From positions 72,352 to 131,703 of the forward strand of contig CACAVP010000001.1 of assembly GCA_902535975.1 (NCBI GenBank): a DNA stretch of 59,352 nucleotides, given 5' to 3'. Position numbers and translations under genes: made by a program. Source of the DNA: an uncultured Gammaproteobacteria bacterium (lineage in GTDB: Bacteria > Pseudomonadota > Gammaproteobacteria > GCA-002705445 > GCA-002716945). This document shows, one piece after another, positions 1-59,352 of this stretch. Under the pieces are notes generated by a model. That model was not told the origin of the DNA, made no database searches, and was given only the letters and a program-made list of their open reading frames with translations. Every line of letters starts with the position of its first letter. Positions within the stretch are counted from its first letter, which is position 1.

Positions 1-829
1 ATTTATTCGATATATTATTGATTTTTCTGTAATATTTTTTATTTGCAGTAAAACATAATTCATAGTCTTCGCCACCACCCAGTATGCACTGCTCCTTTAG
101 ATTACCTTCTACATAAATATCAAATTTTGGATCAGTAGGAATAGAGTCAACATCCACCTGGAATCCTTTTTTAGATGAAATTGCTATACTTTTTAGATCT
201 TTAGCTAGTCCATCGGATATATCAATACACGATGATGCAAATTCTGATAATTCTAATCCAACAGCTACTCTGGGAGCTGGCATTACCAGGGATTTTCTAA
301 AATATTTATATCCTTTTGTTTTTTTATCTAATATTAAAGCAGCCCTAGCGCTACCAATATTTCCTGTTACATATATATCATGACCAGTTTTTGCTCCCGA
401 ACGAGTAAGAATTTTATTTTTTTGAACTCCTATCAATGTTATTGATATGCTCATTGGCCCTTTGGTTGTATCGCCACCTATGATTGAAACCTTGTGCTGA
501 TTAAGGAGTTTACGAGTACCATCAAAAAATCTCTTTATCCATGATTCAGATATTCTTGGAATAGTTATATCGTATAAAGCATAAAGTGGTACGCATCCCA
601 TCGAAGCAATATCGCTCAAATTAGTTGCTAATGACTTATGGCCAATTTCTTCAGGAGTATAGTCTTTAGAGAAGTGTGGCCCTAGTAAAGATGTATCAGA
701 AGTAATTACATATTTTTTCCTGCTACTAAATTTTATAATTGCACAGTCATCACCAATACCTTCGATAATATTTTTATTAAAAGTTTTAATATTTTTTAGA
801 TAATTAACAAAATCAAGTTCGCTTTTCAT
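1..829 (-). CDS. thiL: Thiamine-monophosphate kinase, 3' end runs off the window
   Basis: Not in the ORF track because no stop is in the window. Hand translation from ATG at 829: MKSELDFVNYL...GIGDDCAII...HKSLATNLSDIASMG...IIGGDTTKG...CIDISDGL...GGEDYELCFT. Follows nusB as usual. Confidence 0.93.
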   Translation of the reverse strand, partial: MKSELDFVNYLKNIKTFNKNIIEGIGDDCAIIKFSSRKKYVITSDTSLLGPHFSKDYTPEEIGHKSLATNLSDIASMGCVPLYALYDITIPRISESWIKRFFDGTRKLLNQHKVSIIGGDTTKGPMSISITLIGVQKNKILTRSGAKTGHDIYVTGNIGSARAALILDKKTKGYKYFRKSLVMPAPRVAVGLELSEFASSCIDISDGLAKDLKSIAISSKKGFQVDVDSIPTDPKFDIYVEGNLKEQCILGGGEDYELCFTANKKYYRKINNISNK

Positions 830-835
830 ATCTAA

Positions 836-1231
836 TTAGAGTGCATTATCTAAAACTTTATTGAGAAAAGTATACATTTTTGGAGAGGAATACTTCTTTG
901 CAATATTTATATATTCATTAATCACTATATTTTTTGATTTGTTAATAAAAAGAAATTCACAAACACTTAGATGTATAATACATTCATCAAGAAGAGGTAA
1001 ATTCTCAAGCGAAGCTTCAGCCTTCTTGTCTAATAAAGAGATTATCCTATCTTTATTCTCGACATACTCACTTAATATTCTCTCTAAAAGGCTTGCGTCG
1101 TACTTTCTCTTCTCGATAAAGCCGTTCATTATATTCTCAAATGTCTCATCTTGCATTCTCATTTGGTACAAAATTTTTATTGCTGATTCACGTGCAATGA
1201 GTTGTGGTTTATATTTTTTTTCAGACATCAA
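836..1231 (-). CDS. nusB: Transcription antitermination factor NusB (divergent)
   Basis: ARESAIKILYQ, INEYINIAKKY and FLNKVLD motifs; lies between ribH and thiL. Confidence 0.88.
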   Translation of the reverse strand: MMSEKKYKPQLIARESAIKILYQMRMQDETFENIMNGFIEKRKYDASLLERILSEYVENKDRIISLLDKKAEASLENLPLLDECIIHLSVCEFLFINKSKNIVINEYINIAKKYSSPKMYTFLNKVLDNAL

Positions 1232-1763
1232 ACTTATTATTGAAGTTCATTATTTCCAGAGAAGCACTTGCAAATTCTGAACCTTTATCCATTTTCTTGC
1301 CAGCTCTATCGATAGCCTGCTGTTCGTTTTCTACAGTTAGAATTCCATTTAGTATAGGAGTGTTATTTTCAAATGAGACATTTCTAATTGCATTAGTTAC
1401 AGTTGATGATAAAAATTCGTAATGTTGGGTCTCACCTTTAATAATGCAGCCAACTACGAGACAAAGCCTTGGGCTGTACTTTTTTATTATCTTTGAGGTC
1501 AGTAATGGAAGTTCAAAAGCGCCTCCAGGAATTTTTAATGTTCCTACTGTTCCCTCAAATCTATTTATTTTTAAACAATTCAAATATCCATACAATATGC
1601 TTTGGTTGATAGTGAGGTTATAGTCAGAGTAAAAAACTAATATGTCATATTTATTTTTAGATAATTCATTTCCAATAATATTTAAATCGATAAGTTCAAA
1701 AGACTGATTTAAATCATTCAATTCGATAAGATCTTTTTGGTTCTGTTTATTTGAAATTACCAT
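1221..1763 (-). CDS. ribH: 6,7-dimethyl-8-ribityllumazine synthase with N-terminal extension
   Basis: PGGAFELP, GCIIKGETQHYE, NGILT, QAIDRAG and KG motifs; rib operon context. Confidence 0.9.
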   Translation of the reverse strand: MVISNKQNQKDLIELNDLNQSFELIDLNIIGNELSKNKYDILVFYSDYNLTINQSILYGYLNCLKINRFEGTVGTLKIPGGAFELPLLTSKIIKKYSPRLCLVVGCIIKGETQHYEFLSSTVTNAIRNVSFENNTPILNGILTVENEQQAIDRAGKKMDKGSEFASASLEIMNFNNKFDV

Positions 1764-1764
1764 A

Positions 1765-2853
1765 TCATTTAGTTACATGTTTAACGACTTCTAATCCAAA
1801 AGCATTGATACCATGATATTTTTTTGGGGCACTCATAAGGTTCATCTTTCTAACTCCGATGTCATTTAAAATTTGAGCTCCAATTCCAACTGTTCTATAG
1901 TCTTCATAGACCCCCTTATTAGATTTTTTTTGCTGAATAAGTTCTATATTTGACGTGTCAGACTCTGTCATCGTGTTTGTAATATATATAAGCGCACCCT
2001 GCTTCGTTTTACTTATTTTTCTCAATGCATCATCAAGAGGCCAGCTACTGGGTGATAAGAGACCTATCGCATCTGTAAGTGTATTTTGAACATGTACACG
2101 TGTTAGAGTAGATTTTTCGGGTGAAATTTTATTCTTTATAAGTGCAAAATGAATTGCTGAGGTCAAAATATCCTTATAAAATATTGATGTAAATGGACCA
2201 TATTTTGTTTTAATGATCTGTTGGCTAATTCTTTGTATGGTTTTCTCATTCGACACCCTATACTTAATTAACTCTTCAATCGTTCCAATTTTTAAATTAT
2301 GTTTCTTTGAAAATGCTATTAAATCTTTTTTTCTAGCCATGCTACCGTCCTCATTAAGAATCTCCACGATTACAGAAGATGGTTCTAATCCAGCTAATTT
2401 TGCAAGATCACATCCTGCTTCTGTGTGTCCAGCTCTAGTGAGGACACCACCATTTTTAGCCATTATTGGAAAAATGTGGCCTGGCTGAGCAAAATCTTTT
2501 GATTTAGCACTTTTTTTTACTGCTGCTCTAATAGTTCTAGCTCTATCAGATGCAGATATACCTGTCGTAACACCTTTTATAGCATCAATAGAAACTGTGA
2601 AATTGGTTTCTTTTGAAGATTCGCTGCCGCTTTGTTTCAAAAGAGGTAAATCAAGATCCTTACATTTTGATTCGGTTAAAGTCAGGCATATAAGTCCGCG
2701 TCCTTTAGATGCCATAAAATTAATATCTGATGCCTTTATAAATTGAGATGCCATTACTAAATCACCCTCATTCTCTCTATTCTCATCATCCATAATAATG
2801 ACCATTTCACCTTTTCTGATAGAACTAATAATTTCGTCTATAGAGTTAATCAT
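1765..2853 (-). CDS. ribB: DHBP synthase fused to a degenerate GTP cyclohydrolase II-like domain (RibBX type)
   Basis: DDENRENEGDL, GRGLIC, FTVSID, PGHIFP and RAGHTEA motifs. The C-terminal domain reads RVHVQNTLTD and lacks the Zn-binding cysteines. Confidence 0.92.
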   Translation of the reverse strand: MINSIDEIISSIRKGEMVIIMDDENRENEGDLVMASQFIKASDINFMASKGRGLICLTLTESKCKDLDLPLLKQSGSESSKETNFTVSIDAIKGVTTGISASDRARTIRAAVKKSAKSKDFAQPGHIFPIMAKNGGVLTRAGHTEAGCDLAKLAGLEPSSVIVEILNEDGSMARKKDLIAFSKKHNLKIGTIEELIKYRVSNEKTIQRISQQIIKTKYGPFTSIFYKDILTSAIHFALIKNKISPEKSTLTRVHVQNTLTDAIGLLSPSSWPLDDALRKISKTKQGALIYITNTMTESDTSNIELIQQKKSNKGVYEDYRTVGIGAQILNDIGVRKMNLMSAPKKYHGINAFGLEVVKHVTK

Positions 2854-3434
2854 TCTTTTTTGCCTAATTTCTCAATATATTTTGCGAGGATATCAATTTC
2901 AGTATTTAATATGCTCCCTATTTTATAATTCTTAAATATAGTATTACTATAAGTGTGGGGAATGATCATAACACTGAATTCATCAGTATATACCTCATTT
3001 ATTGTCAAGCTAACTCCATCTATAGTAATTGAACCTTTTTGAATTATATACTTCATATAGGTGGAGTCTATTTTAATTTTAACGTACCAGGAATTATCTA
3101 TTTTTTTAAGCTCTGTTATCTCAGAACATGTATCCACATGGCCCTGAACAATATGTCCACTTAATAGCTTATTTATAGTAAGCGATTTTTCTATGTTCAC
3201 ATAATCATTCTTCTTTATATTTTTAAAATTTGATAGATTATAAGTCTCTGGTGAAATACTGAATGAATATACGTTGTCATCAATATCCTCAACAGTAAGA
3301 CATACTCCATTTATGCAAATACTGTCACCAAGTGCTGAGTTGAAATCATCTATTCTTATACCAATTACTTGAGAAATACTTTTTTCTGTTACATGAGAAA
3401 CTTTTCCAATTTTTTCTATTATTCCAGTGAACAT
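2850..3434 (-). CDS. ribE: Riboflavin synthase (alpha chain)
   Basis: MFTGIIE N-terminus; GDSICINGVCLTV, SGHIVQGHVD and GSITIDGVSLTIN motifs. Confidence 0.96.
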   Translation of the reverse strand: MFTGIIEKIGKVSHVTEKSISQVIGIRIDDFNSALGDSICINGVCLTVEDIDDNVYSFSISPETYNLSNFKNIKKNDYVNIEKSLTINKLLSGHIVQGHVDTCSEITELKKIDNSWYVKIKIDSTYMKYIIQKGSITIDGVSLTINEVYTDEFSVMIIPHTYSNTIFKNYKIGSILNTEIDILAKYIEKLGKKE

Positions 3435-4543
3435 TATTGTTTTCTTAAATTAATGTATAGATCATTTTTTATTGGCATGATCTCACTAATTCGCAGTGTT
3501 ATTTTGTCTTTAAGTCTTTGCACTGGATCTATTCCGGAAAAAGTATAACCTTTATCACCGATAATTTTTGGTGCTACAAAAAGCATAAACTCATCTACAG
3601 CATTTTCTTTAATGAGATATCTAGAGAAAGTATTGCCACACTCGATAAGAATATCATTCAAATCATAAGTATTAGCAATTTCATATATATCTTTAAGATT
3701 TACTTTTCCATTATTAAATGTATTCACGTATTTTATTACTACATTTTCACTGTATGTTTTAATTGGACGGTTATTCGTATTTTTTGAGTCTGTGATTATT
3801 ATAACTAGGCGATTTTTAGTTTTAAATATATTGGATGTCACTGGTATTCTCATTTTTGCATCCAAAACAATTAAAGCCGGTTGATTTGTTATAAGATCTT
3901 TTATTTTTTTTTCTCTTATATTCATGTATGGATTATCATCTATCACAGTGTTACAAGTTGTAAGTATGGCATTTACTTCCGCCCTTTTGCTTTGTACAAA
4001 AGTTCTGGAATCTTCAGATGTGATCCATTTACTCTCTTTTCTTTGATTTGCAATTTTCCCATCAATTGAAATGCCATATTTCAATCTCATATATGGCTTG
4101 TCATGGTTAAACTTATAGAAGAATGATTTATTTAGCTCCCTAGCATCTGATTCACAAACTCCTGTTGTCACATCAATTCCATTATCTTTTAATTTGTTTA
4201 TACTTTTTTCATTGACTAAAGGATTAGGATCTTTAGACGCAATTACTACCCTTGATATTTTGCTCTCTATTATGGCATCAACACATGGTGGTGTATTTCC
4301 ATAATGAGCACATGGCTCCAAAGTTACATACATAGTTGATCCTTTAAGACTTTCTTTGGACTTATCTATTGCTTCGCGTTCGGCATGTTTCCCTCGGAAT
4401 CTTTTGTGATAACCTTTGCTGATAATTTTATCATTTTTTACAATTACAGCTCCTACAAGCGGGTTTGGATGCGTTCGATATTTTCCATTTTTTGCTAACT
4501 CAATAGCTTTATTCATGTATTTCTTATCGGTAGTATTATTCAT
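3434..4543 (-). CDS. ribD: Bifunctional pyrimidine deaminase/reductase RibD
   Basis: PNPLVGAVIV, HAE, TLEPCAHYGNTPPC and DGKIA motifs. Start placed at ATG 4543, overlapping the nrdR stop by 8 nt (track starts at 4552). Confidence 0.95.
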   Translation of the reverse strand: MNNTTDKKYMNKAIELAKNGKYRTHPNPLVGAVIVKNDKIISKGYHKRFRGKHAEREAIDKSKESLKGSTMYVTLEPCAHYGNTPPCVDAIIESKISRVVIASKDPNPLVNEKSINKLKDNGIDVTTGVCESDARELNKSFFYKFNHDKPYMRLKYGISIDGKIANQRKESKWITSEDSRTFVQSKRAEVNAILTTCNTVIDDNPYMNIREKKIKDLITNQPALIVLDAKMRIPVTSNIFKTKNRLVIIITDSKNTNNRPIKTYSENVVIKYVNTFNNGKVNLKDIYEIANTYDLNDILIECGNTFSRYLIKENAVDEFMLFVAPKIIGDKGYTFSGIDPVQRLKDKITLRISEIMPIKNDLYINLRKQ

Positions 4544-5036
4544 CAATTTCAATTTTATTCTGGTTTTTTAACATAATAGGTGAAGGTTGTTTCTCAAGAT
4601 TTTCAATTATTGATTTAAAAGAGCGGACATCATTAAAGCTCAAATACACTGACGCAAATCTTAAATACGCAACCTGATCTACCTTAATTATTTCTCTCAT
4701 AATGATTTCTCCAATCTCTCTGGATGGAATCTCTTTATTTGGGTGCTGAGAGCACTTAGTTAGTACTTTTTGTACTAGTTCATCGATTTCGTCAATAGAA
4801 ACTTTTCTTTTTTCAAATGCTCTATTTATGCCTCTTCGAATTTTAGTTTCATTAAAAACCTCACTTGATTCATCAGATTTAGTAACACGAGGATAATTCA
4901 GCTCGGAAGACTCAAGTGTATTGAATCTAGCTCCACATACTAGACACTCTCTCCTACGCTTAATAGAATAGGAATCTTCATTGAAACGAGAGTCAATGAC
5001 TTTTGTCTCTGCTGAGCCACAAAATGGACAGCGCAT
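4536..5036 (-). CDS. nrdR: Transcriptional repressor NrdR
   Basis: MRCPFCG...RRRECLVCGARF zinc ribbon, ATP cone, VAYLRFASVY. Confidence 0.97.
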   Translation of the reverse strand: MRCPFCGSAETKVIDSRFNEDSYSIKRRRECLVCGARFNTLESSELNYPRVTKSDESSEVFNETKIRRGINRAFEKRKVSIDEIDELVQKVLTKCSQHPNKEIPSREIGEIIMREIIKVDQVAYLRFASVYLSFNDVRSFKSIIENLEKQPSPIMLKNQNKIEIDE

Positions 5037-5046
5037 AGGTCTTCTC

Positions 5047-6318
5047 TTAGGCTACTGCTTGTTTACTAGACGAATATACAGGGAATTGTGAGCATAGATT
5101 AAGAACCTTTTCCTTGATTTTTTTAATCTCCTCTTCATTGTCTATATTATCTAGGACATCACATATCAGATTGCCTAATATCTTTGTTTCAGTCTCTTTA
5201 AAACCGCGAGTTGTTATAGCTGGTGTTCCAAGTCGAATACCGCTCGTAACAAAAGGTGACTGAGGATCATTAGGAACTGAGTTCTTATTTACCGTTATAT
5301 TAGCACTATGTAGAGCAGCATCTGCAGCTTTGCCAGTCAGGCCTTGCTTGACTAAACTTACTAACATTAAATGATTTTTTGTTCCACCAGATACAATTTC
5401 AAAACCACGTTCCATCATTGTCTGTGCTAAAACATTTGCATTAGCGATAACTTGATTCATATAGTCTTTGAATTCAGGTTCGAGTGCTTCTTTAAATGCA
5501 ACAGCTTTAGCAGCAATAACGTGCATTAAAGGACCACCTTGAGTACCAGGGAATACTAGAGAATTAAATTTTTTCTCAAGTTCTTCGTTCGCTTTACAGA
5601 TAATGATTCCGCCTCTTGGCCCTCTCAATGTTTTATGTGTTGTCGAAGTTACGACATCTGCATAAGGGACGGGGTTTGGATAGACTCCAGCAGCTACTAA
5701 TCCAGAAACATGGGCCATATCGACATGGAAATACGCTCCGACTGATTTTGCAATCTCAGACATTCTTTTCCAGTCAATTATTTGAGAATATGCTGAAAAA
5801 CCACCAATCAACATTTTTGGTTTATGTTCTTTTGCGAGTTTCTCAACTTCATCGTAATCGATCAGTCCTTCTTCATTAATACCATATTGCACAGCGTTAA
5901 ATATTTTCCCTGAGAAATTAACTTTAGCGCCGTGTGTAAGATGTCCACCTGCATCCAAAGACATTCCCAAAATAGTATCGCCCGGTTTTAAAAGAGCAAG
6001 GTAGACAGCTGCATTAGCCTGCGAACCAGAGTGTGGCTGAACATTTGCATAATCTGCACCATATAATTCTTTGAGCCTATCTATGGCAAGTTGTTCTGCA
6101 ACATCAACGTTTTCACAACCACCATAATATCTCTTGCCAGGGTATCCCTCAGCATATTTATTAGTCATTAAAGATCCTTGAGCCTCAAGTACTCTTGGGC
6201 TTGCGTAATTTTCTGAGGCAATCAGTTCAACATGCTCTTCTTGTCTCTTTATCTCTTTTCTCATTGCATCATTGAGCTCATCATCAAATCCTGCAATTTT
6301 CATATCCATTGTAAACAT
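5047..6318 (-). CDS. glyA: Serine hydroxymethyltransferase
   Basis: [43 protein letters not shown]; SD GGAG upstream. Confidence 0.98.
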
Positions 6319-6351
6319 TTTACTCTCCGTTAATTCTGGTTCAGCCTAAAA

Positions 6352-6360
6352 ATTTTACCA
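6352..6360 (-). promoter_or_regulatory. Extended -10 promoter element (TGgTAAAAT) upstream of glyA
   Basis: Matches TGnTAnAAT about 34 nt upstream of the glyA start, in the 59-nt soxB-glyA gap. Confidence 0.45.
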
Positions 6361-6377
6361 CCATCAGCTATTTTTGT

Positions 6378-8102
6378 CTAAATATCTATACCAATATTGT
6401 CTTTTTCACCAATTACATTAATATTTCTACTATTATCAACTTTGTACTGTCCTATTGCTCTAAGGTATTCAGCAGCAATCTCCCAGATAGGTCTTCCCTC
6501 CTCAACATTATTAACACTAGCCCATCCACTAACTTTATACATTTTATTAGGTTTTATTGATAAATCATTGTTTAATCTAAGATTTGATATCCTATTATTC
6601 ATTGTTTGTTGCGGATTAATTGAATATTTTATCCCTCTCGTTCTGACCATATCCCCTCCTTGCTGCAGATACGGGTCAACATTGAAAATATTGTCAGCGA
6701 CATCCTCAAGTATATTTTTAATTGTTTCACCACTCATTTCACGTACATATGTGTTTGGATAGGTTATTGCAGTATGATTATATATATCCTCCATACTAAT
6801 ACTCTGATTAGGCAATAGTGTAGCGCCCCATCTAAATCCAGGACTTAACGACAGCTGGGTATTCAGGACATTATTCATAGAATCACATAAAAGATCGTCA
6901 AAAGTCCCATTAAAATTACTCCTCCTATACAGCGTCTCACTCGCATAACCGACAATTTCACTCAAATCAGCTTTGTATGGATCAGATATCTTGTTTATAT
7001 ATCTTTTCATATCTTTATTAGGTGAAATCTGACTCGATAATATTGGAATTAAACTATACTTATAAGTATATGATTTTCCTGAAAACTTAATATCCATTAC
7101 TGATACAAATTTCCCATTACAACCAGAATTAGCAACAAGAGTAACTCCAGAATTATTCTTTACTTCGATTACATTTGGAACAGCGTCATGGGTGTGCCCT
7201 CCCAGAATAATATCTATTCCGTAAACTCTACTTGCTAATTTCTTATCAACATCAATACCATTATGAGACAGAACAACTACTAGATCTGGTTTATGCTTAA
7301 CTTTCACCTTATCTAGCGTTGTCTGCAGCTCTTGTTCACGTATGCCAAATGTTAAATTTGGTACTAATCTTGCTGGATTGGCTATAGGTGTATAAGGAAA
7401 GGCTTGACCGATAATTGCGATTTGTCTGCCATTTATCTCTTTTATTGTGTATGGCTTCTGATAATGGTTTTCATCATTATATGCCTGAATATCATTGAAT
7501 ATTGCCTCGTCATTTAGAAAAACATTATTTGCAACAAATTCTCCATTGAATTTTGATAGATTATCAAGAAATTGCTCCTCACCAAAAGTAAACTCCCAAT
7601 GTCCTGTCATTACATCAACGCCTAATATATTTGAAGCTTGAACCATATCCATTCCATTAGTAAATAGTGAAATAGCAGAACCCTGCCAGGTATCCCCTCC
7701 ATCTAATAGCAATGATTTTCCTCCAGCCTCACCTCTCAGCTTATCAATAACAGTTTTTAAATATGCATACCCACCGAATTTACCATACTCTTTAGCGAGC
7801 TCGTTATAATTCAGGTAAGTGTATACATACTTATTAAAATCGTCATTCAAGGAGTAATAGTCTAAAAATTCTTTGCCTACGATGTGTGGTGGTACATTTT
7901 TATTTATCCCTGTTCCAAGGTTTATGTTAGGTTCTCTAAAATATGTTGGGTTTAATTGAGCATGTGTATCAGTTATATGTAGCAGCCTTATATCTGAGTT
8001 AAAGCCATAATTATAACTGGCTGAGCTTCTCCCAAATACATTTTTATTCAAGCCAACTAAATAAGCGGCTGCCATGATTTGTAAAAATTCTCTTCTATTC
8101 AT
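6378..8102 (-). CDS. soxB: Thiosulfohydrolase SoxB (Tat-exported, 5'-nucleotidase fold)
   Basis: Tat signal MNRREFL. SoxB motifs LLHITDTHAQL-PTYFREP, LLLDGGDTWQGS, MTGHWEFT, SHNG, GHTHD, PGFRWG and DPYLQQGGDMVR. Confidence 0.9.
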   Translation of the reverse strand: MNRREFLQIMAAAYLVGLNKNVFGRSSASYNYGFNSDIRLLHITDTHAQLNPTYFREPNINLGTGINKNVPPHIVGKEFLDYYSLNDDFNKYVYTYLNYNELAKEYGKFGGYAYLKTVIDKLRGEAGGKSLLLDGGDTWQGSAISLFTNGMDMVQASNILGVDVMTGHWEFTFGEEQFLDNLSKFNGEFVANNVFLNDEAIFNDIQAYNDENHYQKPYTIKEINGRQIAIIGQAFPYTPIANPARLVPNLTFGIREQELQTTLDKVKVKHKPDLVVVLSHNGIDVDKKLASRVYGIDIILGGHTHDAVPNVIEVKNNSGVTLVANSGCNGKFVSVMDIKFSGKSYTYKYSLIPILSSQISPNKDMKRYINKISDPYKADLSEIVGYASETLYRRSNFNGTFDDLLCDSMNNVLNTQLSLSPGFRWGATLLPNQSISMEDIYNHTAITYPNTYVREMSGETIKNILEDVADNIFNVDPYLQQGGDMVRTRGIKYSINPQQTMNNRISNLRLNNDLSIKPNKMYKVSGWASVNNVEEGRPIWEIAAEYLRAIGQYKVDNSRNINVIGEKDNIGIDI

Positions 8103-8631
8103 TAAGTTTATAAAAATTATATCTCTTTAAAATAATTATAACTAATAAAATCGAGCTAAAAAGAATCAAGTAGTAGTAATCTGCTTTAATTATAAAATAG
8201 ATATGAGCTAAGATAAAAAAATAAACCATGTATATGATTTTATGTAATTTTTTCCAGTCTTTAATTTTATCTTTAAAATATTGAAAAGATGTCAAATACA
8301 TCGGTATTAATAATAGCAAAGCTAGATACCCTACAATAATATAATTTCTAAATAATGCATCTTCTAAAATAAGCGTAAGGTCATAGCTATTATCGATTAC
8401 ATATAATATGAAATGGATCATAGAAAAATAGAAAGCGGATATACCAAATAGCCTAGTTTTAATCTTAAAATTATTATTTTTAAGAAGAGGTAAGGATAGT
8501 GTGATTACAAGGTAGACTAATGCTATATAACCCGTCAATGTTATTACATAGCTTGTTTTATTGATTATTTCATCATCTAAAAATATATAACTAGTTAAAA
8601 TAGCTAATGGAAGTAAAAATATATTTAACAC
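8095..8631 (-). CDS. msrQ: Heme-binding membrane subunit MsrQ (YedZ), short form
   Basis: GTG start; multi-pass hydrophobic protein; HFILY, WKKLHKIIY and LAHIYF histidine motifs; directly downstream of msrP. Confidence 0.82.
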   Translation of the reverse strand: MLNIFLLPLAILTSYIFLDDEIINKTSYVITLTGYIALVYLVITLSLPLLKNNNFKIKTRLFGISAFYFSMIHFILYVIDNSYDLTLILEDALFRNYIIVGYLALLLLIPMYLTSFQYFKDKIKDWKKLHKIIYMVYFFILAHIYFIIKADYYYLILFSSILLVIIILKRYNFYKLNE

Positions 8632-8633
8632 AA

Positions 8634-9557
8634 TTAGAAATTTTTAGTTAGGTCCATGCCCTCATACAAATGAGCAACATGTTCTGCATAACCATTATGC
8701 ATGAGTGTATCTCTCTTTCTAAATTCACCTATCCTTCTCTCTCTCTTCTGACTCCATCTAGGATGTGATACATAAGGGTTAACATTTGAATAGAAGCCAT
8801 ACTCATTTGGCGCCTCAAGATTCCATGAAGTATCAGGCATCTTTTCGACAAAACTTATTTTTGTTATAGATTTAATGCTCTTGAAACCATACTTCCAAGG
8901 AACAATTAGTCTGATTGGGCTTCCATTTTGATTAGGCAATATACGTCCATACAAACCTACAGAAAGAATAGTTAATGGATTTCTTGCCTCGTCTAGTCTC
9001 AATCCCTCTCTATATGGCCATGCAAGGATATTTCTTTTTTGGCCTGGCAAGTTTTCAGGATCATATACAGATTCAAAGGCAATGAATTTTGCTTTATAAG
9101 TAGGTTCGGCAAGTTTTATTATGTGGCTTAATTCGAATCCTATCCATGGCACTACCATCGACCATGCCTCGACACATCTCAAACGATATATCCTTTCCTC
9201 TAATGGAAATTTATTAATAAAATCATCTTTACTTAAAGTAACTTTATTTTTAACTTCTCCATCAATTGAAACAGTCCAATCGTCAGTATTGAGTTTTTCA
9301 GCATTCATCATTGGGTCTCTTTTACCACTTCCCAACTCATAAAAGTTATTATATGAGGTTATTTGCTTGAATGTATTGGTCTCTTCATTAGTACTATATT
9401 TCATATCTTTTGAAAAAATTAATTTTTTATCATTCGAAAATAATAAATTTGAAAATGTTAATAATGAGAATGCTAAAGACGATTTTATAATAGCTCGTCT
9501 TTGATTAAAAAGCTTTTCATCAGTTACATGATTCTCTTTTAGACAATACTTCGACAT
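8634..9557 (-). CDS. msrP: Protein-methionine-sulfoxide reductase catalytic subunit MsrP (YedY)
   Basis: Tat motif NQRRAII; YNNFYE, RLRCVEAWSM (Mo-ligating Cys), PNQNGSPIRLIVPWKYGFKSIKSI and HPRWSQ. Confidence 0.95.
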   Translation of the reverse strand: MSKYCLKENHVTDEKLFNQRRAIIKSSLAFSLLTFSNLLFSNDKKLIFSKDMKYSTNEETNTFKQITSYNNFYELGSGKRDPMMNAEKLNTDDWTVSIDGEVKNKVTLSKDDFINKFPLEERIYRLRCVEAWSMVVPWIGFELSHIIKLAEPTYKAKFIAFESVYDPENLPGQKRNILAWPYREGLRLDEARNPLTILSVGLYGRILPNQNGSPIRLIVPWKYGFKSIKSITKISFVEKMPDTSWNLEAPNEYGFYSNVNPYVSHPRWSQKRERRIGEFRKRDTLMHNGYAEHVAHLYEGMDLTKNF

Positions 9558-12500
9558 TAATTAATCCACTCCCTTGCATTATTAAATAACTTAAGCCAAG
9601 GAGAAAGTTTCCATTCCTCTGGAGCCCATGAAAAATTATTTATATGAGATAATCTTTCAGGGTGAGGCATCATTATATTTATTCTACCATCATTATTACA
9701 AAAACCTGTAACACCATTTAGTGAACCATTTGGGTTATAAGGATATTCCTCTGTGTACTTACCAGTCATATCAACATATTGCATTGTTGCTTTTTTGATA
9801 CTCGTTTTATTTTTGATGGATATTTTCCCCTCTCCGTGAGACACAATTATTGGTAATACAGATTTGTGCATATCTTTGAAGAGTATTGAATTTGATTTTG
9901 GAATTTTTACTAGAACTTGTCTTGCTTCAAACTGATTAGAATTATTTTTTATGAATTTTGGCCAATGCTCAGAGCCAGGTATGATAGATTTTAGGTTAGA
10001 TAACATTTGACAACCGTTGCATACTCCGAGCGCAAATTTATTCTTGTTAGAAAAAAACTTCGAGAGCGAATTTAAAGCATCATGATTATATTTGATTTTA
10101 TTTGCCCATCCGCGTCCTGCACCTAAAACATCACCATAAGAGAAACCACCACATGCTACAAGACCATGATAATCTTCTAGTAATGCAGGATTATCTATTA
10201 CGTCATTGGTATTTACGTCATAGCAATCAAATCCGGCCAGATTAAAAGCATTTGCCATCTCCTTGTGCCCATTTACACCTTGCTCTCTAAATATTGCAAT
10301 TTTTGGTTTATTTCTTTTATTCAAATATTTCTTAGCTATATTAGATACTCTGTAATGTAATTTGGGGGTTAAATACTCTCGATTTGTCTGATGTGATTTA
10401 ATCTTTGCTTTATACTCTGATAAAGCAGTTTTTTTATTATCCCTCTCTGATTGAATCAAATATGATAATTCACTCCAATATTTTCTTAACTTAGATATTG
10501 GCTCAGAATAATTACATGATTCTATTTTTAACGTTGGTTTACCTTTTTTTATAATATCACCAATATTATGTGTAATTGCCTCTAAACAATACTTCCGAGT
10601 CAGTTTAATGAATTCATTTTCGCATTTCTTATCTATCGCAAAAATACCTCCTAGCTCTTCATTAAATAAAAATTTAATAAGCTCTGTTTTTGATTTTTTA
10701 GAAACATTTTTCAAATCTACCGACATATTTGATGCGAAAGCCATTTCTATAAGAGTAGTAATGAGACCTCCGTCTGATCTATCATGATACGCATTCAATA
10801 AGTTTTTTCTTAATAGTTCTTGAGTAAATTTATAGTAATTCAATAAATCATCAAGCTTATTTATGTTTGGTGATTCATGATTAGTATAGGAAAGAGTCTG
10901 ATCAAGTCCTGATCCACCCATTCTGTTCTTCCCTCTCCCCAGGTCAACCAAAAATAATTGTGATTCTTTATTTGTATATGGTGTAACATAATTATCAACA
11001 TCATCTATAGACACAAATGCAGATAGTACTAAGCTGAGTGGGCTCTTAACTTCATTAGAATACTTTTTACCCCACCTTGTCGACATTGATAATGAGTCTT
11101 TGCCAACCGGTATTACTATATTACTTTTCCTGCAAACTTGAGATAGTCTTTCAACAGCTTGATATAAATTGAAGAGTTCTTTCTTTTCAGATGAATTGGC
11201 CATCCAATTTGCAGATAGCTTAATTTTACTGACATTGCCAATGTACACAGGAGATAGATTTGTAATAATCTCACCAAACGCCATCTCTGCTGAGTTGGTT
11301 GCGCTTATTGATGCTATATTGGGTTTTTCACCCATTGTTAATGCTTGTCCTGAGCAAGAGTTGATATCAGTTTTAGTGATAGAGAAGTTTGATACAGGTA
11401 TTTGATTTGGCCCTATTAGTTGATCGCGAGCCACTAAACCTGATACTGATCTATCGCCAATAGTTACCAAAAAGCCTTTGTCAGAAACGCATGGTAATTG
11501 GAGAACATTTTTTATGCATAATGATAATGATGGATAATCAAAATCATTAGAAATATTGGTCAAACTAGTCCCACTAATCTTAATCGGAGCTATTGGTGGT
11601 TTTCCCAATAAATATTTCATAGATATGTCTATTGGTATATCTGATCCGTGCATTACTTTTAGGTGTTTTTTTGAAGTTACGGAGCCTATGACATACATAG
11701 GACAATTCTCTCGTGAACATATATTTTGTAGTTCAGCTAAATCCTTTTCTCTGGTTATTATCACGTATCTCTCTTGAGATTCATTACACCATATTTCTAG
11801 TGAGGACATACCCTCTTCAGCGTTAGTAACGTTATCAAGAGAAATATTAGCTCCCATACCAAAATCATTGACTATCTCAGGAACTGCATTACATAAGCCG
11901 CCTGCTCCAATATCATGAATGCTGACTATAGGATTATCCTTTCGATAAGTACAAGCATTTATAACTTCCTGACATCGTCTTTGAATTTCTGCATTATCTC
12001 GTTGCACAGATGCAAAATCTAAAGCTTCAGAGCTTGAACCTGATTGCATAGACGATGCCGCTCCACCACCTATCCCAATTCTGAATGACGGGCCGCCAAG
12101 AATTACTATCAAATCATCGTTGCGTAAAATATTTTTAGTTGTATGTCTATTGTTGATGGACCCGATGCCTCCTGCAATCATAATTGGTTTATGATATCCA
12201 AGTTTTACTAATGATGAGTTTTTGTCTATTTTTTGTTCAAAGGTTCTAAAGTAGCCAAAAATATTCGGTCTTCCAAATTCATTGTTGTATCTTGCAGCAC
12301 CTATAGGAGCATCAATTATTATTTCATATGATGTTTTAATTCTTGATGGATATGAAGAAGAATTCAACTCCCATTTTTTTTTATATCTAGGAATGTTCAA
12401 ATTTGATAGAGTGTATCCACAAAACCCTACTTTAGGTACTGAGCCTCTTCCTGTAGCACCTTCATCTCTAATCTCACCACCAGAACCTGTTGCGGCACCA

Positions 12501-13333
12501 GAATATGGAGATATTGCAGTTGGATGATTATGAGTTTCTGCTTTAATAATATAATTTTCAGGTGATTTGATATTTTTATATTTTAAGTTTTTAGTTATTA
12601 TCAACTCATCAATTGTTTTACCTTTTATAATAGAAGAATTATCTTTGTAAGCTGATATCACATCATGATTATTTCTATAGGTTGATTTGATCAGAGCGAA
12701 TAGGCTTTTATTTTTTTTCTTTCCCTCAATAAAAAATTCTGAATTAAATATTTTATGTCTACAATGCTCGGAATTAATTTGTGAAAACATCATTAATTCA
12801 ACATCCGTAGGGTTTCTTTTGAGTATTTTATAAATTCCTTCAAGATAATCAATTTCTGAGGCACTCATCGCTAAACCCATATCGATATTTGCTGTTTTTA
12901 TTTTATTAATAGGTATCGTCCTATATGGCTGTTTCTTATGGATCTTTTTTGAATTCAAGTATTTTTTAATGACCGACAATGATGGCAGAAATGTCTCAGT
13001 CATCTGGTCATACTCAAAACTATACTTATTTTTATTTTTTGGTAGCTCGTAAAGTTTAAACCTTTCAATTTGATATGCTGTGTAGCTTAAGCAAGAATCA
13101 AGGATATCTTTTGTTTTAGTTGACCAGGGAGAATTAGAGCCAGATCTGTAAGTTATAGCGCAATATGAAAGATCTTTATTGAAAAGGGTGTCTACATATT
13201 TTGCATCAAGGACTTTTGAAAATTTTATTAAGTAATCTTTAGCAAGAGATTGAGGAGAAATCACTCGGAATACGTCATACTGCTTGATATTTTTTTGCTT
13301 GTTTGAGTGATTTTTTGTAAAGAAATATTGCAT
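9557..13333 (-). CDS. purL: Phosphoribosylformylglycinamidine synthase (large single-chain form)
   Basis: NSEHCRHKIFN, KAETHNHPT, GEIRDEGATGRG, HDIGAGG, WCNESQERY; glutaminase domain CGGFSYGD, LGVCNGCQM and MMPHPER. Confidence 0.97.
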   Translation of the reverse strand: MQYFFTKNHSNKQKNIKQYDVFRVISPQSLAKDYLIKFSKVLDAKYVDTLFNKDLSYCAITYRSGSNSPWSTKTKDILDSCLSYTAYQIERFKLYELPKNKNKYSFEYDQMTETFLPSLSVIKKYLNSKKIHKKQPYRTIPINKIKTANIDMGLAMSASEIDYLEGIYKILKRNPTDVELMMFSQINSEHCRHKIFNSEFFIEGKKKNKSLFALIKSTYRNNHDVISAYKDNSSIIKGKTIDELIITKNLKYKNIKSPENYIIKAETHNHPTAISPYSGAATGSGGEIRDEGATGRGSVPKVGFCGYTLSNLNIPRYKKKWELNSSSYPSRIKTSYEIIIDAPIGAARYNNEFGRPNIFGYFRTFEQKIDKNSSLVKLGYHKPIMIAGGIGSINNRHTTKNILRNDDLIVILGGPSFRIGIGGGAASSMQSGSSSEALDFASVQRDNAEIQRRCQEVINACTYRKDNPIVSIHDIGAGGLCNAVPEIVNDFGMGANISLDNVTNAEEGMSSLEIWCNESQERYVIITREKDLAELQNICSRENCPMYVIGSVTSKKHLKVMHGSDIPIDISMKYLLGKPPIAPIKISGTSLTNISNDFDYPSLSLCIKNVLQLPCVSDKGFLVTIGDRSVSGLVARDQLIGPNQIPVSNFSITKTDINSCSGQALTMGEKPNIASISATNSAEMAFGEIITNLSPVYIGNVSKIKLSANWMANSSEKKELFNLYQAVERLSQVCRKSNIVIPVGKDSLSMSTRWGKKYSNEVKSPLSLVLSAFVSIDDVDNYVTPYTNKESQLFLVDLGRGKNRMGGSGLDQTLSYTNHESPNINKLDDLLNYYKFTQELLRKNLLNAYHDRSDGGLITTLIEMAFASNMSVDLKNVSKKSKTELIKFLFNEELGGIFAIDKKCENEFIKLTRKYCLEAITHNIGDIIKKGKPTLKIESCNYSEPISKLRKYWSELSYLIQSERDNKKTALSEYKAKIKSHQTNREYLTPKLHYRVSNIAKKYLNKRNKPKIAIFREQGVNGHKEMANAFNLAGFDCYDVNTNDVIDNPALLEDYHGLVACGGFSYGDVLGAGRGWANKIKYNHDALNSLSKFFSNKNKFALGVCNGCQMLSNLKSIIPGSEHWPKFIKNNSNQFEARQVLVKIPKSNSILFKDMHKSVLPIIVSHGEGKISIKNKTSIKKATMQYVDMTGKYTEEYPYNPNGSLNGVTGFCNNDGRINIMMPHPERLSHINNFSWAPEEWKLSPWLKLFNNAREWIN

Positions 13334-13360
13334 CTTTCTGTATGAATATAGTAATACAAT

Positions 13361-13389
13361 TTGATTGTTTTTTCTAAATTATGTATAAA
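13361..13389 (+). promoter_or_regulatory. Sigma70-like promoter of ssrA
   Basis: TTGATT (13361-66), 17-nt spacer, TATAAA (13384-89), ending 13 nt before the mature tmRNA 5' end. Confidence 0.55.
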
Positions 13390-13402
13390 TAAGCTATCTC
13401 AA

Positions 13403-13746
13403 GGGGGCGACCGGCTTCGACGTGGGTTGCGACACCGGAGGTGCATGTCGAGCTGATAGTAACTCGTTAAACTGCTGTAAAATATATAAACGCTGAAAAT
13501 AAACCTTTAGCTCTAGCAGCCTAACTGCCGCTAGCCTCTTTTAGAGTAGGCTTATATGCTCTAAACAGAGGTCATAATGATAAGATCGTAGTTCATAAGC
13601 TTGTTGATGGGCTATTAAACTTAAACAAGCTAGTAGTTATGTAGGTTGTCTTTAACCAGCACAGCTGCAAAATTTAATTAAAGACTATGCATGTAGTACC
13701 AATGGCCGAGTGCTCTCGGACGGGGGTTCGATTCCCCCCGCCTCCA
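13403..13746 (+). ncRNA. ssrA: Transfer-messenger RNA; tag peptide (A)AENKPLALAA at 13492-13524
   Basis: 5' GGGGGCGACCGGCTTCGAC pairs with 3' CGCCTCCA, giving the G3:U alanine identity pair. T-arm GGGGGTTCGATTCCCCC. Internal frame ATAAAC GCT GAA AAT AAA CCT TTA GCT CTA GCA GCC TAA. CCA is not encoded. Confidence 0.97.
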
Positions 13747-13757
13747 CTTAGCAAATA

Positions 13758-13766
13758 TGCTATAAT
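13758..13766 (+). promoter_or_regulatory. Extended -10 element (TGcTATAAT)
   Basis: Perfect consensus 8 nt upstream of ATG 13775. Confidence 0.55.
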
Positions 13767-13774
13767 TATAGTAG

Positions 13775-14062
13775 ATGATGTTTATGGATAAACTAAAAAA
13801 TTTATTTAGAGTGTCTTCCACATACCAGCTTATAGTTGTTTTTATAGTATTTGGTATTACTGGCTCTCTATCATTAGTTGTTTCTGATTATATTTCTCAA
13901 TTTTTTAATTTAGATAGCATCATATTATCAATAATATTTGTACTAGTGATTTATCAATTTTTATTGATCATAATTGGTACTTTATTTGGTGAGTTTGATT
14001 ATTTTTGGGAGATGGAAAAAAAGATAATCTCAAGATTCAAATTCAAGAAAAACACTAATTAA
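13775..14062 (+). CDS. Small membrane protein, DUF6787-like
   Basis: YQLIVVFIVFGITGSLS and YQFLLIIIGTLFGEFDYFWEMEKK resemble this family; two or three hydrophobic segments. Confidence 0.7.
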   Translation: MMFMDKLKNLFRVSSTYQLIVVFIVFGITGSLSLVVSDYISQFFNLDSIILSIIFVLVIYQFLLIIIGTLFGEFDYFWEMEKKIISRFKFKKNTN

Positions 14063-14091
14063 CTTATTTGAGATTCAGGAGTTTAAAATAA

Positions 14092-14394
14092 ATGTACATA
14101 GCAATGAATAGATTTAGAATTGTTCTTGGTAGAGAAAATGAATTCGAGAGTATTTGGAAAAATAGGGATACACATTTGGATAATGTTCCTGGATTTATTA
14201 ACTTTAATTTAGTAAAAGGCGAGACGGATAAAGAATGTACATTGTATGCATCTCACAGTACTTGGAATAGTCGAGATGACTTTATTAGCTGGACGAAATC
14301 AGATGCTTTTAAGTTGGCGCACAAGAATGCTGGTCAGCATAAGGACATCTATATTGGTCATCCTGTTTTTGAGGGATTCAATGTAGTAGTTTGA
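14092..14394 (+). CDS. Antibiotic biosynthesis monooxygenase family protein, IsdG/HmoA-like putative heme-degrading enzyme
   Basis: MYIAMNRF, FESIW, VPGF and WTKSDAFKLAH give the Asn/Trp/His pattern of IsdG-family proteins; SD AGGAG. Confidence 0.8.
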   Translation: MYIAMNRFRIVLGRENEFESIWKNRDTHLDNVPGFINFNLVKGETDKECTLYASHSTWNSRDDFISWTKSDAFKLAHKNAGQHKDIYIGHPVFEGFNVVV

Positions 14395-14514
14395 TATTTT
14401 AGATAAAACTAACAGCTCCAAGATACAAAACCGCATTTTATTCCCACTAAAAAATAGATGAATACTATCGCAAAAACAATAGAATTCATTATTTTATAGT
14501 AATTGTTCAAAAGA

Positions 14515-15927
14515 CTAGTTATTTAGAGTTAAAACTTGTGATAGTGATTCTTTCGCATCACCAAAGAGCATTCTGGTATTATCTTTAAAGAAGAGTGGAT
14601 TTTCTACTCCAGCATAACCAGTAGACATACCTCTTTTCATGACTACAGTATATGTCCCTCTCCAACACTCAATTACCGGCATTCCAGCTATTGGACTATT
14701 TGGATCTTCAAGAGCTGATGGATTAACAATATCGTTAGCACCAATCACGATTGATAAGTCAATGTTGTCAAAATCATCATTAACCTCCTCCATTTCATAA
14801 ACAATGTCGTAGGGGATTTGTGCTTCTGCTAGAAGTACGTTCATATGACCTGGCATTCTTCCTGCAACAGGATGTATTACAAATATCACCTCAATGTCTT
14901 TAGTTTTTAGAATGTTTATAATCTCATTTACAACAAATTGCGCTTGAGCTACTGCCATACCATATCCAGGGATAATTGCGATTTTTTTTGATGTGTTAAT
15001 CATATTTTTAAACTCATCTATATCAATTGCCTGAACCTCTCCTTGATCGGTACTCGCAGAAGCGACTGAAGTAGACTCGGTTCCAAAACCGCCAGCAATA
15101 ACTGATATGAAACTTCTATTCATTGCTCTGCACATAATATAGCTCAGTATTGCCCCGCTGCTCCCTACTAATGCTCCCACAACAATTAGTAAATCATTGC
15201 TTAGCATAAAGCCTGTTGCCGATGCTGCCCATCCAGAATAGGAATTTAGCATTGATACTACAACTGGCATATCTGCACCTCCGATAGAAGCAACTAAGTG
15301 TATGCCAAAAAAGAAGGATATAGTTAACATTACAGCTAGTGGCAAATAACCATTTTCTATGGATGAAGACGATACAAAGCTATGACCAAAGTAAATTATA
15401 GCGAGTATCATAATAAGATTTAGATAATGCTTTGCAGGTAACATTAATGGATTACCAGAGAGTTTCCCGCTCAATTTACCGAAAGCAATTACAGAACCAG
15501 AAAATGTGACCATACCTATAAAAATTCCTATGTAGATTTCTATAGAATGTATAGTCTTCTCAACACCTACGTAATCTTGTGTTGGATTTATGAAGTTCAC
15601 AAGGCCGACTAATACTGCTGCCATTCCAACTAGACTATGTAGTATCGCAACTAACTCAGGCATTTCAGTCATCTGAACTTTTTTTGATAGTACTAGTCCA
15701 ATAGAACCTCCCAGAAGTATTAAAATAATTAAAAGTCCATAATTACTTGATACCTGTGGTCCTAGAAAAGTAGCAATAACTGCAATAAGCATAGCACTGA
15801 TTCCATACAAATTGCCTTTCCTTGATGTTTCTTGATTACTTAGGCCGCCAAGAGTTAAAATGAATAATACTGCTGAAACGATGTATAGTGCTCTAACAAC
15901 CTCCATGTTTAATATTTCTAAATTCAT
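14515..15927 (-). CDS. pntB: NAD(P) transhydrogenase beta subunit
   Basis: [59 protein letters not shown] and GANDIVNP. Confidence 0.97.
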
Positions 15928-17441
15928 TTTTTAAACATTCCCAACATTCTCTTAGTAACTGCGAAACCACCAAATATATTTATGCTAGCGATGAAGATTG
16001 CTATGCTTGCAAGTACCAACGATACAGTATCTGTTGTTGATATTTGGGTTATTGCACCAATGATAATAATGCTACTCACTGCATTGGTCACAGACATTAG
16101 AGGTGTGTGCAATGATGATGTTACATTCCAAATAACCATATATCCTACAAAACAGGACAACACAAAAACTGTAAAATGATTCATAAAAGATGCTGGGGCA
16201 AAAGCACCTACTAAGAATAATGATGCTAGAGCGATAACCGCTGGATATACAGATGATTTCTTTTCGACTGGCTTTACAATAGGCTCAACTTTCTTCTCAG
16301 CTTGCTTAGGTGCAGCTGATACCTCAATTTTAGGAGGTGGGTATGTTATTGAACCATCTTTCACAACAGTCATTCCTCTGATTACATCGTCATCCATGTC
16401 AATATTTAGACTCCCATCCTTAGCTGGTGTTAACTCATCAAGTATGTGAAATAGATTATTCGAGTAAAGTTCACTAGATTGGGATGGTAGACGTGATGGT
16501 AAATCAGTAAATCCAATTATTTTAACGCCATGATGCTCCACTATTGCATCTTTTTCACACAGCTCGCAATTACCGCCTTGCTGCGATGCTAAATCAACTA
16601 TAATAGAACCTGGCTTCATAACTTCAACCATATCTTTTGTTATGAGTTTAGGCGCTTCTTTACCAGGGATAAGTGCGGTTGTAATTATTATATCAACATC
16701 ACTGGCTTGTTCTTTGAAAAGAGCCATCTCTGCTGCAATGAATTCCTCGCTCATAACTTTGGCATAGCCATCAGAGCTAGATCCATCTTCATCAAGATTT
16801 ACAGTTAAGAATTGTGCACCAAGACTTTCAACTTGTTCTTTGACTTCTGGGCGGGTATCAAAAGCTCTTACGATCGCTCCTAAGCTTGTCGCTGTACCAA
16901 TAGCTGATAATCCTGCCACACCAGCTCCGATAATTAGAATTTTAGCAGGATTAATTTTTCCAGCAGCAGTGATTTGACCTCCAAAGAATCTTCCGAAATA
17001 ATGAGCTGCCTCAATTACAGCTCTAGATCCAGCTACATTGGCCATTGATGATAATGCATCCATTTTTTGTGCGCGTGAAATACGAGGAACAGAGTCCATA
17101 GACAAAATATTTAGTTTGTCTTTACTACACATTTGAAGAGAGTCCGAATTAGTTGCTGGACTGAAAAAAGAAATTATAGTTTGGTTTGATGATAACTTCT
17201 CAATCTCATCATGAGAAGGTTTATTAATCTTTAGAAGAATGTCACATTTAAAGATATCATCAACGGGAGATATTGTAGCTCCAACCTGTTCATAGGCCGT
17301 GTTAAAAAAATTTGATAATGCTCCTGCATTACTCTCTATACTAATCTCATATCCAAGTTTTTTTATTTTAGTGACTGCTGAAGGTGTAAGCGCAACTCGT
17401 TTCTCGTTTGTTTTACTTTCTTTTAATACGCCTATCTTCAT
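15924..17441 (-). CDS. pntA: NAD(P) transhydrogenase alpha subunit (unsplit)
   Basis: [30 protein letters not shown] and [13 protein letters not shown]. Confidence 0.97.
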
Positions 17442-17529
17442 AATTAAGATACTATAGTAATGTTAAATGCACACTTTCACAACAAGAAGTCAAATAAATA
17501 ATCTAATCCATTAGATAAAAAATGGTCTC

Positions 17530-17682
17530 TTAAGAAGATCTCCTAAAAATATCTCTAGCTGATGCAATAATTACATATAAAATCAAGCGTATCTTTGAGA
17601 TTATATTTTTATTGTAGTCTCTCTTCAATTTATGATACTTGTCTCTCCCACACTCAGTCTTGATGTATTTATCAATTTTCAT
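17530..17682 (-). CDS. Putative 50-aa basic small protein (not in ORF track)
   Basis: Hand translation MKIDKYIKTECGRDKYHKLKRDYNKNIISKIRLILYVIIASARDIFRRSS*. ATG overlaps the upstream gene end by 11 nt, and the ORF fills most of the gap. Confidence 0.45.
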   Translation of the reverse strand: MKIDKYIKTECGRDKYHKLKRDYNKNIISKIRLILYVIIASARDIFRRSS

Positions 17683-18682
17683 ATGTACCAGAAATCATAT
17701 TAATTAACTTATTAAACCTATCTAAATCTCTTTTTCGATTAGTGACATACTCTACATGTTCAAAATTATTTTTAGTCTCATCTAGTTTTATCCCCCATAA
17801 ACCCTCTACTTGATTTGGAATTGTTGAAAATCTGACATCATATATTATGTCTCTATTGTTCTTATCCACACCAAGATAGCCATTTGAAAACCATCTGAAT
17901 TTCTCTAAATCTTTTGCTTGTTGTGAGCTAGCATTCAGCCATGGAAAAGACTTGCTTATATCAAGCTTTTCTATAGATTCTCCAGGATATATTTTATGAT
18001 CCAAGCTAAGTCGTATTGCATTGACATAATACTTTTCGGATGTTGAGTATATAACTTTCCAAACAATTATATTTCCAAAGCTTGGTTTAGCCTCAATAAA
18101 TTCTACCTGATGACTTAAAGTTTGTGAGTAATTATATATTAGATCTTCTGCTCTTAGCTTTTGTGTATAAGCAACCATTTGATAGAATACTATCCAAGTG
18201 ATTGCATAGATTGAAAATTTTCTATTTCTTTTTATGATACTTAAGATTACAAAAACAAATATAGGGATTGTAAATGCTGGATCTATAACTGATATTGTAT
18301 TCCAAGCAATTCTTTCATCTGTAAATGGCCAAAATAGTAAAGTCCCGTATGTTGTAAAAGAGTCTATGATTCCATGCGTTGCATATCCTAAAAATGAAAA
18401 CAAATAAGTTTTCTTGAAACTCAAGTTAAGTTTTTTGCTAAATAAATAATAGAATGCGACTGTACAAATTAGAGCTCCGAACGGTATAAAAAAAATTGAA
18501 TGTGTAAAATGTCGATGATATTCTAAAAACAACAAAGGGTCTGTACTAGATCTGATGAATATGTCTAGATCAGCTGCCAGTCCTGCTAGAAGTCCAATAA
18601 AGCTTGCAATTATTAACGTATTTTTTTTGGCACCTGCTTGTGCAACTGTAGTGCCAACAATTCCTTGTGTAAATGGGTCCAT
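17672..18682 (-). CDS. Metal-dependent hydrolase, inner-membrane (YdjM/DUF457-like)
   Basis: MDPFTQG, DLD, HRHFTHS and HGIIDSFTTYGT motifs; N-terminal TM helices. Confidence 0.82.
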   Translation of the reverse strand: MDPFTQGIVGTTVAQAGAKKNTLIIASFIGLLAGLAADLDIFIRSSTDPLLFLEYHRHFTHSIFFIPFGALICTVAFYYLFSKKLNLSFKKTYLFSFLGYATHGIIDSFTTYGTLLFWPFTDERIAWNTISVIDPAFTIPIFVFVILSIIKRNRKFSIYAITWIVFYQMVAYTQKLRAEDLIYNYSQTLSHQVEFIEAKPSFGNIIVWKVIYSTSEKYYVNAIRLSLDHKIYPGESIEKLDISKSFPWLNASSQQAKDLEKFRWFSNGYLGVDKNNRDIIYDVRFSTIPNQVEGLWGIKLDETKNNFEHVEYVTNRKRDLDRFNKLINMISGTYEN

Positions 18683-18768
18683 AATAATTACTTATAGTTT
18701 AGTGCTTTTTAAATTTTTTACTCATGAAATTGATATAAGTCCATATATAAAACATATATACAGTAACA

Positions 18769-18777
18769 TGATATAGT
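18769..18777 (+). promoter_or_regulatory. Extended -10 element (TGaTATAGT), likely leaderless transcript
   Basis: Hexamer ends 6 nt before ATG 18784; no SD present. Confidence 0.45.
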
Positions 18778-18783
18778 TGATAC

Positions 18784-19689
18784 ATGAAAGTCAGTATTAT
18801 TACAATTAACTACAATTCATCTGAATTCACTATCAAGCTTATTAGAAGTATACTTGCAAATATAAATAGTCTCAGTGATTATGAAATAATTATTACAGAC
18901 AATGCGTCTCATGAGCATGATTATAAGATGTTAACTTCATCGTCATTGCTTATCGATCCAAGAATAAAAGTTTACAGAAATAAGATTAATAACGGTTTCT
19001 CTGGTGGTAATATGGATGGATATAACAAATCATCAGGCGAATATTTATTATTTATTAATAATGACTGTGAGTGTAAGAATGATGTTTTACAACCACTTAT
19101 AAAATTCATACAAAATAATGATACAGCTGGTCTACTTACTGGTAAAGTACTTGGACTGGACGGAAACTACTCAGGAACTCATAAGTTATTTCCATGTTTA
19201 TCAAGAAGTCTCCTCGGTAATGAGTTTGGAAGATGGATATCGAAGACTAAGTTTATATCACCTAAAGAAAGAATTACAAAGCCAACTAAGGTACAAGTTG
19301 TTACAGGAGCATTTATGTTTTTCAAAAGATCATTTTTTGAGAAAATAAATGGCTTCGATACACAGTTTTTTCTTGATTGTGAGGAAGAGGATATTTCAAA
19401 GAGGGTTTGGGATTATGGAAAAGAAGTGTACATGATTCCTGAGCCTGAAGTCATTCATGAACACGGTGGTAGCAAAAAAGATAATACTCAAGGATTACGA
19501 AATGAGTTTTACATTTCATATAAGAAACTAATGTTCAAGCACTATAGTAGATCCTACAGTGTCATGATGCTATTTTTGATATCTTTAAAAATATTAAGAT
19601 ACTTTATATCAGGAAGATGTAAATATGATACTTTAAAACTGGCACTAAAGGGATTTCCTGAGGAATGCAGTTTAAGATACAAACAGTAA
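18784..19689 (+). CDS. Glycosyltransferase family 2
   Basis: SIITINYN, DNAS, NNGFSGGN, FINND, TGAFM, GFD and EEEDIS motifs. Confidence 0.9.
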   Translation: MKVSIITINYNSSEFTIKLIRSILANINSLSDYEIIITDNASHEHDYKMLTSSSLLIDPRIKVYRNKINNGFSGGNMDGYNKSSGEYLLFINNDCECKNDVLQPLIKFIQNNDTAGLLTGKVLGLDGNYSGTHKLFPCLSRSLLGNEFGRWISKTKFISPKERITKPTKVQVVTGAFMFFKRSFFEKINGFDTQFFLDCEEEDISKRVWDYGKEVYMIPEPEVIHEHGGSKKDNTQGLRNEFYISYKKLMFKHYSRSYSVMMLFLISLKILRYFISGRCKYDTLKLALKGFPEECSLRYKQ

Positions 19690-19697
19690 AGGATTAA

Positions 19698-20477
19698 TTA
19701 TTTTTTGATATAAGCCTTGTGATACGTCTTTTCACTTACCCTCATCTTAATCAGCTTCAATAAAGACTTAGTTTTTTTTTGATCATCACGTGGTGCGAAT
19801 AGTGCGCGCTTATTATTCAAATGTTTTCTCTGAGGCTCACATAAGTAATATACAGCAATGCTCTTTCTATAAATTTTTTGAGGCAGTGATATCGGTCTCG
19901 ATAGACCATGCCACGAATTTTGTGAAGTATCAAAAATAATAGCTCTGTTGAATTTTGGAAATATCTCTTTTTTTAATTTTCCGGGCAGATTATTTTCTTT
20001 ATCATGTTCCCAAAAACCAAGATGTCCTCCATAATGTGGCTTATATAAATTTTCTAGATATATGATAAGATTCAAGCGTCTTTGAATGTTCATTTTTGGA
20101 TGTATAGAATAATCGAGATGTGGATTTAAATTTCCTTTGTTCGAATGGATATGCCAGCCTCCACCATGAAGTCCAGGGTCAGAAAATAGTTTAATACCTA
20201 TCTTCTCACTTATTAAATTTACGAATGTATCAGAATTAAGATAGGAAAAGACTTGATAAGTTAAGTCATCAAACATATTCCAGTTGTTACATGTTTTTTT
20301 ATCCTCAATCTTACTCTTATATGTATGCCATACTTTGCTGTTGTATTTTGGAAAATTATCACATAATTTCTTAGCAACTTTTAATTTGAAGAAGTTGTCT
20401 ATCACACAATAGTCAAAAGGTTCTTGATTGAAAGTAGAAAGTGCCTTTACTAAAGATCTTTCATTTACGCAGTTCAT
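19698..20477 (-). CDS. 2OG-Fe(II) oxygenase superfamily protein
   Basis: GGGWH, HLDYS (HxD), SWHG and RKSIA. Start placed at ATG 20477 (MNCVNE), which overlaps the stop of the upstream small ORF; track starts at 20552. Confidence 0.88.
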   Translation of the reverse strand: MNCVNERSLVKALSTFNQEPFDYCVIDNFFKLKVAKKLCDNFPKYNSKVWHTYKSKIEDKKTCNNWNMFDDLTYQVFSYLNSDTFVNLISEKIGIKLFSDPGLHGGGWHIHSNKGNLNPHLDYSIHPKMNIQRRLNLIIYLENLYKPHYGGHLGFWEHDKENNLPGKLKKEIFPKFNRAIIFDTSQNSWHGLSRPISLPQKIYRKSIAVYYLCEPQRKHLNNKRALFAPRDDQKKTKSLLKLIKMRVSEKTYHKAYIKK

Positions 20478-20608
20478 TGCATACCAAAATAAAGTGCAAA
20501 AGTGACGGCCAATGGTACAACAAGCATTGAAATAATGATAGCGATGATCCAAGTCATTGGCTTTTCTCGATCAATGAATCCGAATATTAATTTTTTTTTA
20601 TCGTTCAT
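20474..20608 (-). CDS. Putative 44-aa single-pass membrane protein (not in ORF track)
   Basis: MNDKKKLIFGFIDREKPMTWIIAIIISMLVVPLAVTFALYFGMQ*. GGTG SD-like sequence upstream; ATGA overlaps at both ends. Confidence 0.6.
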   Translation of the reverse strand: MNDKKKLIFGFIDREKPMTWIIAIIISMLVVPLAVTFALYFGMQ

Positions 20609-20742
20609 TTCACCAGTTGAAGCAGTCCGAGAGCAAATAATAATCTATACATAAAACCACCATTAATGAATAAAATATACTCTCCTGCTGTAGACCCTGC
20701 AAGCAGAACAAAAAAGAATGTGCTGGGTCTCGCGTTGCTCAT
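20605..20742 (-). CDS. Possible 45-aa hydrophobic small protein
   Basis: MSNARPSTFFFVLLAGSTAGEYILFINGGFMYRLLFALGLLQLVK*. Starts 5 nt after the ferritin-like gene stop; its TGA overlaps the next ATG. Confidence 0.3.
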   Translation of the reverse strand: MSNARPSTFFFVLLAGSTAGEYILFINGGFMYRLLFALGLLQLVK

Positions 20743-20747
20743 TGAAT

Positions 20748-21188
20748 TTATGCTTCTGCATAATCTTTAAGCATTTTTGTGACTTCTATCGCATGCATTT
20801 CCTCTGCTTTTATCATTCCCCTTGCGTATTCCTCTATATAGATACTCTCGTCTTTCACAATATCGAGTAAAATTTTATAAAGGCCCACAGCCTCTTTCTC
20901 ATGCTCTGAGCTCTCATTGAGCAAGTCAACTGTCGAGTGCTTATTAGATTCTTCAATAATTTGTATTTTCAGTGATGGATGACCGCCTAGGCCAGTAACA
21001 ATCTCTCCTGCTTCTTGAGCATGAAGCAAGGATTCATTAGCCTGATCCTTGAAAAATTGAGCTAAGCTCAATCGGTCCCTACCTGTTATCATCAATGCAT
21101 AGTGTGTATATCTGACTACACCAGATAGTTCATATTCCATAATTTTATTGAGTATTTCCATTACCTCATTTGTTTTATTTACATCCAT
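20748..21188 (-). CDS. Bacterioferritin/ferritin-like four-helix-bundle protein
   Basis: EYELSGVVRY, ESLLHA, EHEKEA and EEMHA diiron-type pattern; strong SD AAGGAG. Confidence 0.85.
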   Translation of the reverse strand: MDVNKTNEVMEILNKIMEYELSGVVRYTHYALMITGRDRLSLAQFFKDQANESLLHAQEAGEIVTGLGGHPSLKIQIIEESNKHSTVDLLNESSEHEKEAVGLYKILLDIVKDESIYIEEYARGMIKAEEMHAIEVTKMLKDYAEA

Positions 21189-21208
21189 AATAATCTCCTT
21201 AATATATT

Positions 21209-21217
21209 ATTTTAACA
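21209..21217 (-). promoter_or_regulatory. Extended -10 element (TGtTAAAAT) upstream of the ferritin-like gene
   Basis: Consensus match 20 nt upstream of the ATG, with the SD in between. Confidence 0.45.
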
Positions 21218-21226
21218 CAGTAAACT

Positions 21227-21769
21227 TTAACTTATGATCTTATATTTAATGTGTTTGAGTTGGCTTGTTATATTTGCGTTATTGACAACATATGCTGTTT
21301 GTGCTGATTCCCAGATGGGTATGTCTTTTTCACTATCCCCTATATAATCAAATATATGGTCACCAAATTTATCTTTCAGATATCTAGTTTTATTCAAACT
21401 AATCATATTTGTCTCTAAGGTTGTACCGACTGAAAAGTCAAACAATCCAAGGTGTTCTGAAATAGCATCAACATATTCATAGTAAGATCCTGAAATCAAT
21501 ATTGTGTATGAATATTTCTCTTTATTATTAGTAATGAAATCAATAACAGATTGATTGAATACTATGTTTCCTATTGAATATGATGTGACATCAAATAAAT
21601 ATTTCTTAGCATAAGTCCTGCCCTTAAATAAAAATAACCAAATTAATTTAGGTAAGAGGTATATTCTATAGATCAAAAGAAACTTTAATCCTACATAGAT
21701 CATATCTGTTTTAATTAGGGTGTTGTCTAAATCAACTGCGAGAATATACGATTGTTTTTTTTTATCCAT
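21227..21769 (-). CDS. HAD-superfamily hydrolase, like the N-terminal domain of HAD-UbiA fusions
   Basis: LAVDLDNTLIKTD (motif I), ISGS (motif II), YIGDSEKD (motif IV). Confidence 0.78.
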   Translation of the reverse strand: MDKKKQSYILAVDLDNTLIKTDMIYVGLKFLLIYRIYLLPKLIWLFLFKGRTYAKKYLFDVTSYSIGNIVFNQSVIDFITNNKEKYSYTILISGSYYEYVDAISEHLGLFDFSVGTTLETNMISLNKTRYLKDKFGDHIFDYIGDSEKDIPIWESAQTAYVVNNANITSQLKHIKYKIIS

Positions 21770-21777
21770 GAAGTAGA

Positions 21778-22053
21778 CTATTTGTTTTTCTCATCTTTTT
21801 TAAAAGCACTATACTTACCGTCAGTGAGATTTTGAAGAAAATCTATAGCGTCTTTACCAGATAGATATTTCAGTTCATCGTAATCGTCACTAGAACTAAC
21901 TATTTGTATTTTAAAACCCTCAATAGTATTTCTAATGTAATTTTGATCGGTTTCAGAGAAAGATGAGATACATTTACTAAGATGTTCTTCTAAAATGTAT
22001 CCATCTTTTTTACCAGTCCTAATCAAATTTTTTATCTGATCAGACAAACTCAT
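21778..22053 (-). CDS. Hypothetical protein resembling sigma70 region 1.1
   Basis: DQIKNLIRTGKKDGYI aligns by eye with RpoD SQLKLLVTRGKEQGYL, and IEGFKIQIV with INDMGIQVM; no other sigma regions. Confidence 0.62.
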   Translation of the reverse strand: MSLSDQIKNLIRTGKKDGYILEEHLSKCISSFSETDQNYIRNTIEGFKIQIVSSSDDYDELKYLSGKDAIDFLQNLTDGKYSAFKKDEKNK

Positions 22054-22066
22054 TTATCAAGAAATT

Positions 22067-22261
22067 TTAGACTGTTTTAACTTGAACGGCCCTAATACCT
22101 TTTGGTCCGTCTTCAGTTTCAAACTCAACTTTATCATTTTCTCTGATTGTTCCGTCAACCAGATCAGATTGATGCACGAATATATCTTTATCCCCTTCAT
22201 CAGGTTTGATGAACCCAAATGCTTTGGTTGAATCAAACCATTTTACTGTTCCTGTTTTCAA
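22067..22261 (-). CDS. Cold-shock domain protein (CspA family)
   Basis: KTGTVKWF, KAFGFI (RNP1) and DIFVH (RNP2); TTG start behind SD AAGGAG. Confidence 0.95.
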   Translation of the reverse strand: MKTGTVKWFDSTKAFGFIKPDEGDKDIFVHQSDLVDGTIRENDKVEFETEDGPKGIRAVQVKTV

Positions 22262-22387
22262 AATTTTCTCCTTAGTTAATTAATAATTAAGAAGGTCTAC
22301 AAATCAAAAATTTACGAACAACAGCTTAATTACATTGACTATTATATATGCATAAACTAAAAAGAAAAGGTATAAAAATAAATGAGT

Positions 22388-23263
22388 CTACTTGTTTTGA
22401 GTAAAATCCTTAAGTAATTCGGGCATAATATTTTTTAATTTATATACCGTTTCTTTTTTTATTTTATTTTTTGCTGTAACCAGCGAATCATACGAATTTA
22501 ACTTATTTTTTATAGTAGATTTAGAATAGTCCAGTAAAAATTCTAATATAAACTTTTTAGCATCTTCAGCATTCCCTTTTAATGTAGATATAACATTAGA
22601 AACCTCAACATTCTCATGATCTGGATGCCAACAATCAAAATCTGTAATCATTCCAATATTCACATACCTAAGTGATGCCTCTCTACATAACTTTGCTTCA
22701 GGCATACTGGTCATTCCAATTACATCACAACCCCATTTTTGAAATAATCTTGATTCCTCCTTTGTAGAAAATTGAGGGCCTTCAATACATATATATGAAC
22801 CTCCAAAGTTATATTTTATATCAAGCTTTTCTAGACAAGCTCTTGAAATTTCCATCAGTCCCTCATCTGTAGATGTAGCCATAGATACATGAACAACAAT
22901 ATCATCATCGAAAAAAGTTGTTATCCTATTTTTTGTGAAATCAACATATTGATTAATGATCACGAAAACTCCAGGTGATAAATCCTCATTAAGTGATCCG
23001 ACAGAAGATAGTGATAGTATGTCTGTAACACCTAATTTTTTAAACGCATCTATGTTAGCTCTATAATTAATTTTTGATGGTGGTATTGAATGGCCTATCC
23101 CATGTCTTGGTAAAAAGAAAAAACTCTGCTCTTTATATTCACACTCTACAACTGGTGCAGAGGGAGCTCCCCAGGGAGTATCTAACGAATGTGATTCTAT
23201 TATATCTACGCCAGATATATCATAAAGACCACTACCTCCGATAATGCCAAGTCTTTTGTTCAT
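22388..23263 (-). CDS. mtnP: S-methyl-5'-thioadenosine phosphorylase
   Basis: GIIGGSGLY, PRHG, INYRANI, EGPQFST, GMTSMPEA and TDFDCWH. Confidence 0.92.
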   Translation of the reverse strand: MNKRLGIIGGSGLYDISGVDIIESHSLDTPWGAPSAPVVECEYKEQSFFFLPRHGIGHSIPPSKINYRANIDAFKKLGVTDILSLSSVGSLNEDLSPGVFVIINQYVDFTKNRITTFFDDDIVVHVSMATSTDEGLMEISRACLEKLDIKYNFGGSYICIEGPQFSTKEESRLFQKWGCDVIGMTSMPEAKLCREASLRYVNIGMITDFDCWHPDHENVEVSNVISTLKGNAEDAKKFILEFLLDYSKSTIKNKLNSYDSLVTAKNKIKKETVYKLKNIMPELLKDFTQNK

Positions 23264-24096
23264 AGTTGTTCTTTAATATAATCACTAAGCTCAATACTTG
23301 GTTCCCACCCAAGATCTAATACTTTTTTTGAGATGATTTCTGAACTCATTCTATTGGCAACATTTTCACTGATAAGTTCAATTTTATCAGATATCATTTC
23401 TGCAACCTCTTTGATAGTGTATTGTTTGGGGTTTGCAATCCCATATTGGTCTCCATGGCCTTTATCAGCTATCAACAGTAATGCACTGATAGTATCATCT
23501 ATATGTGTGAAGTTACGAGTCTGCGTTCCGGGTTTTGTTACTTCAAGCCTCTTATTTTGTTTTTTTCTATATAGAAATTTTGCAATTACTGTTGCAAATT
23601 CTCCTTGAGAATTCTCTCTTCCCCCATATACATTATAGAAATATGTAATTGCATATGGCATTTGATTGAGTTCGCAATAGAACTTTACAAGTTCAGAATT
23701 CTGCCATTTAGAGAATGAATACGGGCTTTTAAGTCTATTTTTTCCATCATCTGCAAACTTGGTGCTGCTGCCTGCGTATATTAACTTTGCATTAGACTCT
23801 TTAGCAAATTTCAATACATTTAAAGTTGGTGAAAGATTATTTTTTAAAACGAAATCAATTTTTGTTAAGGATTGTTCAACTCTGGAGTACTCACCAAGAT
23901 GGAATATAATATCAAACTTTTTATCCAATGATAATATATCTTCAGCATCTAAATTGATATATTCAACTTGATCAACATGATTATCTGTCTTTCCTGATAT
24001 GTAGTTATCAATAGAAGTTACCTCATGATTACCTGAGTATGCCTCGCACAAATGCGATCCAATAAATCCAGCTCCTCCAATAACCAATATTTTCAT
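23260..24096 (-). CDS. NAD-dependent epimerase/dehydratase (extended SDR)
   Basis: GGAGFIG, YSFSK (YxxxK), YNVYG and TRNFTHI. Confidence 0.9.
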   Translation of the reverse strand: MKILVIGGAGFIGSHLCEAYSGNHEVTSIDNYISGKTDNHVDQVEYINLDAEDILSLDKKFDIIFHLGEYSRVEQSLTKIDFVLKNNLSPTLNVLKFAKESNAKLIYAGSSTKFADDGKNRLKSPYSFSKWQNSELVKFYCELNQMPYAITYFYNVYGGRENSQGEFATVIAKFLYRKKQNKRLEVTKPGTQTRNFTHIDDTISALLLIADKGHGDQYGIANPKQYTIKEVAEMISDKIELISENVANRMSSEIISKKVLDLGWEPSIELSDYIKEQL

Positions 24097-24111
24097 GTTG
24101 TGATGTTGTAT

Positions 24112-24750
24112 TTAGTATTGTACAACATCTTCATCTATATCTCGCCATAAATACCATGTAGCAACTGTGCAATATGGTTCCCATAATTTTCTAGTTTTAG
24201 AGATTTTTTTTATGAAGACGTCACGTTTGATTTTATAATTTTTACAATAACTATTAATTAGACCAATGTCACCCAAGGGTAAAATATTTGGTCGATTGAA
24301 GTGAAATATCAAAAACATCTCGGCAGACCATGTACCAATACCATAAAGTTTCACAAGTTCTTTTATTGCATCCATATCATCCATTGACTCTAAATTGCTA
24401 AAAAAGCTAGATTTACTCTTTATTATTTCAGCAATCCCTTTTATGTAAGCTACTTTCCTGAAAGAGAGACCACAATTTCTTAGGTGCTGATCAGGTGTAG
24501 CTAGAATTTTTTTTGGATTGATGTTACCCAATAGCTTTTTAATTTTACTCTCAATTGAGTTAGCAACTTCGATAGATATTTGCTGACCAATTATTATTTT
24601 TATAAAAGTTATAAAAATAGAATTCGCAGTGATTAGATATGTTTTCGATCTGTGTTTATTGATTAACTTTGATAGTACAGGATCATTTGACTGAAGATGC
24701 TTTACAGCGTTTAGCCAATAATGCGGTTTTTTATTTTTCTTCTTAATCAT
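24112..24750 (-). CDS. DNA-3-methyladenine glycosylase II family (HhH-GPD, AlkA-like)
   Basis: IIGQQIS, GIGTWSAEMFLIF, LPLGDIG and WEPYCTVATWYLW. Confidence 0.87.
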   Translation of the reverse strand: MIKKKNKKPHYWLNAVKHLQSNDPVLSKLINKHRSKTYLITANSIFITFIKIIIGQQISIEVANSIESKIKKLLGNINPKKILATPDQHLRNCGLSFRKVAYIKGIAEIIKSKSSFFSNLESMDDMDAIKELVKLYGIGTWSAEMFLIFHFNRPNILPLGDIGLINSYCKNYKIKRDVFIKKISKTRKLWEPYCTVATWYLWRDIDEDVVQY

Positions 24751-24789
24751 TTTAGGCGTGCTAATATAACACGCCTATTAGATCTTGTA

Positions 24790-24999
24790 TTACTGATTTT
24801 TATATGTACTGATTCCGAACGGTATATAAAGTGGGCACCATCCAGTTGTACCAGTTAATATCGGAATAATACCAATAAGAGACCACATACCCAAGCCAAG
24901 CCCTGGTCCCATATATAGTATTGCTATACCAGCAATCACTCTGAGCATTCTTTCCATACCACCAATATTTGTACACATAGTTTTAGGTGTAGTTGCCAT
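24790..24999 (-). CDS. DUF2892 (YgaP-like) membrane protein
   Basis: NIGGMERMLRVIAG and GWCPLYIPFGIST; SD AGGAG. Confidence 0.87.
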   Translation of the reverse strand: MATTPKTMCTNIGGMERMLRVIAGIAILYMGPGLGLGMWSLIGIIPILTGTTGWCPLYIPFGISTYKNQ

Positions 25000-25062
25000 G
25001 TTTATTCACTCCTAAGTAGATTAATGTTTACATAGTATTAAAATAAATATCTAATCGCAATA

Positions 25063-25440
25063 TTATTTTTTCTTACTTTTATAGTCCTCGATAGCAGCAC
25101 TAATAGCATCTTCTGCAAGAACAGAGCAATGAATTTTGACAGGCGGAAGAGCTAATTCCTCCGCGATGTCTGTATTTTTTATCATTGACGCTTCTGTCAG
25201 CGTTTTACCTTTCACCCACTCTGTCAAAAGAGAACTTGACGCTATTGCAGACCCACATCCATACGTTTTGAATTTTGCATCTTCAATAACACCATCATCA
25301 CCTACTTTGATTTGCAGTTTCATCACGTCTCCGCACGCAGGTGCACCTACCATTCCTGTGCCAACTTGATCACCATCCTCGAAAGTACCAACGTTCCTTG
25401 GGTTTTCATAGTGATCTAGAACTTTGTCACTGTATGCCAT
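25063..25440 (-). CDS. iscU: Fe-S cluster scaffold IscU
   Basis: YSDKVLDHYENPRNVG, GAPACGD, YGCGSAIASSS and LPPVKIHCS. Confidence 0.97.
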   Translation of the reverse strand: MAYSDKVLDHYENPRNVGTFEDGDQVGTGMVGAPACGDVMKLQIKVGDDGVIEDAKFKTYGCGSAIASSSLLTEWVKGKTLTEASMIKNTDIAEELALPPVKIHCSVLAEDAISAAIEDYKSKKK

Positions 25441-25476
25441 ATTTTCTCCCTGTAGTTAGGATTTTTACCTAATTTT

Positions 25477-25908
25477 CTAATTTTGTTGATAATAGTTTGT
25501 TAACTCTTCTAAATCAATATCACTGGATTTTGATTTAGTCTCGTCAATCAAACTGCCTAATGTTACCGTATCAAGATAGTTTGTAAGTTTCTTACTGAAC
25601 TGATCCCATACAACATCATCAGTCTTATCATGGTCAATATCGGTGACGCCTTCAGGATTTATAGCCTTGATAATACTCGCTATGGTTATATTATCTGGGC
25701 TGTCTTTTAGCCTGTACCCTCCACCAGGACCTCTAACACCACTGACAAGATCATGTTTTCTTAATAATGAAAACAATTGCTCTAAATATGACAAGGAGAT
25801 TCCTTGATATTTCGAGATTTCAAGCAATGTTTTTGGTGTACTTGACTCATTTGTTGCAATATTTACCAACGCTTTTATTGCGTATCTTCCTTTTGCTGAT
25901 AGTTTCAT
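25477..25908 (-). CDS. iscR: Rrf2-family regulator, IscR-like but cysteine-free
   Basis: KGRYA, QGISLSYLEQLF and VRGPGGGY match IscR; upstream of iscU; no Cys in the protein. Confidence 0.8.
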   Translation of the reverse strand: MKLSAKGRYAIKALVNIATNESSTPKTLLEISKYQGISLSYLEQLFSLLRKHDLVSGVRGPGGGYRLKDSPDNITIASIIKAINPEGVTDIDHDKTDDVVWDQFSKKLTNYLDTVTLGSLIDETKSKSSDIDLEELTNYYQQN

Positions 25909-25935
25909 TTTACATCCTCCTAAAATGATTCCTTA

Positions 25936-25960
25936 ATTCCTGACTATTATTGTAAGGTTT
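25936..25960. promoter_or_regulatory. IscR type-1-like operator
   Basis: ATTCCTGACTATTATTGTAAGGTTT matches 21 of 25 positions of ATASYYGACTRWWWYAGTCRRSTAT (consensus recalled from memory); 27 nt upstream of iscR. Confidence 0.55.
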
Positions 25961-26056
25961 AATTCTATTTTTTCAAGTTCTCTTAGAATGATTCTAAATA
26001 TTAAAAGGTAAAATCGGGTATATTATAGTGAGTTTATATTATATAAATGTTTTAAG

Positions 26057-26464
26057 CTATTGATTATCATAAGATTTTATCCAGTAGAAAAGATCTAGAT
26101 TCAGTCTAATCTTTTCCTGAATAGAATTTTCAAAGGTGCGATTTTCTCTGAGAGATTTAACCTCCAACAACTTTGCGTCATTGTACATATAAAATATCAA
26201 ATGTGGCTTTATAGAGAAAGTGTTCATTGATTCATTATTTTGATATCTGAATTTATGGAATAACTTAAAAATACGAGTGTGTTTATCATGATGAATATCT
26301 CTAATGACAATAGAGCTATGTTGAATCGAACTGACATTCCCAGTATTTACTCGCTTAAGTAGAGATTTGAAATTGAAGTAATTCGACTCATAAATCGACA
26401 TGAGGTGAGTAAAATTCATTAATTTTAGTTCGTTTTTCTCTTTGTAAGAGGCAGCTTTATACAT
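26057..26464 (-). CDS. DUF1249 (YqiB-like) protein, divergent
   Basis: [10 protein letters not shown]-terminal motif; YNDAKLLEV and [13 protein letters not shown] resemble the family C-terminus. Confidence 0.6.
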
Positions 26465-26488
26465 CTTGGTTTATATAAGTAAATATTT

Positions 26489-26497
26489 TGTTACAAT
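26489..26497 (+). promoter_or_regulatory. Extended -10 element (TGtTACAAT) upstream of infA
   Basis: Consensus match 19 nt before ATG 26517. Confidence 0.42.
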
Positions 26498-26516
26498 ACA
26501 CAACAATATATTACAT

Positions 26517-26735
26517 ATGACAAAAAAAGAACAGATTGAAATGTCCGGCAAAGTTATAGAGACTTTACCAAATACAATGTTTAGGGTAGAGCTTGAAAAT
26601 GGGCACATTGTTACCGCACACATATCAGGAAAAATTAGAAAACACTATATCAGGATATTGAGAGGTGATACAGTTATGGTCGCTCTTACACCATATGATC
26701 TTACAAAAGGTAGAATAATTTTTCGAGATAAATGA
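26517..26735 (+). CDS. infA: Translation initiation factor IF-1
   Basis: [29 protein letters not shown]...HISGKIR...PYDLTKGRI; true start ATG 26517 (track starts at 26466). Confidence 0.97.
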
Positions 26736-26740
26736 ATTCT

Positions 26741-28057
26741 CTAAAGATTATTAATTACAGCATCTCCAAAACCACTTGTTGAGACAAGCGTTGCTCCAGG
26801 AACGAGTTTAGTTATCTCCTCTTTAACATCTACAGGCCTACTCTTATCCTTGCTCTTTACTCTAATAAGTCTTTTACCTGCCCTAGCACGAGCCAAATCG
26901 TATGTTAACTGCTTGTTTCTAATTGCTCCTTTGACGCCTTTAAGTACAAGATCTGCTGCTTCTGTCCAACCAAGATATCTCAACATCATCTCACCAGACA
27001 AAATGATAGAACCAGGATTTACCCGATTTTTCCCGGCAAATGGCTCAGCAGAACCGTGAGTTGCCTCAAATACGGCAACCCCGTCTCCAATATTTCCACC
27101 TGGCGCCATACCTATGCCACCTACCTGTGCTGCCAAAGCATCTGATATATAATCTCCATTCAAATTAAGTGTTGCTATCACATCATGTTGCTCTGGGGCC
27201 AAAATAATCTGCTGAAGGAAGTTATCTGCGATGCAATCTTTGATAATCAGTTCAGTATTAAACTTATTATTTTCAATTAGGTACGTACCATCACTAAGTA
27301 TTTTACCGTTATACTCACTAGTAACTACATTGTAAGCCCAGTCACGGAAAGCGCCCTCTGTATATTTCATTATGTTACCCTTGTGAACTATTGTTATACT
27401 CGACTTATTAAGTTCTAATGAGTAGTCGATAGCCATTCTGACTAATCTTTTCGTGCCCTCTTCTGATACCGGCTTTATCCCAATTCCACAGTTCTTTTCG
27501 AATCTAAATGGTGAGGTTCCGAGTTCTCTGCTAATGAAGTCAATTATCTTTTTTGCACCATCAGAGTCTGGTTCCCATTCTATGCCAGAATATAAATCTT
27601 CTGTATTTTCTCTGAATACAACCATATCGGTATTACCTGATTCAGCCATAGGTGTGCTTGTTCCGGGAAAATATTTTATAGGTCTTACACATGCAAATAA
27701 ATCTAGCTTTTGACGTATCATCACATTCAATGATTTATGGCCTGATCCAATGGGTGTTGTAAGTGGTCCCTTGATAGAAATTCTATACTCTTTCATAGCA
27801 TCTAGAGTTTCGTCTGGAAGAATAGAACCATACAAATCATTAGAATTGGAACCTGCATAAAGTTCTAACCACTTGATTTCTCTATTATTTCCATATGCCT
27901 TATTTACTGCATAATCTAGAACTCGCTTCATTACAGGAGTAACATCAATACCAATGCCATCACCTATAATATAAGGAATAATTGGATTATCTGGCACAAT
28001 GAGTCTATTGCCATCGTGACCAATTTTCACGCCATCAGCTGGGATATTAAGCTTCAA
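26741..28057 (-). CDS. icd: Isocitrate dehydrogenase, homodimeric E. coli-type
   Basis: GDGIG, KGPLTTP, SLNV, FRENTEDLY, HKGNIMK, NLNGDYISD and EATHG; TTG start behind GGGGG. Confidence 0.95.
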   Translation of the reverse strand: MKLNIPADGVKIGHDGNRLIVPDNPIIPYIIGDGIGIDVTPVMKRVLDYAVNKAYGNNREIKWLELYAGSNSNDLYGSILPDETLDAMKEYRISIKGPLTTPIGSGHKSLNVMIRQKLDLFACVRPIKYFPGTSTPMAESGNTDMVVFRENTEDLYSGIEWEPDSDGAKKIIDFISRELGTSPFRFEKNCGIGIKPVSEEGTKRLVRMAIDYSLELNKSSITIVHKGNIMKYTEGAFRDWAYNVVTSEYNGKILSDGTYLIENNKFNTELIIKDCIADNFLQQIILAPEQHDVIATLNLNGDYISDALAAQVGGIGMAPGGNIGDGVAVFEATHGSAEPFAGKNRVNPGSIILSGEMMLRYLGWTEAADLVLKGVKGAIRNKQLTYDLARARAGKRLIRVKSKDKSRPVDVKEEITKLVPGATLVSTSGFGDAVINNL

Positions 28058-28076
28058 TCGACAATCCCCCTGCTAT

Positions 28077-29357
28077 TTACTTGTCAAATTGCTCTTCTTC
28101 GGTGCTTCCCGTAAGAGCCGTTACAGAAGATGAGCCGCCTGTGATAACTTGAGTAACAGAATCAAAATATCCTGTTCCAACTTCTCTTTGATGCTTCGTG
28201 GCTGTGTAGCCATCTTTCTCTGCAGCAAATTCAGCTTCTTGAAGTTTAACGTATGCAGTCATTTGCTCAGCGTTATATCCTTTTGATAGTTCGAACATGC
28301 TGTAGTTCAATGCGTGGAATCCAGCCAGTGTGATGAACTGAAACTTATACCCCATTGAACCAAGCTCTTTTTGGAATTTTGCAATCTGTGCATCATCAAG
28401 ATTTTTTTTCCAGTTAAATGATGGTGAGCAATTATATGCTAGGAGTTGTTCAGGGTGCTCTTTTTTAAGAGCTTCTGCGAATTTTTTGGCGAAATCTAGA
28501 TCCGGCACTCCTGTCTCACACCAGACCAAATCGGCGTATGGCGCGTATGCTAGACCTCTAGAAATGGCTTGATCAATTCCGTTTTTGACTCGATAGAATC
28601 CCTCAGATGTTCTCTCTCCTGTAGTGAATTCCCTGTCTCTCTCGTCGACATCGCTAGTTAATAAATTCGCTGCCTCAGCATCAGTTCTAGCAAGAAGTAC
28701 AGTTGGTGTATTGTAAATATCTGCAGCTAATCTTGCCGCTGCAAGCTTTTGGACAGCCTCTTGCGTAGGAACAAGAACCTTGCCGCCCATATGGCCACAT
28801 TTTTTTGCTGAAGCGAGTTGATCCTCAAAGTGAACGCCTGCTGCACCTGCTTCAATCATCGCTTTCATAAGTTCGTGAGCATTTAATACGCCTCCGAAAC
28901 CTGCCTCTGCATCTGCGACTATAGGTAGCATATAATCTACAGGTTCATTGCCCTCAGCTATGTTTAATTGATCAGCTCTTCTCAACGAATTGTTTATACG
29001 TTTAACGACAGCAGGGACACTATCTACTGGGTATAAAGATTGATCTGGATACATTTGCATTCCAGTATTTGCATCGCCCGCAACCTGCCAACCAGACAAA
29101 TAAACAGCTCTAAGACCAGCTTTTGCTTGCTGCATGGCTTGATTGCCAGTTAATGCTCCCAGAGCATTTACAAAATCGCTATTATTAATCTCGCTCCAAA
29201 GTTTTTCCGCACCCTGTTTGGCTAAACTGTATTCAATATTGACGCTACCGCTTAATTTAGCTACTTCTTCAGCAGAATAGTCTCGTTTAACATTTTTCCA
29301 TCTCGGGTTACTATCCCAATCTTTTTGAATATCTTGTGCGGATCTTATTTTGTTCAT
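28077..29357 (-). CDS. aceA: Isocitrate lyase
   Basis: [24 protein letters not shown] and [10 protein letters not shown]. Start at ATG 29357 behind SD GAGG (track starts at 29435). Confidence 0.97.
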
Positions 29358-29487
29358 TGCTACCTCTTTGGACTTTAAAAATAATTGGCTTGATGATACT
29401 ACTTGTGAGATTAATTGACAAATCAAATAGCCCAATTATTATCATGATTTAGTAATTTAAATAAAATATAGTTGATATGGATAAATA

Positions 29488-30576
29488 ATGGCGAATTCTA
29501 AGGTGAAAGTAGCGGTAGGCATGTCTGGTGGAGTAGATTCATCTATAGCAGCATATCTCCTGTCAGAGTCCGGCTACGAAGTTAAAGGAATATTCATGAA
29601 GAACTGGGAAGAAGATGATAGTGATGAATGCTCATCTAAAGAGGATTTTGAAGATGCGCGCAGAGTATGTAAACATTTGGGTATAGAACTTAACCTTGTA
29701 AATTTTTCAGATAAATATTGGACTAGCGTTTTTGAAACTTTCATCAATGAGCTAAAAAAAGGGTTTACACCAAATCCAGATGTTTTTTGCAATAAAGAGA
29801 TTAAGTTCAAACAATATTATGATTATGCAATGTCTCTAGATTTTGATTTGATAGCTACAGGACATTATGCGCGCAAAGAGAATATTTCAGATCCCGAGTT
29901 GCATATACCAAAAGACATTATCAAAGATCAAACATATTTTTTATATATGATGAAAGAAGATGTATTAAGAAACACTCTGTTCCCATTAGAACAATTAAAT
30001 AAAGATGAGGTTAAAAGAATCGCTAAAGACCTCAATCTTAATTTGAACGACAAAAAAGAGAGTATGGGAATTTGTTTTATTGGTAAAAGAAAATTCTCAT
30101 CGTTCATTGACAAATATATTGAACCAAAAAAAGGTAATATAATTGAGTACAATACAAATAAAAATATTGGGTGTCATTTTGGCCTAACTAAATATACAGT
30201 TGGCCAAAGAAAAGGTATTAATATTGGTGGAGTAAAAGGCTCATCAGATAGTCCATGGTATGTAATTGATAAAGATATAAAAAAGAATGAGCTCTACGTG
30301 AGTCAAGATCAGTCACCTCTAATTTATTCAGGTCAAATTGAGTTATCTGATTTAAATTTAATAAATAAAGAAATTGGAAAGAATAATATTAAAGTTAGAT
30401 TTCGTCATGGAGGTAAGCTTAGAGATTGTGATTTTAATATAGTAGATAATAAATATATACTTACATTAAAGGAAAGAGAGAGAGCTATTGCGCCTGGACA
30501 AGCAGCCGTATTATATCAGGATACTCATTGTCTTGGTGGTGGGATTATTAAATCAAAATGTTTAAACGAGAATTAA
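29488..30576 (+). CDS. mnmA: tRNA-specific 2-thiouridylase
   Basis: MSGGVDSS, PNPDVFCN, ATGHYA, KDQTYFL, SMGICFIG and PGQAAVLY. Confidence 0.96.
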   Translation: MANSKVKVAVGMSGGVDSSIAAYLLSESGYEVKGIFMKNWEEDDSDECSSKEDFEDARRVCKHLGIELNLVNFSDKYWTSVFETFINELKKGFTPNPDVFCNKEIKFKQYYDYAMSLDFDLIATGHYARKENISDPELHIPKDIIKDQTYFLYMMKEDVLRNTLFPLEQLNKDEVKRIAKDLNLNLNDKKESMGICFIGKRKFSSFIDKYIEPKKGNIIEYNTNKNIGCHFGLTKYTVGQRKGINIGGVKGSSDSPWYVIDKDIKKNELYVSQDQSPLIYSGQIELSDLNLINKEIGKNNIKVRFRHGGKLRDCDFNIVDNKYILTLKERERAIAPGQAAVLYQDTHCLGGGIIKSKCLNEN

Positions 30577-31166
30577 AAAACGAAACTATATCTCTGGGAG
30601 CTATATATCAGGCATGTAATGAAATCAAAAAAATTGCATGGCAAGGAGAAATTAACAATAATATCATCGAACCGTTAATCAATAGCGTATATCAAACAAC
30701 ATCAGAGGAAATAGAGGATGTCTTCATCAGCATAAAAAGACTTAACACTGGTCTAGATTTTCTAAGGAGACAGCTCGTCGGTGATGCCTTCTCAAGAGAT
30801 GGAGAAGTCTCAAGATATTTTGAAGCAATAGGGATATTAGTTAAAAATATGAATAAAAAAGATGAGGTGCTTAATAAATTAAGAACAGAACTAACTAAGC
30901 AATCTCTGCCTATTAATGAGGATAATCTGGATCAACATGCTTTATTTTTATCCGAGTTATATTTGAGTACAATTAGTACAGTTGAGCCACGTATTATAGT
31001 CAATGGTGACAATAAGTATCTCACAGATAAAAAAAATGCAGCTATGATAAGGTCTTTACTGCTTTGTGCAATAAGATCCTATATTTTATGGCAACAATCA
31101 GGAGGTTCTAAATTTAGAATCTTTATATTCAAAAAGAAAATTGCAGAGTTGGCTGTTAAGCTTTAG
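30558..31166 (+). CDS. hflD: HflD-like high-frequency lysogenization protein
   Basis: Follows mnmA; EPRIIVNG and IRSLLLCAIRSYILWQQSGG motifs. Confidence 0.85.
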   Translation: MFKRELKNETISLGAIYQACNEIKKIAWQGEINNNIIEPLINSVYQTTSEEIEDVFISIKRLNTGLDFLRRQLVGDAFSRDGEVSRYFEAIGILVKNMNKKDEVLNKLRTELTKQSLPINEDNLDQHALFLSELYLSTISTVEPRIIVNGDNKYLTDKKNAAMIRSLLLCAIRSYILWQQSGGSKFRIFIFKKKIAELAVKL

Positions 31167-31167
31167 T

Positions 31168-33753
31168 TTAATTAGCTAATTTTTTCAAGACATAATTAAG
31201 TATTCCATCATTGACGAAATATTCCCATTCCTTAGCTGTGTCGATTCTAACTTTGACCTCGAATTTTTTGCTTGAGTTGTCTTCAATAATAAAAACTGTT
31301 TTTGCTGTTTTATGTATAGACTCAATAGTAAAAGATGATTCCATAGATAAACCAAGCGAGTCAAAAGTGTCGCCTTTATCAAACTGAAGCGGCATTATTC
31401 CCATACCGACTAAATTTGATCGATGGATCCTTTCAAAACTCTCCGCAATTACAGCCTTGACGCCTAACAATTTTGTCCCTTTAGCGGCCCAATCACGTGA
31501 TGAGCCACAACCGTAGTCTTTACCAGCAAATATAATCAGGTTAGTATCAGTTTTCTTATACTCCTGTGCAGCATCGTAAATAGACATTTCGCTACCATTT
31601 AGAAGATATTTAGTGTACCCACCAGTTTTTTCTGGGACTAATTTATTAGATAGTCGAACATTTGCAAAAGTTCCTCTTTGCATTATCTTAAAATTCCCTC
31701 TTCTAGAACCATATGAATTAAAGTCCTTAACGTTAACTGAGTTTTCAATTAAGTGTTTACCTGCTGGTGTAGTATCTTTGAAAGAGCCAGCCGGAGATAT
31801 GTGATCTGTTGTAACGCTATCACCTAGTATGACTAGAGGATATGCAGACTCTATGGCAGGTAATAATTCATGGTTATCTTTACCCTCACCAAAGAAAGGA
31901 GATGGCTGTATATATGTCGATTGTTCATCCCAGTCAAATTGATCGGAATCTGAAGTTGGAATTGATGACCAGTTGTCATCACCATCAAATAGGTTCTCAT
32001 AAGATTGATTGAACATATCCCCATCAATAGTTTTTGCCATGACATCATTTATCTCGCTATTTGAAGGCCATATGTCCTTGAGATACACGTCTACACCTTC
32101 TGCGTCTTGTCCGAGTATTGTCTGATTGATATCAATATTAATTTTTCCAACAAGGGAATATGCAACAACAAGCATTGGGCTAGCTAAGAAATTCATTTTA
32201 ATCTCAGGATGTATTCTTCCTTCAAAGTTTCTGTTACCTGATAAAATAGAACTAACAATAAGATCTCTGTCATTAATTTCCTTGACATACTTCTCATCCA
32301 ACGGTCCTGAATTACCAATACATGTTGTACATCCGTACCCAACAATGTTGAAACCTAGTTGGTTCAGAGAGTCCAAAAGGTCTGCCTTTTTTAAATAATT
32401 TTCAACAACCCTTGATCCAGGCGCTAGAGATGTTTTAACCCAATCTTTTGTGGATAAACCCTTTTCGATTGCATTTTTAGCTAAAAGGCCTGCGCCTATT
32501 ATGACGCTTGGATTTGATGTATTAGTACAGCTTGTTATTGCAGCAATCAATATATCACCATCATTTATGACTCCAGTTGTTTTTTCTGTTTTTTTGAGAC
32601 TACTAATCTCTTTCTCAGAGATTTTCTTTACATCAGATAACAGCACCCTGTCTTGGGGCCTTTTAGGTCCAGATAAACAAGCTTGTACTTTACTCATATC
32701 TAGAGATAAAGTATCTGTATATTTTATATTTTGACTATCATCTCTAAAAAATCCACACTCTTTACTGTAATTATCAACAATTTTTAAATGTTCTTCATCT
32801 TTGCCAGTCATTTTTAGATAGTCAATGGTAAGTGAGTCAATTGGAAAAAATCCACAGGTTGCTCCATATTCAGGTGCCATATTCGATATTGTGCATCTGT
32901 CTGCAATAGTCAAACTGTCTAAACCTGAGCCATAAAATTCAACGAACTTTCCTACAACATTCTTTTCGCGTAGCATCTGCACAATTGTAAGAACCAGGTC
33001 GGTTGCAGTAGTTGTCTGTCCAAGCTCTCCAGTGAGTTCAAATCCAATAACTTCTGGAAGTAACATTGGTATCGGTTGCCCCAGCATCGCAGCTTCAGCC
33101 TCTATGCCACCTACACCCCAACCCAAAACACCTAAGCCGTTTACCATAGTTGTATGAGAGTCTGTTCCTACTACCGTGTCAGGATAAAGCATGCCTTCTT
33201 TCTCATATATAACTCTTGCGATGTATTCAATATTAATCTGGTGAATGATTCCATTGTTAGGAGGTACAATACGCAAATTTTTAAATGCTTGTTGGCCCCA
33301 CTTTAATAGTTTATACCTTTCAGTATTTCTCTCATACTCAAGCTTTGTATTTAAATCCTTTGATTCTGATGTCCCAAAATGATCAACCATAACAGAGTGG
33401 TCTATGACAAGGTCTGTTTGACATTGAGGGTTTACGACATCAGATTTTGAAGCATCCAGGGATTTCATAGCATCACGCATTGACGCAAGATCGACCACAG
33501 CAGGGACACCTGTAAAGTCTTGCATTATCACCCTACTTGGATAAAAAGTTAGCTCAGTGTTTTTATCGGCGGTCCCATCCCAATTAATAAACTTGTCAAT
33601 AATAGATTCATATTTTGAATTATCTGATTCGTTTCTCAAATAGTTTTCCATAAGTACTCTAAGGGAATATGGTAAGTGGTCTATCTTATATTTTTTTATA
33701 TTGAATATTCGAAAGTTACTATTATTTATAGAAATCTCTGTTTTTTCTGACAT
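31168..33753 (-). CDS. acnA: Aconitate hydratase A
   Basis: LPYSLRVLMEN, QDFTGVP, DHS, GTDSHT, AAITSCTNTSNP, GCTTCIGNSG, TTDHISPAG and GSSRDWAAKG. Confidence 0.97.
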   Translation of the reverse strand: MSEKTEISINNSNFRIFNIKKYKIDHLPYSLRVLMENYLRNESDNSKYESIIDKFINWDGTADKNTELTFYPSRVIMQDFTGVPAVVDLASMRDAMKSLDASKSDVVNPQCQTDLVIDHSVMVDHFGTSESKDLNTKLEYERNTERYKLLKWGQQAFKNLRIVPPNNGIIHQINIEYIARVIYEKEGMLYPDTVVGTDSHTTMVNGLGVLGWGVGGIEAEAAMLGQPIPMLLPEVIGFELTGELGQTTTATDLVLTIVQMLREKNVVGKFVEFYGSGLDSLTIADRCTISNMAPEYGATCGFFPIDSLTIDYLKMTGKDEEHLKIVDNYSKECGFFRDDSQNIKYTDTLSLDMSKVQACLSGPKRPQDRVLLSDVKKISEKEISSLKKTEKTTGVINDGDILIAAITSCTNTSNPSVIIGAGLLAKNAIEKGLSTKDWVKTSLAPGSRVVENYLKKADLLDSLNQLGFNIVGYGCTTCIGNSGPLDEKYVKEINDRDLIVSSILSGNRNFEGRIHPEIKMNFLASPMLVVAYSLVGKINIDINQTILGQDAEGVDVYLKDIWPSNSEINDVMAKTIDGDMFNQSYENLFDGDDNWSSIPTSDSDQFDWDEQSTYIQPSPFFGEGKDNHELLPAIESAYPLVILGDSVTTDHISPAGSFKDTTPAGKHLIENSVNVKDFNSYGSRRGNFKIMQRGTFANVRLSNKLVPEKTGGYTKYLLNGSEMSIYDAAQEYKKTDTNLIIFAGKDYGCGSSRDWAAKGTKLLGVKAVIAESFERIHRSNLVGMGIMPLQFDKGDTFDSLGLSMESSFTIESIHKTAKTVFIIEDNSSKKFEVKVRIDTAKEWEYFVNDGILNYVLKKLAN

Positions 33754-33783
33754 TATTTTTCCCTCTAGAATAGAATTTGCCGT

Positions 33784-33792
33784 ATTCTAACA
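33784..33792 (-). promoter_or_regulatory. Extended -10 element (TGtTAGAAT) upstream of acnA
   Basis: Consensus match 30 nt upstream of the ATG, followed by SD GAGGG. Confidence 0.42.
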
Positions 33793-33816
33793 AAAAAGTA
33801 AGATTAATTCTATGAA

Positions 33817-34245
33817 TTACTTAGGCGGCAACTTCTTTTGAACACTTTCAATATACATGCCTAATGAATCTTTGTTTGGTGAGCTATGCTTTTTTACAAC
33901 AACATCTTGGCCGTCTTTCTTGAGACTATTATATTTTCTTATGAACCTATTAAGGTCTATATTCTTTTTCATTCGATAAAGTCTCGGCTCTCTATTTTTT
34001 TCTTTAATCAAAATCAGTAAATTATCACCATCAATATAACTATTTAGAATATAAAAACTTTCAGGTAAGTCTTGGTTTACTGCATATCCTTCATTATTTT
34101 TTATATTTTGAAATAAAGCTATGAAAATAAGAGAAATACTCAAAGCAATAATAATTTTAAAATGAAACTTCTTATTTCTTAAGAAATTGTGAATGAGTAC
34201 AACATATATAACCAGTAACAATAGTAAATATAAGTATAGACTCAT
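33817..34245 (-). CDS. Hypothetical membrane-anchored protein (third gene of the MotA/ExbB-like module)
   Basis: Two N-terminal hydrophobic segments and a basic soluble C-terminus (EPRLYR motif); 4 nt after the upstream gene. Confidence 0.75.
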   Translation of the reverse strand: MSLYLYLLLLLVIYVVLIHNFLRNKKFHFKIIIALSISLIFIALFQNIKNNEGYAVNQDLPESFYILNSYIDGDNLLILIKEKNREPRLYRMKKNIDLNRFIRKYNSLKKDGQDVVVKKHSSPNKDSLGMYIESVQKKLPPK

Positions 34246-34249
34246 GAGT

Positions 34250-34861
34250 TTAAAAGCCTTTCAAATTATACGGCGTCAATATCTTCTTTTGATTGTCACC
34301 TGATGAGTAGTCGCCATTTTCATCAAGATAAAATCTAGTTACAGTTACCTCGGTATCTTTCTCAGCTAATGTTATATTGTTAGCATAAACTAGTTTTAGT
34401 GTTGGATTCACTTTTTCTATTATAACTTTCACATCCACAGGTAATTTGCTTTTATGTTCATAGAGATATAAATTTATAATATATTCACCTGGTATTATTC
34501 CTCTCAAGGTGACTACCTCTCTGTTGATTGGATAAATTATATCCTCTCCATCAATCGTAACAATATCATTCACAATTCCTTGATCGTCCCTGTCAAGATG
34601 TAACCATCCAGCATCTTTTTTTAAATACGAAACTGTTTCACCATTAGGATCTTGTACCCAAATATCTACATCATCTGGGAGACTATCTTTCCAATCAACT
34701 GTAACAATGTACTCTGCTTTCATATTTACATTACCTATTTTAGATATTGGATTTATGAAAAGAACAGTTATGAAAAATAAGAATGTAAATCCCAATAATG
34801 TGTTAAAAAGTAAGTCGGTAAAAGGCTCTGTCCTAGTTCTAGTCTTTCTTCTCATTATCAT
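34250..34861 (-). CDS. Single-pass protein with MotB/ExbD-like TM Asp and an extracytoplasmic domain
   Basis: RRK then PFTDLLFNTLLGFTFLFFITVLF; W-DDVDIWVQDPNGE-V-Y and HLDRDDQG. Start may be 34855. Confidence 0.75.
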   Translation of the reverse strand: MIMRRKTRTRTEPFTDLLFNTLLGFTFLFFITVLFINPISKIGNVNMKAEYIVTVDWKDSLPDDVDIWVQDPNGETVSYLKKDAGWLHLDRDDQGIVNDIVTIDGEDIIYPINREVVTLRGIIPGEYIINLYLYEHKSKLPVDVKVIIEKVNPTLKLVYANNITLAEKDTEVTVTRFYLDENGDYSSGDNQKKILTPYNLKGF

Positions 34862-35480
34862 CTGAACTTAAAATCTTACTGATAAAATTATTAATTTTAT
34901 TTTCAAAATAATTATTTTGTATAGTTAGGAGTATTGAGCAGATTAATCCGCTTAATGTTGTATAAAGAGCTACTTTCATTCCGCTACTCATACTTAATAA
35001 GAGATTATTCATTTTTGATAAATTCATTTCATCTATGGTTGATAAAGAGCTAAGCATTATAATAAAACCGATCACTGTTCCAATAATTCCAAGTTTTAAT
35101 AGTATGTCAGCAACAAAAAATCCGTTATCCACAATTTCATATAGTCTTGATTTCAATTGTTCTTGAAAAGACTTATTATTTGAAGTGTTTGATAATGAAG
35201 ATCTATACTCATCTAAAATTTCAATGAATATATTATTATTTGAACTACTATTTTCTTGAATTAGACTATTAATAGCATATCTAAGTTTGTATAAGTGGTA
35301 TCCTCCTCGAAACAAATAGAACGTAAAAATGGATACAATGATAGATGATATATAACTTATGTCTTCTCTAAATAATCCTGATATGAAGTCGAATGATTCA
35401 AGGATATAAATAGATATCAAAATTATAGAAACAAAATAAATCCAGTAGATAAAGATATTATCTATGTTACCGTTTTTCAT
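34839..35480 (-). CDS. MotA/TolQ/ExbB proton channel family protein
   Basis: Two N-terminal TMs; KLGIIGTVIGF and GMKVALYTTLSG signatures. Confidence 0.88.
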   Translation of the reverse strand: MKNGNIDNIFIYWIYFVSIILISIYILESFDFISGLFREDISYISSIIVSIFTFYLFRGGYHLYKLRYAINSLIQENSSSNNNIFIEILDEYRSSLSNTSNNKSFQEQLKSRLYEIVDNGFFVADILLKLGIIGTVIGFIIMLSSLSTIDEMNLSKMNNLLLSMSSGMKVALYTTLSGLICSILLTIQNNYFENKINNFISKILSSDDNEKKD

Positions 35481-36860
35481 TTATATCAATTTTTTTGGAT
35501 CTAGTATCTTTATGAGTTCTGTTTTCGTCAGAGTAGTCATTTTTTCAGCGACATCGAAGATAGAGCTATTAGTTCTGTATGCTTCTTTCACAACCTTAGA
35601 TGCTAAGTCGTATCCTATTACCTGATTAAGCTTTGTTGCAATTATAGGGTTTCTTAATAAATTTTCGTTAACAGAAGTCTCGTTTACTGTAAAGCTATCA
35701 ATAAGATCTATCATGCTAAAAGTAGAATTTATCATAAGATATAATGACTCAATAATATTATGGGCTATCAAGGGAAGCATGGTATTCAGCTGGAAGTTAC
35801 CACTACTAGAGGCTTGCACGATAGTACTATGATTTCCATTGACTTGGGTTGCTGCCATCATTATAGATTCCGATAGAACAGGATTAATTTTACCTGGCAT
35901 AATGCTGCTGCCTGGCTGAAGAGCTTTGAGGGTAATCTCTGAGAGTCCTGATATCGGACCACTGTTCATCCATCGAATATCATTTGCAATTTTTAATAAA
36001 GTAGACGCATATCTGGTGAGCGCAGAGCTCAGAGTGAGTATGTGATTTTGAGAGCTCATCATTTCTCCTTTTATCTCAAGAGGCTTAAATTTTATCTTCA
36101 TTTCACTGTATATTTTGTTCAACTCTTGACAAACATTCCTACTGAATTTTTTAGGAGAATTTATTCCTGTACCAATAGCAGTGCCACCAATAGGTAGGTA
36201 TGATATTTCTTCACATGATAAATCTATTTGTGATTGAGAAGCTCTCACCTGCTCTTCCCAGACATTTAGTTCTTGCTCAAAAGAAATGGGTACAGCGTCC
36301 ATCAGATGAGTCCTTCCCGATTTTATAATGTGAGCCAAAGATTTTGATCTAGCATTTATTGAATCACAAAGATAATTAATGGACATTGAAAGGCTTTTGC
36401 TCATTGTAAGACTAGATATATTGATGGTTGTTGGTATGACATCATTTGAACTCTGCGACATGTTTACATCATCATTGGGATGTACGTCTTTTTTATAATC
36501 TCTTTTTGCAATATTAGATATTACTTCGTTCATATTCATGTTTGTGCTTGTCCCAGAGCCAGTTTGAAATATGTCAACCGGAAAGTGATCCATGAAATCA
36601 TGTATATTAGACGAGATCTTATTAGCAACTGATGAGATACAGGTGGCTTTATTCTTTGGTAAGACCTTGCAGCTAGCATTTGCTCTTGCACAAGCAGTTT
36701 TTAGATTCGATAATGCTTGAATGAATGCAGGATCAAAAGTAATCCCGCTGATTTTAAAGTTATCTATTGCCCTTTGAGTTTGTGCTCCATAGAGTGCATT
36801 CCTTGCTACTTTAACTTTACCTAAGGAGTCTGTTTCAATCCTATAATTATTTTTTTTCAT
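35481..36860 (-). CDS. fumC: Fumarate hydratase class II
   Basis: YGAQTQRA, QTGSGTSTNMN, HPNDDVN, GRTHLMDA and GSSIMPGKINP. Confidence 0.96.
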   Translation of the reverse strand: MKKNNYRIETDSLGKVKVARNALYGAQTQRAIDNFKISGITFDPAFIQALSNLKTACARANASCKVLPKNKATCISSVANKISSNIHDFMDHFPVDIFQTGSGTSTNMNMNEVISNIAKRDYKKDVHPNDDVNMSQSSNDVIPTTINISSLTMSKSLSMSINYLCDSINARSKSLAHIIKSGRTHLMDAVPISFEQELNVWEEQVRASQSQIDLSCEEISYLPIGGTAIGTGINSPKKFSRNVCQELNKIYSEMKIKFKPLEIKGEMMSSQNHILTLSSALTRYASTLLKIANDIRWMNSGPISGLSEITLKALQPGSSIMPGKINPVLSESIMMAATQVNGNHSTIVQASSSGNFQLNTMLPLIAHNIIESLYLMINSTFSMIDLIDSFTVNETSVNENLLRNPIIATKLNQVIGYDLASKVVKEAYRTNSSIFDVAEKMTTLTKTELIKILDPKKLI

Positions 36861-36892
36861 ATACTTAGTAAATATAATTAAAACTAATTCTA

Positions 36893-36901
36893 TGGTATAA
36901 T
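36893..36901 (+). promoter_or_regulatory. Extended -10 element (TGgTATAAT) upstream of purB
   Basis: Perfect consensus 23 nt before ATG 36925. Confidence 0.52.
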
Positions 36902-36924
36902 ACCATTTTAAAAACCTGTTTAAT

Positions 36925-38289
36925 ATGAAAAATTATAATCTCAACATTTCTGCACCTACAGATGGAAGATATAGTGGTCTATGCGAGGAAATAAATAAAA
37001 TATTCTCTGAACATAATTTGATTAAAATGCGGGTTAAAGCTGAAATTGAATGGTTCATTTTTTTATCTAATCAAAAAAGCATTGAATCTTTACCAAAGTT
37101 TTCAGAATCGCAGACTGGGAATCTCAGAAAAATATATCAAGATTTTGGTTCAAAAGAATCATCGAGTGTAAAAAAAATTGAGGATACTACAAAGCATGAT
37201 GTGAAGGCTGTTGAATACTTCATAAAAAATAAAATCAAAAATAATAATTTACTAAATAAATATAAAGAGCACATTCATATATGCTGTACCTCGGAAGATA
37301 TTAATAACATTGCCTATTCTCTCATGATTAAAGAAGGAAGAGATCTTTTGATCTATCAAGCTAATATGCTTCAAAGAACAATTAAGTCAATGGCTAAAAA
37401 ATATAAAAATATAGCTATGTTATCTCATACTCATGGACAAGCAGCTTCACCAACTACCATGGGCAAAGAGTTTATTAATTTTTATAGGCGTCTCGATGCT
37501 CAAATACATGATCTTAATAACATTGAAATCAAAGGTAAGTTTAATGGGGCTACTGGAAACTATTCAGCCCACAGCGTCACATATCCAAAAGTGAATTGGC
37601 CAAACACCATGAGGAAGTTCGTTAATAGTTTAAAGCTTGAATTCAACAGTCATACTACACAAATAGAGCCACATGACTATATAGCTGACTTATGTCATAA
37701 AATTAATCATATAAATTCAATTTTAATTGGATTCTCACAGGATGTTTGGGCATATATTTCAAAAAACTACTTCACTCAAAAAAATATCAAAGGTGAAATT
37801 GGTTCCTCAACGATGCCGCATAAAATTAATCCAATAAATTTTGAGAACGCTGAAGGAAATCTTGGAATGAGTAATGCTATATCGAATTATTTTTCTAATA
37901 AACTAGTGATATCAAGACTGCAGCGTGATCTGTCAGATTCAACTGTACTTAGAAATATCGGTCTTGTATTCGCATACTCAATTGTTGCATATAAAAATAT
38001 TTCATTAGGTCTTAGTAAACTCGATATCAACAAACAAAAAATTAATGATGATCTTGATGAGTGTTGGGAAATATTAGCCGAGCCCATACAAATGGTTGCA
38101 AGAAAATATCATATATCAAACTCGTATGAATATCTCAAAAAAAATACACGTGGTAAGAAAGTTGATAAGGGAGTAATTGAGAAAATTATTACAAACTTAC
38201 ATATACCGGAAAATGAAAAAAGTAGACTTCTAGAATTGACTCCTCGAAAATACATAGGCTATGCGTGTAAGCTTTGTGATGTTAAATAA
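36925..38289 (+). CDS. purB: Adenylosuccinate lyase
   Basis: PTDGRY, TKHDVKAVEYF, TSEDINN, THGQAASPTT, GSSTMPHKINP and LQRDLSDST. Confidence 0.97.
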   Translation: MKNYNLNISAPTDGRYSGLCEEINKIFSEHNLIKMRVKAEIEWFIFLSNQKSIESLPKFSESQTGNLRKIYQDFGSKESSSVKKIEDTTKHDVKAVEYFIKNKIKNNNLLNKYKEHIHICCTSEDINNIAYSLMIKEGRDLLIYQANMLQRTIKSMAKKYKNIAMLSHTHGQAASPTTMGKEFINFYRRLDAQIHDLNNIEIKGKFNGATGNYSAHSVTYPKVNWPNTMRKFVNSLKLEFNSHTTQIEPHDYIADLCHKINHINSILIGFSQDVWAYISKNYFTQKNIKGEIGSSTMPHKINPINFENAEGNLGMSNAISNYFSNKLVISRLQRDLSDSTVLRNIGLVFAYSIVAYKNISLGLSKLDINKQKINDDLDECWEILAEPIQMVARKYHISNSYEYLKKNTRGKKVDKGVIEKIITNLHIPENEKSRLLELTPRKYIGYACKLCDVK

Positions 38290-38503
38290 TCATGACATTA
38301 TAAGTTTAATTGAAAATCGTTTAGACAGTGTGAGTGCTGAATACCAATCCGTAGATAATAAGATTGAAATTTATAGACTTGATGGAGATTTAATAATCTT
38401 AGAGATTAACCAAAACTTATTCTCGATTTTATATAGAGAAAAGAAATATGATTTTAAAGAATCAGATCAATTTTTTAATAAATTAGAAGAATTAATTACT
38501 TAA
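38279..38503 (+). CDS. Hypothetical 74-aa acidic protein
   Basis: ORF overlapping the purB end (ATG 38279) and the convergent lysS stop; no family recognised. Confidence 0.55.
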   Translation: MLNNHDIISLIENRLDSVSAEYQSVDNKIEIYRLDGDLIILEINQNLFSILYREKKYDFKESDQFFNKLEELIT

Positions 38504-39969
38504 CTTTTTGGCTTCATTAAAGGAAAAAATAAGACATCTCTAATTGATGCTGAATTAGTCAGAAGCATCACAAGCCTATCTATTCCTATTCCTGCTCCAG
38601 CAGTCGGAGGCATACCATACTCCATCGCTATTATGAAATCCTCATCATATTTCATTTTTTCTTCATCAGTGGCCAACTGATCATGAAATCTCTCTGACTG
38701 GTCTATCGGGTCGTTTAATTCAGAAAAGCCGTTTGCTATTTCTCTTCCAGCTATGAATAATTCAAACCTCTCAACAATCTCAGGGTTACTATCTACACGT
38801 CTTGATAGTGGTGAGACTGCTGTTGGATATTCAGTTATGAATGTTGGTTGAATAAGTTTACCTTCAACTTTTTTCTCAAAGATATCTAATTGAGTTTTAT
38901 GCAGTGAATCTTTGACTGATACTTCAATATCATGATTTTTACAATAGCTCTCAAGATAACTGTAATCATTTAGATTCTCTGAACTGATCGAATCACAAAA
39001 TTTAATAATAGAGTCATGAAAGTTTATCCTTTCAAATTTTTTTGTGATATCTATAGCTTGTTCTTGATATGTCACAGTGTTTTTAAAACCGAGAGAATCA
39101 AATAGTGACTTGAATAACTCTTCAATAAAGTTCATTAGATAATGATAGTCTTCGAACGCAGCATAAAATTCTATCATAGTAAATTCTGGATTGTGTTTCA
39201 CTGATAGACCCTCATTTCTGAAACTTCTGTTGATCTCAAATACTTTTTCAAATCCTCCAATTATCAATCGTTTTAAATATAATTCGGGCGCTATCCTTAA
39301 ATATAGCTCCATATCTAGAGAGTTATGATGTGTAGTAAATGGTTTTGCTGCTGCACCACCAGCTATTGGATGCATCATCGGGGTTTCAACCTCAAAATAT
39401 TTATTATCCTCGAAGTATTTCCTTATCAATGAGATTATTTTAATTCGATCTTTAAAGACATTTTTAGATTCCTCGGAAATCATCAAATCCAAATATCTTT
39501 GTCGATATTTTATCTCGATATCAGATAATCCATGATACTTTTCAGGTAGTGGTCTCAATGATTTAGAAAGAATTCTGTACTCACTTACGTTAAGAGTAAG
39601 TTCACCAGTTTTCGTTTTGAATATTACTCCTTTTACGCCAACTATATCACCCAGATCTGTTTGATCAAGGAGACTATATTGTTCCTTGCCTGTTCCATTT
39701 TTTGATAGGAATAATTGTATCTTTCCTGAATCATCATGTAGATTCGCAAAAGTTGAATTTCCCATTTTTCGAATTGTTAGTATTCTTCCTGCTATTAAAT
39801 ATGAAGCATCTTCTCCTTCCAAATCCTCTTTAGTTTTATCGCCATATTTAGCCACAAGTTCCTGGACAGAAGTATTTCGCCTGAAATCATTAGGATATAG
39901 CGCGGTCAATTCTGAGAGCGCCTGTAATTTTCTCTTTCTTTCTAATATTAGTTTATTTTCCTCTGACAT
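38500..39969 (-). CDS. lysS: Lysine--tRNA ligase (class II)
   Basis: AGRI, YRQRYLDL, VETPMM, RIAPELYLKRL, FRNEG, HNPEF and GIGIDRL. Confidence 0.97.
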   Translation of the reverse strand: MSEENKLILERKRKLQALSELTALYPNDFRRNTSVQELVAKYGDKTKEDLEGEDASYLIAGRILTIRKMGNSTFANLHDDSGKIQLFLSKNGTGKEQYSLLDQTDLGDIVGVKGVIFKTKTGELTLNVSEYRILSKSLRPLPEKYHGLSDIEIKYRQRYLDLMISEESKNVFKDRIKIISLIRKYFEDNKYFEVETPMMHPIAGGAAAKPFTTHHNSLDMELYLRIAPELYLKRLIIGGFEKVFEINRSFRNEGLSVKHNPEFTMIEFYAAFEDYHYLMNFIEELFKSLFDSLGFKNTVTYQEQAIDITKKFERINFHDSIIKFCDSISSENLNDYSYLESYCKNHDIEVSVKDSLHKTQLDIFEKKVEGKLIQPTFITEYPTAVSPLSRRVDSNPEIVERFELFIAGREIANGFSELNDPIDQSERFHDQLATDEEKMKYDEDFIIAMEYGMPPTAGAGIGIDRLVMLLTNSASIRDVLFFPLMKPKS

Positions 39970-41089
39970 TTATAACCCTCTTTTAAGGCTTTCTTGTATG
40001 AAATCATCAAGGTTACCATCGAGAACAGATTGAGTGTTTCCAGTTTCAAAATTTGTTCTTAAATCTTTAATTCTTGAATCATCCAAAACATAAGATCTTA
40101 TTTGATTACCCCAACTTATATCTGATTTCTCAGATTCAACTTGAGTTTTAATTTCATTCTTTTTATTTAACTCATGTGCATATAGTTTAGCACGTAACTG
40201 TTTCATGGCTGATTCTTTATTTTTATGTTGAGATCTATCATTTTGACACTGAACAACAATTTTCGTAGGTAGATGAGTAATACGAACAGCTGATTCAGTC
40301 GTATTAACATGTTGCCCGCCTGCTCCACTTGCTCTAAAAACATCAATTCTAAGGTCAGATGGATTAATTTCTATCTCAAATGAATCATCAACTTGAGGAT
40401 AAATAAAAACTGAGGCAAATGACGTGTGTCTGCGATTACCTGAATCAAATGGTGATTTTCTAACTAAACGATGTACTCCTGTTTCCGTTCTAAGCCAACC
40501 ATAAGCGTAATCTCCATTCACTTTAATCGTGACATTTTTAAAGCCCGCGACTTCGCCCTCACTAGCTTCTGTGATTTCAGATGTAAAGGAGTGCTTTTCA
40601 ATCCATTTAAGATACATTCGCATGATCATAGCAACCCAATCTTGTGCCTCTGTGCCTCCAGATCCAGATTGAATATCTATATAAGCATTTGCGTCATCAT
40701 TTTCACCCCGAAAGAGTTGTGTAAATGAGAGCTTTTCAAGACGTGACGTAGCAGATTTATGTAGCTCTGACATCTCTATTAAAAGTTTTTCGTCATCATG
40801 TGATGAATCATCCAATATTGTCTCAAGGGTGTAAGATATTAAATCTATATCTGAATATATTTCATCTATAGTGGATTTTAATGAAGTATGACTCTTCAGC
40901 TCTTTATTTAAAACTGTTATCTTTGCCCTATCATTCCATATATCAGGATCATTTAGCTTTTCTGTTATGACAGTAATTTTATTATCGAGCGCATCATAGT
41001 CAAACTAACCCCCTTAGCTCGTCCAGCTTTATCTTATTGAGCTTAGTTTGTTCTATAATTTCATTAACTTGATCTACTATTTTACTCAT
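39970..41089 (-). CDS. prfB: Peptide chain release factor 2 with programmed +1 frameshift (about 372 aa)
   Basis: ORF1 is ATG 41089 plus 28 codons ending AGG GGG TTA GTT, then TGA. The +1 frame (DYDALDNK...DPDIWND) is open through to the track ORF 39970-40815, which has SPF and GGQ motifs. Confidence 0.95.
40999..41014 (-). promoter_or_regulatory. RF2 +1 frameshift cassette AGGGGG-TTA-GTT-TGA-C
   Basis: Internal SD, 3-nt spacer, slippery codon and UGAC are positioned as in the canonical AGG GGG UAU CUU UGA C. Confidence 0.9.
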
Positions 41090-41751
41090 TGCGATACATC
41101 ATTATAATATTGAAGCTTATCTATCCACATATCTTTATAGGTATTCAATGACGATGAGTCTGCTTCTAAGATCTCATGCTCAAAAGTATCTTTATATACG
41201 ACAAATATCATAGCTCTCTCAATTTTTGTATTAAACATTTTGTCATGTGCAGATGCATAGGCCGCTAGTTGTTGAAAATGCTCATCAATCTGATAAGAAC
41301 TTTTTTTTCGGAATGATGACTTATAGTCAACCACCGTAAGTTTACCATCTATTTCAGCCAGCAGATCAAGTCTCCCAGCATAGTTACAATCCTCATGAAT
41401 AGTCGCCTCAGAGGCTATAAACTTGTCTATGCAAGGAAAAATATTATCAATTATTGATTTACACAGCTGCAAAGCAATTTTTGAATTGCCAGAATCTTCA
41501 GTTTTTATCTCCTCTTTTTTAATATACTTATCAAGATAACTATGCATCAAATTACCTATTTCAAAAGAATCGGCCTGTTTCGCAGAAAATGTATCCTTTT
41601 GGTTATGTCTAGACAATCTCAGGATGGAAGTTACACTTGGAACCAACTTATCCTCAATTTTGTAATATCTAAAATTATTTTGTTTTATTACTTCATACTC
41701 ACGATAGCTGAATTGAGGTGAGTATGTAATATCTTCATTTATCAAGAACAT
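41086..41751 (-). CDS. PD-(D/E)XK nuclease superfamily protein (RecB/Cas4/MGME1-like exonuclease)
   Basis: PSVTSIL, GNLMH, SE, YAGRLD, VVDYKSS and QQLAAY motifs. Confidence 0.83.
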   Translation of the reverse strand: MFLINEDITYSPQFSYREYEVIKQNNFRYYKIEDKLVPSVTSILRLSRHNQKDTFSAKQADSFEIGNLMHSYLDKYIKKEEIKTEDSGNSKIALQLCKSIIDNIFPCIDKFIASEATIHEDCNYAGRLDLLAEIDGKLTVVDYKSSFRKKSSYQIDEHFQQLAAYASAHDKMFNTKIERAMIFVVYKDTFEHEILEADSSSLNTYKDMWIDKLQYYNDVSQ

Positions 41752-42076
41752 CTATAATTTTTTGTATATCTTTTTTTATTAAAGAAAGAGTTTGATTATC
41801 TTGTGATAAATTTTCAGATGAAGAGCTAATCTTTTGTTTTGCACCGTCAATCGTAAATCCCTGAATAGAGATCAACTCGTGAATCTTAAGGATGGTTAAA
41901 ATATCATTCTGAGAGTAATACCTTCTATTACCTGTCCTTTTGGTAGGCTCAAGTGCATCAAATTCTTTTTCCCAATATCTCAAAATGTGTGACTTGATTT
42001 TAGTTATGTTCGAAACTTCCCCGATTGTGAAATATCTTTTATTAGGTATTTCTATTGAATTATTCGGTTCCATCAT
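41735..42076 (-). CDS. MerR-family transcriptional regulator (conserved downstream of ihfA)
   Basis: [29 protein letters not shown] and GFTIDGAK. Confidence 0.92.
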
Positions 42077-42356
42077 AACCTTCTAGTTTTGACTTTAACT
42101 TTAAGCCAGACTTAAATGTTACTACTCTTCTTGAGGATATCGTGACTTCCTCGCCTGTTTTTGGGTTTCTTCCTGGCCTAGGAGCTTTATCTCTTAAGTT
42201 GAAATTTCCAAAACCTGATAACTTAATATCATTACCTTCCTCTAAAGATTTTTTTATTTGCTCAAAAAAGGACTCTATAAGCTCCTTTGCTTCTCTCTTA
42301 TTAAGTCCAATCTCGTTGTGTACCATTTCCACGAGAGAGTCTTTTGTGATTGTCAT
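42060..42356 (-). CDS. ihfA: Integration host factor alpha subunit
   Basis: [20 protein letters not shown] and RRVVTFK; follows pheT. Confidence 0.96.
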
Positions 42357-44335
42357 TATGCTTCTTGTATATTAAGTTTATATAGTTTTTTAATATCAGT
42401 TGTTATTCTTTGGATTGATTTATTTATGTCTTCATCATTCAGCGTTCTATCCATAGACTGAAGACATATCTCCAAAGTAACGTTCCTATTATTCAATTGT
42501 AATTTATCTTTAGAAATAAATATATCTTTAATTCTTATACTTTTCATATATTTATAGCCATTATTATTCATTTCTTTAATAACAGTAGATAGGCTGTCAT
42601 CGATATTAGTGATTAATGTAATATCCTTATAAACTGCTGGATACTGCGAAATGTCATTAAATGTAACTTTATTTGATTCTGAAATAAGATCCTCATTAAT
42701 TTCGAATGCGAGCACTGCTCCTTTGATAGCAAAATCTTGAGCGCAGGTTGATCGTATAAGCCCACACTCGCCTATTGCCTTGTTATTTTGTAATATTTTG
42801 AATGAATTAACATCATCAAAGTAAGTAGAGCCACTATTTATGTCAAATGCTGAATTAGGTATTACAGATAAAATATGTGACTTTAAATCATCTATGCCAA
42901 AATTGTACTGATTACTAACTAGGTCTGAACTAGATCTGAGTCCGAATAATACACCTGTGATAGTATTTATCTCAAAAATCTTGCTTTTAGGTTTTATATA
43001 AATTTTTCCAGTTTCGTATAACTGAATACTTTTATGTTTTCTGTTGTGATTATATTGTATATTTTTCAGTAGGCCTGGTATTAACGAATCACGCATAACT
43101 GACTTATCTTTTGAAATGGGGTTTTTTAACTCCAATTGAGCATTATTATGTGAATAATTTTTTGCGATGAAAGTAAAGTTTATTGCTTCCTTATAGCCCA
43201 GAGTTATAAGTCTGTCCTGAAAAGTATAACGTTTGTTAGTCAAACTTATCTTAGTGCTTAGAGGTGATTCAGGAATATTATCGTAACCAATAATTCTAGA
43301 TACCTCCTCAACTAAATCATAATTCGATGTGACATCGAATCTAAAACTGGGAACAATGACTTTATCAGATTTAAAAATAAATCCTAAATTAGACAAAATT
43401 GCTTTAACTTTATTGCTTTGTAATTCTATACCTAAGATTCTCTTAAATAATTTATAGTCAAATTTAAATGAGTTAGTTTTAGTCAATGGACTTTTATAAC
43501 TTATTTTATTTAGATTGCACTTACCAATTGAAATATATGAACTCAATATAAGATGAATTCTAGAGAGAGCGAATTCTTGAAGTTTATAATCTACGCCTCG
43601 TTCGAATCTATATGAAGAGTCAGTTTGAATTCTATATTTTGTTGATAAAGATCTAACGGTATTGGGAAGAAAAAATGCACTTTCAAAAAGAATATTTTTT
43701 GTATCATTGTCTACCATTGATTCTTTGCTACCAATTACGCCAGGTAACGCATGTATGACATCATCATCATCTACAATAACAGGTGTGCCTTTATTGATAT
43801 TGTATTGTTTATTATTTATGCCTATGAAAGTCAGATCTTTCTTACTTTTAATGATACTAAGCTTGCCATTAATTTTATCAATATCAAAAGCATGTGTCGG
43901 TTGACCAACCTCCATCATTACATAATTTGATATGTCTACGATAATATTCACCGGAGTTATATCAGATTTTATTAATTTATCTGTGATGAATTTCGGGGAT
44001 TTTGCTCTCAGTTCAACATCACACAGCGGCATAAATCGATATTCGGGACATATATCAGGTGCTACTTTTCTAATATAGTTATTATTTCTTTGATGGCTAA
44101 AAGTACTAGCCTGTGGCAATTTTATTTTTTTATTTTTAAAGGCTGCTAGGTCTCTTGAAATTCCATAAGCAGATAAACAATCTCCCCTGTTAGGGGTAAA
44201 TTCGATATCAATAATATAATCATTCCTATTTTTACTTATTGTATCAACCTCTAAACCTAGCTGTGTTAGCTCATGTTCAATAGTTTTATTATTTAAAGAA
44301 ATGAACTCTGATAACCAGTTGCTACTTATTTTCAT
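42356..44335 (-). CDS. pheT: Phenylalanine--tRNA ligase beta subunit, short form lacking the B2 OB-fold
   Basis: GLEV followed almost directly by [10 protein letters not shown]; [24 protein letters not shown] and DLVEEVSRI. Confidence 0.93.
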
Positions 44336-45321
44336 GACTCTCTCAAGTTCTCAAATTGTTCTAGGAAATTTATGTCATTTTCAAAAAATACTCTTAAGTC
44401 TTTAATCTGATATGCAAGCATTGCAAATCTCTCTATTCCTAATCCAAATGCAAGTCCAGAATATTTTTTGGGATCAATATTTACGTTCTTCAAAACATTA
44501 GGGTGAACCATGCCACAGCCAAGTACCTCTAGCCACTTTCCATTAAACATTACATCCATCTCTGCTGATGGTTCTGTAAAAGGAAAATAGGATGGTCTAA
44601 ATCTAGTCTTTATTTTTTTTGATTCGAAAAACTTATATATAAAATCATTCAGCAACCATTTCAAATTAGAAAAGCTGATATCGGTATCAACACATAAGCC
44701 TTCAATTTGGTGAAACATTGGTGAATGAGTTGGATCTGAGTCACATCTATAAACTCGACCTGGTGCCAGAACCCTCAGTGGCGCTGATCTATTTTCCATA
44801 GCATGTATCTGGACAGAAGATGTGTGAGTTCTCAAGAGTAAGTTGCTGTCAAAGTAAAATGTGTCATGCATATCACGTGCGGGATGGTTATCGGCAATAT
44901 TTAAAGACTCAAAGTTATAGTACTCTGTCTCAATCTCAGGTCCCTCATGAGTTTCAAAACCAAAGTTAGAAAATATCTTCTCGATTCTTCTTATTACTAG
45001 AGAGATTGGATGATGAGACCCAAATTGATGATGCCTTGCAGGAGTATCTAAGTCTAATCTTTGAGTAATTTCTCTGTTTCTCTTGATATCTACAAATTTT
45101 AAATCAATTAACTTAGTTATAACTTGTTTTAAGTTATTAAGCTCAGATCCAAACGCTTTTCTCTCCTCAGAGGGAATATCTTTCAAAGAGGAAAATAAAA
45201 TTGTGACATGGCCTTTTTTTCCAAGATATTTAGATTTAATTTGTTGAAGGTCATGCTCTTTGCTACATGTTTCAAGGTCTTTTTTTAGTAGATCTTCTAA
45301 ATCAGTATGATTTATTTTCAC
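44332..45321 (-). CDS. pheS: Phenylalanine--tRNA ligase alpha subunit
   Basis: HPARDMHDTFY, LRTHTSSVQ, THSPMFHQIEG, YFPFTEPS and FGLGIER. Confidence 0.97.
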   Translation of the reverse strand: MKINHTDLEDLLKKDLETCSKEHDLQQIKSKYLGKKGHVTILFSSLKDIPSEERKAFGSELNNLKQVITKLIDLKFVDIKRNREITQRLDLDTPARHHQFGSHHPISLVIRRIEKIFSNFGFETHEGPEIETEYYNFESLNIADNHPARDMHDTFYFDSNLLLRTHTSSVQIHAMENRSAPLRVLAPGRVYRCDSDPTHSPMFHQIEGLCVDTDISFSNLKWLLNDFIYKFFESKKIKTRFRPSYFPFTEPSAEMDVMFNGKWLEVLGCGMVHPNVLKNVNIDPKKYSGLAFGLGIERFAMLAYQIKDLRVFFENDINFLEQFENLRES

Positions 45322-45335
45322 AACGAACTAGTATC

Positions 45336-45686
45336 TTAGCCAGGAAGTACTGCTTTAACAATGCTAGAAAATCTCTCAGGATTATTTGCTGCTATATCTG
45401 CTAAAACTTTTCTGTCAATTTCTAGTTCAGATTTATGCAAATAGTTCATGAATTTACTGTATGAGAGATTATTAAGTCGCGCAGCAGCGTTTATTTTTGT
45501 AATCCATAGAGATCTAAATTGTCTCTTCTTTTGTCTTCTATCTCTGTATGCGTACTGACCGGCCTTTATAACTGCTTGCTTAGCAACACGGAAGACTCTG
45601 CTACGTGCGCCTTTGTAGCCTTTTGCAAGTTTTAAAATCTTCTTATGTCTTGCTCCTGCAATTACACCTCTTTTTACTCTAGCCAT
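45336..45686 (-). CDS. rplT: 50S ribosomal protein L20
   Basis: [17 protein letters not shown] and [11 protein letters not shown]. Confidence 0.98.
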
Positions 45687-45697
45687 CCCTCAAACTC

Positions 45698-45892
45698 CTA
45701 GTAAGGTAACATCCGATTAATCGCAGCTTTATCAGCTGGGCTTATGACTACATCGTCTCTTAGATGTCTTTTTCTTTTAGTACTCTTCTTGGTGAGTATG
45801 TGGCTTCTATGAGATTGTCCTCTCTTGACACTCCCAGATGGCGTCTTTTTAAAACGTTTTGCAGCACCGCTATGTGATTTCATCTTTGGCAT
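45698..45892 (-). CDS. rpmI: 50S ribosomal protein L35
   Basis: [24 protein letters not shown] and MLPY. Confidence 0.98.
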
Positions 45893-45932
45893 AAGCTTAC
45901 TCTATCCTGATATTTCCGGTAGTATATCCTAT

Positions 45933-46448
45933 TTATTTCTTCGGTGCTATAACCATAACTATTTGTCTACCCTCGAATGCAGGTTTTTGTTCGATGGCGC
46001 CATAATCAAATAGATCTTTTTCAACCCTCTCTAAAAACTCTCGACCGATTATTTGATGAGCAGCTTCCCTTCCTCTAAAACGCATAGTAATTTTAGCCTT
46101 ATCCCCGCCTTGAAGAAATTTGATTAAATTTTTGAGTTTTACCTGATAATCTGCCTCTTCAGTGCCAGGTCGAAACTTTATTTCTTTTACTTGAATTTGT
46201 TTTTGCTTTTTCTTGGCTGCATGGGCTTTTTTTGATTGCTCGAACTTATATTTACCGAAGTCCATAATTCGGCAAACCGGTGGTGATTGATTAGCAACAA
46301 TCTCAACAAGATCCAGATCTTCATTTTTTGCTAATTCTAGAGCTTTTTCTTTGGTAACTACACCGACTTGATCTCCAGTCGATGATATTAGACGCACTTC
46401 TTGTGCATTAATGCGGTCGTTAATCCGCATTCTTCTTGTATTCGATAT
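45933..46448 (-). CDS. infC: Translation initiation factor IF-3, probable non-AUG start
   Basis: [24 protein letters not shown] and [17 protein letters not shown] lies 7 nt before in-frame ATA (46448), 4 nt before ATC (46451) and 25 nt before the first ATG. Confidence 0.93.
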
Positions 46449-46466
46449 GATCTTTCTCCTACTCAG

Positions 46467-48350
46467 TTAAATATTTTTTTTTAGCAAGTCAACAAACTCC
46501 TCAAGTTGAAAACTTCCTAAATCACTACCGGTTCTATCTCTGACTGAAATCATTCGATTTTCCAGTTCTTTATCACCAACAATAACCATGTATGGTACCC
46601 TAGTAATTGCATGATTTCTAATTTTATAGCTAATCTTTTCGTTGCTGTAGTCACATTCTGATCTGATGCCATAATCTAGTAATTTACTATTAACCTCTTC
46701 TGCATAAGATCTATGTTTATCAGTTATATTTAATGTCACTACTTGCACAGGAGATAGCCAAAAAGGGAGATTTCCAGAATAATGCTCAATTAATATTCCC
46801 ACAAACCTCTCAAGTGAGCCTAAAATTGCCCTATGTATCATTACAGGCACATCTTTGTTACCCTCTTTGTCGACATATGATGCGTCTAGTCTCCCGGGCA
46901 TGGAAAAATCAAGCTGAATAGTGCCCAATTGCCAGACTCTAGAGAGAGAATCTTTAAGTGAAAAGTCTATTTTAGGGCCATAAAAAGCTCCGTCGCCCGG
47001 ATTTTCCAAATATTTGATGTTATTTGCCTCCAATGCCTCTATTAAGCTACTTTCAGCCATGTCCCATATTTCATCGCTCCCTACTCTTTTGTCAGGTCGT
47101 GTAGATAACTCAATCTTTAAATCATTAAAGCCAAACTTATTATAAATATCTTTTATAGTATTGATTAATATGGATATTTCTTCCTTAATTTGATCTGGTG
47201 TACAAAATATATGTGCATCATCTTGGGTAAATGCTCTTATTCTCAGTAAACCATGCAAAGTCCCTGATGGTTCATTTCGGTGAACAAAACCAAATTCTGC
47301 ATACTTAACAGGCAGATCTTTATAACTTTTTAACCCTTGGTTGAATACCTGAACATGGCCTGGGCAACTCATGGGTTTTATTGCATATTCCTTTTTTTCA
47401 GAACCAACATCGAAGATCAAATCTCCAAATTTGTCCAAGTGACCAGATTTCTTCCATAAGCTTTTATCAAGCATTTGTGGAGTATTGATAATCTTATATG
47501 AGTTTTTCTTTAAATAGCCTGTTATATAATCTTTAATTAGATTAAAAATAGTCCAGCCCTTGTCATGCCAGAACACCATACCAGGTGACTCTTCCTGAAA
47601 ATGAAATAAATCAAGCTTTTTACCCAAAATTCTATGGTCGCTTTTCTCTGCCTCCTCAAGTGATTTTAGGTAGCTATCTAAAGATTCTTGAGTTTCCCAT
47701 GCTGTACCATAAACTCTTGTCAAAGCTTGATTTGATGAATCGCCTTTCCAATAAGACCCAGAGATTTTCATTAGCTTGAAAGCCGTTACATGCTTTGTGT
47801 TAGTTAAGTGTGGACCTCTACACATATCGATGTATTCCTCATGATGATAAAGCGCGATCACCTCATCTTCTGCGATTTCTTTAAGTAATTCAACCTTATA
47901 GGGCTCTTTCCTATCTTCAAATATAGCGATTGCATCTTCCTTAGATATTACCTCTCGCCTAATTGCATAGTTTTTCTTGGCTAATTTTCTCATACGATTT
48001 TCAATCAAAGTTAAATCTTTCTCAGTAAGAGGATTTTTAGACAAAATGTCATAGTAGAATCCGTTATCGATAACTGGGCCTATTACCATTTGTGTCTCGG
48101 GGTGGAGCTGTTTTATGGCGTGTCCAAATAAATGCGCACAGGAGTGTCTAAGAATATTCAAGCCATCATCGTCATTAGTTGTTATTAATTCGACTTTTGA
48201 ATTATCCCTAATATAATCAGACAGATCAGTAAGCCTATCATTTACTTTGGCAGCAACGATGTTTTTTTGTTTAAAGTTTTGCTTTATGACATCTTCTAGT
48301 ATGTCACCATCTTTAGCTTGATATGCTTTATTATTAATCTCTACAATCAT
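46467..48350 (-). CDS. thrS: Threonine--tRNA ligase
   Basis: RHSCAH, DMCRGPH, DHRILG, KPMSCPGH, RIRAFTQDDAH and MIHRA. Start ATG 48350; the track start at 48407 falls inside the tRNA. Confidence 0.96.
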   Translation of the reverse strand: MIVEINNKAYQAKDGDILEDVIKQNFKQKNIVAAKVNDRLTDLSDYIRDNSKVELITTNDDDGLNILRHSCAHLFGHAIKQLHPETQMVIGPVIDNGFYYDILSKNPLTEKDLTLIENRMRKLAKKNYAIRREVISKEDAIAIFEDRKEPYKVELLKEIAEDEVIALYHHEEYIDMCRGPHLTNTKHVTAFKLMKISGSYWKGDSSNQALTRVYGTAWETQESLDSYLKSLEEAEKSDHRILGKKLDLFHFQEESPGMVFWHDKGWTIFNLIKDYITGYLKKNSYKIINTPQMLDKSLWKKSGHLDKFGDLIFDVGSEKKEYAIKPMSCPGHVQVFNQGLKSYKDLPVKYAEFGFVHRNEPSGTLHGLLRIRAFTQDDAHIFCTPDQIKEEISILINTIKDIYNKFGFNDLKIELSTRPDKRVGSDEIWDMAESSLIEALEANNIKYLENPGDGAFYGPKIDFSLKDSLSRVWQLGTIQLDFSMPGRLDASYVDKEGNKDVPVMIHRAILGSLERFVGILIEHYSGNLPFWLSPVQVVTLNITDKHRSYAEEVNSKLLDYGIRSECDYSNEKISYKIRNHAITRVPYMVIVGDKELENRMISVRDRTGSDLGSFQLEEFVDLLKKNI

Positions 48351-48365
48351 AAATTCTATAAAATA

Positions 48366-48440
48366 TAGGCACGATTGGACTCGAACCAACGACCTCCACC
48401 ATGTCAAGGTGGCGCTCTAACCAAGCTGAGCTACGCGCCT
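48366..48440 (-). tRNA. tRNA-Val (anticodon GAC)
   Basis: Acceptor AGGCGCG/CGTGCCT-A, anticodon arm CCACC-TTGACAT-GGTGG, T-arm GTTGG-TTCGAGT-CCAAT; no encoded CCA. Confidence 0.96.
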
Positions 48441-48451
48441 GTAAGTTATGT

Positions 48452-48480
48452 AAATTAGCATGACAGACATGTATAGACAA
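48452..48480 (-). promoter_or_regulatory. Sigma70-like promoter for tRNA-Val-thrS
   Basis: TTGTCT, 17 nt, TAATTT with an upstream TG, ending 11 nt before the tRNA. Confidence 0.5.
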
Positions 48481-48488
48481 GAAAACCA

Positions 48489-50507
48489 TTATGTTTTAAC
48501 TTTTGGCAACATTAAGTATTTTTCTTGTAAGTCATTAATTTGATCTCTAATTTTGGCAGCATCCTCAAATTCTAGATTCTTTGCATGATTATACATCTCT
48601 TTCTCCAGCTGAGTAATTATAGATGTGACATTATTACTATTAACCTTAGTAAGTTTTTTCTTGCTGTTACTTACGATTTGAAGTTTATCAAGCGAATCAT
48701 TATTAATATAAGTATCCTCATCCAAAGCCTCTCTTATATCTTTCTGAACACCGACAGGTTTTATATTATTAGATTTATTATAACTGACTTGAAGCTCTCT
48801 TCTCCGATTCGTCTCATCAATAGCTCGTTTCATCGATCCAGTAATCTCATCTCCATACAGGATGCATCTTCCGTTTATATTACGTGCAGCTCTTCCAATT
48901 GTTTGAATAAGTGATCTGTCAGATCTTAAAAAGCCTTCTTTATCAGAATCAAAAATTGCCACCAGTTCAACTTCAGGAATGTCTAAACCCTCTCTTAGTA
49001 GGTTTATTCCAACTAAAACATCAAATTCACCTTTTCTCAAATCTCTAATTATTTCAACACGCTCAACAGTATCAATATCAGAGTGAAGGTATTTTACTTT
49101 GATGTTATGCTCCTGAAGGTACTCTGATAAATTCTCAGACATTTTTTTTGTCAAAGTTGTTATCAAGACTCTATTACCATTTTCTATTACTTTATTGATC
49201 TCAGACAGTACATCCTCAACTTGACTCGATGATGGTCTAACATCAATCACAGGATCTACAAGACCAGTTGGACGAATAAGTTGTTCAATAATATCTTGTG
49301 ATTTATCTAATTCATATGGTCCAGGAGTTGCAGATACGTAAATTGTTTGAAATTCATATGATTCAAATTCATCAAATTTTAATGGACGGTTATCCATTGC
49401 AGAAGGCAGCCTGAATCCATAATCAACGAGGGTTTGCTTTCTCGATTGATCACCTCTATACATGCCTCCCATTTGAGGAACACCTACGTGACTCTCATCG
49501 ATGATTACTAGGCCATCTTTTGGCATATAATCTAGAAGACATGGCGGTGGTTCACCTGGACCTCTTCCAGAGAGGTATCTCGAATAATTTTCAATCCCAG
49601 AACAATAACCCATTTCCTTCATCATCTCTAGATCGTAGTTTGTTCTCTCTCTTATTCTCTGCTCTTCAATAAGTTTTGAATTATCAGAAAAAAATTTTAT
49701 CCTCTCTTTGAGCTCTTTTCGTATTTTAATCATTGCATCATCAATTATGTTCTGGGGGGTGACATAGTGAGTTTTCGGATAAATAGTAGTTCTATTTAAC
49801 TGCTTAACAATATCGCCGGTGAGGGGATCAAATAAAAAAATATTTTCAATCTCATCACCAAATAGATCTACCCTAACTGCATGCTTTTCTGAATCTCCAG
49901 GAAATATATCTATTACTTGACCTTTAACTTGGTATGATCCACGACGCAATTCTAGATCATTTCTTGTATATTGCAATTCAGTTAATTTTCTTAAAATGTC
50001 TCTTTGATTAATTATGTCTCCTTTTACTATATGTAATATCATTTTGAAATATGTTTCGGGATCACCTAGTCCATAAATAGCCGATACTGTTCCAACAACA
50101 ATTGCATCCTTTCGTTCAGTTAGAGATTTTGTAGCTGATAACCTCATCTGCTCAATGTGCTCATTCAAAGATGCATCTTTTTCAATAAAAGTATCGGATA
50201 CAGGAACATATGCCTCTGGCTGATAATAATCATAATAGGAAACAAAATACTCTACTGAATTTTTTGGAAAAAATTCTCTCATCTCTGCATATAGCTGGGC
50301 AGCTAGAGTTTTATTAGGAGCTAAAATTAATGTAGTTTTGTTCGTCTGGGCAATGATATTTGCCATAGTATATGTTTTTCCTGAACCAGTTACCCCCAAT
50401 AAAGTCTGATGTTTATGTTGTTTTTTTATGCCGTCAACCAGTGCCTTTATTGCTCTGGGTTGATCACCACTAGGCTTCATTTTTGATTCTATCGTAAGTC
50501 TTTTCAA
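48489..50507 (-). CDS. uvrB: Excinuclease ABC subunit B
   Basis: [47 protein letters not shown] and C-terminal UVR domain. Confidence 0.97.
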
Positions 50508-50567
50508 AATAATTTTCTCACTCTATATATTCATTCATGATATCATAGCCTTTTTAAAGGAACTCTA

Positions 50568-51749
50568 TTGAAATTATCAAATCGTATAAAATTAATCCAA
50601 CCGTCGTCTACTATGGCGCTTACATCAAAGGCAAATGAGCTTAAAAATCAAGGTGAAGATATCATAGTACTAACTGTTGGAGAGCCTGATTTTGATACAC
50701 CAGGATATATCAAAGAAGATGCGAAAAAAGCCATAGATGCGGGCGATACTAAATATACTGCAGTAGATGGTACTGCTGATTTAAAAAAAGCAATAGTAAG
50801 AAAATTTAAAAATGAGAATAACCTGGAGTATAACCTTGATGAGATAATTGTCTCAGCAGGTTGCAAGCAATCGATATTTAATTTTCTGCAAGTCGTCATA
50901 GATGATGGAGATGAAGTGATTATTCCGCAGCCTTATTGGGTATCATATGCGGATATGGTTAAGTATTCGGGTGGCAAACCGATCATGTTATCTACGAACT
51001 ATGAAGATAATTTTTCTATAGACATACATAAATTTGAATCCCTTATAACGGAACGTACAAAACTATTTATGATTAATAGTCCAAATAATCCCAGTGGAAA
51101 GTACTATGATACTGAGATGCTTATTAAATTATCTGAAGTTCTTAAAAAATATAATAATGTATTCATTTCCTCAGATGATATATATGAACACATACATTGG
51201 GGCTCTGAGAAATTTCATAACATCTTAAATGTTTGTCCAGAGTTAAAATCTAGAACGATAATATTAAATGGAGTGTCAAAAGCCTATTCAATGACAGGTT
51301 GGAGAATAGGTTATGCAGCTGGAAATTCTGAGATAATAAAAAAAATGAAAACTCTGCAGTCTCAAAGTACATCATGTGCTAGTTCGGTTTCACAAGCTGC
51401 GGCATGCTCTGCGCTTTCAAATACGTGCGAGGAAATGCCAATAATGAACAATGAGTATAAAAAAAGGCATGACTATGTAGTTTCTGAGCTTAATAAAATT
51501 GAAGGTGTCAAATGTAGGCCAACTGATGGTACATTTTATGTTTTCCCGTCATTTAAAAAATTTTTAGAGTTGAATAGCAACATATCAAATGATTCAGAAC
51601 TAGCATTGTATATCCTGGAGAAAGCTAAAGTAGCCGTTGTCCCGGGTAGTGCTTTCGGCATTGAAGGTCACATAAGGATTTCTATAGCCATTGATATGGA
51701 CTCTCTAAAAGATGCTATGCAAAGACTTCATTCCGCACTTAAATTATAA
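50568..51749 (+). CDS. PLP-dependent aminotransferase class I (aspartate aminotransferase-like)
   Basis: GEPDFDTP, NSPNNPSG, SDDIYE and SKAYSMTGWRIG. Confidence 0.93.
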   Translation: MKLSNRIKLIQPSSTMALTSKANELKNQGEDIIVLTVGEPDFDTPGYIKEDAKKAIDAGDTKYTAVDGTADLKKAIVRKFKNENNLEYNLDEIIVSAGCKQSIFNFLQVVIDDGDEVIIPQPYWVSYADMVKYSGGKPIMLSTNYEDNFSIDIHKFESLITERTKLFMINSPNNPSGKYYDTEMLIKLSEVLKKYNNVFISSDDIYEHIHWGSEKFHNILNVCPELKSRTIILNGVSKAYSMTGWRIGYAAGNSEIIKKMKTLQSQSTSCASSVSQAAACSALSNTCEEMPIMNNEYKKRHDYVVSELNKIEGVKCRPTDGTFYVFPSFKKFLELNSNISNDSELALYILEKAKVAVVPGSAFGIEGHIRISIAIDMDSLKDAMQRLHSALKL

Positions 51750-51808
51750 AGTATCAGACTTACTATCTTATTTAACTTAGAGTATTTTGTTGACAGATTT
51801 ATGACTTA

Positions 51809-51881
51809 CTCCTCGGGACGGACTCGAACCGCCGACCTGGTGATTAACAGTCACTCGCTCTACCAGCTGAGCTACCGAGGA
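51809..51881 (-). tRNA. tRNA-Asn (anticodon GTT)
   Basis: Acceptor TCCTCGG/CCGAGGA-G, anticodon loop CTGTTAA, T-loop TTCGAGT; no encoded CCA. Confidence 0.95.
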
Positions 51882-51892
51882 ATAATGACAAG

Positions 51893-51921
51893 ATATTAAT
51901 AAAAATGCATATAATCTTCAA
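51893..51921 (-). promoter_or_regulatory. Sigma70-like promoter for tRNA-Asn
   Basis: TTGAAG, 17 nt, TAATAT, ending 11 nt before the tRNA. Confidence 0.5.
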
Positions 51922-52058
51922 TCTTTAATTTACACATATTCAATGCAACATCTTATATGATAATGTTTTGATGTTTATAGTATCATTATTTAATTTTTAT
52001 AAGTGAAATTAAATTAAAAATTGATAATTTCTAAACAAATGTTTTTTAGCATCTCTTG

Positions 52059-52067
52059 TGATAAAAT
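52059..52067 (+). promoter_or_regulatory. Extended -10 element (TGaTAAAAT) upstream of fdxA
   Basis: 9 nt before ATG 52077; no SD present. Confidence 0.45.
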
Positions 52068-52076
52068 TACAATTAC

Positions 52077-52400
52077 ATGACATACGTAATAACTGAAAAT
52101 TGTATTAAATGTAAATATACAGACTGCGTAGAGGTTTGTCCTGTTGATTGTTTTCATGAAGGCCCTAATTTTCTAGTAATAAACCCTGAAGAATGTATTG
52201 ATTGTAGTTTATGTGAACCAGAGTGCCCAATAAATGCAATATTATCTGAAGATGATCTAAAAGATGAAGATAAAAAATATTTGGAGATCAACGATAGATT
52301 ATCAAAAAAGTGGCCATTAATCACCGAGGCCAAACCAGCTCCTGATGATGCTAAAGAGTGGGAAAATAAGCCAGATAAACTTAACTTACTTGAGGAATAG
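52077..52400 (+). CDS. fdxA: 7Fe ferredoxin (FdI type)
   Basis: [18 protein letters not shown] and [12 protein letters not shown]; DUF3470-like tail. Confidence 0.95.
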
Positions 52401-52401
52401 T

Positions 52402-53757
52402 TTACAGATTGTCAGTATTTTCAAAGATCTGAGGATGATAATCCTCGAATCTTGTGCAATGTGATAAGAAAGTTAATTTTGCCGTGCCCGTTGGTCCATT
52501 TCTATGCTTAGCTATATTTATTTCTGCCACATTTTTATCTTCTGAATTAGGATTGTAGACGTCGTCTCTGTAAATAAACATGACAACATCTGCATCTTGT
52601 TCAATAGAACCTGACTCTCTTAAATCAGACAGGAAAGGTCGTTTGTCATTGCGCTGCTCTAAGCTACGGTTTAATTGTGATAGTGCAATTATTGGTAGAT
52701 CTAATTCCTTCGCCAAACTTTTAAGCTGTCTGGTAATTGATGCAATTTCATTAACTCGATTCTCACTTTTTTCAGGCAATGTCATCAGCTGTAAATAATC
52801 TAAAATAATCATATCTATCCCAGTCTCACGCTTCATTCTTCTAGCCCTTGAGCGCAGAGTCATTGGAGTAATACTACCTGTATCATCGATATATAATGAA
52901 CAATCTTGCATCATATCAATAGCTTGAGTAACTGCTCGAGTATCATCATTTGAAGATTCATAGTCGCCTGTCCTTATTTTTGAAAATTCAACAGTACTCA
53001 GCGAAGATAGCATTCTAAGCGCAATAGACTGTGAAGACATTTCTAAACTAAAAAAACCAACTTTCTTTTTTTGTTTAAATACAATGTCTTGGGCAATATT
53101 CATGGCTAAGGCTGTTTTCCCCATTGAAGGTCTTGCAGCAATTACAATTAAATCAGAGTTTTGAAGGCCCCCCATTATTTCGTCTAGCTTTGAATAACCT
53201 GTTAAAAGGAAATCTGAAATATTACTATTTTTCTTATTATAAATAGAATCGACCATTTCATTGACTATGGGTCCTATTTTTATAAGGCCTTCATTTTTTT
53301 TTGTATCGGATGAGATTGAAAATATATCTGCCTCTGCCTTATCTAAAATAACTCTTACATCTTCTGTAGCATCATCGTGAATGCTCTCTATGGTTCTAGT
53401 GCTTGCTTCAATTAGCTTTCTCATAACTGATTTTTCTCTAACAATCTCAGCATATTTGACTATATGAGCTGATGTCGGCACCGTCTTTGCTAAATCTTTT
53501 AAATATTCAATGCCACCAACCTTAGATAATTTGTCTCGCGATTTAAGCGCTTCTTCAAGTATAAGAATATCAATAGGCTGATCATTTATTTGCAATGTAT
53601 AAATCTCTGAGAATATATCTCTATTTTTTACATCATAAAAATCTGTTGGTGTTATAAGATTTGAGATCTTTTCCCAAGATTCAGAATCAATAATTAATGA
53701 GCCTAACAGAGCTTTTTCAGAATCAATAGATACGGGTGTCTTTGGAATACTACTCAT
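52402..53757 (-). CDS. dnaB: Replicative DNA helicase
   Basis: AARPSMGKTA, FSLEMS, DYLQLM, LSQLNR, DLRESGSIEQDAD and KHRNGPTG; no intein. Confidence 0.97.
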   Translation of the reverse strand: MSSIPKTPVSIDSEKALLGSLIIDSESWEKISNLITPTDFYDVKNRDIFSEIYTLQINDQPIDILILEEALKSRDKLSKVGGIEYLKDLAKTVPTSAHIVKYAEIVREKSVMRKLIEASTRTIESIHDDATEDVRVILDKAEADIFSISSDTKKNEGLIKIGPIVNEMVDSIYNKKNSNISDFLLTGYSKLDEIMGGLQNSDLIVIAARPSMGKTALAMNIAQDIVFKQKKKVGFFSLEMSSQSIALRMLSSLSTVEFSKIRTGDYESSNDDTRAVTQAIDMMQDCSLYIDDTGSITPMTLRSRARRMKRETGIDMIILDYLQLMTLPEKSENRVNEIASITRQLKSLAKELDLPIIALSQLNRSLEQRNDKRPFLSDLRESGSIEQDADVVMFIYRDDVYNPNSEDKNVAEINIAKHRNGPTGTAKLTFLSHCTRFEDYHPQIFENTDNL

Positions 53758-53799
53758 AAAGTAATATTATATGATAATTAGATGATATAGAATCTTGAC

Positions 53800-54270
53800 T
53801 TAATTAGATTCTTGGTTTACTTCTGATTTTTCTACTACAATCTCAACGTCACAAGATACTTCTGAGTGAAGTGAAATATTTGCATGGAATGTCCCAAGTT
53901 CTTTAATAGCGCCCATGGGTAAATTAATTTGCTTTTTCTCAATATCAAAATTATCTGCCTTAATTTGGTCAGCAATATTTTGTAATGATACAGATCCAAA
54001 TATCTCATCGCTATCCTCTTTGACCTGAAGTTTATATACTTGTTTATAGCCTGAAAGCTTCTCTTTGATAGCTAGAGCTAATTCTTTGGCCTCTTGCTCT
54101 TTTTTCATGAGCTCATCTTTCATTTTGCTGATTATCTCGAGATTTTCTTCAGTTGGTGTAAGCGCAGATTTAGATGGCAATAGATGGTTTCTTGCAAAAC
54201 CACCCTTCACGTTGACTTCATCCCCAACTTTACCTAGATGTTTAACGTCTTTTAGTAGTACAAGTTTCAT
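53800..54270 (-). CDS. rplI: 50S ribosomal protein L9
   Basis: [21 protein letters not shown] and IFGSV. Confidence 0.95.
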
Positions 54271-54461
54271 TGTCTCTTATGGTTATCACAGTAAGGTAAT
54301 AAAGCGAGAAATCTTGCAATTTTTATCGCTTTATTCATTTTCCTTTGTTCACTCGCATTGAGCCCTGAAACCCTGCTTGGAATAAGTTTTCCTGCTTCAG
54401 AAATATATTTTTTTATGTAACCTAAATTTTTATAGTCAATATTGTTAATATTATTTTTCAT
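54267..54461 (-). CDS. rpsR: 30S ribosomal protein S18 (N-terminally shortened)
   Basis: [15 protein letters not shown] and [13 protein letters not shown]. Confidence 0.95.
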
Positions 54462-54465
54462 AATT

Positions 54466-54801
54466 TTATGATGCTGATTTAAGTTGATCTTTATTCATAA
54501 AAGAGGGCTCTGTTTGTGGTAATTTAGTATTTATAATCAAATGTCTCAAGATATGATCATTAAACTTAATCAATTCATTGAGCTGGTCAATGACGGTGGT
54601 GTCTGCTTTAAAGTTGATTAGTATATATCTTGCTTTATTTTCATTATTGATGTCATAAGCCATTTTAAGTGGTCCCCAATCTTCGTGTCTATCTATAGAG
54701 CCACCATTTTCAGTGATTACTGACTTATATTTCTCCACCGTTTGGTCAGTAAGAGAATCCTCTCCAACTGAAAACATTAATACTATCTCATAATTTTTCA
54801 T
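54466..54801 (-). CDS. rpsF: 30S ribosomal protein S6
   Basis: MKNYEIV, EDWG, MAYDI and ILRHL. Confidence 0.93.
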
Positions 54802-54861
54802 AATTTTACCTAGGGGAATACTACAGTACTAGACTAGATTTTTCAAATGTTGGCAACAATT

Positions 54862-57823
<2,962 letters not shown>

Positions 57824-57827
<4 letters not shown>

Positions 57828-58021
57828 ATGTTAAACACCAAGTAATAAATTATTAACCCAAAGATAATACATGCAAGACCAAATATTCTCAACGTCTTAT
57901 CCTTCATTTCTGTAATGTAATTCAAGGTTTGTTTGAATTTATCAGGATACAGTAATGGAAATATTCCCTCAATTATTAGTATAAATGCAATTACTAATGA
58001 GAGAGTTTGTAAACTAGTTAT
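57824..58021 (-). CDS. DUF2065 (YjeT-like) membrane protein with no canonical start codon (not in ORF track)
   Basis: (ATA)TSLQTLSLVIAFILIIEGIFPLLYPDKFKQ...LRIFGLACIIFGLIIYYLVFNI*. Conserved position after hflC; TGA overlaps the hisZ ATG. Confidence 0.8.
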
Positions 58022-58887
58022 TTTTTAACACCATCTGTATCGTTGAAATACTTAAAGAAATCAGAATCAGGCTCGAGCAGTATCATGTTGCTTTTGTCAT
58101 TGAAAGTAGACTTGTATGCCTCAAGACTTCTGTAAAATGAGTAGAATTCTGGGCTTGCAGAGAAAGCGTTTGCGTATATTTGTGTTGATTGTGCATCACC
58201 CTCACCTTTTATCTCTTGTGATTTCTTGTAAGCCTCCGCAATGATAGTTTCAGATTCTCTCTCTGCTAGTGACGTAATACCTTTTGCTTCCTCTTTACCT
58301 TTAGATCTAAAAGATTTGGCAACAGTAGCTCTCTCTTTTACCATACGGGCGTAGACAGAGTTACTTACCTCATCAGGTAGATCAACCTTCTTGAGTCTGA
58401 CATCAACAACAGTAATACCAAGTGCTTGAGATAATTGATTAGCGCCTTGTGTAACTTTTGCCATAATTTCAGTTCTATCGCCCGAAACAACATCATTTAC
58501 AGTCCTTTTACTGAATTCACTTTTTGTCAGGTCATTTACAATCTGAGACAACCTATTTACTCCTATTCTCTCATCACCTTTTGATGATCTATAGAAGTTT
58601 CTTGGATCAGATATTTTCCATTTTACAAAAGAATCCACAATCACATTTTTTTTCTCACTAGTAAGGAATTGTTCTGGTTTTGAATCCATAGTTAATATTC
58701 TAGAGTCATATTTTTTGACATTGTTAAGAAAAGGAATCATAAAATATAAACCTGGGTCATCGTAGGATGATACAATTTCACCTAGTCTGAATTTAATTAC
58801 CACTTCCCTTTCATCAACGATAAATGTTGCTGAAAAAGCTATTAATACAAGTGCAAGTAGTGCTGTAAGTATATTTCTATTATTCAT
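58018..58887 (-). CDS. hflC: FtsH protease modulator HflC
   Basis: SPFH domain; TSEKKNVIVD, DVRLKKVDLP and PEFYSFYRSLEAY. Confidence 0.95.
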   Translation of the reverse strand: MNNRNILTALLALVLIAFSATFIVDEREVVIKFRLGEIVSSYDDPGLYFMIPFLNNVKKYDSRILTMDSKPEQFLTSEKKNVIVDSFVKWKISDPRNFYRSSKGDERIGVNRLSQIVNDLTKSEFSKRTVNDVVSGDRTEIMAKVTQGANQLSQALGITVVDVRLKKVDLPDEVSNSVYARMVKERATVAKSFRSKGKEEAKGITSLAERESETIIAEAYKKSQEIKGEGDAQSTQIYANAFSASPEFYSFYRSLEAYKSTFNDKSNMILLEPDSDFFKYFNDTDGVKK

Positions 58888-59352
58888 TGTATAAATCCCT
58901 TTTACGTAAATTAAAGTTATTTTTATTACTGGTTATTCTGTCCATAATAGATGTATTATCAACTCCAGTAGAAGACTGATTACCCCCATCTTGATTTGCA
59001 ATTTTTGGCTGATTTCGATTGATAAGTTGGTCGAGTGGTAAGTACATCATATTATTACCCCCCTCTACATCTATCATTACCTTACTGCTATTGGATAAAA
59101 CTGATTCTACTGCCTCTAGATACAGTCTTTCTTTAGTCACTGCCGGTGCTTTTTTGTACTCGCTGTATAATTGAGTAAATCTTGATGCCTCACCTTCAGC
59201 TGCGTTAATAAGCTTGACTTTATAAGCAATAGCTTGTTCTAACATTTGTTTTGCTTGCCCTCGTGCTAACGGTATTATCTCATTTCTATACGCCTCAGCT
59301 TCATTTATATAACGCTGCTCATCTTCACGTGCTTTTATAGCATCAGAGAATG
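58880..59352 (-). CDS. hflK: FtsH protease modulator HflK, 5' part outside the window
   Basis: AREDEQR, AEAYR, AEGEASRF, APAVTKERLYLE and NMMYLPLD. Confidence 0.93.
   Translation of the reverse strand, partial: FSDAIKAREDEQRYINEAEAYRNEIIPLARGQAKQMLEQAIAYKVKLINAAEGEASRFTQLYSEYKKAPAVTKERLYLEAVESVLSNSSKVMIDVEGGNNMMYLPLDQLINRNQPKIANQDGGNQSSTGVDNTSIMDRITSNKNNFNLRKRDLYNE

Follow-up and report, generated by a model that had tools for sequence, protein, structure and literature searches.

A run of three small genes separates fumC from acnA in an uncultured gammaproteobacterium, and the first of them encodes a membrane protein of the MotA/TolQ/ExbB family. The known outputs of MotA/ExbB-type motors are few, namely, flagellar rotation, gliding, TonB-dependent uptake, Tol-Pal envelope maintenance, and Zorya defense. 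The question raised by this locus is whether the three genes encode one of these systems, a further motor of the same kind, or something else altogether. We analyzed them within a stretch of 59,352 nucleotides of DNA, referred to here as the window.

Gene order and distribution of the trio

Table 1. Genes of the trio and the genes that flank it (positions are those of the window)
Feature	Position	Strand	Description
Gene 1 (A subunit)	34839..35480	minus	divergent MotA/TolQ/ExbB-family membrane protein, 213 aa
Gene 2 (B subunit)	34250..34855	minus	201 aa; TM helix and periplasmic beta-sandwich
Gene 3 (C subunit)	33817..34245	minus	142 aa; two-helix hairpin and periplasmic domain
fumC (class II fumarase), context	35481..36860	minus	TAA stop codon abuts the gene 1 ATG with zero gap
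acnA (aconitase), context	31168..33753	minus	63 nt downstream of gene 3, same strand

An earlier reading of this DNA (the original prediction) had described the three genes as overlapping or nearly abutting, with the first beginning at the fumC stop codon, and the coordinates agree with this description. Genes 1 and 2 overlap by 17 nt (23 nt if gene 2 begins at position 34861), and 4 nt separate the stop of gene 2 from the start of gene 3. This overlapping and abutting arrangement suggests that genes 1 to 3 are translationally coupled; no terminator-like sites were found between positions 33000 and 37200. The ORF list for the 30- to 40-kb portion of the window held only housekeeping genes as neighbors, in keeping with the earlier statement that no tonB, tolA/B, flagellar, or Zorya effector genes lie nearby. 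The same fumC-trio-acnA order was also observed in marine relatives (loci L082 to L087), with the Pfam models Lyase_1 and FumaraseC_C supporting the identity of fumC.

When the neighborhood of the trio was surveyed more widely, the three genes were found to co-occur, being adjacent and co-directional at 79 of 80 proteobacterial genome loci and at 79 of 80 IMG/VR viral loci. The trio was also present in Rhizobium phage RHph_I1_9 and phage 16-3, both cultured phages of Rhizobium/Sinorhizobium, and on chromid p1 of Azospirillum brasilense Sp7 (locus L179, positions 4142 to 6085). Carriers of gene 2 make up ~4% of high-quality Pseudomonadota genomes, and the trio is patchy across the Proteobacteria and common in phages. 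In one database protein (P0210), gene 1-like and gene 2-like parts are fused in a single frame. None of ten long viral variants of gene 2 or gene 3, and none of ten long variants from the database, showed a fusion to lysozyme. At an E value of ≤0.001, gene 2 had 1,705 relatives (counted as 50%-identity cluster representatives), and gene 3 was homologous to the third gene at all 80 genome loci, with its profile also matching the phage copies. Given that gene 2 relatives are numerous and that homologues from alpha-, beta-, and gammaproteobacteria share invariant residues in gene 3 (G53, P61, P87, R88, P140, and K142), the trio is real and more than a chance arrangement.

The genes flanking the trio in bacteria were lineage specific (vWA-FHA, DUF302, YkuD, and DUF3108-like genes) and shared no theme. 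Since the flanking genes vary by lineage while the trio stays together, it is the trio that appears to be the functional unit; neither the bacterial nor the phage neighborhoods contained a pointer to its target.

The gene 1 product and its relation to Zorya

Gene 1 matched the Pfam MotA_ExbB model (PF01618) with an E value of 2.9e-11 and a score of 43.7 bits, above the family cutoff of 22.9, and its relatives likewise exceeded this cutoff. The protein has four hydrophobic segments, the second of which falls slightly below the hydropathy threshold in the window copy and is clear in relatives, as well as a shortened cytoplasmic loop. It contains the motifs GIIGTVIGF and VALYTTLSG, such that the Thr/Gly proton-path motifs of the last two TM helices (GTVIGF and ALYTT) are kept. 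A4, G134, G138, F139, G167, A171, L172, T175, and Q188 are invariant in the family alignment, and T135 and T174 are conserved in at least 90% of its members. The original prediction of a four-TM MotA/TolQ/ExbB protein with channel threonines was thus borne out, and gene 1 is a very divergent member of this family. When the gene 1 family profile was compared with solved structures, the nearest were ZorA (8vvn, E = 0.0064), TolQ (8odt, E = 0.08), and MotA (8gqy, E = 0.085); by this profile comparison, the three are equally distant from gene 1.

The copies of gene 1 in phages and Pelagibacteraceae are only about 150 to 175 aa long and do not carry the cytoplasmic insert. That these copies are nearly devoid of a cytoplasmic loop argues that the trio performs its work in the periplasm or envelope rather than in the cytoplasm.

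Because the top named matches of gene 1 were ZorA models together with 8vvn, its closest solved structure, we considered whether the trio might be a Zorya-like module for defense against phages or for the exclusion of one phage by another, which would sense envelope perturbation and then depolarize or signal. The presence of the trio in ~4% of genomes and its frequency in phages would fit such a role, since a spread of this type is typical of conflict systems. However, the matches to ZorA were far below threshold (27.9 bits against an NCBIfam cutoff of 100; E = 3.5e-7 for the PADLOC model) and limited to the shared TM core, and TolQ models likewise matched gene 1 far beneath their cutoffs. Unlike Zorya, the trio lacks the long ZorA tail and the OmpA-like ZorB domain, as well as ZorC, ZorD, and ZorE, and its surroundings in the window are housekeeping genes. 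No recurrent effector was found beside the trio in 160 loci, whether a ZorC/ZorD/ZorE-like gene or a nuclease, and neither gene 2 nor gene 3 matched a PADLOC model. The conserved fumC-acnA synteny in streamlined genomes also speaks against a defensive role. Zorya itself is therefore ruled out by the subthreshold ZorA scores and the absence of effectors, and a defense or exclusion module of any related type seems quite improbable.

The putative partner subunits and their relation to Ton/Tol

Gene 2 most likely starts at position 34855 (MRRKTRTRTEPFTD...), which gives a protein of 201 aa that matches its closest homologues in length; the alternative, a listed ATG at position 34861, would give 203 aa. 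Its N-terminal segment contains 5 Lys/Arg residues versus 2 Asp/Glu residues, and this basic character predicts that it faces the cytoplasm. The sequence FTD opens the sole TM helix, and its Asp (Asp14) was invariant in 28 of 28 diverse homologues, as were W55, D62, D64, D90, D91, G93, E113, and G123. An AlphaFold2 (AF2) model (pLDDT, 88.6) placed a helix at residues 10 to 33 and a beta-sandwich at residues 49 to 185. Gene 2 therefore has the basic N terminus and the single FTD-initiated TM helix originally ascribed to it, followed by the beta-rich outer domain bearing DDVDIWVQDP and HLDRDDQG, and a lone TM helix of predicted N-in topology that carries a conserved Asp close to the cytoplasm is the pattern expected of a B subunit.

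The periplasmic domain of gene 2 does not belong to a curated family, with zero matches in Pfam, NCBIfam, PADLOC, and PHROGs; a PDB sequence search likewise yielded nothing significant. The resemblance to YfaP/DUF2135 that had been suggested for this domain was recovered at the profile level: the gene 2 family profile aligned with a genuine DUF2135 protein, and the alignment spanned the WxxxxDLDL...PG.Y core (hhalign, 92.7%, E = 4.2e-7). The 48-position DUF2135 model (PF09906) did not match gene 2 of the window and matched 1 of 28 homologues at 6.2e-4. These comparisons indicate that the gene 2 domain is related to DUF2135 at the superfamily level, short of membership. When the AF2 model was searched against the PDB with Foldseek, the sole match at an E value of ≤0.001 was the TerD homologue 2qz7 (chain B; E = 2.7e-4; TM, 0.45/0.51), and a search against BFVD returned just generic sandwiches within large phage proteins. 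No sequence match to TerD was found; the invariant acidic cluster of gene 2 consists of D62, D64, D90, D91, and E113. As modeled, the periplasmic domain of gene 2 is of the DUF2135/YfaP-like type, with a predicted TerD-like fold.

The outer domain had also been described as unlike those of ExbD, MotB, and OmpA, and our searches agree. Neither Pfam nor NCBIfam detected ExbD (PF02472) in gene 2, and 1 of 28 homologues matched it at an E value of 0.005; Pfam likewise detected no OmpA-like domain of the MotB/ZorB type, and the model is an all-beta sandwich. A full-length hhalign comparison of the gene 2 profile with ten ExbD/TolR sequences gave no relevant alignment, whereas the N terminus of gene 2 alone aligned Asp14 with the ExbD Asp, albeit weakly (P = 0.0055). 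Since the full-length comparison was empty and the N-terminal match was weak, the assignment of gene 2 as a B subunit rests on pattern and context.

Gene 3 had been described as a membrane-anchored protein of unknown family. We observed two predicted TM helices that form a hairpin in the membrane and are joined by a short basic loop (3 Lys/Arg and 0 acidic residues), followed by a small predicted periplasmic domain with beta-beta-beta-alpha-beta-beta order (OB-like; AF2 pLDDT, 87.6) and a conserved LPxK tail at the C terminus. It had no Pfam match and no significant PDB sequence match, and Foldseek yielded weak OB-like barrels, none of them significant. No PHROGs family was found for gene 3 or for genes 1 and 2, including the phage versions. 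Judging from its homologues, gene 3 is a conserved third member of the trio that lies outside known families.

The layout of the trio resembles those of ExbB-ExbD-TonB and TolQ-TolR-TolA, in that a ring protein, a small partner whose one helix buries an Asp and that has a periplasmic domain, and a membrane-anchored periplasmic protein are encoded together, and the Thr motifs of the last two A-subunit helices of ExbB/TolQ are conserved in gene 1. The differences are nonetheless extensive. Compared with ExbB/TolQ, gene 1 encodes one more helix at the N terminus, which results in a four-helix, MotA-like count; gene 2 carries a DUF2135/TerD-like beta-sandwich in place of the ExbD/TolR fold; and gene 3, unlike TonB and TolA, has two TM helices and lacks the conserved His, the Pro-rich linker, and the TonB_C/TolA domain. 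Although the window copy of gene 3 does contain a His (His19), this residue is not conserved in the family alignment. No TolB/Pal or TonB-dependent receptor was linked to the trio. The original prediction would have yielded to gene 2 being a canonical ExbD/TolR, to gene 3 being a TonB/TolA, or to the three genes not occurring together elsewhere; we found the reverse on all of these points.

A search of the assembly to which the window belongs found no ExbD gene. A canonical ExbB-ExbD-ExbD-TonB set is encoded elsewhere in sister genomes of the genus, and in 10 of 12 of them, the sole other MotA/ExbB gene is this canonical one, which together with the two ExbD genes and TonB beside it makes up a Ton set. 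The genus appears to lack TolB, given that TolB_N was detected in 0 of 13 genomes, several of them 90 to 98% complete, in a search with one HMM in metagenome-assembled genomes (MAGs), compared with its detection in 7 of the 8 further genera of the class that were sampled. These observations, along with the conserved placement of the trio between core genes, would favor a divergent Tol-like envelope system that replaces TolQRA-TolB-Pal in a genus with ~1-Mb genomes and serves outer membrane attachment or constriction. The absence of TolB on which this idea depends nevertheless comes from a single HMM in MAGs, and TolB was present in all 16 of the other trio-carrying Pseudomonadota genomes tested, which implies that the trio is not a general Tol substitute. 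Pal and TolB are not adjacent to the trio, an ExbD/TolR domain is absent from gene 2, and gene 3 lacks TolA/TonB features, such that replacement of Tol is, in our judgment, unlikely. A canonical Ton/Tol system is ruled out by these missing domains and features and by the coexistence of the trio with TolB.

Proposed mechanism and comparison with known systems

Taken together, these data lead us to lean toward the view that the products of the trio assemble into a single, self-contained machine in the inner membrane, a MotA/ExbB-type "5:2 motor" that brings its own B and C subunits. Specifically, we infer a proton motor of the 5:2 type in which the B and C subunits are new and the work is directed to the periplasm, where topology prediction places the domains of both gene 2 and gene 3. 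The gene 1 product would form the proton-conducting ring, presumably a pentamer, and would enclose the gene 2 TM helix, which is presumably dimeric, in a complex of this stoichiometry. Coupling to protons would occur as Asp14 of gene 2 takes up and releases protons beside the conserved Thr residues in gene 1, which would power either a rotation of the parts against each other or a cycle of conformational change. The gene 2 beta-sandwich, whose invariant acidic cluster makes it a putative and probable Ca2+-binding domain, would serve as an anchor or grip that replaces the periplasmic domains of ExbD, TolR, and MotB. The gene 3 product would attach through its two-helix hairpin, with the OB-like domain and LPxK tail exposed to the periplasm, where they would either be moved themselves or make contact with the target; that gene 3 is the transducer is a guess.

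The same subunits could instead constitute a gated ion channel or membrane-permeabilizing device that governs membrane potential or lysis timing, with the beta-sandwich sensing periplasmic Ca2+ or another ligand. The minimal phage versions (gene 1 of ~150 aa), the suggestion of cation sensing in the invariant acidic cluster, and the lack of an identifiable mechanical target are all compatible with a channel. However, to our knowledge, every characterized MotA/ExbB-family complex acts as a motor or transduces force, a third subunit that is conserved and has a folded domain in the periplasm better suits a transducer, and no lysis genes were adjacent to the trio in the phage loci examined. We therefore regard the channel as improbable and retain the periplasmic motor, for whose output our best guess is an envelope maintenance or remodeling task.

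A motor of this type would represent a further branch, two of whose subunit families are unnamed in curated libraries, and it extends across abundant streamlined marine bacteria, soil alpha- and betaproteobacteria, and hundreds of phage contigs. The minimal phage trio may be the smallest motor of the MotA/ExbB kind. Knowing its output would reveal what phages gain from a periplasmic device of their own that is driven by the proton motive force, as well as which task a 1-Mb genome cannot do without, and the trio is open to direct testing in A. brasilense Sp7 and in Sinorhizobium meliloti with phage 16-3.

We found no published description of the trio in the literature on DUF2135/YfaP, TerD, ExbB/MotA/ZorA/GldL, and phage-encoded ExbB/TolQ. 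It is conceivable, if still tentative, that it represents an unrecognized proton-driven 5:2 class beside Mot, Ton/Tol, Gld/Agl, and Zorya, one that combines a Ca2+-binding DUF2135/TerD-like axle with a two-helix OB-fold transducer and acts purely in the periplasm. Such a class would belong to the core set of free-living marine genomes that are among the smallest and serve many phages as a portable envelope-manipulating device, and it may partly cover envelope integrity in the apparently Tol-less genus. TerD proteins act in the cytoplasm as stress proteins that bind Ca2+, and we know of no YfaP/DUF2135 or TerD protein that pairs with a MotA/ExbB protein. Both nevertheless share the beta-sandwich type with gene 2, as judged by profile alignment and by the fold match to 2qz7, respectively; YfaP has been described as a soluble protein of the periplasm without an assigned function (bioRxiv 10.1101/2025.03.20.643886).

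The closest precedent for the gene 2 arrangement is computational. In a recent study, vWA proteins were proposed as non-ExbD "transpore-helix" (TPH) partners for TolQ-like rings (Mol Biol Evol 2025, PMC12204202), and the gene 2 family is not mentioned in the text searched. As described there, the TPH-vWA/tolQ-like pairs resemble the trio in that a tolR/exbD neighbor is missing and an Asp-bearing ExbD-like helix is fused to an unrelated periplasmic domain. They differ from it in that the partner domain is vWA, whereas the trio has a DUF2135/TerD-like domain and a conserved third subunit.

Organization of the locus

The trio (genes 1, 2 and 3, the proposed A, B and C subunits) is flanked by the TCA-cycle genes fumC and acnA (31168-36860, minus strand), with gaps of 0 and 63 nt, a layout which suggests that fumC to acnA constitute a single putative transcription unit. 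A consensus scan of 33000-37200 found no terminator-like site, and shuffled sequence contained promoter-like sites at least as often. Since the closest homologues of gene 2 are 201 aa long, we prefer the ATG at 34855 over the ORF list start at 34861; gene 2 then overlaps the end of gene 1 by 17 nt. The order lysS-purB-fumC-trio-acnA-hflD-mnmA is retained whole in marine relatives at 70 to 77% identity (retrieved loci L082 to L087). Between purB and lysS, a small ORF of 80 to 82 aa, which overlaps the end of purB and has no Pfam family, is conserved in the window and in marine relatives.

Features of the trio locus and of related loci (window positions unless a retrieved locus, L, or a sister genome, G, is named)
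Feature	Location	Strand	Remarks
fumC	36860-35481	minus	stop codon TAA
Gene 1	35480-34839	minus	213 aa; starts at the base directly after the fumC TAA
Gene 2	34855-34250	minus	201 aa; ATG, MRRKTRTRTEPFTD...
Gene 3	34245-33817	minus	142 aa; starts 4 nt past the gene 2 stop
acnA		minus	starts 63 nt past gene 3
purB-lysS small ORF	38261-38503	plus	
Same, marine relatives	L082:1209-1457; L085:1232-1474		
DUF2135 protein	L178:925-1686		passes the DUF2135 model
Canonical ExbB, ExbD and TonB_C genes	G001:C9:60397-67280		example
vWA-FHA protein	L029:7150-8658		the 19 other loci gammaproteobacterial
Azospirillum brasilense Sp7 trio	L179:4142-6085		chromid; plasmid ABSP7_p1, NZ_CP012915.1
Phage 16-3 trio	DQ500118.1 22651-24512		L089
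Epimerase-like gene	L124:2701-3777		21 further contigs

The three protein families

The motifs cited in the original prediction are all present in the window sequence, and its assignment of gene 1 to the MotA/TolQ/ExbB type is borne out: the protein scores 43.7 bits against Pfam MotA_ExbB (cutoff, 22.9; E = 2.9e-11; residues 130 to 202), and GTVIGF and ALYTT are kept across an alignment of 20 orthologues, in which the invariant positions are G134, G138, F139, G167, A171, L172, T175 and Q188; T135 and T174 are conserved almost throughout. Scores against the ZorA (27.9 bits; cutoff, 100) and TolQ (20.7 bits; cutoff, 221) models fall far under threshold, while PADLOC ZorA models match the same 80 residues at about E = 1e-7. 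A Zorya system was rejected given these subthreshold ZorA scores, the lack of a ZorA tail and of an effector, and the housekeeping context. Searched against solved structures, the family profile gave E values of 0.0064 for ZorA (8vvn), 0.08 for TolQ (8odt) and 0.085 for MotA (8gqy), and the family is about equally distant from all three. Compared with TolQ, gene 1 has one additional N-terminal hydrophobic helix. Its helix 2-3 loop varies in length between lineages; the protein has 247 aa in sister marine lineages and about 150 to 175 aa in Pelagibacteraceae and phages.

Gene 2 matched nothing in Pfam, NCBIfam, PADLOC, PHROGs or PDB sequences, yet its family is large: a word-indexed search returned 1233 matches, and 1705 representatives of 50%-identity clusters matched at E ≤ 0.001 (1031 at E ≤ 1e-10). 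Among 28 aligned members with 30 to 45% identity to the window protein, D14, W55, D62, D64, D90, D91, G93, E113 and G123 are invariant. The AlphaFold model (pLDDT, 88.6) has a single helix (10-33) and a beta-sandwich (49-185), which is predicted to be periplasmic since the N-terminal segment is net basic. Foldseek gave a single PDB match at E ≤ 0.001, a TerD homologue (2qz7_B; E = 2.7e-4; TM, 0.45/0.51). The resemblance of this outer domain to YfaP/DUF2135, proposed originally, holds at the profile level (92.7% probability, E = 4.2e-7, against a DUF2135 protein), with the alignment covering the core W..D.DL...P.G ... PG.Y; the short Pfam DUF2135 model itself touches only 1 of the 28 members. 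No paper on DUF2135 was found in a literature search, and YfaP is still carried as uncharacterized. Because the full-length profile found nothing among ten ExbD/TolR sequences, whereas the N-termini alone place the gene 2 Asp weakly on the ExbD Asp (P = 0.0055), gene 2 is ExbD-like in design yet outside the ExbD family, and its outer domain is not that of ExbD, as had been predicted.

Gene 3 has no family match in Pfam, NCBIfam or PADLOC, in agreement with the original view of it, though it is the conserved third gene of the trio: the ORF after gene 2 encodes a two-TM protein of about 170 aa in 80/80 genome loci (best 80 of 221 relatives). G53, P61, P87, R88, P140 and K142 are invariant in the alignment with the window protein, the last two within an LPxK at the C-terminus, which in many members is where the protein stops. 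The model (pLDDT, 87.6) combines a helical hairpin (3-22 and 27-51) with a small beta1-2-3/alpha/beta4-5 domain of OB-like topology; neither Foldseek nor sequence searches of the PDB gave a significant match, and the weak ones were mostly OB-type barrels. Since the inter-helix loop carries two to four Lys/Arg residues and no more than one acidic residue, the domain is predicted to be periplasmic. The first-helix His seen in the window protein is not retained across the family, and gene 3 therefore lacks a TonB/TolA-type motif.

Distribution in bacteria and phages

The finding is real, and the trio behaves as a unit. A pattern scan with one genome per species yielded 221 relatives, and in 79 of the best 80 loci, from Alpha-, Beta- and Gammaproteobacteria, genes 1, 2 and 3 are adjacent and codirectional; the lone exception is interrupted by a contig end. 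Carriers include Rhodopila globiformis, Alsobacter ponti, Azohydromonas caseinilytica, Geminicoccaceae, Methylibium/Rubrivivax and Pelagibacteraceae. The distribution is patchy: gene 2 occurs in 16/393 high-quality genomes (11/234 genera) evenly sampled from Pseudomonadota. Within the genus, 11 of 12 sister genomes have a trio-type gene 1. Azospirillum brasilense, a genetically tractable model bacterium, carries the full trio; by tblastn, the seven Azospirillum records with a match have two matching places each. P0210, a 411-aa protein from a representative library, joins a MotA_ExbB part (160-230) to a gene 2-like part (272-406) and could be either a genuine A-B fusion or a gene call frameshifted where the two genes overlap.

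The remaining neighbors differ by lineage (vWA-FHA membrane protein, DUF302, YkuD and DUF3108-like). In 20/80 loci, the next gene after the trio, on the same strand, encodes a 502-aa membrane protein whose vWA domain precedes a hydrophobic segment and whose FHA domain comes after it; by analogy with related "transpore-helix" systems, it may link the trio to vWA/FHA signaling.

Gene 2 also matched 29 Rhizobium/Sinorhizobium phage records (tblastn). In RHph_I1_9, three successive "hypothetical" genes match the trio profiles (gene 1, 96%, E = 3.3e-9; gene 2, E = 1.9e-40; gene 3, 93%, E = 3.4e-7). Temperate phage 16-3 has a diverged, looser trio (p038, p040 and p042) with small genes p039 and p041 inserted; just upstream lies p036, a trypsin-like periplasmic protease gene. 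IMG/VR contained 201 relatives, with the full trio in 79 of the best 80 loci. No lysozyme fusion was seen among ten long viral gene 2/gene 3 variants or ten long database variants. We regard the IMG/VR contigs as genuine phage because large terminase, head protease, primase and ERCC4-type nuclease genes recur as neighbors. In about 22 of them, a PHROGs "nucleotide-sugar epimerase" match directly follows the trio, with ERCC4-type nuclease, head protease and terminase genes beyond.

A candidate motor and its relation to known systems

A Ton role was discarded since, in 10/12 sister genomes, the one canonical ExbB gene, two ExbD genes and a TonB_C gene lie elsewhere, with ExbD and TonB next to each other. 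That set was not found in the window's own 75%-complete assembly, probably owing to incompleteness. A Tol role was likewise discarded: gene 2 is not TolR, gene 3 is not TolA, and TolB is also present in 16/16 other trio-carrying genomes. TolB_N (PF04052) was not found in any of the 13 genomes of the genus (roughly 1 Mb) and was found in 7/8 other genera of the class. Besides Ton, the trio is the sole MotA/ExbB-type module in the genus, which may lack any Tol-Pal.

The most economical reading of the trio is a 5:2-type proton motor, and as far as sequence analysis reaches, the original interpretation is upheld. Gene 1 would form the ring, the Asp-bearing helix of gene 2 (the Asp being invariant) the axle, and the acidic beta-sandwich, which probably binds Ca2+, an anchor or grip in the periplasm; gene 3 would be a peripheral two-helix subunit presenting the OB-like domain and LPxK tail. 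Because minimal versions have no cytoplasmic domain, the output would have to be periplasmic. We infer that the three proteins form a complex, and likewise its stoichiometry, coupling to protons, metal binding and target.

The B and C subunits appear to be new families in a known kind of machine, one that is widespread, common to bacteria and phages and open to experiment. The trio family is not singled out in the passages searched of a recent MotAB/"GIT" survey (PMC12505986). A comparable idea, a TolQ-like ring with a transpore helix-vWA partner, has been proposed computationally (PMC12204202); in that system the transpore helix is fused to a vWA domain, whereas the gene 2 sandwich is DUF2135/TerD-like.

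Follow-up and report, generated by a model that had tools for sequence, protein, structure and literature searches.

The prfB gene lies on the minus strand of the window, by which we mean the whole 59,352-nucleotide stretch of DNA analysed here, and begins with an ATG at 41089 (Table 1). This ATG overlaps with the stop codon (TGA) of the gene upstream, which encodes a 221-amino acid PD-(D/E)XK-like nuclease (ATGA, 41086-41089), and no obvious Shine-Dalgarno (SD) sequence precedes it; initiation of prfB may be translationally coupled to this upstream gene. The PD-(D/E)XK-like gene occupies the position held by recJ in E. coli, and lysS comes next after prfB in the window. Translation from the ATG yields a short ORF (ORF0) ending in UGA, and the remainder of release factor 2 (RF2) is encoded in the +1 frame, which reads GAC TAT GAT... 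for 343 codons up to a TAA at 39972-39970. The joined protein has 372 amino acids, with the junction at residue 29/30 in the context ...ELRGLV-DYDAL.... It scores 468 bits against the NCBIfam model TIGR00020 prfB (cut-off 370), in one alignment that covers residues 20-369 and spans the frameshift junction. This score, together with the SPF and GGQ motifs, identifies the gene as that of RF2.

Table 1. Features of the prfB region and the candidate slipping tRNA gene; coordinates are those of the window.
Feature	Coordinates	Strand	Remarks
Upstream 221-aa PD-(D/E)XK-like gene	41086-41751	-	Overlaps the prfB start
prfB ORF0	41000..41089	-	29 sense codons and the in-frame UGA
prfB +1-frame ORF	39970..41001	-	RF2 body with SPF and GGQ motifs, DYDALDNK... 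to ...KRGL, stop TAA
Frameshift cassette AGGGGG-UUA-GUU-UGA-C	40999..41014	-	Read directly from the sequence; core invariant in 35/35 host-family genomes
Internal SD-like stimulator AGGGGG	41009..41014	-	Separated from the P-site codon by 3 nt
Spacer (E-site) codon UUA (Leu)	41006..41008	-	UUA or UUG throughout the host family
P-site shift codon GUU (Val)	41003..41005	-	Canonical codon is CUU; read from the sequence and found in 35/35 relatives
RF2-specific in-frame stop UGA	41000..41002	-	The next base, C at 40999, makes for a weak termination context
tRNA-Val(GAC), candidate slipping tRNA	48366..48440	-	7.35 kb from prfB

Few known recoding signals are as conserved as the CUU_UGA_C shift site of prfB. 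A sequence-only reading of the window had claimed that RF2 frameshifting takes place here on GUU-UGA, with the AGGGGG SD, the 3-nt spacer and UGAC all preserved, and the cassette is found exactly where that reading placed it, with each of these elements present. The anti-SD sequence is canonical (CACCUCCUU) in the four host-family genomes whose assembly includes the 3' end of the 16S. Of 175 TGA stops counted at gene ends of the window's genome, 16 are followed by C, fewer than by any other base; this is consistent with TGAC being a weak terminator that genuine gene ends avoid. A TAG immediately 5' of UUU (T-TAG-TTT) closes the +1 frame, so that GUU is the only productive shift position.

The host belongs to a GTDB order of uncultured Gammaproteobacteria from the sea, streamlined and AT-rich, made up of a single family with six genera, all genomes of which are MAGs or SAGs. 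Of the 37 species genomes of this order that we compared, 35 yielded the 5' region of prfB (21 and 14 in two batches). All 35 cassettes read [A/C]GG[G/A]GG-UU[A/G]-GUU-UGA-C at the homologous position. Checking related genomes had been proposed with the sequence-only reading, and none of the 35 carries CTT: the canonical slippery CUU is replaced by GUU in the window and in every relative. In a count by column, the only variation within positions -8 to +6 around the G of GTT is the G/A of the SD and the A/G of the spacer; the GG[G/A]GG core, separated from the shift codon by 3 nt, and the C right after UGA are kept in 35/35, and the codons flanking the cassette vary freely among the same sequences. 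As GTT accounts for only 41% of Val codons in the window's genome, the invariant third base of the shift codon is attributable to an N-U-U-U requirement rather than to codon bias.

The window's genome is a 0.82 Mb draft of 34% GC, 75% complete and in 30 contigs, a state in which the G of GUU might be put down to faulty sequencing or assembly, or prfB taken for a decaying pseudogene. Both are next to impossible, given that GTT-TGA-C recurs in 35 assemblies that are independent of one another and cover different studies, different oceans and six genera, that the +1 ORF is uninterrupted and retains its catalytic motifs, and that a second RF2 gene was not found. These assemblies originate from unrelated projects (GORG single cells, Tara Oceans, Mediterranean, Black Sea, Saanich Inlet, San Francisco Bay), and the G, being fixed in all of them, is real.

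Three observations on individual sequences were made along with this comparison. The peptides DYKLL and DYENSKIRLDEL, which follow putative GUU-UGA prfB sites in other genomes, had no match among the 35 host-family prfB sequences. A 17.5-kb contig deposited as 'Flavobacteriaceae bacterium isolate SP282' (PBJZ01000005.1, locus L068) encodes an RF2 80% identical to that of the window, and its prfB cassette has the host-family form (AGGGGG TTG GTT TGA C); this contig is probably mis-binned and derived from the host gammaproteobacterial family. Finally, locus L004 (G004:C2:656872-657948; JAYQJW010000002.1, pilon-polished) has one A more than its close relative L005 in a short run of A in ORF0, which abolishes the ATG-to-UGA reading frame; the most likely cause is a homopolymer error in a long-read assembly, and not biology.

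Production of RF2 without frameshifting, from a start downstream of the UGA and with ORF0 as a separate leader peptide, had been named as an outcome that would overturn the claim. Gene callers do give a 281-aa ORF starting from a TTG at 40815. This TTG, 62 codons downstream, is the first possible start in the +1 frame, no ATG, GTG or TTG being found between it and the TAG, and its use would remove about 90 N-terminal residues, including segments aligned with the prfB profile, the alignment starting at residue 20. Moreover, the C-terminal end of ORF0 corresponds to a conserved RF2 N-terminal motif, (E/D)(L/I/V)R(G/R)LV. Downstream initiation leaves both this motif and the invariant SD-spacer-GUU-UGA-C unexplained, and only the frameshift model accounts for the two together; we regard a downstream start as extremely unlikely. 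The length of ORF0, which had been pointed out as unusual, is indeed 29 codons and is the same throughout the window's genus; it carries no particular significance in a family where it ranges from 25 to 32 codons.

One RF2 gene plus RF1 was found per host-family genome. Among 723 long ORFs of the window's genome, 56% end with TAA, 24% with TGA and 20% with TAG. With one RF2 gene and about 24% of long ORFs ending in TGA, RF2 is needed and the frameshift site is the only route to it. Judging from the sequences, the prfB of the window very probably has a normal autoregulatory +1 frameshift in a lineage-specific form with GUU (Val) in the P site.

The distribution of this form outside the host order was surveyed in 401 Gammaproteobacteria sampled evenly from ~240 families, with a pattern consisting of GGNGG NNN NTT TGAC, then 45-57 nt, then the codons of P-[D/E]-x-W. 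The pattern matched 125 of the 401 genomes and gave 0 control hits. Apart from the match in the window's own genome, all cassettes (124/124) contain CTT, and they sit at the same position of prfB in the canonical form; CTT is also present in roughly 30 cassettes from other phyla. A tabulation of slippery codons across prfB genes had been recommended as a check; in the present one, GUU is absent from the outgroups sampled. Spacer codons in the 124 outgroup cassettes are TAT, TAC, TTT, CAT or TCN, and never TTA or TTG. A GTT-specific pattern run on ~400 further Pseudomonadota produced 38 matches versus ~37 in the control, and none of the 21 inspected was an RF2 gene.

Published surveys give the same picture. 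Prince et al. 2025 examined 12,753 RefSeq representatives, 8,164 of which have a prfB frameshift, and reported CTTTGA 'in nearly every' motif, with TTT-TTGA in 21 genomes as the sole named exception; their supplementary tables hold no motif sequences (PMC12421855). Atkins et al. 2016 described CUU_U as highly conserved, with UUU_U in a small minority (PMC5009743). GUU is mentioned as a shift codon in neither of these two papers, and a literature search for bacterial frameshifting at 'GUU UGA' found no report. Since the recent surveys of the site were based on RefSeq or complete genomes and the host order is represented by MAGs and SAGs only, this order lies outside their sample. As read from the genomes compared, the GUU-UGA prfB site is a natural exception in bacteria and a form not described before of an established recoding mechanism.

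In the proposed mechanism, the ribosome would translate ORF0 and come to a pause at the UGA-C in its A site, the GUU in the P site being occupied by peptidyl-tRNA-Val. When RF2 is abundant, a short peptide would be released at UGA; when RF2 is scarce, the helix between AGGGGG and the anti-SD, together with a weak E-site tRNA on UUA, would favour a one-base forward move, after which Asp-tRNA would read GAC and full-length RF2 would be synthesized. In the zero frame, tRNA-Val on GUU pairs with a strength equivalent to that of tRNA-Leu(GAG) on CUU. In the +1 frame, tRNA-Val would keep the A35:U pair, with G34 or U34 facing U, and would be left with a C36-U mismatch at position 1, where tRNA-Leu(GAG) forms a G36-U wobble. 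This difference had been put forward in the sequence-only reading and is correct by standard base-pair rules.

On account of the C36-U mismatch, the GUU site should be intrinsically less shifty. This expectation is consistent with the summary of E. coli mutagenesis given by Atkins et al. 2016, according to which CUU_U exceeded by a wide margin the efficiency of every other member of a set of 32 shift codons in E. coli reporters (PMC5009743). A weaker site is a point against the reading of a normally functioning frameshift, as is the outcome of our search for compensating features, which found none that would explain how efficiency is maintained.

The tRNAs reading GUU in the window's genome are tRNA-Val(GAC) and tRNA-Val(UAC), the latter encoded outside the window on contig C13, and the tRNA-Leu set consists of GAG, UAG, UAA and CAA. 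Compensation by tRNA features had been suggested along with the GUU claim, and an altered anticodon loop of tRNA-Val was one candidate; it was rejected, the stem-loop CCACC-UUGACAU-GGUGG of tRNA-Val(GAC) showing no difference between the host family and the CUU-using outgroups. The only family-specific differences in this tRNA are G26/A44, where outgroups have A26/G44, and the lack of an encoded 3' CCA. The location of its gene about 7.4 kb from prfB, to which attention had been drawn, is accurate, but the proximity is simply family-level synteny: the distance is conserved at 7-8.5 kb in the host family (loci L125-L148), whereas the two genes are far apart in outgroups.

Loss of tRNA-Leu(GAG) as the driver of the change was likewise rejected, its gene being present in 33 of the 37 host-family genomes and in all six genera, the window's genome included. 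Bacterial tRNAs with A34 are unusual, tRNA-Arg(ACG) excepted. In a subclade of the host-family genus g2, tRNA-Leu(AAG) replaces tRNA-Leu(GAG), with an anticodon arm CAGUC-CUAAGAA-GGCUG that has A37 for G37, plus C32 and A38. It was located at L183 (G018:C5:55416-55497) and L184 (G043:C31:20514-20595) and, by identity, also in genomes G013, G023 and G042; tRNA-Leu(GAG) was not detected in these tRNA-Leu(AAG) genomes.

With regard to RNA structure, no conserved element was found downstream of the cassette by RNAalifold on 34 host-family sequences (0.0 kcal/mol), and the mean single-sequence z-score of this region was -0.4. The family spacer makes the cassette itself self-complementary, with a 5-bp hairpin GGUUA-[GUU]-UGACY at 40998-41010 on the minus strand (-1.5 kcal/mol, RNAalifold) in which the shift codon GUU forms the triloop. 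This mini-hairpin was discarded as a stimulator: it is made of invariant cassette bases, exhibits no covariation and would melt inside the ribosome. It is probably a coincidence. The sole feature of the cassette that co-varies with GUU in the host order is the spacer codon, UUA or UUG. UUA is, like UAU, a weak all-A/U codon, and such a codon in the E site is reported to promote both the release of the E-tRNA and frameshifting (PMC13245932).

The same protein would be obtained by a +1 shift at the same site without re-pairing of the P-site tRNA, in the manner of Ty3 or of yeast antizyme. By this route, tRNA-Val would stay on GUU or leave it while Asp-tRNA binds GAC out of frame, and the first-position mismatch would be irrelevant. 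Shifts without re-pairing are on record for Ty3 and at the GCG_UGA_C site of S. cerevisiae antizyme (PMC5009743), and both the weakening of classical re-pairing by the C36-U mismatch and a tRNA-Val anticodon stem-loop devoid of compensating change would be in line with such a shift. On the other hand, the presence of GUU in 35/35 genomes, and never of GUC, GUA or GUG, is what U-U-U pairing at positions 2 and 3 predicts; pure A-site occlusion would not need a strict GUU, and the remaining elements of the cassette are those of a slippage-type RF2 site. We consider a shift without re-pairing to be unlikely and infer that slippage, rather than another +1 route, takes place at GUU.

By analogy with known RF2 autoregulation, feedback would buffer a less shifty GUU site, since in a circuit with negative feedback on RF2 a weaker site mainly lowers the RF2 set point. 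RF2 autoregulation in Flavobacterium johnsoniae functions at about 7% frameshifting, far less than in E. coli (Naeem et al. 2024, PMC10798248), and a weaker GUU site can on this basis suffice. Slippage on GUU would have arisen once, by a C-to-G change accompanied by the change of the spacer from UAU to UUR at the base of the host order, and would then have been held by selection.

GUU may have been selected and not just tolerated. Selection could have acted for a lower RF2 level in slow-growing streamlined cells, or GUU could suit a lineage-specific tRNA pool or modification state in which tRNA-Val would be more slip-prone than tRNA-Leu(GAG). This proposal draws on the lack of reversion to CUU, a single transversion, in 35 species and six genera, on the joint change of the spacer codon and the P-site codon, on the G26/A44 of tRNA-Val(GAC) against A26/G44 in outgroups, and on the remodelling of tRNA-Leu(GAG) to tRNA-Leu(AAG) in one subclade. 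It is weakened by the ordinary structure of the anticodon stem-loop, both in tRNA-Val(GAC) and, for most of the family, in tRNA-Leu(GAG), and by a TGA usage (24%) that is not unusually low. We hold selection for GUU to be possible but tentative. The absence of reversion in the sequences suggests that GUU is at least as fit as CUU in the host-order background.

The fixation of GUU through the divergence of six genera constitutes a natural experiment on the conservation of CUU. It indicates that expression of what is apparently the only RF2 gene tolerates a mismatch at position 1 after the shift of frame, and, as the change coincides with that of the E-site codon, it provides a concrete cassette to compare with CUU. 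In practice, annotation and surveys keyed to CTTTGA, or limited to RefSeq or complete genomes, will overlook prfB in an abundant marine group or annotate it wrongly. A further-reaching proposal, which we find rather doubtful, is that the whole order runs RF2 autoregulation on a codon unable to re-pair at position 1. If true, RF2 frameshifting would have no intrinsic need for CUU and for the tRNA-Leu(GAG) wobble long held to explain its conservation, and the transfer of the slip to tRNA-Val would free tRNA-Leu(GAG) from constraint. As a matter of speculation, such a freed constraint could explain the unusual tRNA-Leu(AAG) of the g2 subclade and its remodelled anticodon loop.

Compared with prfB of the E. 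coli type (AGG GGG UAU CUU UGA C), the gene of the window shares the short ORF0, the SD 3 nt upstream, the weak A/U-rich spacer, the NUU-U tetranucleotide, the UGA followed by C, the RF2 body in the +1 frame and the prfB-lysS order. It differs by the use of GUU (Val) and tRNA-Val instead of CUU (Leu) and tRNA-Leu(GAG), by a C-U mismatch instead of a G-U wobble at position 1 upon +1 re-pairing, by a UUA/UUG spacer in its family instead of UAU, and by the junction peptide, RGLV-D instead of RGYL-D. A close bacterial counterpart is the UUU_UGA variant of prfB known from 21 low-GC genomes of Aquificota and Gammaproteobacteria (Prince et al. 2025, PMC12421855). There too, CUU is replaced at the same position, as a rare event and in low-GC genomes, with the SD, the spacing and the UGA kept; however, UUU_U allows perfect re-pairing by tRNA-Phe, which GUU_U does not offer. 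In F. johnsoniae it is the SD:anti-SD pairing that is weak while the codon is still CUU (PMC10798248), whereas the prfB of the window has an altered codon.

As a natural +1 site, GUU-UGA was previously known only from eukaryotic antizyme genes. It occurs in antizyme mRNAs of Cryptococcus neoformans, Aureobasidium pullulans, Cryptomonas and shore crabs, where it is an autoregulatory site with several independent origins (Ivanov and Atkins 2007, PMC1874602). The window gene encodes a bacterial RF2 unrelated to antizyme, and the two kinds of site have in common the P-site codon and the stop, the likeness going no further: antizyme frameshifting takes place on eukaryotic ribosomes, senses polyamines and relies on 5' elements and 3' pseudoknots, whereas in the prfB of the window the sensor is the release factor and the stimulator an SD:anti-SD helix.
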